NCBI RefSeq assembly: GCF_003334405.1
Contig: NZ_QOWM01000001.1
Strand: one strand, 5' to 3'
From: Escherichia coli
Lineage (GTDB): Bacteria > Pseudomonadota > Gammaproteobacteria > Enterobacterales > Enterobacteriaceae
Length of the DNA stretch: 64,000 bases
How positions within the stretch are numbered: position 1 is the stretch's first letter; each line of letters opens with the position of its first letter. The notes beneath the pieces are model-generated. The model ran no database searches. It saw only the letters and a program-made list of their open reading frames with translations, and had not been told where the DNA came from. The position numbers and the translations under genes were made by a program. This document shows, piece by piece, positions 1 through 64,000 of this stretch.

Positions 1-20213: not shown

Positions 20214-22067
20214 ATGAGACGATTTCTGACGACGCTGATGATACTCCTGGTCGTGCTGGTGGCCGGGTTATCTGCGTTAGTGTTGCTGGTGAATCCGAAT
20301 GATTTCCGCGACTATATGGTCAAGCAAGTTGCTGCACGTAGCGGTTATCAATTGCAGCTCGACGGGCCACTGCGTTGGCACGTCTGGCCGCAGCTTAGTA
20401 TCCTCTCCGGGCGAATGTCTCTCACCGCCCAGGGCGCAAGCCAGCCACTGGTTCGCGCCGACAACATGCGTCTGGACGTGGCGCTTTTACCACTACTGAG
20501 TCATCAACTGAGCGTTAAGCAGGTGATGCTAAAAGGGGCAGTGATCCAACTGACGCCGCAGACGGAAGCGGTGCGCAGTGAAGACGCTCCGGTTGCACCG
20601 CGCGACAATACCTTGCCGGATCTGTCAGACGATCGCGGATGGTCGTTTGATATATCCAGTCTTAAGGTGGCGGACAGCGTGCTGGTGTTCCAGCATGAAG
20701 ATGACGAGCAGGTGACAATCCGCAATATCCGCCTGCAAATGGAACAAGATCCCCAACATCGTGGCTCATTTGAGTTCTCCGGGCGGGTTAATCGCGATCA
20801 GCGCGATCTCACAATATCCCTTAACGGTACGGTAGATGCTTCTGATTATCCGCATGATTTAACGGCGGCTATTGAACAAATTAACTGGCAGTTGCAGGGT
20901 GCCGATTTACCAAAACAAGGTATTCAGGGGCAGGGGAGTTTCCAGGCCCAGTGGCAGGAGTCACATAAACGCCTTTCATTTAACCAAATCAGCTTGACCG
21001 CCAATGACAGTACGCTGAGCGGGCAAGCACAGGTCACGCTGACAGAGAAACCGGAATGGCAGCTGAGACTGCAATTCCCGCAACTGAATCTTGACAACCT
21101 CATCCCGCTTAATGAAACCGCGAATGGTGAAAACGGTGCCGCGCAGCAGGGGCAGAGCCAATCAACGTTGCCGCGCCCGGTCATTTCTTCGCGTATTGAT
21201 GAACCGGCCTATCAGGGACTGCAAGGCTTTACGGCTGATATTTTGTTGCAGGCCAGTAACGTGCGCTGGCGCGGAATGAATTTTACAGATGTTGCCACGC
21301 AAATGACCAACAAGTCGGGTTTGCTGGAAATTACTCAACTGCAGGGCAAACTTAACGGTGGACAGGTTTCACTGCCGGGCACGCTGGACGCGACATCAAT
21401 AAATCCGCGGATAAACTTCCAGCCACGGCTGGAAAACGTTGAGATTGGTACCATTCTGAAGGCGTTTAACTATCCGATTTCGTTGACCGGAAAAATGTCA
21501 CTGGCTGGTGATTTCTCCGGTGCTGACATAGATGCCGACGCATTCCGCCACAACTGGCAAGGACAGGCACATGTCGAAATGACCGACACGCGCATGGAAG
21601 GGATGAACTTCCAGCAGATGATTCAGCAAGCGGTAGAGCGTAATGGCGGTGATGTGAAGGCCGCTGAAAACTTTGATAACGTGACGCGGCTTGACCGCTT
21701 TACCACCGATTTGACGTTGAAGGATGGCGTCGTGACGTTAAACGACATGCAAGGTCAATCGCCTGTGCTGGCGCTGACAGGGGAAGGCATGTTGAATCTG
21801 GCAGATCAAACCTGCGACACCCAGTTTGATATTCGGGTCGTGGGTGGCTGGAACGGGGAAAGCAAACTGATTGATTTCCTCAAAGAAACGCCAGTACCGC
21901 TGCGGGTTTATGGCAACTGGCAGCAACTCAATTACAGTCTGCAAGTGGATCAGTTACTGCGCAAACATCTACAGGACGAAGCGAAACGTCGCCTGAATGA
22001 CTGGGCCGAGCGGAATAAAGATTCCCGCAATGGCAAAGATGTGAAGAAGTTGCTGGAGAAGATGTAG
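20214..22067 (+). CDS. asmA: AsmA family outer-membrane assembly protein
   Basis: 617-aa ORF with N-terminal signal anchor (MRRFLTTLMILLVVLVAGLSALVLL); follows udk-dcd as in K-12. Confidence 0.9.
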   Translation: MRRFLTTLMILLVVLVAGLSALVLLVNPNDFRDYMVKQVAARSGYQLQLDGPLRWHVWPQLSILSGRMSLTAQGASQPLVRADNMRLDVALLPLLSHQLSVKQVMLKGAVIQLTPQTEAVRSEDAPVAPRDNTLPDLSDDRGWSFDISSLKVADSVLVFQHEDDEQVTIRNIRLQMEQDPQHRGSFEFSGRVNRDQRDLTISLNGTVDASDYPHDLTAAIEQINWQLQGADLPKQGIQGQGSFQAQWQESHKRLSFNQISLTANDSTLSGQAQVTLTEKPEWQLRLQFPQLNLDNLIPLNETANGENGAAQQGQSQSTLPRPVISSRIDEPAYQGLQGFTADILLQASNVRWRGMNFTDVATQMTNKSGLLEITQLQGKLNGGQVSLPGTLDATSINPRINFQPRLENVEIGTILKAFNYPISLTGKMSLAGDFSGADIDADAFRHNWQGQAHVEMTDTRMEGMNFQQMIQQAVERNGGDVKAAENFDNVTRLDRFTTDLTLKDGVVTLNDMQGQSPVLALTGEGMLNLADQTCDTQFDIRVVGGWNGESKLIDFLKETPVPLRVYGNWQQLNYSLQVDQLLRKHLQDEAKRRLNDWAERNKDSRNGKDVKKLLEKM

Positions 22068-22091
22068 GTTACCAGGTGACCTGTCCTGTAG

Positions 22092-22124
22092 GCCTGATAA
22101 GACGCGTAAAGCGTCGCATCAGGC
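22092..22124. repeat. REP palindromic element downstream of asmA
   Basis: GCCTGATAAGACGCG..GCGTCGCATCAGGC inverted repeat. Confidence 0.65.
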
Positions 22125-22224
22125 GTTCGCGGCGGCACCATTATATTCTGAATATGTAAGATCGAAGGCTGTTCCGTTCACTTGATGTTCCTCACTACTA
22201 TGGAACGCTCAAGCCGGTGAACGT

Positions 22225-22255
22225 GCCAGGGTGGCTCAATCGCCACCACCCTGGC
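22225..22255. other. Strong 10-bp stem-loop in the asmA-yegH convergent intergenic region
   Basis: GCCAGGGTGG, 11-nt loop, CCACCCTGGC; perfect 10-bp GC-rich stem. Confidence 0.5.
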
Positions 22256-22340
22256 AACCCGGGCTCCCGGCGGTAAATCGCCGCTGGCGCGGTTCCCTCA
22301 TCTTATTCCTTTCGGCTATCGGGTAAAATGACCGATACCA

Positions 22341-23924
22341 TCACACCTCGTACTTCAACTCGCCATCCTTATGCAGCGGAATAATCTGCACCTTCTGCAC
22401 GCGATGGCTTTCCACCTGCAACGTTTTAAGCAAATAATCCCCCACCTGAACTTCTTCGCCAGGTTTTGGAATACGCTGTAAATATTCCATCAACAGCCCG
22501 GCAATGGTGTGATATTCACGTTTTTCATCCAGCGGCAGCGGCACATATTGCACCAGATCTTCCAGCGGCATATGACCATTCGCCGTCCAGGAACCGTCCG
22601 CATTCTTCTGAATATCATGGCGGGCGTCGATCTCTTCCACTTCGTTCGGTAAGTTACCGGCAATGGTTTCAGTGACGTCACTTAATGTCACAATCCCTTC
22701 CACCGAGCCAAACTCATCCACCACAAAAGCAAAGTGTGTGCGGGCATTACGGAACTGCTCCAGGGCAGGTAACAACGGCAAGGTTTCCGGGAACACCAGC
22801 GGCTGGCGAATCAACACCCGCAGGTTGAGCGGTTCGCCGCGCAGTGACTGTTGTAGCAGGTCGATAACGTGAACAACACCGAGCAAATCTTCTGCGTCAT
22901 CACCGTCGGTAACCACCAGCCGCGTATGCTGATTTCGCTCCAGCAACTGGCGGATTTCTTCTTCCGGCGCGTTGAGATCGATATGCTCAATATCGTGGCG
23001 CGACGTCATAATGCTGCTGACAGTACGCTGGTTAAGATTAAGTACCCGCTCAATCATCCGCCGTTCCTGCGGATTAAAGATCTGCTGGTTACCATGATCG
23101 ACCAGCATGGACGCGGTTTCGGCGTCCAGTTCCGCATCTTCTTTTTGCCCGCTAAGCAGGCGCATTACCGCTTCGGTAGTCCGCTGGCGTAGCGTCTGGT
23201 TAGCGGAAAGAAAACGTCGCCGGTTAAAGATAGCCAACTGATTGAGCGCCTCGATCATCACCGAGAAACCAATGGCAGCGTACAGGTAGCCTTTCGGAAT
23301 GACGAAGCCGAAACCTTCTGCCACCAGGCTAAAGCCAATCATCAACAGGAAGCTTAAGCAGAGAATAACGATGGTCGGGTGGCTATTAACGAACTGGGTT
23401 AACGGCTTGCTGGCCATCAACATCAGGCTGATAGCGATAACCACGGCGGCCATCATGACCAGTAAATGGTCGACCATCCCGACGGCGGTAATCACTGAGT
23501 CGAGTGAGAAAATGGCGTCCAGCACCACAATTTGCGTCACCACGCCCCAGAACTTCGCACCTTTGCGTTGTGTGGGATTATTGCTGTCTTTCCCTTCCAG
23601 CCGTTCGTTCAGCTCCATCGTGGCTTTGAACAACAGGAAGAAACCACCAAACAGCATGATTAAGTCGCGGGCGCTAAAGGTAAACGAGCGGAAGCTGAAC
23701 AGCGGTTGAGTCAGGGTGACCAGCCAGGAGATTGACGCCAGCAGTAACAGGCGCATTAACATCGCCAGCAGCAGCCCGGTAACCCGTGCGCGGTCGCGCT
23801 GCTTCGGCGGTAGTTTTTCGGCGAGGATGGCAATAAAGACCAGGTTATCAATGCCGAGGACCAGTTCGATCACAATCAGCGTGATTAACCCGGCCCAGAT
23901 AGACGGATCGGCAATCCATTCCAT
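22341..23924 (-). CDS. yegH: TerC-family integral membrane protein with CBS and CorC/HlyC C-terminal domains
   Basis: ORF track 549 aa; trimmed to ATG (complement 23922-23924), [34 protein letters not shown] (TerC-like), giving 527 aa as recalled for YegH. Confidence 0.85.
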
Positions 23925-24085
23925 AGTAAGTACAAAACCTATTCGTTGTATGACAAATGTCACAATTCGATCATGGATAAATCGGGGCAAAAATGCAATG
24001 TTGCAGCACTATTTATCTCATATTATTTGAGGGTAATAACCTTACATTATCCCTGAATTAAAAGTAGTAATAATAAAACATTATT

Positions 24086-24099
24086 TAAGAAATATCGCA
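24086..24099 (+). promoter_or_regulatory. Candidate RcsAB box in the wza (cps) promoter region
   Basis: TAAGAAATATCGCA resembles the RcsAB box consensus TaAGaatatTCctA (from memory); lies in a visibly AT-rich 650-bp leader upstream of wza. Confidence 0.3.
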
Positions 24100-24392
24100 T
24101 GTGGAGACGCAATATTAAATATTGTCAACCTAAAGAAACTCCTAAAAACCATATTGAATGACACTTAATATAATTCTTAAAAATAGCCAATTGCCGAATT
24201 GTTACCTTGCCTGCTATTCCGTTAGCTGTAACACTTCCTCCTGCATTATTGGAGAGCCAATATTCAATTACCATAATGTCACCTTATATTCGGAAGTTAA
24301 TTTCCGCAATAACCCTTTCTCATCAACAATTGTATGCAGAGAGGGTTTGAAAAATTAAGCTAAATCAGTGTATTGGTAGCTAAAAAGCCAGG

Positions 24393-24404
24393 GGCGGTAG
24401 CGTG
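24393..24404 (+). promoter_or_regulatory. ops element (RfaH recruitment) within a JUMPstart sequence in the wza leader
   Basis: Exact GGCGGTAGCGTG within cagtgtattggtagctaaaaagccaggggcggtagcgtg, about 180 nt upstream of wza. Confidence 0.85.
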
Positions 24405-24582
24405 TCTGGATGCCTGAAAGACCAGTCTGAATTATTCTGTCAATAGCCTGCGGATGAAATCAATTTTTTTAGGACTGATGCCAGTTAAATTTTTATTCAA
24501 TTAACTGCAAGGTAAATGTGCATGGCGACATTGCTATTAATAGTGCACAGGATAATTACTCTGCCAAAGTGATAAATAAACA

Positions 24583-25722
24583 ATGATGAAATCCAAAATG
24601 AAATTGATGCCATTATTGGTGTCAGTAACCTTGATAAGCGGTTGCACAGTACTTCCGGGCAGCAATATGTCGACGATGGGCAAAGACGTCATCAAACAGC
24701 AGGACGCTGATTTCGATCTCGACAAAATGGTGAATGTTTATCCGCTGACCCCGCGCCTGATTGACCAATTACGCCCACGCCCGAATGTAGCGCGCCCCAA
24801 TATGACGCTGGAAAGCGAGATCGCGAATTACCAGTATCGCGTCGGGCCGGGGGACGTTCTTAATGTCACCGTCTGGGATCACCCGGAACTCACCACGCCA
24901 GCCGGTCAGTACCGCAGTTCCAGCGACACCGGCAACTGGGTACAGCCTGACGGCACTATGTTTTACCCGTATATCGGCAAGGTTCACGTAGTTGGGAAAA
25001 CGCTCGCTGAAATCCGCAGTGATATTACCGGGCGCTTAGCGACGTACATCGCTGACCCGCAGGTGGACGTTAATATCGCCGCCTTCCGCTCACAAAAGGC
25101 CTATATCTCCGGACAGGTGAATAAATCCGGCCAACAGGCGATCACCAACGTGCCACTGACCATTCTCGACGCCATCAACGCCGCAGGTGGCCTGACCGAC
25201 ACCGCTGACTGGCGCAACGTGGTGTTAACACACAATGGTCGTGAAGAACGCATTTCTTTGCAGGCGCTGATGCAAAACGGCGACCTCAATCAGAACCGAC
25301 TGCTTTACCCCGGCGATATTCTCTATGTGCCGCGTAATGATGATCTGAAAGTATTTGTGATGGGTGAAGTGAAGAAACAGAGCACCCTGAAAATGGACTT
25401 TAGCGGCATGACCCTGACTGAAGCTCTGGGCAATGCCGAAGGTATCGACATGACCACCTCCAACGCCAGCGGCATCTTTGTCATTCGTCCGCTGAAAGGC
25501 GAGGGCGGGCGTAACGGCAAGATTGCCAATATCTACCAGCTGGATATGTCCGATGCGACGTCGCTGGTGATGGCGACAGAATTCCGCCTGCAACCTTATG
25601 ACGTGGTGTATGTCACCACCGCCCCGGTTTCCCGCTGGAACCGTCTGATCAATCAGTTGCTGCCAACTATTAGCGGTGTCCGTTACATGACGGATACAGC
25701 CAGCGACATTCATAACTGGTAA
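24583..25722 (+). CDS. wza: Outer-membrane polysaccharide export lipoprotein Wza
   Basis: 379-aa ORF, lipoprotein signal (LISGCTV); first gene of the colanic acid cluster. Confidence 0.95.
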
Positions 25723-25727
25723 TCGTC

Positions 25728-26171
25728 ATGTTTAACAACATCTTAGTTGTCTGTGTCGGCAATATTTGCCGTTCCCCGACGGCGGAACGCTTACTGCAAC
25801 GTTATCACCCGGAGCTGAAAGTGGAGTCCGCTGGACTCGGCGCGCTGGTCGGTAAGGGCGCTGATCCTACCGCTATCAGCGTCGCCGCAGAACATCAACT
25901 GTCTCTGGAAGGTCACTGTGCACGGCAAATCAGCCGCCGCCTGTGTCGCAACTATGACCTGATTTTGACCATGGAAAAGCGCCATATCGAACGCTTATGC
26001 GAGATGGCACCTGAGATGCGCGGCAAAGTGATGCTGTTTGGTCACTGGGATAACGAATGTGAAATCCCCGATCCGTATCGCAAAAGCCGGGAAACGTTTG
26101 CAGCGGTGTACACATTACTTGAACGGTCTGCCCGCCAGTGGGCGCAGGCATTGAACGCAGAGCAGGTATAA
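25728..26171 (+). CDS. wzb: Low-molecular-weight protein-tyrosine phosphatase Wzb
   Basis: 147-aa ORF with CVGNICRSP P-loop motif (C-x5-R). Confidence 0.95.
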   Translation: MFNNILVVCVGNICRSPTAERLLQRYHPELKVESAGLGALVGKGADPTAISVAAEHQLSLEGHCARQISRRLCRNYDLILTMEKRHIERLCEMAPEMRGKVMLFGHWDNECEIPDPYRKSRETFAAVYTLLERSARQWAQALNAEQV

Positions 26172-26173
26172 GA

Positions 26174-28336
26174 ATGACAGAAAAAGTAAAACAACATGCC
26201 GCTCCGGTAACGGGCAGTGATGAAATCGATATTGGTCGCCTGGTCGGCACCGTCATTGAAGCGCGCTGGTGGGTGATTGGCATCACCGCTGTATTTGCCC
26301 TCTGTGCCGTGGTTTACACCTTCTTCGCCACGCCGATTTATAGTGCCGACGCACTGGTACAAATCGAGCAAAACAGCGGCAATTCGTTAGTGCAGGACAT
26401 TGGTTCGGCATTAGCCAACAAACCGCCTGCATCGGACGCCGAGATCCAGTTGATTCGTTCGCGTCTGGTGCTTGGTAAAACGGTGGACGATCTCGACCTC
26501 GATATTGCGGTGAGCAAAAACACGTTCCCGATTTTCGGTGCGGGCTGGGATCGTTTGATGGGACGTCAGAACGAGACGGTGAAAGTGACCACCTTTAACC
26601 GCCCGAAAGAGATGGCGGACCAGGTGTTTACGCTTAATGTGCTGGACAATAAAAACTACACCCTGAGCAGTGATGGCGGCTTTAGCGCCCGTGGGCAAGC
26701 GGGCCAGATGCTGAAAAAAGAAGGCGTCACGCTGATGGTTGAAGCCATTCACGCCCGCCCGGGCAGTGAGTTTACCGTCACCAAATACTCCACGTTGGGG
26801 ATGATCAACCAACTGCAAAACAGCCTGACGGTAACGGAGAACGGCAAAGACGCTGGCGTACTGAGCCTGACTTATACCGGTGAAGATCGCGAACAGATCC
26901 GCGACATTCTTAACAGTATCGCTCGTAACTATCAGGAACAAAATATTGAGCGCAAATCGGCGGAAGCGTCGAAAAGCCTCGCCTTCCTCGCGCAACAGTT
27001 ACCGGAAGTACGTAGCCGCCTTGATGTTGCCGAAAACAAACTGAATGCCTTCCGTCAGGATAAAGATTCTGTTGATCTGCCGCTGGAAGCAAAAGCGGTG
27101 CTCGATTCGATGGTGAACATCGACGCGCAGTTGAACGAACTGACCTTTAAAGAAGCGGAAATCTCCAAGCTGTACACCAAAGTTCACCCGGCGTACCGCA
27201 CGCTGCTGGAGAAACGGCAGGCGCTGGAAGACGAAAAAGCCAAACTTAACGGTCGCGTAACGGCGATGCCGAAAACCCAGCAGGAAATTGTCCGTCTGAC
27301 CCGCGATGTCGAGTCTGGTCAACAGGTCTATATGCAACTGCTGAATAAAGAGCAGGAGCTGAAAATCACCGAAGCCAGCACCGTCGGCGATGTGCGCATT
27401 GTTGACCCGGCAATCACCCAGCCTGGCGTGCTAAAACCGAAGAAAGGGCTGATTATCCTCGGCGCGATTATCCTCGGCCTGATGCTCTCTATCGTGGGTG
27501 TGCTGCTGCGCTCGTTGTTTAATCGCGGTATCGAAAGCCCACAGGTGCTGGAAGAACACGGAATCAGCGTCTATGCCAGCATCCCGCTGTCGGAGTGGCA
27601 GAAAGCGCGCGATAGCGTCAAAACTATCAAAGGGATTAAACGCTATAAACAGAGCCAGCTACTGGCGGTGGGGAATCCAACCGATCTGGCGATTGAAGCC
27701 ATCCGTAGTCTGCGTACCAGTTTGCACTTCGCGATGATGCAGGCGCAGAACAATGTGTTGATGATGACCGGGGTTAGCCCGTCAATCGGTAAAACCTTTG
27801 TCTGCGCCAACCTGGCGGCGGTGATCAGTCAGACCAATAAACGGGTGTTGTTGATCGACTGCGATATGCGCAAAGGCTACACCCACGAGCTGTTGGGCAC
27901 CAATAACGTCAATGGCCTGTCGGAAATTCTGATTGGTCAGGGCGATATTACTACCGCTGCTAAACCGACCTCTATTGCCAAATTTGACCTGATCCCGCGC
28001 GGTCAGGTGCCGCCAAATCCTTCTGAACTGTTGATGAGCGAACGCTTTGCCGAACTGGTGAACTGGGGGAGTAAAAACTACGACCTGGTGTTGATTGATA
28101 CGCCGCCGATTCTGGCAGTGACCGATGCGGCAATTGTTGGTCGTCATGTCGGAACCACGTTAATGGTGGCGCGTTATGCGGTCAACACATTGAAAGAAGT
28201 GGAAACCAGTCTGAGCCGCTTTGAGCAAAACGGTATTCCGGTGAAAGGGGTGATTCTGAACTCCATCTTCCGCCGCGCCAGCGCGTATCAGGATTATGGC
28301 TATTACGAATACGAATATAAGTCGGATGCGAAATAA
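26174..28336 (+). CDS. wzc: Tyrosine autokinase / polysaccharide co-polymerase Wzc
   Basis: ORF track starts at an upstream ATG overlapping wzb; trimmed to ATG 26174 (MTEKVKQHAAPV), 720 aa; Walker A GVSPSIGKT; Tyr-rich C-terminal tail YQDYGYYEYEYKSDAK. Confidence 0.9.
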   Translation: MTEKVKQHAAPVTGSDEIDIGRLVGTVIEARWWVIGITAVFALCAVVYTFFATPIYSADALVQIEQNSGNSLVQDIGSALANKPPASDAEIQLIRSRLVLGKTVDDLDLDIAVSKNTFPIFGAGWDRLMGRQNETVKVTTFNRPKEMADQVFTLNVLDNKNYTLSSDGGFSARGQAGQMLKKEGVTLMVEAIHARPGSEFTVTKYSTLGMINQLQNSLTVTENGKDAGVLSLTYTGEDREQIRDILNSIARNYQEQNIERKSAEASKSLAFLAQQLPEVRSRLDVAENKLNAFRQDKDSVDLPLEAKAVLDSMVNIDAQLNELTFKEAEISKLYTKVHPAYRTLLEKRQALEDEKAKLNGRVTAMPKTQQEIVRLTRDVESGQQVYMQLLNKEQELKITEASTVGDVRIVDPAITQPGVLKPKKGLIILGAIILGLMLSIVGVLLRSLFNRGIESPQVLEEHGISVYASIPLSEWQKARDSVKTIKGIKRYKQSQLLAVGNPTDLAIEAIRSLRTSLHFAMMQAQNNVLMMTGVSPSIGKTFVCANLAAVISQTNKRVLLIDCDMRKGYTHELLGTNNVNGLSEILIGQGDITTAAKPTSIAKFDLIPRGQVPPNPSELLMSERFAELVNWGSKNYDLVLIDTPPILAVTDAAIVGRHVGTTLMVARYAVNTLKEVETSLSRFEQNGIPVKGVILNSIFRRASAYQDYGYYEYEYKSDAK

Positions 28337-28364
28337 CGACGCCTGCATTCGCACCGCCCCGTAG

Positions 28365-28394
28365 GCCGGATAAGCCGCTCACGCCGCATCCGGC
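28365..28394. repeat. REP palindromic element between wzc and wcaA
   Basis: GCCGGATAAGCCGCTCACGCCGCATCCGGC inverted repeat. Confidence 0.65.
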
Positions 28395-28428
28395 AAGCAA
28401 ACCAGCTCATAAGCCGGGAGAACAACCT

Positions 28429-29268
28429 ATGAAAGACAATCCGCTGATCTCAATCTATATGCCGACCTGGAACCGCCAACAACTGGCGATTCGGGCGATA
28501 AAATCGGTTCTGCGCCAGGACTACAACAACTGGGAGATGATCATCGTGGATGATTGCTCCACCTCCTGGGAACAACTGCAACAATACGTCACCGCCCTCA
28601 ACGATCCGCGTATTACCTACATTCACAACGACATTAACAGCGGAGCGTGCGCGGTACGTAACCAGGCAATTATGCTGGCGCAAGGGGAATACATCACCGG
28701 GATCGATGATGATGATGAATGGACACCCAACCGCCTGAGCGTCTTCCTCGCCCATAAACAGCAACTGGTCACACACGCCTTTTTGTACGCTAACGACTAC
28801 GTTTGCCAGGGCGAAGTTTATTCCCAACCGGCAAGCCTGCCGCTGTATCCCAAATCGCCGTATTCACGCCGCCTGTTCTACAAACGCAATATCATTGGCA
28901 ACCAGGTCTTTACCTGGGCATGGCGTTTCAAAGAGTGCTTGTTTGATACCGAACTGAAAGCGGCACAGGATTACGACATCTTCCTGCGGATGGTGGTGGA
29001 GTACGGCGAACCGTGGAAAGTGGAAGAGGCGACGCAGATCCTGCATATCAATCACGGCGAAATGCAGATCACCTCGTCACCGAAAAAATTCTCCGGATAC
29101 TTCCACTTTTACCGCAAGCACAAAGACAAATTCGACCGTGCCAGCAAAAAATATCAGCTGTTTACCCTCTACCAGATCCGCAATAAACGTATGACCTGGC
29201 GCACTTTGCTGACGCTGCTGTCGGTGCGTAACGGCAAACGTCTGGCTGATGGTATTCGGGGGCGCTAA
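28429..29268 (+). CDS. wcaA: Colanic acid glycosyltransferase WcaA (GT2)
   Basis: 279-aa ORF; GT2 motifs (SIYMPTWNR...IIVDDCS...DDDDE). Confidence 0.9.
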   Translation: MKDNPLISIYMPTWNRQQLAIRAIKSVLRQDYNNWEMIIVDDCSTSWEQLQQYVTALNDPRITYIHNDINSGACAVRNQAIMLAQGEYITGIDDDDEWTPNRLSVFLAHKQQLVTHAFLYANDYVCQGEVYSQPASLPLYPKSPYSRRLFYKRNIIGNQVFTWAWRFKECLFDTELKAAQDYDIFLRMVVEYGEPWKVEEATQILHINHGEMQITSSPKKFSGYFHFYRKHKDKFDRASKKYQLFTLYQIRNKRMTWRTLLTLLSVRNGKRLADGIRGR

Positions 29269-29270
29269 AG

Positions 29271-29759
29271 ATGCTGGAAGATCTGCGCGCCAACAGCTGG
29301 AGTTTACGCCCGTGCTGCATGGTGCTTGCCTATCGCGTCGCCCATTTTTGTTCAGTGTGGCGCAAAAAGAACGTTCTCAACAATCTGTGGGCGGCTCCGC
29401 TGCTGGTGCTGTATCGCATTATCACCGAATGCTTTTTCGGTTATGAAATCCAGGCCGCCGCGACCATTGGCCGCCGCTTTACTATCCATCACGGTTACGC
29501 CGTAGTGATCAATAAAAACGTGGTAGCGGGGGATGATTTCACCATTCGCCACGGCGTCACTATCGGCAATCGTGGTGCCGATAACATGGCATGTCCACAC
29601 ATTGGCAACGGCGTCGAACTCGGTGCCAACGTCATTATTCTTGGTGATATCACGATTGGTAACAACGTCACCGTGGGCGCGGGCAGCGTGGTGCTCGACT
29701 CTGTCCCGGACAACGCGCTGGTGGTGGGAGAAAAAGCGCGAGTGAAGGTAATTAAATGA
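29271..29759 (+). CDS. wcaB: Colanic acid acetyltransferase WcaB (hexapeptide repeat)
   Basis: 162-aa ORF with left-handed beta-helix hexapeptide repeats (IGNRGAD..IGNGVELGANVIILGDITIGNNV). Confidence 0.9.
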   Translation: MLEDLRANSWSLRPCCMVLAYRVAHFCSVWRKKNVLNNLWAAPLLVLYRIITECFFGYEIQAAATIGRRFTIHHGYAVVINKNVVAGDDFTIRHGVTIGNRGADNMACPHIGNGVELGANVIILGDITIGNNVTVGAGSVVLDSVPDNALVVGEKARVKVIK

Positions 29760-30973
29760 ATATTCTGCAATTTAATGTGCGACTGGCGGAAGGCGGGGCA
29801 GCAGGTGTGGCGTTAGATCTCCACCAGCGCGCGCTGCAACAGGGGCTGGCGTCACATTTTGTCTACGGCTACGGCAAAGGCGGCAAAGAGAGCGTCAGCC
29901 ATCAGAACTATCCGCAGGTCATCAAACATACGCCGCGGATGACCGCGATGGCGAACATTGCGTTGTTTCGTCTGTTTAATCGCGATCTGTTTGGCAATTT
30001 CAATGAGTTATATCGCACTATTACCCGCACACCGGGTCCGGTGGTCCTGCATTTTCATGTGCTGCACAGCTACTGGTTGAATCTTAACAGCGTGGTGCGC
30101 TTTTGCGAAAAAGTGAAAAACCACAAACCGGATATCACACTGGTCTGGACGCTGCACGACCACTGGAGCGTTACCGGACGCTGCGCCTTTACCGACGGTT
30201 GCGAAGGCTGGAAAACAGGCTGCCGGAAATGCCCGACCTTAAATAATTATCCGCCGGTGAAGATTGATCGCGCGCACCAGCTGGTGGCGGGCAAACGCCA
30301 GTTAGTCCGTGAGATGCTGGCGCTGGGCTGTCAGTTTATTTCCCCCAGCCAGCATGTGGCTGACGCTTTCAATAGCCTGTACGGGCCAGGGCGTTGCCGG
30401 ATTATCAATAATGGCATTGATATGGCAACCGAAGCGATTCTGGCGGATCTGCCTCCGGTGCGCGAAACTCAGGGCAAGCCGAAAATCGCGGTGGTGGCGC
30501 ATGACCTGCGTTACGACGGCAAAACTAACCAGCAACTGGTGCGCGAGATGATGGCGCTGGGCGACAAAATCGAACTGCATACCTTTGGTAAGTTCTCGCC
30601 GTTCACCGCTGGTAACGTGGTTAATCACGGCTTTGAAACCGACAAGCGTAAGTTGATGAGCGCGCTCAATCAGATGGATGCGCTGGTGTTCAGTTCTCGC
30701 GTCGATAACTACCCGCTGATTTTGTGTGAGGCGTTATCAATTGGTGTACCGGTAATAGCCACCCATAGCGATGCGGCGCGTGAAGTGCTGCAAAAATCCG
30801 GCGGTAAAACCGTCAGCGAAGAAGAGGTGCTCAAACTGGTGCAGTTAAGCAAACCGGAAATCGCGCAGGCGGTATTTGGTACCACGCTGGCTGAGTTCAG
30901 CCAACGCAGCCGCGCCGCCTACAGTGGACAACAGATGCTGGAGGAGTATGTCAACTTCTATCAGAATCTGTAG
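29756..30973 (+). CDS. wcaC: Colanic acid glycosyltransferase WcaC
   Basis: 405-aa ORF; 4-nt ATGA overlap with wcaB; position in cluster. Confidence 0.9.
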   Translation: MNILQFNVRLAEGGAAGVALDLHQRALQQGLASHFVYGYGKGGKESVSHQNYPQVIKHTPRMTAMANIALFRLFNRDLFGNFNELYRTITRTPGPVVLHFHVLHSYWLNLNSVVRFCEKVKNHKPDITLVWTLHDHWSVTGRCAFTDGCEGWKTGCRKCPTLNNYPPVKIDRAHQLVAGKRQLVREMLALGCQFISPSQHVADAFNSLYGPGRCRIINNGIDMATEAILADLPPVRETQGKPKIAVVAHDLRYDGKTNQQLVREMMALGDKIELHTFGKFSPFTAGNVVNHGFETDKRKLMSALNQMDALVFSSRVDNYPLILCEALSIGVPVIATHSDAAREVLQKSGGKTVSEEEVLKLVQLSKPEIAQAVFGTTLAEFSQRSRAAYSGQQMLEEYVNFYQNL

Positions 30974-32165
30974 CTACCTGCTGCTGCCGCTGATTTACCT
31001 GCTGGTTAACGTCAAAATCGCCCAGCTTGGCGAAAGTTTCCCCATCACCATCGTCACTTTTTTACCTGTCTTGTTACTGCTGTTTTTAGAGCGCATCAGC
31101 GTTAAAAAATTGATGATTGCCTTAGGGATTGGTGCGGGACTCACGGCGTTTAACTACCTGTTTGGTCAGTCGCTGGATGCCAGTAAATATGTCACTTCAA
31201 CCATGCTGTTTGTCTATATTGTGATCATTATTGGCATGGTGTGGAGTATTCGCTTTAAAACGATTTCGCCACACAACCATCGCAAGATATTACGTTTCTT
31301 TTATCTGGTGGTCGGGCTGGTGGTGGCGCTGGCGGCGGTGGAGATGGCGCAAATTATCCTCACCGGCGGCAGCAGTATTATGGAGTCGATTTCGAAATAT
31401 CTGATTTACAGCAACAGCTATGTGCTGAATTTCATTAAATTCGGCGGCAAGCGCACGACAGCACTTTATTTCGAACCGGCATTTTTCGCTCTGGCATTAA
31501 TCTCAATTTGGCTCAGCATCAAACAGTTTGGTATCAAAACGCCTAAAACCGATGCTATGATTCTCGCAGGGATAATATTATCCGGATCGTTTTCAGGGGT
31601 TATGACCTTTATCCTGTTTTATTTGCTGGAGTGGGCGTTTCAATATCTGAATAAAGAGGCGATTAAGAAAAAGTTACCGTTAGCATTGATTTCTCTGGCT
31701 GTATTCCTGGTTGGTGTGGTAATCGCGTTTCCTTATATTTCCACCCGTCTGGGCGATTTAGGTACGGAAGGATCGTCATCATATTATCGTATTGTCGGTC
31801 CGCTGGTGATGGTCGGTTATTCTTTGACCCATATTGACGGTGTAGTCAGATTTGGCTCACTTTATGAATATGTCGCATCATTCGGAATATTTAACGGTGC
31901 GGATGTCGGAAAAACCATAGACAATGGTTTGTATCTGCTGATTATTTATTTTTCCTGGTTCGCGGTGTTTTTATCGCTGTGGTACATGGGGAAAGTGATA
32001 AAAATGATGATCAACGCTTTTGATGATAACCGCAATTTTCGCGTGCAATTATATCTTTTTACTCCGGTATCGCTGTTTTTTACCGGTTCGATATTTAGCC
32101 CGGAATATGCATTTTTAATCGTCTGTCCGTTTATTTTGCGAAAAGCGTTAAATATTACGAGGTAA
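30948..32165 (+). CDS. wcaD: Colanic acid polymerase WcaD (Wzy-like)
   Basis: ORF track 429 aa; trimmed to ATG 30948 ([19 protein letters not shown]), 405 aa polytopic membrane protein. Confidence 0.85.
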
Positions 32166-32175
32166 GAATAAGAAC

Positions 32176-32922
32176 ATGTTGCTTAGCATAATCACTGTCG
32201 CGTTTCGTAACCTCGAAGGGATAGTCAAAACACATGCCTCGCTGGCGCATCTGGCGCAGGCGGAAGATATCAGCTTCGAATGGATTGTTGTCGATGGCGG
32301 TTCCAATGACGGCACCCGTGAGTATCTGGAAAATCTCAATGGTATCTATAACCTACGCTTTGTCAGCGAGTCAGATAACGGTATCTACGACGCCATGAAC
32401 AAAGGCATTACGATGGCACAAGGCAAGTTCGCGTTGTTTCTCAATTCGGGCGATATTTTTCATCAGGATGCCGCAAATTTTGTCCGTAAGTTAAAAATGC
32501 AAAAAGATAACATGATGATCACCGGCGATGCGCTGCTGGATTTTGGCGACGGGCATAAAATTAAACGTAGCGCCAAACCGGGCTGGTATATTTATCACAG
32601 CCTGCCCGCCAGTCATCAGGCGATATTTTTCCCTGTATCCGGCTTGAAAAAATGGCGTTATGACCTGGAATATAAAGTTTCTTCCGACTACGCGCTGGCA
32701 GCCAAAATGTATAAAGCCGGTTATGCATTTAAAAAACTCAATGGCCTGGTGTCTGAATTTTCCATGGGTGGGGTATCTACCACCAATAATATGGAATTGT
32801 GTGCTGACGCGAAAAAAGTCCAACGACAAATATTACATGTACCTGGCTTTTGGGCTGAATTATCCTGGCATTTACGCCAACGTACTACCTCAAAGACGAA
32901 AGCCTTATATAACAAAGTCTGA
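32176..32922 (+). CDS. wcaE: Colanic acid glycosyltransferase WcaE (GT2)
   Basis: 248-aa ORF; GT2-like N-terminus ([13 protein letters not shown]...[10 protein letters not shown]). Confidence 0.9.
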
Positions 32923-32937
32923 ATATAAGGAGAACCA

Positions 32938-33486
32938 ATGCAAGATTTAAGCGGTTTCTCGGTGCCGAAAGGGTTCCGGGGCGGCAACGCTATTAAAGTG
33001 CAATTATGGTGGGCAGTACAGGCAACAATATTTGCCTGGTCTCCACAAGTATTGTATCGCTGGCGGGCATTTTTATTACGTTTATTCGGCGCAAAAATAG
33101 GAAAAAACGTAGTTATTCGTCCGTCAGTAAAAATTACCTATCCGTGGAAATTAACCTTAGGTGATTACGCGTGGGTCGGCGATGACGTCAATTTATATAC
33201 CCTCGGTGAAATAACCATTGGCGCACATTCGGTGATATCGCAAAAAAGTTATTTATGCACCGGTAGCCACGACCATGCAAGTCAACATTTCACCATTAAT
33301 GCTACGCCTATTGTGATTGGCGAGAAATGCTGGCTGGCAACCGATGTTTTTGTTGCCCCTGGCGTCACGATTGGCGACGGCACCGTCGTGGGGGCGCGAA
33401 GCAGTGTTTTTAAAACGCTTCCGGCAAATGTGGTTTGCCGGGGGAATCCCGCAGTGGTGATACGTGAACGCGTTGAAACTGAATAA
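32938..33486 (+). CDS. wcaF: Colanic acid acetyltransferase WcaF (hexapeptide repeat)
   Basis: 182-aa ORF with hexapeptide repeats (VGDDVNLYTLGEITIGAHSVIS). Confidence 0.9.
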   Translation: MQDLSGFSVPKGFRGGNAIKVQLWWAVQATIFAWSPQVLYRWRAFLLRLFGAKIGKNVVIRPSVKITYPWKLTLGDYAWVGDDVNLYTLGEITIGAHSVISQKSYLCTGSHDHASQHFTINATPIVIGEKCWLATDVFVAPGVTIGDGTVVGARSSVFKTLPANVVCRGNPAVVIRERVETE

Positions 33487-33512
33487 ATTCAAAAAATACA
33501 GAGGAATAAGAC

Positions 33513-34634
33513 ATGTCAAAAGTCGCTCTCATCACCGGTGTAACCGGACAAGACGGTTCTTACCTGGCAGAGTTTCTGCTGGAAAAAGGTTACGAGGTGC
33601 ATGGTATTAAGCGTCGTGCATCGTCATTCAACACCGAGCGCGTGGATCACATTTATCAGGATCCGCACACCTGCAACCCGAAATTCCATCTGCATTATGG
33701 CGACCTGAGTGATACCTCCAACCTGACACGCATTTTGCGTGAAGTGCAGCCGGATGAAGTTTACAACCTGGGCGCAATGAGCCACGTTGCGGTTTCTTTT
33801 GAGTCACCGGAATATACCGCTGACGTCGACGCGATGGGTACGCTGCGCCTGCTGGAGGCGATCCGCTTCCTCGGTCTGGAAAAGAAAACCCGTTTCTATC
33901 AGGCTTCCACCTCTGAACTGTACGGTCTGGTGCAGGAAATTCCGCAGAAAGAAACCACGCCGTTCTACCCGCGATCTCCGTATGCGGTCGCCAAACTGTA
34001 TGCCTACTGGATCACCGTTAACTACCGCGAATCCTACGGCATGTACGCCTGTAACGGTATTCTCTTCAACCATGAATCCCCGCGCCGCGGCGAAACCTTC
34101 GTTACCCGCAAAATCACCCGCGCAATCGCCAATATCGCCCAGGGGCTGGAGTCGTGCCTGTACCTCGGCAATATGGATTCCCTGCGTGACTGGGGCCATG
34201 CCAAAGACTACGTAAAAATGCAGTGGATGATGCTGCAACAGGAACAACCGGAAGATTTCGTTATCGCGACCGGCGTTCAGTACTCCGTACGTCAGTTCGT
34301 GGAAATGGCGGCAGCACAGCTGGGCATCAAACTGCGCTTTGAAGGCACGGGCGTTGAAGAGAAGGGCATTGTGGTTTCCGTCACCGGGCATGACGCGCCG
34401 GGCGTTAAACCGGGCGATGTGATTATCGCCGTTGACCCGCGTTACTTCCGTCCGGCGGAAGTTGAAACGCTGCTCGGCGACCCGACCAAAGCGCACGAAA
34501 AACTGGGCTGGAAACCGGAAATCACCCTCAAAGAGATGGTGTCTGAAATGGTGGCTAATGACCTCGAAGCGGCGAAAAAACACTCTCTGCTGAAATCTCA
34601 CGGCTACGACGTGGCGATCGCGCTGGAGTCATAA
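33513..34634 (+). CDS. gmd: GDP-mannose 4,6-dehydratase
   Basis: 373-aa ORF; SDR N-terminus [27 protein letters not shown]. Confidence 0.95.
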
Positions 34635-34636
34635 GC

Positions 34637-35602
34637 ATGAGTAAACAACGCATTTTTATCGCTGGTCATCGCGGGATGGTCGGTTCTGCCATCAAGCGGC
34701 AGCTCGAACAGCGCGGTGATGTGGAGCTGGTATTACGTACCCGCGATGAACTGAACCTGCTGGACAGCCGCGCGGTGCATGATTTCTTTGCCAGCGAAAG
34801 CATTGACCAGGTCTATCTGGCGGCGGCGAAAGTGGGCGGCATTGTTGCCAACAACACCTATCCGGCGGATTTCATCTACCAGAACATGATGATTGAGAGC
34901 AACATCATTCACGCCGCGCATCAGAACGACGTGAACAAACTGCTGTTTCTCGGATCGTCCTGCATCTACCCGAAACTGGCAAAACAGCCGATGGCAGAAA
35001 GCGAGCTGTTGCAGGGTACGCTGGAGCCGACCAACGAGCCTTATGCCATTGCCAAAATCGCCGGGATCAAACTGTGCGAATCTTACAACCGCCAGTATGG
35101 ACGCGATTACCGCTCTGTCATGCCGACCAACCTGTACGGGCCGCATGACAACTTCCACCCGAGTAATTCGCATGTGATCCCAGCATTGCTGCGTCGCTTC
35201 CACGAGGCGACGGCACAGAATGCGCCGGACGTGGTGGTGTGGGGCAGCGGTACACCGATGCGCGAATTTCTGCACGTCGATGATATGGCGGCGGCGAGCA
35301 TTCATGTCATGGAGCTGGCGCACGAAGTCTGGCTGGAGAACACCCAGCCGATGCTGTCGCACATTAACGTTGGTACGGGCGTTGACTGCACTATCCGCGA
35401 GCTGGCGCAAACCATCGCCAAAGTGGTGGGTTACAAAGGCCGGGTGGTTTTTGATGCCAGTAAACCGGATGGTACGCCGCGCAAACTGCTGGATGTGACG
35501 CGCCTGCATCAGCTTGGCTGGTATCACGAAATCTCACTGGAAGCGGGGCTTGCCAGCACTTACCAGTGGTTCCTTGAGAATCAAGACCGCTTTCGGGGGT
35601 AA
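34637..35602 (+). CDS. fcl: GDP-L-fucose synthase
   Basis: 321-aa ORF; Rossmann N-terminus [14 protein letters not shown]; follows gmd. Confidence 0.95.
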
Positions 35603-36084
35603 TGATGTTTTTACGTCAGGAAGACTTTGCCACGGTAGTGCGCTCCACCCCGCTTGTCTCTCTCGACTTTATTGTCGAGAACAGTCGCGGCGAGTTTCTG
35701 CTTGGCAAAAGAACCAACCGCCCGGCGCAGGGTTACTGGTTTGTGCCGGGAGGGCGCGTGCAGAAAGACGAAACGCTGGAAGCCGCATTTGAGCGGCTGA
35801 CGATGGCGGAACTGGGGCTGCGTCTGCCGATAACAGCAGGCCAGTTTTACGGTGTCTGGCAGCACTTTTATGACGATAACTTCTCCGGCACGGATTTCAC
35901 CACTCACTATGTGGTGCTCGGTTTTCGCTTCAGAGTAGCGGAAGAAGAGCTGTTACTGCCGGATGAGCAGCATGACGATTACCGCTGGCTGACGCCGGAC
36001 GCACTGCTCGCCAGTGACAATGTTCACGCTAACAGCCGCGCCTATTTTCTCGCTGAGAAGCGTGCCGGAGTACCCGGATTATGA
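35602..36084 (+). CDS. gmm: GDP-mannose mannosyl hydrolase (Nudix)
   Basis: 160-aa ORF (start may be the second ATG at 35605, MFLRQ...); Nudix-like region. Confidence 0.85.
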
Positions 36085-37304
36085 AAATACTGGTCTACGG
36101 CATTAACTACTCGCCGGAGTTAACCGGCATCGGCAAATACACCGGCGAGATGGTGGAATGGCTGGCGGCACAAGGTCATGAGGTGCGGGTCATTACCGCA
36201 CCGCCTTACTACCCGCAGTGGCAGGTGGGCGAGAACTATTCCGCCTGGCGGTACAAACGGGAAGAGGGGGCCGCCACGGTGTGGCGCTGCCCGCTGTACG
36301 TGCCAAAACAGCCGAGCACCCTGAAACGCCTGTTGCATCTCGGCAGTTTTGCCGTCAGCAGTTTTTTCCCGTTGATGGCGCAACGTCGCTGGAAGCCGGA
36401 TCGCATTATCGGCGTAGTGCCAACGCTGTTTTGCACGCCGGGAATGCGCCTGCTGGCGAAACTTTCTGGTGCGCGCACGGTGCTGCATATTCAGGATTAC
36501 GAAGTGGACGCCATGCTGGGGCTGGGCCTTGCCGGAAAAGGCAAAGGCGGCAAAGTGGCACAGCTGGCGACGGCGTTCGAACGTAGCGGACTGCATAACG
36601 TCGATAACGTCTCCACGATTTCGCGTTCGATGATGAATAAAGCCATCGAAAAAGGCGTGGCAGCGGAAAACGTCATCTTCTTCCCCAATTGGTCGGAAAT
36701 CGCCCGTTTTCAATATGTTGCAGACGCCGATGTTGATGCCCTTCGTAACCAGCTTGGCCTGCCGGATAACAAAAAAATCATTCTTTACTCCGGCAATATT
36801 GGTGAAAAGCAGGGGCTGGAAAACGTTATTGAAGCTGCCGAACGCCTGCGTGATGAACCACTGATTTTTGCCATTGTCGGGCAGGGCGGCGGCAAAGCGC
36901 GGCTGGAAAAAATGGCGCAGCAGCGTGGACTGCGCAACATGCAATTTTTCCCGCTGCAATCGTATGACGCTTTACCCGCACTGCTGAAGATGGGCGATTG
37001 CCATCTGGTGGTGCAAAAACGCGGCGCGGCAGATGCCGTATTGCCGTCGAAACTGACCAATATTCTGGCAGTAGGCGGTAACGCAGTGATTACCGCAGAA
37101 GCCCACACAGAACTGGGGCAGCTTTGCGAAATCTTTCCGGGCATTGCGGTTTGCGTTGAACCGGAATCGGTCGAGGCGCTGGTGGCGGGGATTCGTCAGG
37201 CGCTCCTGCTGCCCAAACACAACACGGTGGCACGTGAATATGCCGAACGCACGCTCGATAAAGAGAACGTGTTACGTCAATTTATAAATGATATTCGGGG
37301 ATAA
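36081..37304 (+). CDS. wcaI: Colanic acid glycosyltransferase WcaI (GT4)
   Basis: 407-aa ORF; 4-nt overlap with gmm; GT-B family features. Confidence 0.9.
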
Positions 37305-37306
37305 TT

Positions 37307-38743
37307 ATGGCGCAGTCGAAACTCTATCCAGTTGTGATGGCAGGTGGCTCCGGTAGCCGCTTATGGCCGCTTTCCCGCGTACTTTACCCCAAGCAGTTTT
37401 TATGCCTGAAAGGCGATCTCACCATGCTGCAAACCACCATCTGCCGCCTGAACGGCGTGGAGTGCGAAAGCCCGGTGGTGATTTGCAATGAGCAGCACCG
37501 CTTTATTGTCGCGGAACAGCTGCGTCAACTGAACAAACTCACCGAGAACATTATTCTCGAACCTGCAGGGCGTAACACTGCACCTGCCATTGCGCTGGCG
37601 GCGCTGGCGGCAAAACGTCATAGCCCGGAGATCGACCCGTTAATGCTGGTATTGGCGGCGGATCATGTGATTGCCGATGAAGACGCGTTCCGTGCCGCCG
37701 TGCGTAATGCCATGCCGTATGCCGAAGCGGGCAAGCTGGTGACCTTCGGCATTGTGCCGGATCTACCTGAAACCGGATATGGCTATATTCGTCGCGGTGA
37801 AGTATCTGCGGGTGAGCAGGATACGGTGGCCTTTGAAATGGCGCAGTTTGTCGAAAAACCGAATCTGGAAACCGCCCAGGCCTATGTGGCAAGCGGCGAA
37901 TATTACTGGAACAGCGGCATGTTCCTGTTCCGCGCCGGACGCTATCTCGAAGAACTGAAAAAATATCGCCCGGATATTCTCGACGCCTGTGAACAAGCGA
38001 TGAGCGCCGTCGATCCGGATCTCGATTTTATTCGCGTGGATGAAGAAGCGTTTCTGGCCTGCCCGGAAGAGTCGGTGGATTACGCGGTCATGGAACGTAC
38101 GGCAGATGCCGTTGTGGTGCCGATGGATGCGGGCTGGAGCGATGTCGGTTCCTGGTCTTCATTATGGGAGATCAGCGCCCACACCGCCGAGGGCAACGTT
38201 TGCCACGGCGATGTGATTAATCACAAAACTGAAAACAGCTATGTGTATGCCGAATCTGGCCTGGTCACCACCGTCGGGGTGAAAGATCTGGTGGTGGTGC
38301 AGACCAAAGATGCGGTGCTGATTGCAGACCGTAACGCGGTACAGGATGTGAAAAAAGTGGTCGAGCAGATCAAAGCCGAAGGTCGCCATGAGCATCGGGT
38401 GCATCGCGAAGTGTATCGCCCGTGGGGCAAATATGACTCTATTGACGCGGGCGACCGCTATCAGGTGAAACGCATCACCGTGAAACCGGGCGAGGGCTTG
38501 TCGGTACAGATGCACCATCACCGCGCGGAACACTGGGTGGTTGTCGCAGGAACGGCAAAAGTCACTATTGACGGTGATATCAAACTGCTTGGTGAAAACG
38601 AGTCCATTTATATTCCGCTGGGGGCGACGCACTGCCTGGAAAACCCGGGGAAAATTCCGCTCGATTTAATTGAAGTGCGCTCCGGGTCTTACCTCGAAGA
38701 GGATGATGTGGTGCGCTTCGCGGATCGCTACGGACGGGTATAG
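37307..38743 (+). CDS. cpsB: Mannose-1-phosphate guanylyltransferase (colanic acid copy)
   Basis: 478-aa ORF; N-terminal nucleotidyltransferase motif [16 protein letters not shown]-terminal cupin. Confidence 0.95.
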
Positions 38744-38844
38744 CAGTTGAATAATCAACCGGAATAAATCTCCGGCAAATAACGACAAAAACAAAATTGG
38801 CCGTTTCGGTCAGGGCCAACTATTGCCTGAAAAAGGGTAACGAC

Positions 38845-40215
38845 ATGAAAAAATTAACCTGCTTTAAAGCCTACGATATTCGCGGGAAATTAGGCGAAGA
38901 ACTGAATGAAGATATTGCCTGGCGTATTGGTCGCGCCTATGGCGAATTTCTTAAACCGAAAACCATTGTTTTAGGCGGTGATGTCCGCCTCACCAGCGAA
39001 ACCTTAAAACTGGCGCTGGCAAAAGGTTTACAGGATGCGGGCGTCGATGTGCTGGATATTGGCATGTCCGGCACCGAAGAGATCTATTTCGCCACGTTCC
39101 ATCTCAGCGTGGATGGCGGCATTGAAGTTACCGCCAGCCATAACCCGATGGATTACAACGGCATGAAGCTGGTGCGCGAAGGGGCTCGCCCGATCAGCGG
39201 CGATACCGGACTGCGCGACGTCCAGCGTCTGGCAGAAGCCAATGACTTCCCTCCTGTCGATGAAACCAAACGCGGTCGCTATCAGCAAATCAATCTGCGT
39301 GACGCTTACGTTGATCACCTGTTCGGTTATATCAACGTCAAAAACCTCACGCCGCTCAAGCTGGTGATCAACTCCGGGAACGGCGCGGCGGGGCCGGTGG
39401 TGGACGCCATTGAAGCTCGCTTTAAAGCCCTCGGCGCACCCGTAGAATTGATCAAAGTGCACAACACGCCCGACGGGAATTTCCCCAACGGTATTCCTAA
39501 CCCGCTACTGCCGGAATGTCGCGACGACACCCGCAATGCGGTCATCAAACACGGCGCAGATATGGGCATTGCCTTTGATGGCGATTTTGACCGCTGTTTC
39601 CTGTTTGACGAAAAAGGGCAGTTTATTGAGGGCTATTACATTGTCGGCCTGCTGGCAGAAGCGTTCCTCGAAAAAAATCCCGGCGCGAAGATCATCCACG
39701 ATCCACGTCTCTCCTGGAACACCGTTGATGTGGTGACGGCCGCGGGCGGCACGCCGGTGATGTCGAAAACCGGACACGCCTTTATTAAAGAACGTATGCG
39801 CAAGGAAGACGCCATCTACGGTGGCGAAATGAGCGCTCACCATTACTTCCGCGATTTCGCTTACTGTGACAGCGGCATGATCCCGTGGCTGCTGGTGGCC
39901 GAACTGGTGTGCCTGAAAGGAAAAACGCTGGGCGAACTGGTGCGCGACCGGATGGCAGCGTTTCCGGCAAGCGGTGAGATCAACAGCAAACTGGCGCAAC
40001 CCGTTGAGGCGATTAACCGCGTCGAACAGCATTTTAGCCGTGAGGCGCTGGCGGTGGATCGTACCGATGGCATCAGTATGACCTTTGCCGACTGGCGTTT
40101 TAACCTGCGCTCCTCCAACACCGAACCGGTGGTGCGGTTGAATGTGGAATCGCGCGGTGATGTGCCGCTGATGGAAGCGCGAACGCGAACTCTGCTGACG
40201 TTGCTGAACGAGTAA
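38845..40215 (+). CDS. cpsG: Phosphomannomutase (colanic acid copy)
   Basis: ORF track starts upstream; trimmed to ATG 38845 ([14 protein letters not shown]), 456 aa; phosphoserine loop TASHNP. Confidence 0.95.
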
Positions 40216-40224
40216 TGTCATTAC

Positions 40225-40330
40225 TTTCCCCCTCACCCTGACGCTCTACTGCCTGCGAAGAGAAGTGAGCACGGAACTTTCTTCTCCCCCTCGCCCCTTT
40301 GGGGAGAGGGCCGGGGTGAGGGGCGAGGCG
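40225..40330. repeat. Nested GC-rich inverted-repeat element in the cpsG-wcaJ intergenic region
   Basis: CCCTCACCC (40229-40237) pairs with GGGTGAGGG (40314-40322); CCTCGCCCC (40289-40297) pairs with GGGGCGAGG (40320-40328); inner CCCCTTTGGGG hairpin. Confidence 0.6.
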
Positions 40331-40350
40331 ACAATAGAACAGGAACAACG

Positions 40351-41745
40351 ATGACAAATCTAAAAAAACGCGAGCGAGCGAAAACCAATGCATCGTTAAT
40401 CTCTATGGTGCAACGCTTTTCAGATATCACCATCATGTTTGCCGGGCTATGGCTGGTTTGCGAAGTCAGCGGACTGTCATTCCTCTACATGCACCTGTTG
40501 GTGGCGCTGATTACGCTGGTGGTGTTCCAGATGCTGGGCGGCATCACCGATTTTTATCGCTCATGGCGAGGTGTTCGGGCAGCGACAGAATTTGCCCTGT
40601 TGCTACAAAACTGGACGTTAAGCGTGATTTTCAGCGCCGGACTGGTGGCGTTTAACAATGATTTCGACACGCAACTGAAAATCTGGCTGGCGTGGTATGG
40701 GCTGACCAGCATCGGACTGGTGGTTTGCCGTTCATGTATTCGCATTGGGGCGGGCTGGCTGCGTAATCATGGCTATAACAAGCGCATGGTCGCGGTGGCG
40801 GGGGATTTAGCCGCTGGACAAATGCTGATGGAGAGCTTCCGTAATCAGCCGTGGTTAGGGTTTGAAGTGGTGGGCGTTTACCACGACCCGAAACCGGGTG
40901 GCGTTTCTAACGACTGGGCGGGCAATCTGCAACAGCTGGTCGAGGATGCGAAAGCGGGCAAGATTCATAACGTCTATATCGCGATGCAAATGTGCGACGG
41001 CGCGCGAGTGAAAAAACTGGTCCATCAATTGGCGGACACCACCTGTTCGGTGCTGCTGATCCCCGATGTCTTTACTTTCAACATTCTCCATTCACGTCTC
41101 GAAGAGATGAACGGCGTTCCGGTGGTGCCGCTTTACGATACGCCGCTTTCCGGGGTTAACCGCCTGATAAAACGTGCGGAAGACATTGTGCTGGCGACGC
41201 TTATCCTGCTGCTGATCTCCCCGGTGCTGTGCTGCATTGCGCTGGCGGTGAAACTCAGTTCACCTGGGCCGGTTATTTTCCGCCAGACTCGCTACGGTAT
41301 GGATGGCAAGCCGATCAAAGTGTGGAAGTTCCGTTCCATGAAAGTGATGGAGAACGACAAAGTGGTGACCCAGGCGACGCAGAACGATCCGCGCGTCACT
41401 AAAGTGGGGAACTTTCTGCGCCGCACCTCGCTGGATGAATTGCCGCAGTTTATCAATGTGCTGACTGGCGGGATGTCGATTGTCGGGCCACGTCCGCACG
41501 CGGTGGCGCATAACGAACAGTATCGCCAGCTCATTGAAGGCTACATGCTGCGCCATAAAGTGAAACCGGGCATTACCGGCTGGGCGCAGATTAATGGCTG
41601 GCGCGGCGAAACCGACACGCTGGAGAAAATGGAAAAACGCGTCGAGTTCGACCTTGAGTACATCCGCGAGTGGAGCGTCTGGTTCGATATCAAAATCGTT
41701 TTCCTGACGGTATTCAAAGGCTTCGTTAACAAAGCGGCATATTGA
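40351..41745 (+). CDS. wcaJ: Undecaprenyl-phosphate glucose phosphotransferase (initiating transferase)
   Basis: 464-aa ORF; N-terminal TM helices and C-terminal sugar-transferase domain (PGITGWAQINGWRGET). Confidence 0.95.
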   Translation: MTNLKKRERAKTNASLISMVQRFSDITIMFAGLWLVCEVSGLSFLYMHLLVALITLVVFQMLGGITDFYRSWRGVRAATEFALLLQNWTLSVIFSAGLVAFNNDFDTQLKIWLAWYGLTSIGLVVCRSCIRIGAGWLRNHGYNKRMVAVAGDLAAGQMLMESFRNQPWLGFEVVGVYHDPKPGGVSNDWAGNLQQLVEDAKAGKIHNVYIAMQMCDGARVKKLVHQLADTTCSVLLIPDVFTFNILHSRLEEMNGVPVVPLYDTPLSGVNRLIKRAEDIVLATLILLLISPVLCCIALAVKLSSPGPVIFRQTRYGMDGKPIKVWKFRSMKVMENDKVVTQATQNDPRVTKVGNFLRRTSLDELPQFINVLTGGMSIVGPRPHAVAHNEQYRQLIEGYMLRHKVKPGITGWAQINGWRGETDTLEKMEKRVEFDLEYIREWSVWFDIKIVFLTVFKGFVNKAAY

Positions 41746-41746
41746 T

Positions 41747-43225
41747 ATGAGCTTACGTGAAAAAACCATCAGCGGCGCGAAGTGGTCGGCGATTGCCACG
41801 GTGAGCATCATCGGCCTCGGGCTGGTGCAGATGACCGTGCTGGCGCGGATTATCGACAACCACCAGTTCGGCCTGCTTACCGTGTCGCTGGTGATTATCG
41901 CGCTGGCAGATACGCTTTCTGACTTCGGTATCGCTAACTCCATTATTCAGCGAAAAGAAATCAGTCACCTTGAACTCACCACGTTGTACTGGCTGAACGT
42001 CGGGCTGGGGATCGTGGTGTGCGTGGCGGTGTTTTTGTTGAGTGATGCCATTGGCGACATGCTGAATAACCCGGACCTGGCACCGTTGATTAAAACATTG
42101 TCGCTGGCGTTTGTGGTGATCCCCCACGGGCAACAGTTCCGCGCGTTGATGCAAAAAGAGCTGGAGTTCAACAAAATCGGCATGATCGAAACCAGCGCGG
42201 TGCTGGCGGGCTTTACTTTTACGGTGGTTAGCGCCCATTTCTGGCCGCTGGCGATGACCGCGATCCTCGGTTATCTGGTCAATAGTGCGGTAAGAACGCT
42301 GCTGTTTGGCTACTTTGGTCGAAAAATTTATCGCCCCGGTCTGCATTTCTCGCTGGCATCGGTGGCACCAAACTTACGCTTTGGTGCCTGGCTGACGGCG
42401 GACAGCATCATCAACTATCTCAACACCAACCTTTCAACGCTGGTGCTGGCGCGTATTCTCGGCGCGGGCGTGGCAGGGGGATACAACCTGGCGTACAACG
42501 TGGCCGTTGTGCCACCGATGAAGCTGAACCCAATCATCACCCGCGTGTTGTTTCCGGCATTCGCCAAAATTCAGGATGACACCGAAAAGCTGCGCGTCAA
42601 CTTCTACAAGCTGCTGTCGGTAGTGGGGATTATCAACTTTCCGGCGCTGCTCGGGCTGATGGTGGTGTCAAATAACTTTGTACCGCTGGTATTTGGCGAA
42701 AAGTGGAACAGCATTATTCCGGTGCTGCAATTGCTGTGTGTGGTGGGGCTACTGCGCTCCGTGGGTAACCCGATTGGTTCGCTGCTGATGGCGAAAGCGC
42801 GGGTCGATATCAGCTTTAAATTCAACGTATTCAAAACCTTTCTGTTTATTCCGGCGATTGTTATTGGTGGGCAGATGGCGGGCGCAATCGGCGTCACGCT
42901 CGGCTTCCTGCTGGTGCAGATTATCAACACCATTCTGAGTTACTTCGTGATGATTAAACCGGTGCTCGGTTCCAGTTATCGCCAGTACATCCTGAGTTTA
43001 TGGCTGCCGTTTTATCTCTCGCTGCCGACGCTGGCGGTCAGTTATGCGCTGGGCATTGTACTGAAAGGGCAACTGGCGCTGGGGATGCTGCTGGCGGTGC
43101 AAATAGCCGCGGGCGTGCTGGCGTTTGTGGTGATGATTGTGCTGTCGCGCCATCCGCTGATGGTGGAAGTGAAGCGTCAGTTTTGTCGCAGCGAAAAAAT
43201 GAAAATGCTTTTACGGGCGGGGTGA
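41747..43225 (+). CDS. wzxC: Colanic acid flippase WzxC
   Basis: 492-aa polytopic membrane ORF immediately after wcaJ. Confidence 0.9.
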   Translation: MSLREKTISGAKWSAIATVSIIGLGLVQMTVLARIIDNHQFGLLTVSLVIIALADTLSDFGIANSIIQRKEISHLELTTLYWLNVGLGIVVCVAVFLLSDAIGDMLNNPDLAPLIKTLSLAFVVIPHGQQFRALMQKELEFNKIGMIETSAVLAGFTFTVVSAHFWPLAMTAILGYLVNSAVRTLLFGYFGRKIYRPGLHFSLASVAPNLRFGAWLTADSIINYLNTNLSTLVLARILGAGVAGGYNLAYNVAVVPPMKLNPIITRVLFPAFAKIQDDTEKLRVNFYKLLSVVGIINFPALLGLMVVSNNFVPLVFGEKWNSIIPVLQLLCVVGLLRSVGNPIGSLLMAKARVDISFKFNVFKTFLFIPAIVIGGQMAGAIGVTLGFLLVQIINTILSYFVMIKPVLGSSYRQYILSLWLPFYLSLPTLAVSYALGIVLKGQLALGMLLAVQIAAGVLAFVVMIVLSRHPLMVEVKRQFCRSEKMKMLLRAG

Positions 43226-43296
43226 ATGGTTGTTTTAGGCTACGGCAATAAAAACAATAACATAACCTCACCTGGCATCAAATTTATGAGGAAAAA

Positions 43297-64000: not shown

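What the first reader, a model, noticed from the sequence alone, without database searches (positions are those of the whole stretch)
22140..22340. Structured non-coding element in the asmA-yegH convergent intergenic region
Beyond the REP element at 22092-22124 there is a further ~200 bp of non-coding sequence containing a perfect 10-bp GC-rich stem-loop (GCCAGGGTGG...CCACCCTGGC, 22225-22255) and a second short palindrome (CCCGGGCTCCCGGCGG). It lies at the 3' ends of both flanking genes, so it could be a bidirectional terminator or a 3'-UTR-derived small RNA.
Basis: seen in the sequence. Interest (0 to 1): 0.3.

Follow-up and report, generated by a model that had tools for sequence, protein, structure and literature searches.

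The report
Relic repeat hairpin ending two transcripts
The 200 bp between asmA and yegH is the broken remainder of a dispersed, highly structured enterobacterial repeat, and in E. coli K-12 its surviving GC-rich hairpin is where the transcripts coming from both genes end.

Summary
Window 22224-22256 holds a perfect 11-bp GC-rich hairpin in a 273-bp convergent asmA/yegH spacer, next to a REP.

The segment 22150-22325 is not a private element. It is the 3' ~60% (minus strand is the folding strand) of a ~280-nt repeat found in intergenic regions of Escherichia, Citrobacter, Klebsiella, Kluyvera and Enterobacter.

Full-length copies carry two hairpins with ACAUGGAUGU / UACAGGGAUGU loops inside a long closing stem. 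This is the TwoAYGGAY architecture, but they score only ~31 bits against Rfam's threshold of 43. The window copy lost that core through an exact 178-bp deletion between ATCGGGTA direct repeats and diverges at about the synonymous-site rate, on few sites.

Published K-12 Term-seq places dominant RNA 3' ends 5 and 6 nt past the hairpin on both strands, with a Rho termination region just downstream. There is no U-tract. Nothing I found points to a small RNA. The remnant is modestly interesting; the unannotated family, with two intact K-12 copies, is more so.

The parts
20214..22067 (+). asmA coding sequence (last gene of the udk-dcd-asmA run); context only
   Evidence: ORF list; RefSeq annotation of the identical region in strain E2865
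22092..22124 (.). REP element (14-bp imperfect palindrome)
   Evidence: Inverted repeat I1; sub-threshold Rfam naRNA4/REP hit, 33 bits; -22 kcal/mol
22150..22325 (-). Truncated copy (3' ~60%, model positions ~105-279) of the ~280-nt enterobacterial structured repeat. The folding (RNA-sense) strand is the minus strand, the same direction as yegH.
   Evidence: Covariance model R1 hits the window once: 103.4 bits, E 5.5e-33, with only the 3' part truly aligned. BLAST to full-length alleles L004/L006 covers 22129-22325. G-U exceeds A-C mismatches 106 to 22 on this strand.
22175..22223 (-). Helix 13 of the family (CGUUCAC/GUGAACG stem with a variable loop)
   Evidence: Inverted repeat I4. 3 of 7 pairs have compensatory changes and 98.5% of cells pair in 67 copies.
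22224..22256 (.). Perfect 11-bp GC-rich stem; the loop GGCGAUUGAG (RNA sense) is nearly invariant in the family.
   Evidence: 8 of 11 pairs have compensatory changes. Term-seq 3' ends flank it on both strands in K-12.
22257..22292 (-). Orphaned 3' strands of the closing stems P0 (CGCCGG, + strand 22267-22272) and P1 (CGAUUU, + strand 22275-22280), plus the small hairpin helix 11 (22281-22292).
   Evidence: Alignment to the model; family structure. Their 5' partners lie in the deleted segment.
22293..22317 (-). Junction strand of the family core, with the conserved AAGGAAUAAG (+ strand 22302-22311)
   Evidence: Nearly invariant columns in A6; model alignment
22318..22325 (.). Deletion scar: the single surviving copy of the 8-bp direct repeat ATCGGGTA. 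178 bp, holding both GGA-loop hairpins and the 5' strands of P0/P1, are missing relative to full-length alleles.
   Evidence: In L006 the repeat lies at 1751 and 1929, 178 bp apart; alignment A2
22260..22260 (+). Position equivalent to the dominant RNA 3' end of asmA-direction transcripts in K-12 (MG1655 2139566, minus strand)
   Evidence: Adams et al. 2021 Suppl. file 1, score 42363 (LB OD 0.4) and 31838 in a second of the three conditions; coordinate and sequence verified against NC_000913.3
22219..22219 (-). Position equivalent to the RNA 3' end of yegH-direction transcripts in K-12 (MG1655 2139607, plus strand)
   Evidence: Adams et al. 2021 Suppl. file 1, three entries with scores 2740, 2875 and 4207; verified
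22350..22350 (+). Position equivalent to the peak of a Rho termination region for asmA-direction transcription in K-12 (MG1655 2139476, minus strand)
   Evidence: Adams et al. 2021 Suppl. file 2, Rho score 7.7, p 1.1e-18. The method uses 800-nt windows, so resolution is coarse.
22341..23924 (-). yegH (TerC-family membrane protein); context only
   Evidence: RefSeq annotation of the identical region; ORF list

Best explanation
The ~200 bp beyond the REP is the surviving 3' portion of one copy of a ~280-nt structured repeat dispersed in intergenic regions of Enterobacteriaceae. Intact copies fold, on the strand that is minus in this window, into a long closing stem around two hairpins whose loops read ACAUGGAUGU and UACAGGGAUGU. 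Two further hairpins follow on the 3' side. In this window, as in roughly 45% of E. coli genomes including K-12, an exact 178-bp deletion between two ATCGGGTA direct repeats removed the two loop hairpins and the 5' halves of the closing stems. The copy is therefore a relic of whatever the intact element does. What survives is a very stable 11-bp GC hairpin between two convergent genes. In K-12 the dominant RNA 3' ends of both the asmA-direction and the yegH-direction transcripts lie 5-6 nt downstream of it. The mechanism I consider most likely is an inference: there is no U-tract, so transcription from asmA runs past the hairpin, is stopped by Rho near the end of yegH, and 3'-to-5' exonucleases trim the RNA back to the hairpin, which then protects the mRNA end. 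On the yegH strand the same hairpin marks a weaker 3' end, produced either in the same way or by polymerase stalling at the hairpin.

Shown: identity as a truncated family copy; the covarying structure; the deletion boundaries; the K-12 3' ends; the K-12 Rho region.

Inferred: that the window strain behaves like K-12; the trimming mechanism; that the relic has no role beyond forming 3' ends.
For: Family membership: the same-locus full-length alleles (L004, L006) and paralogous copies at aqpZ-lysO, proX-MFS and dusC-yohP align to the segment. About 120 loci were recovered from Citrobacter, Klebsiella, Kluyvera, Enterobacter and others. Model R1 hits the window at 103 bits, E 5.5e-33, on the minus strand, with only the 3' part aligned.

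Structure: 64 pairs are 94.6% paired against 37-42% in slid controls. G-U outnumber A-C mismatches 106 to 22, which fixes the folding strand.

Relic status: the deletion is exactly 178 bp between 8-bp direct repeats. An independent internal deletion exists in L005. Divergence from K-12 in the spacer is 7/273, comparable to third-position divergence in asmA (12/618) and yegH (19/528). K-12 carries a substitution in the otherwise near-invariant loop. The locus also has REP-only and toxin-antitoxin alleles.

3' ends: Term-seq ends at MG1655 2139566(-) and 2139607(+) correspond to window 22260(+) and 22219(-). A Rho region peaks at 2139476(-). No intrinsic-terminator-like site was found. Hairpin stability is -22 and -24.4 kcal/mol.
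Against: The expression data are from K-12, not the window strain. The stem is identical, the loop differs by one base, and the spacer is 97.4% identical.

The Rho score is computed on 800-nt windows, so the actual termination point is not resolved. Termination at the hairpin itself is therefore not excluded.

On the yegH strand, an exonuclease coming from further downstream would meet the REP (-21.6 kcal/mol) and helix 13 (-18.2 kcal/mol) before this hairpin. Simple trimming explains that 3' end less well.

Neutral divergence rests on only 7 substitutions. The truncated allele is the commonest in E. coli, so some benefit is possible.
Confidence: 0.72

Rival explanations
1. The hairpin is a true bidirectional intrinsic (factor-independent) terminator for the convergent asmA and yegH transcription units.
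For: RNA 3' ends lie 5-6 nt past the stem on both strands in K-12. The stem is very stable and GC-rich, and the genes are convergent. From general knowledge, SEnd-seq work (Ju et al. 2019) reported many bidirectional terminators between convergent E. coli genes, and head-on polymerase conflict can aid termination there.
Against: No U-tract follows the stem on either strand (AACCC and ACGUUC) and no A-tract precedes it. The terminator scan finds nothing. A Rho termination region with 7.7-fold bicyclomycin read-through sits immediately downstream in the asmA direction. In relatives the hairpin is an internal helix of a larger fold and occurs in either orientation relative to neighbouring genes.
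Confidence: 0.15
2. The segment encodes a stable small RNA, for example one derived from the yegH 3' UTR, that acts in trans.
For: A defined 3' end exists on the yegH strand under all three growth conditions. The region is strongly structured, with z = -3.2 on the minus strand. The parent family is RNA-like.
Against: There is no U-tail for Hfq binding, no promoter-like site in the spacer and no Rfam hit apart from the REP. Full-text literature searches for yegH together with sRNA or terminator found nothing relevant. The copy lacks the conserved core of its own family. The segment is absent or replaced in roughly a quarter of E. coli genomes and diverges at about the neutral rate.
Confidence: 0.06
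3. The retained 3' domain (helices 11-13) is an autonomous functional module of the repeat family, such as a protein-binding or DNA-level recognition site, and is kept by selection even without the core.
For: The helix 12 loop GGCGAUUG is almost invariant across genera. The truncated allele is the most frequent in E. coli, at roughly 45%. Both helices are intact in the window.
Against: K-12 has mutated the invariant loop (GGCGA to GGAGA). Other alleles delete helix 12 partly (L005) or lack the whole element. Divergence is about equal to synonymous divergence. No stand-alone 3'-domain copies were seen as a recurrent class among the 150 model hits.
Confidence: 0.07

Closest known systems
TwoAYGGAY RNA motif (Rfam RF01731; Weinberg et al. 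2010, PMC2864571)
   Same: Full-length relatives of the window element share the architecture. A long, A/U-ended closing stem encloses two adjacent hairpins whose loops read A-N-GGA-Y: ACAUGGAUGU and UACAGGGAYGU. These are nearly identical to the Psychromonas seed sequences. They are also multi-copy in intergenic DNA. Gardner & Eldai 2015 (PMC4333381) proposed that the motif binds CsrA. From my own knowledge, the loops here match the CsrA SELEX consensus RUACARGGAUGU.
   Different: The E. coli copies score 31.5 and 30.6 bits against a gathering threshold of 43, and a Klebsiella copy gives no hit. In the stored part of the published alignment, the four Enterobacteriaceae genome accessions I searched for were absent, while Psychromonas was present. 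The enterobacterial family has an extra ~120-nt 3' domain of two hairpins and often occurs as head-to-head dimers. The window copy lacks both GGA hairpins and half of the closing stem.
REP/BIME elements acting as 3'-end stabilisers
   Same: Both are stable extragenic palindromes at the 3' ends of genes that define and protect mRNA 3' ends without a U-tract (general knowledge). A real REP lies 100 bp away in the same spacer. REP-REP recombination appears to have inverted or deleted the element at this locus.
   Different: The hairpin has no REP consensus and belongs to a 280-nt multi-helix fold with long-range covarying pairs. Copy number is about 3 places per E. coli genome, not hundreds.
Rho-dependent terminators whose 3' ends are trimmed back to a stem-loop (Dar & Sorek 2018, general knowledge; Adams et al. 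2021)
   Same: There is a Rho termination region within 100 nt downstream and a dominant 3' end a few nt past a stable hairpin lacking a U-tract. A C/U-rich, G-poor stretch (TTCCCTCATCTTATTCCTTTC, 22294-22314) follows the hairpin on the asmA strand.
   Different: Trimming has not been shown for this site. On the yegH strand no Rho region is reported, and two other hairpins lie downstream.
RSA / 'BEE95' dispersed enterobacterial intergenic elements (Bachellier & Hofnung 1996, seen only as a citation)
   Same: They are described as dispersed enterobacterial intergenic repeats. From memory they are about 152 bp with a few copies in K-12, which is close to the ~155-nt stem-enclosed core of this family.
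   Different: No RSA sequence or coordinates could be retrieved, so identity is an untested lead.
CsrB/CsrC-type CsrA-sequestering sRNAs
   Same: GGA motifs are presented in hairpin loops (full-length relatives only).
   Different: There are only two, possibly three, sites rather than 9-22. No promoter, terminator or Term-seq 3' end was detected at the intact K-12 copies. The window copy has lost the sites.

Membership tests
TwoAYGGAY RNA motif (RF01731) | Two adjacent hairpins with AYGGAY in the terminal loops | tested here: not met
   The window copy lacks both hairpins, which lie in the 178-bp deletion. Full-length relatives have them: loops AUGGAU, AGGGAU and ACGGAC, and the stems covary.
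TwoAYGGAY RNA motif (RF01731) | Closing P1 stem around the two hairpins | tested here: not met
   Only the 3' strands survive in the window (22267-22280). In relatives P1 is 99% paired, with 3 of its 6 pairs covarying.
TwoAYGGAY RNA motif (RF01731) | Score at or above the Rfam gathering threshold (43 bits) | tested here: not met
   The window gives no hit. Full-length E. coli copies score 31.5 and 30.6 bits (E 0.004-0.006 in 400-nt searches) and a Klebsiella copy gives none.
Enterobacterial ~280-nt structured repeat (defined here, model R1) | Significant match to the covariance model with helices 11-13 in order | tested here: met
   103.4 bits, E 5.5e-33, minus strand. Helices 11, 12 and 13 are intact, and model positions 1 to ~105 have no true counterpart.
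Intrinsic (Rho-independent) terminator, bidirectional | GC-rich hairpin | tested here: met
   11-bp perfect stem, -22 and -24.4 kcal/mol
Intrinsic (Rho-independent) terminator, bidirectional | U-tract immediately 3' of the stem on each strand | tested here: not met
   AACCCGGG on the + strand and ACGUUCAC on the - strand; the scan finds 0 terminator-like sites.
Intrinsic (Rho-independent) terminator, bidirectional | RNA 3' ends mapped just downstream of the stem | tested here: met
   Published K-12 Term-seq gives 3' ends 5 nt (+) and 6 nt (-) past the stem. This was taken from the literature, not measured here, and not for the window strain.
Intrinsic (Rho-independent) terminator, bidirectional | Termination independent of Rho | tested here: inconclusive
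   A Rho termination region is reported at MG1655 2139476(-), about 90 nt downstream, but with 800-nt window resolution. There are no data for the other strand.
3'-UTR-derived Hfq-dependent sRNA | Discrete stable transcript with its own 5' end, a terminator hairpin plus U-tail, and a conserved seed | tested here: not met
   There is no U-tail and no promoter-like site. The segment is absent or replaced in many strains. 5'-end data could not be retrieved.
MITE (miniature inverted-repeat transposable element) | Terminal inverted repeats and target-site duplication at filled versus empty sites | tested here: not met
   Filled versus empty alleles at asmA-yegH, proX-MFS and dusC-yohP show no TSD or TIR. 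Whole spacers are swapped or inverted instead. There are no matches in phages.
REP/BIME | REP consensus palindrome | tested here: not met
   Only 22092-22124 is REP-like. The 200-bp segment gives no REP/naRNA4 alignment beyond 22163.
RSA / BEE95 repeats | Match to the published RSA consensus and K-12 positions | not testable with these tools
   Only a citation was found; no sequence was available.

The most novel reading that the evidence does not exclude
The window remnant points to an unannotated family: ~280-nt, strongly covarying, RNA-like elements of Enterobacteriaceae. It is a distant relative of the orphan TwoAYGGAY motif, with two hairpins that match the CsrA high-affinity consensus plus an extra 3' domain. 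Copies are often arranged as strict head-to-head dimers, and they flip orientation at orthologous loci. Two intact copies sit in E. coli K-12, at 915023-915302(+) and 2229101-2229380(-). If these are transcribed and bind CsrA, or if the dimer is a new kind of foldback mobile element, the function of TwoAYGGAY-type RNAs would become directly testable in K-12.
Probability: 0.3. Interest if true: 0.65.

Novelty: new variant of a known kind. Interest (0 to 1): 0.4.

Why it matters
For this locus the result is mostly explanatory. It shows why a long, oddly structured spacer sits between asmA and yegH: it is the decayed half of a repeat. It also ties a published but unexplained pair of 'orphan' Term-seq 3' ends in K-12 to one inherited hairpin, giving a clean example of repeat debris taken over as a 3'-end-forming element for two convergent genes.

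The wider value lies in the parent family. It is not annotated at any copy I inspected in RefSeq, nothing in Rfam 15 reaches its threshold on it, and I found no description of it in the searchable literature. Its covariation is as strong as that of accepted RNA families. It carries two consensus CsrA-type hairpins and has intact copies in K-12. That would let the 2010 TwoAYGGAY motif and the 2015 CsrA-sponge hypothesis be tested in the easiest organism available.

The locus also documents REP-flanked inversion, deletion and cassette swapping (repeat, toxin-antitoxin pair or nothing) in a single spacer.

Tried and rejected
- **Rfam on the window spacer:** only sub-threshold REP/naRNA4 hits. A pooled search of six loci returned nothing because of the larger search space.
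- **Promoter and terminator scans:** nothing at the spacer, at the two intact K-12 copies or in a Citrobacter dimer spacer.
- **Phage collection:** no match. The 'plasmid' hits are mostly mislabelled chromosomes.
- **MITE reading:** no TIR or TSD at three polymorphic loci.
- **Decayed toxin gene:** I considered that the 200 bp might be the lost N-terminus of the RelE/ParE toxin seen in strain CU39ES-1. I rejected this because homology to the complete cassette (L139) stops exactly where the repeat begins, and the repeat has paralogues elsewhere.
- **Literature:** nothing useful for yegH/asmA with terminator or sRNA, or for CsrA CLIP with aqpZ. RSA/BEE95 sequences could not be retrieved. The id I tried from memory for the Thomason et al. 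TSS paper (PMC4288677) is not held.
- **Term-seq at the intact K-12 copies:** no curated 3' ends.
- **Junction-specific BLAST counts:** searches were confounded because separate pieces were joined, so the allele frequencies come and are approximate.

Full report
**1. What is there**

The window is E. coli. asmA (+, 20214-22067) and yegH (-, stop codon at 22341-22343) converge on a 273-bp spacer. The spacer starts with a REP at 22092-22124. Its arms are 22224-22234 and 22246-22256: 11 bp, perfectly complementary, with an 11-nt loop. The exact pattern occurs once in the 64-kb window and never in 100 shuffles. It folds at -22.0 kcal/mol on the + strand and -24.4 on the - strand.

The 'second palindrome' is a weak, overlapping 82% palindrome. 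RefSeq annotates nothing in the spacer in the strains I checked, including MG1655, where the spacer is 2139486-2139758.

**2. The segment is a copy of a dispersed repeat**

The spacer is polymorphic in E. coli. 5212 of 5426 complete genomes match it, but only 3819 cover at least 80% of it. The alleles seen are:
- REP only, a 67-bp spacer (UPEC-774U, Nissle 1917).
- The window type.
- A longer type with 178 extra bp (E1316, L006).
- A hybrid with an HTH antitoxin and a truncated RelE/ParE toxin (CU39ES-1, ABU 83972).
- A type in which a complete, though frameshifted, toxin-antitoxin pair fills the spacer (GF43).

Searching with the long allele showed paralogous copies at about 83-86% identity in essentially every E. 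coli genome, with a median of 3 places and up to 10. They lie between aqpZ and lysO, proX and an MFS gene, and dusC and yohP. Copies were also found in Klebsiella (12 places in one chromosome) and Citrobacter.

Almost all are from Citrobacter, Escherichia, Enterobacter, Kluyvera, Klebsiella, Raoultella, Trabulsiella, Pseudocitrobacter and Leclercia.

**3.

I aligned 67 copies that are less than 93% identical to one another (A6). A 64-pair, 13-helix structure is 94.6% paired, against 37-42% when the 3' partners are slid by 1-3 columns. 31 pairs carry changes on both sides, and the covariation score is 0.337 against 0.03-0.08 for the slid versions.

Helix 13 is the CGTTCAC/GTGAACG stem. On the strand that is minus in the window, G-U pairs outnumber A-C mismatches 106 to 22. 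That strand is therefore the one that folds, as RNA or as single-stranded DNA.

**4. Closest known family**

On that strand the core of full-length copies is a long closing stem (AAAAUCG...CGAUUUU, extended by a second covarying stem). It encloses two adjacent hairpins with loops ACAUGGAUGU and UACAGGGAYGU.

Rfam's only non-trivial hit is TwoAYGGAY (RF01731), at 31.5 and 30.6 bits for two E. coli copies (E about 0.005 in 400-nt searches). The gathering threshold is 43 bits, and a Klebsiella copy gives no hit at all. The published TwoAYGGAY alignment contains multi-copy Psychromonas sequences with almost the same loops (AAACAUGGAUGUUU, GUACAGGGACGUA). In the stored part of that file, the four Enterobacteriaceae genome accessions I searched for (E. 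coli, Klebsiella, Citrobacter, Enterobacter) were absent.

Gardner & Eldai (PMC4333381) proposed that TwoAYGGAY RNAs sequester CsrA. From my own knowledge, the loops here fit the CsrA SELEX consensus RUACARGGAUGU.

The enterobacterial family therefore has the TwoAYGGAY core architecture but fails the formal membership threshold. It also adds a ~120-nt 3' domain (helices 12 and 13). It may be identical to the old 'RSA/BEE95' repeats. I found those only as a citation, so the lead is untested.

**5. The window copy is a relic**

Model R1, built from A6, hits the window once, on the minus strand, at 103 bits and E 5.5e-33. Only model positions ~105-279 (window 22150-22325) have real counterparts.

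Compared with the full-length allele at the same locus, exactly 178 bp are missing between two copies of ATCGGGTA (L006 positions 1751 and 1929), and one copy survives at 22318-22325. The lost piece held both GGA hairpins and the 5' strands of the closing stems. An independent internal deletion occurs in another strain (L005).

Between the window and a K-12-like strain the spacer differs at 7 of 273 positions. That is similar to third-codon-position divergence in asmA (12/618) and yegH (19/528). One of the K-12 changes hits the otherwise nearly invariant helix 12 loop.

Rough allele frequencies are:
- Full-length: about 1500 genomes.
- Truncated window type: about 2400 (minus the full-length count).
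- All others: about 1500.

**6. How the locus got this way**

In Escherichia sp. E1V33, E. whittamii and a divergent 'E. coli' species representative, the asmA-yegH spacer holds a full-length copy (239-269 bits) in the opposite orientation. In E1V33, the one I read through, it lies between two inverted REPs.

The right junction of the REP-only allele (...CATCAGGCCTACATGCCATCAC) is identical to the end of the second REP in that arrangement. REP-REP recombination can therefore explain both the inversion seen in E. coli and the clean loss seen in strains such as UPEC-774U and Nissle 1917.

The same kind of flip occurs at dusC-yohP between K-12 and an ST1193 strain, where the element is 88.6% identical and the flanks 98%. 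At proX the element is present in 544 genomes and replaced by REPs in K-12.

No terminal inverted repeats or target duplications were found, so the element does not behave like a classical MITE.

Across about 90 copies with two assignable neighbouring genes, the element avoids divergent spacers: 3 cases, against 36 convergent and 50 tandem. In tandem contexts it shows no orientation bias (23 against 27).

**7. What the hairpin does here**

The scan finds no intrinsic terminator. The stem is followed by AACCC on the + strand and ACGUUC on the - strand.

Published Term-seq for MG1655 (Adams et al. 2021, PMC7815308) nevertheless lists two 'orphan' dominant 3' ends:
- 2139566(-), with scores of 42363 and 31838 in two of the three conditions.
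- 2139607(+), with scores of 2740-4207 in all three conditions.

I checked both against NC_000913.3. They correspond to window 22260(+) and 22219(-), which are 5 and 6 nt beyond the hairpin on the asmA and yegH strands respectively. The same study reports a Rho termination region peaking at 2139476(-), equivalent to window 22350(+), with a Rho score of 7.7 and p = 1e-18.

A C/U-rich, G-poor stretch at 22294-22314 follows the hairpin on the asmA strand. This is the sort of sequence Rho loads on.

The best-supported reading is that asmA-direction transcripts pass the hairpin, are terminated by Rho near the end of yegH, and are trimmed back to the hairpin, which then caps the mRNA. This is an inference from a known pattern and was not shown for this site. 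On the yegH strand the weaker end may arise in the same way or by stalling at the hairpin. Simple trimming fits less well there, because the REP and helix 13 lie further downstream.

Nothing I could check supports a small RNA.

**8. The parent family remains unexplained**

K-12 has two intact copies, at 915023-915302(+) and 2229101-2229380(-). No σ70-like promoter or intrinsic terminator was detected there or in the dimer spacer, and Adams et al. list no curated 3' ends there.

Across 100 loci the model finds 150 copies. About 50 loci carry two copies, always head-to-head with their 5' ends facing across a spacer of roughly 45-200 nt. The basic unit may therefore be a ~640-bp foldback.

Whether this is a CsrA-binding RNA, a passively transcribed selfish repeat or a DNA-level element is open. 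The multi-branch covarying fold and the G-U bias favour folding of one strand. The random orientation and the lack of expression signals argue against a conventional sRNA gene.

**9. Verdict**

- **Observation:** confirmed.
- **Interpretation:** partly supported.
- **The element in the window:** a decayed member of a TwoAYGGAY-like enterobacterial repeat whose leftover hairpin serves as a two-way 3'-end former. This is ordinary in mechanism and modest in interest.
- **The family behind it:** the more interesting lead.

Noticed in passing
L139 1253-1848 (E. coli GF43); L004 1052-1499 (CU39ES-1); the same spacer as window 22068-22340: Some E. coli strains carry a type II toxin-antitoxin pair (an HTH antitoxin plus a frameshifted or truncated RelE/ParE toxin) in the asmA-yegH spacer, either instead of or fused to the structured repeat. 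In the hybrid allele (116 genomes), homology to the complete cassette stops exactly where the repeat starts.
   Followed up: partly
L100 225-700, L112 8478-8904, L035 8672-9004: Other Escherichia species have a full-length copy of the repeat at asmA-yegH in the opposite orientation; in L100, the one read through, it lies between two inverted REPs. The REP-only E. coli allele has the junction expected from REP-REP recombination.
   Followed up: partly
L138 1102-1381 (K-12) versus L009 2414-2694 (ST1193): The copy in the dusC-yohP spacer is inverted between two E. coli strains. It is only 88.6% identical while the flanks are 98% identical, so it was either replaced or imported rather than simply flipped recently.
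   Followed up: partly
L042 602-1238, and about 50 other loci (L016-L115): In Citrobacter, Kluyvera, Pseudocitrobacter and Enterobacter the repeat usually occurs as a pair. The pair is always head-to-head, with the 5' ends facing across a spacer of about 45-200 nt, and one arm scores markedly lower than the other. No convergent or tandem pairs were seen.
   Followed up: partly
MG1655 915023-915302 (+) and 2229101-2229380 (-) (L137 3024-3303; L138 1102-1381): K-12 has two intact, unannotated copies of the repeat (274 and 278 bits), each with two hairpins matching the CsrA high-affinity consensus. No promoter-like or terminator-like site and no curated Term-seq 3' end were found at either.
   Followed up: partly
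L008 2433-2712 versus L014/L015: In the proX-MFS spacer the repeat is present in 544 of 5426 E. coli genomes. It is replaced by one or two REPs in K-12 and most other strains, with no target duplication.
   Followed up: yes
L057 and L059 upstream flanks; L055 about 1157-1458: Kluyvera copies are preceded by 2-3 tandem units of about 38 nt (TAGCTGAAAACTTACAGCGATATTGACGTTGGCTTT). One copy has a GGGGTGCA tandem expansion inserted just before helix 12.
   Followed up: no
L027 (Desulfacinum MAG), L105 (Chryseobacterium sp.), L108 (Bacillus sp., 583-bp contig): Good model hits (137-259 bits) to this enterobacterial repeat lie on contigs assigned to unrelated phyla. Contamination or mis-binning of those assemblies is the most likely cause.
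   Followed up: no
CP125156.1 (L010) and other 'plasmids' hits: Several PLSDB 'plasmid' records that match the repeat are 0.5-5.4 Mb and carry chromosomal genes (iolC, torA, csdA). They are mislabelled chromosomes or chromosome fragments.
   Followed up: no
window 22317-22337: The 178-bp deletion created a new small hairpin, TATCGG/CCGATA, from one element-derived arm and one yegH-flank arm, immediately after the yegH stop codon.
   Followed up: no

Follow-up and report, generated by a model that had tools for sequence, protein, structure and literature searches.

Colanic acid is the main Rcs-controlled exopolysaccharide of Escherichia coli, and the cps promoter is the standard reporter for Rcs envelope stress. 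The cps (wza) operon is activated by RcsA-RcsB and is a classical RcsA-dependent target. RcsB has several partner proteins. The cps promoter upstream of wza contains -10 and -35 sites and an RcsAB box (PMC2478693). The consensus for this box, in the form quoted in PMC4325325, is TaAGaatatTCcta, in which capitals mark the conserved bases. The RcsB homodimer box is TN(G/A)GAN4TC(T/C)NA (PMC7913699). The E. coli rcsA promoter has two RcsAB boxes approximately 170 bp upstream of the start, in curved AT-rich DNA bound by H-NS (PMC11879457). In E. coli CFT073, H-NS covers the region upstream of wza, and only delta-hns delta-stpA cells show a sigma-70 peak there (PMC9765446). The same cells give an RfaH ChIP signal at the wza ops element (PMC9765446). 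Deletion of hns in K-12 raises the colanic-acid titer, an effect that may run through rcsA. The RegulonDB entry for wza, as cited in PMC9764084, gives two promoters, one for sigma-70 (Stout) and one predicted for sigma-E. The source of the sigma-E prediction calls its own colanic-acid predictions unvalidated.

We analyzed positions 23925 to 24582 of a 64,000-nucleotide stretch of E. coli DNA (the window). The ORF list and the RefSeq annotation identify this interval as the divergent yegH/wza intergenic region, with 658 noncoding bp. The G+C content was 0.343, versus 0.487 for the whole window. In 200-bp segments it was 0.28 to 0.39 across the region, with a minimum of 27.5%, and 0.50 to 0.58 in the flanking genes. 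The original prediction had described an AT-rich noncoding stretch of approximately 650 bp before wza. Its coordinates, gene names, and AT-richness were all right by the ORF list, the RefSeq annotation, and the G+C figures (34% versus 49%). Of 5,426 complete E. coli genomes, 4,819 carry the locus by megablast, with identities of at least 95% in nearly all of them. The top match was an O157:H7 chromosome (99.7%). RefSeq labels the genes flanking the matching DNA as yegH (TerC family) and wza-wzb-wzc.

The comparison set contained 80 wza loci from across the Enterobacteriaceae, with one genome per species. By tblastn, yegH adjoins wza divergently in 76 of the 80. The 76 intergenic regions and the window were aligned (77 regions), and identities were measured against the window. 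The features recognized are given in Table 1. We read the region, with a probability of roughly 0.85, as control DNA for the colanic-acid (cps/wca) operon of E. coli, arranged back-to-back with yegH and acting through four layers. This supports the original prediction and places it in what is already known: the region is the known cps/wza control DNA, where H-NS silences a weak sigma-70 promoter that has an RcsAB operator and a JUMPstart/ops leader for RfaH.

Table 1. Positions and properties of features in and around the yegH/wza intergenic region (window coordinates)
Feature	Position	Strand	Sequence or details	Evidence
yegH CDS	22341..23924	-	TerC-family membrane protein; divergent left neighbor; start codon 23922-23924	RefSeq annotation of identical DNA
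Perfect palindrome	23951..23962		TGACA-AA-TGTCA; 27-38 bp upstream of the yegH ATG	Half-sites conserved across genera; center varies
Putative yegH sigma-70 promoter	23970..23998	-	-35 TTGCAT (23993-23998); 17-bp spacer; -10 CATGAT (23970-23975)	Inference only
Box 2, degenerate remnant of a second upstream Rcs-type box	24007..24020		CACTATTTATCTCA	Alignment column shared with Box 2 of other genera
Box 1, RcsAB box; proposed RcsA-RcsB heterodimer operator activating the cps (wza) promoter	24086..24099	+	TAAGAAATATCGCA	Consensus match; phylogenetic footprint
Module A	24122..24147	+	TTGTCAAcctAAAGAAACTCCTAAAA; bears RcsAB-like 14-mer TAAAGAAACTCCTA (24131-24144) without G at position 4	Mean identity 0.79
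Module B	24164..24183	+	CTTAATATAATTCTTAAAAA; bears TATAAT (24169-24174) and RcsAB-like 14-mer TAATATAATTCTTA (24166-24179)	Mean identity 0.81
Candidate core cps promoter	24207..24235	+	-35 TTGCCT (24207-24212); 17-bp spacer; TGn (24227-24229); -10 AACACT (24230-24235)	Conserved signature
JUMPstart with ops, RfaH loading site	24366..24404	+	ops GGCGGTAGCGTG (24393-24404), nontemplate strand	Rfam RF01707, 57.3 bits, E = 6e-12
Conserved leader block	24430..24444	+	AATTATTCTGTCAAT	Mean identity 0.88; absent from the second JUMPstart leader
Conserved leader block	24466..24492	+	TTTTTAGGACTGATGCCAGTTAAATTT; U-run, then small hairpin	Mean identity 0.90
Conserved block, the most conserved of the region	24546..24582	+	CACAGGATAATTACTCTGCCAAAGTGATAAATAAACA; 37 nt directly before the wza ATG	Mean identity 0.93
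wza	24583..25722	+	First colanic-acid operon gene, then wzb, wzc, and the rest; ATG at 24583	ORF list; RefSeq annotation

Box 1 matches TaAGaatatTCctA at T1, A3, G4, T10, C11, and A14 and at 9 of 14 positions overall. It is the sole 14-mer in 23925-24582 that has every conserved (capital) position of the consensus. The likeness to an RcsAB box that the original prediction saw at this place is therefore real, given the full set of capital positions and a clear phylogenetic footprint. The footprint was traced with a stricter pattern, TNRGAN4TCNNA, on both strands of 52 kb of intergenic regions. In 53 of 76 species, a match to this pattern precedes a conserved TGTCAA motif by 36 to 38 bp. The sequence between Box 1 and TGTCAA is not conserved, yet the distance is fixed. 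The pattern occurs at a second fixed place, Box 2, in 37 of 76 species, and only 3 matches fall outside both places in the 52 kb. Mean column identity was 0.74 in Box 1 versus 0.34 to 0.40 in the 20 to 30 bp on either side. The species variants read TAAGA, TAGGA, or TCGGA, then A/T, AT, and A/T, and then TCGCA. This variation falls where the RcsB consensus TN(G/A)GAN4TC(T/C)NA is degenerate. The exact sequence was found in O157, a K-12 derivative, E. whittamii, two Silvania species, Enterobacter soli, and two Citrobacter-like genomes. In 23 of 76 species no strict box stands at this place; some of these have a version that is shifted or 1 bp shorter, or have Box 2 alone. The fixed register, variable flanks, and rarity elsewhere are strong evidence that Box 1 is a functional Rcs-type operator. 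On this comparison, Box 1 is kept by selection at the orthologous position in related species.

The Rcs activation named in the original prediction agrees with the literature, where the Rcs and RcsA dependence of the cps operon is established. Wehland and Bernhard are reported to have found in 2000 that the wza box is bound in vitro by RcsA plus RcsB and that mutation of conserved bases abolishes induction; the wza site is reportedly among those behind their RcsAB consensus. A search for the 14-mer and its neighboring strings found them printed in no paper of the searchable literature. We infer that TAAGAAATATCGCA is the experimentally mutated wza box. This identification draws on the description of the cps promoter in PMC2478693, on the reported origin of the consensus, and on the uniqueness of the consensus fit in the region.

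Box 2 is intact in Enterobacter, Lelliottia, Kosakonia, Phytobacter, Trabulsiella, Cedecea, and Franconibacter, approximately 95 bp or more upstream of Box 1. It is often palindromic (TGAGATTTCTCTTA) or an inverted near-copy of Box 1 (minus strand, TAAGATAAATCGCA). Both boxes are present in 26 species. Escherichia, Citrobacter, and Salmonella retain only a half-site remnant of Box 2.

The left end of the region has conserved elements of its own. The block 23950-23981 has a mean identity of 0.82 and includes the palindrome, a candidate operator for a dimeric yegH regulator that would not be part of wza control. In the alignment, the hexamer blocks of the putative yegH promoter (GATCATGG and AAATGCAATG) are conserved and the spacer varies. 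This promoter scores 8/12 against the consensus, under the threshold of the scan tool. The palindrome and the putative promoter, both conserved on the yegH side, assign the left third of the supposed leader to yegH.

The stretch 24122-24184 is a 65-bp family-wide module in fixed register between Box 1 and the promoter. In the alignment, modules A and B keep a fixed register with Box 1 and with the -35 hexamer, and the gap between them is 17 to 18 bp of variable sequence. Module A, TTGTCAA..TCCTAAAA, was matched in 76 of the 77 regions compared (window included). Most other genera have TATTAA or TATTAT in place of the module B hexamer. The RcsAB-like 14-mers TAAAGAAACTCCTA and TAATATAATTCTTA have the same orientation as Box 1 and no G at position 4. 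Both are among the 19 best RcsAB-consensus scores of approximately 128,000 window positions. Their possible identities are additional RcsB half-sites, binding sites for a different protein, and the TATAAT promoter with its own activator site.

A sigma-70 consensus scan of the region found nothing useful. The alignment showed a promoter-like signature farther downstream. Of the 76 regions, 70 have the identical -35 hexamer TTGCCT, and all have a spacer of exactly 17 bp whose sequence varies. The TGn extended -10 motif is also present in 76 of 76, and the -10 hexamer is AACAAT in 70 of 76. The E. coli version, TTGCCT-17-TGn-AACACT, scores 7/12 against the sigma-70 consensus and was missed by the promoter scan. 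We read 24207-24235 as a probable sigma-70 promoter because its hexamers are conserved, its spacer length is invariant, and its spacer sequence is free. It is probably the core cps promoter. The signature predicts a start near 24243 and a 5' untranslated region of approximately 340 nt (325 to 366 nt in most species). The center of Box 1 would be near -150 from this start and near -89 from a start at approximately 24181; the first value is similar to the distance of the RcsAB boxes from the start at rcsA. The original prediction had called the whole stretch of approximately 650 bp a leader. It is right as a description of regulatory noncoding DNA, but the part predicted to be transcribed is only approximately 340 nt, so that "leader" overstates it. 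The rest of the region is upstream activating DNA plus the divergent yegH promoter. A sigma-E promoter of the form GGAACTT-N16-TCnaA was sought and rejected. The sole GAAACT-like stretch in the region (24134-24139) is not conserved in other genera.

The window statistics taken by themselves would suit a chance match in AT-rich DNA, with no operator function for the 14-mer and with Rcs acting elsewhere in the region. The conserved-position pattern TNAGN5TCNNA has 20 matches in the window versus 23.4 expected. A near-identical copy of Box 1 (13/14) lies inside the ugd coding sequence at 61735. A consensus-weighted scan places Box 1 only within the top 19 of approximately 128,000 window positions, and two other 14-mers within the same 100 bp score equally against the consensus. 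The motif scan proposed with the original prediction thus gave a unique full match in the region but a chance-level count across the window, and with a rank within the top 19, the window alone cannot validate Box 1. The evidence from other species points the other way. The shared register in 53 of 76 species, the poorly conserved flanks, and the three matches elsewhere make coincidence very improbable. Box 1 could also be real and be bound by an RcsB homodimer, or by RcsB with BglJ, GadE, or MatA, and not by RcsA-RcsB. It fits the homodimer consensus with one mismatch, and RcsB has partners to choose from. However, the mismatch is the G at position 12, present in nearly all species, where the RcsAB consensus has c and the homodimer box has Y. 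The right half TCGCA is therefore off the homodimer consensus almost everywhere, and cps/wza is the classical RcsA-dependent target. We consider binding without RcsA distinctly unlikely. Sequence alone cannot separate RcsA-RcsB binding from binding by the homodimer or by RcsB with another partner. A slightly better case, though still an unlikely one, is that the Rcs-type boxes serve yegH as well as, or instead of, wza. Where both boxes exist, Box 2 is inverted relative to Box 1 and so faces yegH as Box 1 faces wza. Against this, Box 1 keeps a constant distance to the module and promoter on the wza side, E. coli has only a degenerate Box 2, and we found no evidence for Rcs regulation of yegH.

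The promoter assignment has a stronger competitor. The core promoter could be the TATAAT at 24169-24174, with a start near 24181 and a leader of approximately 400 nt. Module A would then be a class-II-type activator site near -41, the box would lie near -89, and the TTGCCT/AACACT signature would be a second promoter or something else. E. coli has a perfect hexamer here, both modules are conserved, with a gap of fixed length and variable sequence between them, and the RcsAB-like 14-mer at 24131-24144 would be centered at approximately -41.5. In most genera, however, the sequence at this place is TATTAA, which lacks T at position 6, and a -35 element is missing. The 19 bp of continuous conservation around TATAAT are less typical of a -10 element than of a protein-binding site. 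The downstream signature, with its hexamers, invariant spacing, and variable spacer in all 76 regions, also argues against TATAAT as the core promoter. We hold the TATAAT assignment to be possible but doubtful and prefer TTGCCT/AACACT. Both promoters may fire. The same stretch also carries small ORFs, and one of them, either 24158..24358 (plus strand) or 24125..24274 (minus strand), might be a real gene. The ORF list contains 24158..24358 (+, 66 aa) and 24537..24725 (-, 62 aa), and the original prediction had thought such ORFs unlikely to be genes. The 49-aa ORF at 24125..24274 is annotated by PGAP as a hypothetical protein in many E. coli genomes but not in K-12. Both 24158..24358 and 24125..24274 have an internal stop in a K-12 derivative. 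Outside Escherichia they align only in short pieces, which are the conserved promoter blocks. The ORF at 24537..24725 owes its conservation to its antisense overlap with the start of wza. With stops in K-12 or other Escherichia, poor conservation, or an antisense position, the small ORFs were rejected as genes, and a real gene among them is hardly credible. The PGAP hypothetical protein is probably an erroneous annotation that recurs in thousands of genomes.

H-NS silencing, which the original prediction had thought plausible, agrees with the AT-richness of the region and with the published H-NS occupancy upstream of wza in CFT073 (PMC9765446). These ChIP data are the kind that had been proposed as a check. 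A search of the region for the high-affinity H-NS motif (TCGATAAATT-like) gave only two matches, each with two mismatches (23974 and 24347). The motif was not enriched in the window (96 matches versus 84 expected). With no good nucleation motif in the region, the case for H-NS rests on AT-richness and the published ChIP.

The JUMPstart/ops element had been placed farther downstream in the original prediction, and it is there. The match to RF01707 is full length (1-38) and well above the gathering score of 35. The ops octamer GGCGGTAG occupies 24393-24400 on the sense strand of wza; it follows both candidate start sites (24243 and 24181) and precedes the ATG by 183 nt. It is kept in 72 of 76 intergenic regions, and JUMPstart has been lost in three Pseudescherichia-like genomes. 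The RfaH ChIP signal at the wza ops in CFT073 (PMC9765446) favors RfaH loading at this element. No further Rfam families were found in the region at E <= 1. Between the promoter and JUMPstart, the leader (24250-24345) is poorly conserved, with a mean identity of 0.31.

Three conserved blocks follow ops (Table 1). They accompany wza at loci with a different upstream neighbor. The last of them is retained with wza in loci without yegH (L073 and L074) and in species without JUMPstart (L036, L037, and L040). It is presumed to be a translation-initiation or regulatory region. The wza gene has no strong Shine-Dalgarno sequence, which is usual for RfaH-dependent first genes. For the middle block, alifold predicts a 5-bp hairpin (24473-24477/24482-24486) with weak support. 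RNAalifold also gave a long-range helix (24430-24440/24547-24557, plus ops/24558-24565). We rejected this helix because it is disrupted in the Citrobacter freundii group, Cedecea, and Pseudescherichia, with no compensating changes and with an invariant 3' partner. A hairpin just after ops was also rejected; it reads CAUGCC..GGCAUG in some genera, is weak in E. coli, and shows one-sided changes only. The global structure of the leader RNA was no better than that of shuffled sequences (z = -0.66). An IS1 insertion between JUMPstart and the wza ATG has been reported to enhance the colanic-acid phenotype. This fits a negative role for the stretch from JUMPstart to the ATG, and an outward IS1 promoter explains it equally well. 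A post-initiation control element in the post-ops blocks would fit the same report. We tentatively suggest such an undescribed element here and, at 24122-24184, an undescribed multi-site Rcs array or the site of an unknown co-regulator; we consider this suggestion less likely than not.

The four layers of control would act in the following order. H-NS and StpA on the AT-rich DNA hold initiation off, as published. With an active Rcs phosphorelay and stable RcsA, RcsA-RcsB~P would bind 24086-24099 and switch on the weak sigma-70 promoter. The fixed distance from Box 1 to 24122-24184 and the promoter suggests an upstream complex of several proteins, perhaps with additional RcsB half-sites at TCCTA (24140) and TCTTA (24175). 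The likeliest promoter, TTGCCT-17 bp-TGn-AACACT, would start transcription near 24243, and its rival, TATAAT at 24169, near 24181. Polymerase would then transcribe the leader of approximately 340 nt, pause at ops in JUMPstart, and load RfaH. RfaH would carry transcription through the operon of approximately 20 kb against Rho and H-NS. It also helps ribosome recruitment, here to a wza gene that is without a strong Shine-Dalgarno.

Confirmation of the box, JUMPstart, and the noncoding status offers nothing new for a specialist. The comparison adds the promoter signature, the 65-bp module, the second inverted box in many genera, and the three conserved blocks after ops. The resulting map of a likely promoter and start, a fixed-geometry module, a second box, and leader blocks should be of modest use for engineering or dissecting cps expression. 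Experiments might be worthwhile only on the conserved module and the leader blocks.

The wza leader resembles the JUMPstart/ops leaders of the RfaH-dependent operons rfb, rfa, hly, and kps. It has a full-length JUMPstart, ops on the nontemplate strand, and a long leader. The window contains a second JUMPstart at 48526-48564, in the O-antigen cluster, which is 93% identical over 30 nt. The two leaders in the window share no blocks beyond JUMPstart itself, and the conserved post-ops blocks of the wza leader are absent from the rfb (O-antigen) leader. Box 1 has the same 14-bp asymmetric core (T1, A3/G4, T10/C11, and A14) as the RcsAB box of enterobacterial exopolysaccharide promoters, such as TAAGATTATTCTCA of Klebsiella pneumoniae galF P1. 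The exopolysaccharide boxes and the wza box both lie far upstream of an Rcs- and RcsA-dependent capsule operon. They differ in the right half, which is TCGCA in wza and TCcTA in the exopolysaccharide promoters. Box 1 stands alone in E. coli, whereas many genera have a second, inverted box approximately 95 bp farther upstream. The rcsA promoter is like that of wza in having a distant RcsAB site in AT-rich, H-NS-bound DNA, where silencing is overcome by activation. Unlike rcsA, wza has one intact box with degenerate relatives and, in addition, a long RfaH-dependent leader.

The JUMPstart-to-ATG leader moves together with wza. Among the wza loci fetched from Enterobacteriaceae (one genome per species), wza does not adjoin yegH in L073, which is the second wza copy of Kosakonia oryziphila, or in L074 (a Buttiauxella MAG). 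Both retain this leader with ~70% identity over 230 nt. L073 is without the upstream Rcs module. Pseudescherichia vulneris and relatives are represented by L036, L037, and L040, whose intergenic regions span only ~475 bp and carry a deletion of JUMPstart/ops. These loci retain the RcsAB box, the promoter signature, and the conserved block directly before the wza ATG. They offer a natural test case for cps expression independent of RfaH.

A second Rcs-type box lies ~95 bp 5' of the first and was found in 37 of the 76 species with adjacent yegH and wza. It is frequently palindromic or a near-copy of the first box in inverted orientation. Carriers include Enterobacter and Lelliottia (L028, L035, L045, and L055), Phytobacter and Kosakonia (L017, L047, and L063), and Trabulsiella (L067). 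The box aligns to window positions 24007-24020 and is degenerate in Escherichia, Citrobacter, and Salmonella.

The window contains a second JUMPstart that shares 93% identity with the wza copy across 30 nt. No sharing outside JUMPstart was found between the wza leader and the O-antigen-cluster leader. The ops octamer occurs six times in the window versus 1.5 expected. Just two of the six, at 24393 and 48553, are located in leaders.

Features located in the window
Feature	Position	Strand	Remarks
Sib antitoxin RNAs, three in tandem	7810-8615	-	Rfam SIB_RNA, 138-150 bits each
ops octamer GGCGGTAG	23806-23813	+	Within yegH, in antisense orientation to the gene
Perfect palindrome TGACA-AA-TGTCA	23951-23962		A short distance 5' of yegH ATG; conserved blocks extend to 24000
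49-aa "hypothetical protein" WP_162829205.1	24125..24274	-	PGAP annotation in many E. coli genomes
algC RNA motif	38791-38840	+	Rfam, 78 bits; within colanic-acid cluster
Second JUMPstart	48526-48564	+	58.8 bits; ops at 48553; 5' of O-antigen cluster
RcsAB-box-like 14-mer TAAGAAATATCGTA	61735-61748	+	Within ugd (61352..62518)

On the yegH side, the center of the palindrome is variable and its half-sites are kept across genera. It adjoins a conserved -35/-10-like pair for yegH. The palindrome looks like an operator for a dimeric regulator of yegH, a TerC-family gene.

The ORF annotated as WP_162829205.1 spans the cps promoter. In K-12 a stop codon interrupts the ORF, which is also not conserved. 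The annotation probably represents a widely propagated false gene call. The algC RNA motif is presumably located 5' of the phosphomannomutase gene.

The 14-mer within the ugd coding sequence is identical to the wza RcsAB box at 13 of 14 positions, with every conserved position present. It probably reflects chance or codon constraint. In Salmonella, ugd is an Rcs-regulated gene.

Follow-up and report, generated by a model that had tools for sequence, protein, structure and literature searches.

An inverted-repeat element between cpsG and wcaJ in the colanic acid operon of Escherichia coli almost certainly belongs to the BoxC/PIT/TMECO family

What is the GC-rich palindromic block that separates cpsG from wcaJ in a subset of E. 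coli strains, and does it affect the transcript in which it lies? In the window, by which we mean the whole stretch of 64,000 nucleotides of E. coli DNA analysed here, the colanic acid (cps) operon is carried by the plus strand, and cpsG is followed by a gap of 135 bp and then by wcaJ (Table 1). The gap is 100% identical in E. coli strain S43, in which cpsG and wcaJ are annotated on either side, and the RefSeq annotation places no feature under the repeat. The first-pass annotation of this DNA had described several interlocking GC-rich inverted repeats in the gap and proposed that they form a large stable structure in the polycistronic cps mRNA, possibly acting as an mRNA stabiliser or a processing site. 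A repeat finder recovered every repeat that had been named: a 19-nt imperfect inverted repeat, CCCCTCACCC/GGGTGAGGGG, with arms at 40229-40247 and 40305-40323 (84% complementary); a perfect 10-nt inverted repeat, CCTCGCCCCT/AGGGGCGAGG, joining 40289-40298 with 40319-40328 (10/10); the shorter pair TCTCCCC/GGGGAGA; and the palindrome CCCCTTTGGGG at 40294-40304. The string GGGTGAGGG occurred twice in the window, against 0.19 occurrences expected.

Folding of the gap as sense-strand RNA gave a predicted minimum free energy (MFE) of -58.5 kcal/mol, compared to -44.4 +/- 4.0 kcal/mol for dinucleotide-preserving shuffles (z = -3.51; 0/200 shuffles as stable). This confirmed that the predicted structure exceeds chance and bore out, at the level of a predicted fold, the large stable structure proposed for the polycistronic cps transcript. 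The antisense strand, folded as RNA, reached z = -1.78. In the predicted sense RNA, positions 40229-40240 pair with 40312-40323 in an outer helix of 12 bp, inside which lie two hairpins; both the Shine-Dalgarno sequence and the ATG of wcaJ are left unpaired. The word interlocking was also apt, as the G-rich 3' part can pair with either the left arm or the neighbouring C-block, and the segment 40269-40328 folds differently on its own than within the full gap. These alternative pairings are what a triplex motif produces, its single C-block having a choice between two G-blocks as pairing partners.

This motif identifies the element, with near certainty as far as sequence comparison goes, as a copy of the BoxC/PIT/TMECO repeat. 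BoxC is a GC-rich 56-bp repeat of E. coli (PMC2267715); the name PIT (potential intrastrand triplex) element was subsequently given to it, followed by TMECO (Holder et al. 2015, PMC4666352; earlier work cited therein includes Bergler 1992, Bachellier 1996, and Hoyne and Maher 2000/2002). TMECO is defined by the pattern 5'-CCCTCNCCC-N3-6-GGGNGAGGG-N3-GGGNGAGGG-3' (Holder et al. 2015, PMC4666352). The window held one exact match to this pattern, at 40288-40322 on the plus strand, against 0.00 expected from shuffles, and no further copy was detected in the window even when three mismatches were allowed. The match is composed of a C-block (40288-40296), a loop (40297-40301), a first G-block (40302-40310), the loop CCG (40311-40313) and a second G-block (40314-40322), and is followed by a G at 40323. 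Together, these 36 nt (CCCTCGCCCCTTTGGGGAGAGGGCCGGGGTGAGGGG) are identical at 36/36 positions to MG1655 TMECO no. 3, listed as 'type B mm' in Table 1 of Holder et al. 2015. The latter is the K-12 copy upstream of yagE, and alignment extended its identity with the window copy to a run of 40 nt.

Consistent with a dispersed repeat, a BLAST search of 5426 complete E. coli genomes with the gap sequence placed a core of 45-56 bp (40269-40324) at 7250 sites, distributed over 3454 of the genomes, at 85-96% identity, and none of the copies lay under an annotated feature among the 30 records listed. Those inspected individually, in the ISEc19-yagE, araA-araD and lldD-trmL gaps, shared 36-40 identical nt with the window copy. 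The intercistronic gap between araA and araD carries a single type B copy adjoining a BIME, and location within an operon is thus nothing exceptional for BoxC/TMECO. Judged by these matches, the structure is not specific to the cps operon; the element belongs to a known repeat family, has a core identical to that of a biophysically characterised copy, and is real but ordinary. The terms wcaJ, cpsG, manB and colanic are absent from the supplementary text (two files) of Holder et al. 2015, our literature searches found no paper on a wcaJ-cpsG stem-loop or an intercistronic hairpin of the colanic acid operon, and a search on TMECO brought up no later study of the motif, the string being otherwise used in an unrelated sense.

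The left half of the element is best explained as the decayed partner of the intact copy. In a local alignment with the reverse-complemented type A TMECO, segment 40229-40265 scored 33.5, compared to 14.9 +/- 2.9 for shuffles (0/2000 as high), and 18 of its first 21 nt were identical. Intact antisense copies occur in the same gap of Kluyvera, Enterobacter, Lelliottia and Buttiauxella, and the segment matches them in register, one block after another; the lldD-trmL gap of K-12 holds a type A(-)/type B(+) pair with which the segment can likewise be aligned. On its own strand, the loop of the antisense copy reads TCA, compared to TTA in type A, and the CCG loop of the sense copy is that of type B. 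Paired TMECO sites always consist of one type A and one type B copy in inverted orientation (Holder et al. 2015, PMC4666352). The window element fits this rule as an inverted pair of an intact type B sense copy and a decayed, type-A-like antisense copy; the assignment of the left half as a decayed TMECO is based on the 18/21 match together with the cross-genus alignment. Between the two copies, the spacer (40260-40286) showed partial homology to the spacer of the K-12 copy upstream of yagE. As a dispersed repeat in its own right, the left half (40216-40272) was rejected, its matches being confined to 509 E. coli genomes, with one place each and at this locus only.

Table 1 Features of the cpsG-wcaJ gap and its borders (window coordinates).
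Feature	Position	Strand	Basis
cpsG stop codon TAA	40213-40215	+	Sequence; RefSeq annotation of strain S43, which is identical at this locus
cpsG-wcaJ intercistronic gap, 135 bp, 'long allele'	40216-40350	+	Sequence and S43 annotation
Degenerate inverted BoxC/TMECO copy, type-A-like, CCCCTCACCC-TGA-CGCTCTAC...GAAGAGAAG; only outer block 40229-40238 intact	40229-40265	-	Local alignment
67-aa antisense ORF, judged spurious	40233-40436	-	ORF list; unconserved between alleles
Predicted spacer hairpin between the two BoxC copies (GAGAAG.GAG ... CUU.CUUCUC)	40260-40286	+	MFE structure
56-bp stretch matching dispersed copies	40269-40324	+	BLAST query positions 54-109; as long as a classical BoxC unit (56 bp)
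Intact TMECO/PIT motif, type B with one mismatch	40288-40323	+	Exact pattern match
Predicted 3' arm of the outer helix, pairs with 40229-40240 and closes the whole element	40312-40323	+	MFE and centroid structures
wcaJ Shine-Dalgarno AGGA and start codon ATG	40341-40344 (AGGA), 40351-40353 (ATG)	+	Unpaired in the predicted fold; conserved across species

The gap is length-polymorphic within E. coli. The long allele, i.e. the full 135 bp, was found by BLAST in 509 of the 5426 complete genomes (~9%), in one place each, so that ~90% of the genomes lack the BoxC copy at this site. Most other E. coli, including K-12 and O157, have a gap that is 81 bp shorter (54-55 bp) and contains only a plain 9-10-bp hairpin, CCCTTACCC/GGGTAAGGG (arms CCCTTACCCC-loop-GGGTAAGGGG), with a predicted fold of -17.1 kcal/mol. 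The flanks of the long and short alleles are identical until 3 nt past the cpsG stop codon and again from ~18 nt before the wcaJ ATG. Long alleles from seven diverse E. coli strains were 99% identical to each other, with single-base indels in the C and G runs and one pair-breaking change, and revealed no covariation signal within the long allele. In E. coli E69, we observed a decayed allele of 127 bp (L012 1374-1500), in which an 8-bp loss removes the third G-block and the left arm carries an A-to-C change, and which folded with a z of only -1.8; this allele shows the element eroding within the species. The best-matching complete E. coli genome was only 97.3% identical over window positions 36000-46000, even though the gap is 100% identical to that of S43; the strain analysed here therefore carries a divergent or mosaic allele of the cps region.

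Such variation is a known property of the family. TMECO loci were reported to be hypervariable, much more so than control intergenic regions, and a 'palindrome effect' was described at palindromic TMECO sites, where part of both copies is missing and a stable stem-loop is left (Holder et al. 2015, PMC4666352). The length polymorphism at cpsG-wcaJ matches this published behaviour. The long and short alleles would thus be related by expansion or collapse of the TMECO pair, in either direction, with the middle gained or lost and the outer arms still able to pair.

How might such an element act in the cps transcript? Two JUMPstart elements (RF01707) are present in the window, at 24366-24404 and 48526-48564 on the plus strand; the first presumably belongs to the 5' leader of the colanic acid operon, the second to that of the O-antigen cluster downstream. 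These are the only two JUMPstarts in the window, and the gap element lies in the operon led by the one at 24366. A promoter scan of the gap revealed no promoter-like site. Because the element lies inside the cps operon, with neither a promoter-like site nor a U-tract terminator, it would be co-transcribed into the polycistronic cps mRNA. There, it is predicted to form a long imperfect stem, with the 12-bp outer helix enclosing the two hairpins, and the model leaves the ribosome-binding site of wcaJ free. By analogy with REP elements, its likeliest effect, if any, would be that of a generic stem-loop slowing 3'-to-5' exonucleolytic decay of the upstream wza-cpsG segment. On the DNA level, it would constitute a locally unstable, non-B-prone and indel-prone palindrome.

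Previous functional work on the family favours such a modest role. As summarised by Holder et al. 2015 (PMC4666352), PIT elements had neither promoter nor terminator activity, did not affect RNA polymerase or reverse transcriptase, and did not block replication in vivo; the tests listed in that summary include no mRNA-decay assay. Based on these negative results, together with a triplex that was shown in vitro but not in vivo, a generic and passive mechanism is the most defensible one, and we assign a probability of about 0.85 to the reading that the element is a generic, passive intercistronic stem-loop and not a dedicated regulatory device.

We fetched 80 species-representative genomes with a WcaJ probe and extracted the cpsG-wcaJ spacer from 73 of them. 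The length of these orthologous gaps ranged from 39 to 357 bp. Compared to shuffles, they folded with a median z of -3.07, and 82% were below -2 and 59% below -3, with species counted without phylogenetic correction. Strict TMECO motifs were present in 16 gaps, degenerate ones in seven, and simple C-block/G-block hairpins in 17; the rest carried other hairpins, some of them unrelated in sequence. At the same site, the gaps (L012-L091, e.g. L026, L031, L036, L061) form a graded series that comprises simple stems of 9-11 bp, a nested palindromic TMECO (Enterobacter kpr-6, 81 bp), inverted pairs around a spacer (E. cloacae, Buttiauxella, Kluyvera), and forms with added tandem repeats (RIT714, 247 bp; UBA5654, 357 bp). 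Because some stable hairpin is found at this position in most Enterobacteriaceae examined, a generic stem-loop function in the mRNA is plausible on the basis of the predicted folds; the mRNA stabiliser or processing role suggested by the first-pass annotation would be a candidate role, against which the negative PIT tests can be held.

The short hairpin shared by Escherichia, Citrobacter and Salmonella was examined for signs of maintained pairing. In its stem, 97.3% of the cells pair, compared to 46-65% in slid controls, and two positions carry compensatory double changes, from C-G to U-A in five sequences and from A-U to G-C in seven. Across species, the sense strand was the more stable one in 50 cases versus 20 (Wilcoxon p = 5e-4) and G.U pairs numbered 207 on the sense versus 159 on the antisense strand (p = 0.036), both without phylogenetic correction; these values suggest a small strand bias toward the sense RNA.

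Such observations raise the question of whether an operon-specific RNA stem-loop upstream of wcaJ has been under selection, either protecting 3' ends or serving as a processing site, and thereby setting the ratio of the wza...cpsBG to the wcaJ-wzxC... segment, with the BoxC pair being one of several interchangeable ways to supply the stem-loop. This is a tentative idea that we consider rather unlikely to be correct. It would account for gaps in 73 species that fold far better than shuffles even where the hairpins are unrelated to BoxC (C. freundii M-21, Mangrovibacter, Siccibacter), for the high pairing and the two compensatory positions of the short hairpin, for the sense-strand bias in stability and G.U pairs, and for the conserved wcaJ Shine-Dalgarno sequence and the conserved spacing to it; moreover, stem-loop control inside cps operons has a precedent after wzc, as cited in PMC2516531 and PMC3438125. 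However, the same repeat occurs at many unrelated loci, the element differs hugely in form and in size (39 to 357 bp) between species, and no significant hairpin was seen in a few of them (L035, L087, L059, L014). The cross-species statistics are uncorrected for phylogeny, and each of the two compensatory changes may represent a single event; in addition, template switching in quasi-palindromes can mimic compensation without selection, and palindromic repeats accumulate wherever intergenic space tolerates them. The lack of terminator activity in the PIT tests summarised by Holder et al. 2015 (PMC4666352) also speaks against a selected stem-loop. It is equally doubtful that an ancient, selected stem-loop precedes the gene for the initiating glycosyltransferase across Enterobacteriaceae and that BoxC/TMECO elements there represent successive remodellings of one hairpin; the corresponding order of events, from a simple stem via a nested palindrome and an inverted pair to tandem additions, is likewise improbable in our estimation.

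A further alternative is that the element acts as DNA, its G-rich sense strand folding, while the DNA is replicated or transcribed, into a cruciform or an intrastrand purine-motif triplex and thereby affecting genome stability or topology. An oligonucleotide of the 'type B mm' class, to which the window core belongs, indeed forms a stable triplex in vitro (Tm ~70 C, by NMR and CD), but the duplex wins in vitro when the complement is present, and in vivo DMS footprinting showed no triplex (Holder et al. 2015, PMC4666352). According to the same study, TMECO loci are more variable than control loci, in agreement with the length polymorphism of the cpsG-wcaJ locus itself, and with single-strand DNA parameters both strands of the gap folded better than shuffles (z = -2.3 and -2.1). 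Nevertheless, instability is a property and not necessarily a function, and the repeat is not known to have an adaptive function on the DNA level; we consider this explanation unlikely as well, and keep the passive RNA stem-loop as the preferred reading.

The comparison with REP/BIME families proposed by the first-pass annotation turned out negative: the REP consensus GCCGGATGCGGCGT...CGCCTTATCCGGCCTAC, searched with up to 3 mismatches, is absent from the gap and has its sole match in the window at 28361-28394, and the element in the gap is BoxC instead. An intrinsic terminator or attenuator was likewise rejected, as no T-run follows any stem of the element. The only terminator-like match, a weak stem with three GC pairs at 40196-40220, spans the cpsG stop codon and is at chance frequency (2 found versus 1.1 expected), and among the 73 orthologous gaps a T-rich tract after the stem was found in only three, with no U-tract in the other 70. 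The view that the gap holds a REP/BIME element, or a terminator or attenuator separating two transcription units, could draw on the intercistronic location, on the GC-rich palindrome, and on REP elements elsewhere in the operon (28361-28394 and the cpsB-cpsG gap of S43), but it is refuted at the sequence level by the missing REP consensus and T-run and is therefore highly improbable. Covariance models agreed with no known RNA family: a scan of the whole window at Rfam gathering thresholds returned no family in the gap, and an E-value scan of 39800-40800 gave best matches of 12-15 bits against a threshold of 40, all from eukaryotic families. Finally, a small protein gene on the minus strand is close to inconceivable, given that the ATG-initiated 67-aa ORF, which the first reading had already suspected to be an artefact, has its first 29 codons opposite the conserved 5' end of wcaJ, in antisense, then reads through the repeat in low complexity (PRPSPRPSPQRGEGE), and has 41, 43, 60, 67 or 68 aa depending on the allele, its end and the part encoded by the gap being unconserved in length and sequence.

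Several other structured elements were noticed in the window. An algC RNA motif (Rfam RF02929; 38791-38840, plus strand; 78 bits versus a gathering threshold of 33.8), a curated cis-regulatory motif in the same operon, lies a short way upstream of cpsG, in the cpsB-cpsG gap. This gap is also length-polymorphic (38744-38844 in the window versus L001 1438-1629 in S43), with ~91 extra bases in S43 that include a classical REP (GTCGGATGCGGCGTGAACGCCTTATCCGACCTAC) and are missing from the window. The REP element at 28361-28394, a minus-strand copy that departs from the consensus by one mismatch, falls within the cps operon and, from the gene order of the cluster, may sit in the wzc-wcaA gap, the site of a described stem-loop attenuator. 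On the minus strand, SIB RNA genes (Rfam RF00113, 138-150 bits) stand three in tandem at 7810-7952, 8138-8280 and 8467-8615. In type I toxin-antitoxin loci of the Ibs/Sib kind, SIB RNAs are the antitoxins.

The practical value of the identification lies in annotation. The repeat is unmarked in RefSeq and gives rise to a spurious ORF in six-frame ORF tracks, and it can now be recorded as an unannotated copy of a family that was described in the 1990s and re-characterised in 2015. If a selected hairpin did exist at this site, it would explain why a stable stem-loop lies just before wcaJ in nearly every Enterobacteriaceae species, it would provide BoxC/PIT elements, which are not known to have a function, with a testable one and with a first concrete RNA-level role, in differential stability or processing of the cps mRNA, and the gaps would represent a natural allele series recording growth and collapse of BoxC palindromic repeats. 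The family-wide persistence and remodelling of the hairpin at the cpsG-wcaJ site might be the only part that merits further work.

Among known systems, REP/BIME elements can act as intercistronic mRNA stabilisers, with malE-malF as the paradigm. The window element resembles them as a GC-rich, palindromic, interspersed repeat in an intercistronic spacer that could form a barrier to 3' exonucleases and stabilise the upstream mRNA, and differs from them in lacking the REP consensus. For BoxC, we are aware of neither a cognate transposase (RAYT) nor a demonstrated stabilising effect. A second point of reference, cited in PMC2516531 and PMC3438125, is a transcriptional attenuator of the stem-loop type that follows wzc in colanic acid and group 1 capsule operons. 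Both that attenuator and the window element are stem-loops inside a cps operon that could allow segment-specific expression; however, going by these citations, the attenuators lie at wzc-wcaA or wzc-wbaP and not at cpsG-wcaJ, and they are Rho-independent-like, whereas the window element has no U-tract.

The closest relatives are the catalogued BoxC/TMECO copies themselves. With these, the window element shares the 36-nt core, the order of a C-block followed by two G-blocks, the type B loop CCG, the intergenic location, the inverted A+B pair, the variability among strains and the collapse to a hairpin in other strains. In contrast to the catalogued copies, the antisense partner in the window has decayed so that only its outer block is intact, and the element forms part of a long operon, with a ribosome-binding site immediately downstream of it. 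The locus is also not among the 23 sites catalogued in MG1655, because K-12 carries the short allele.
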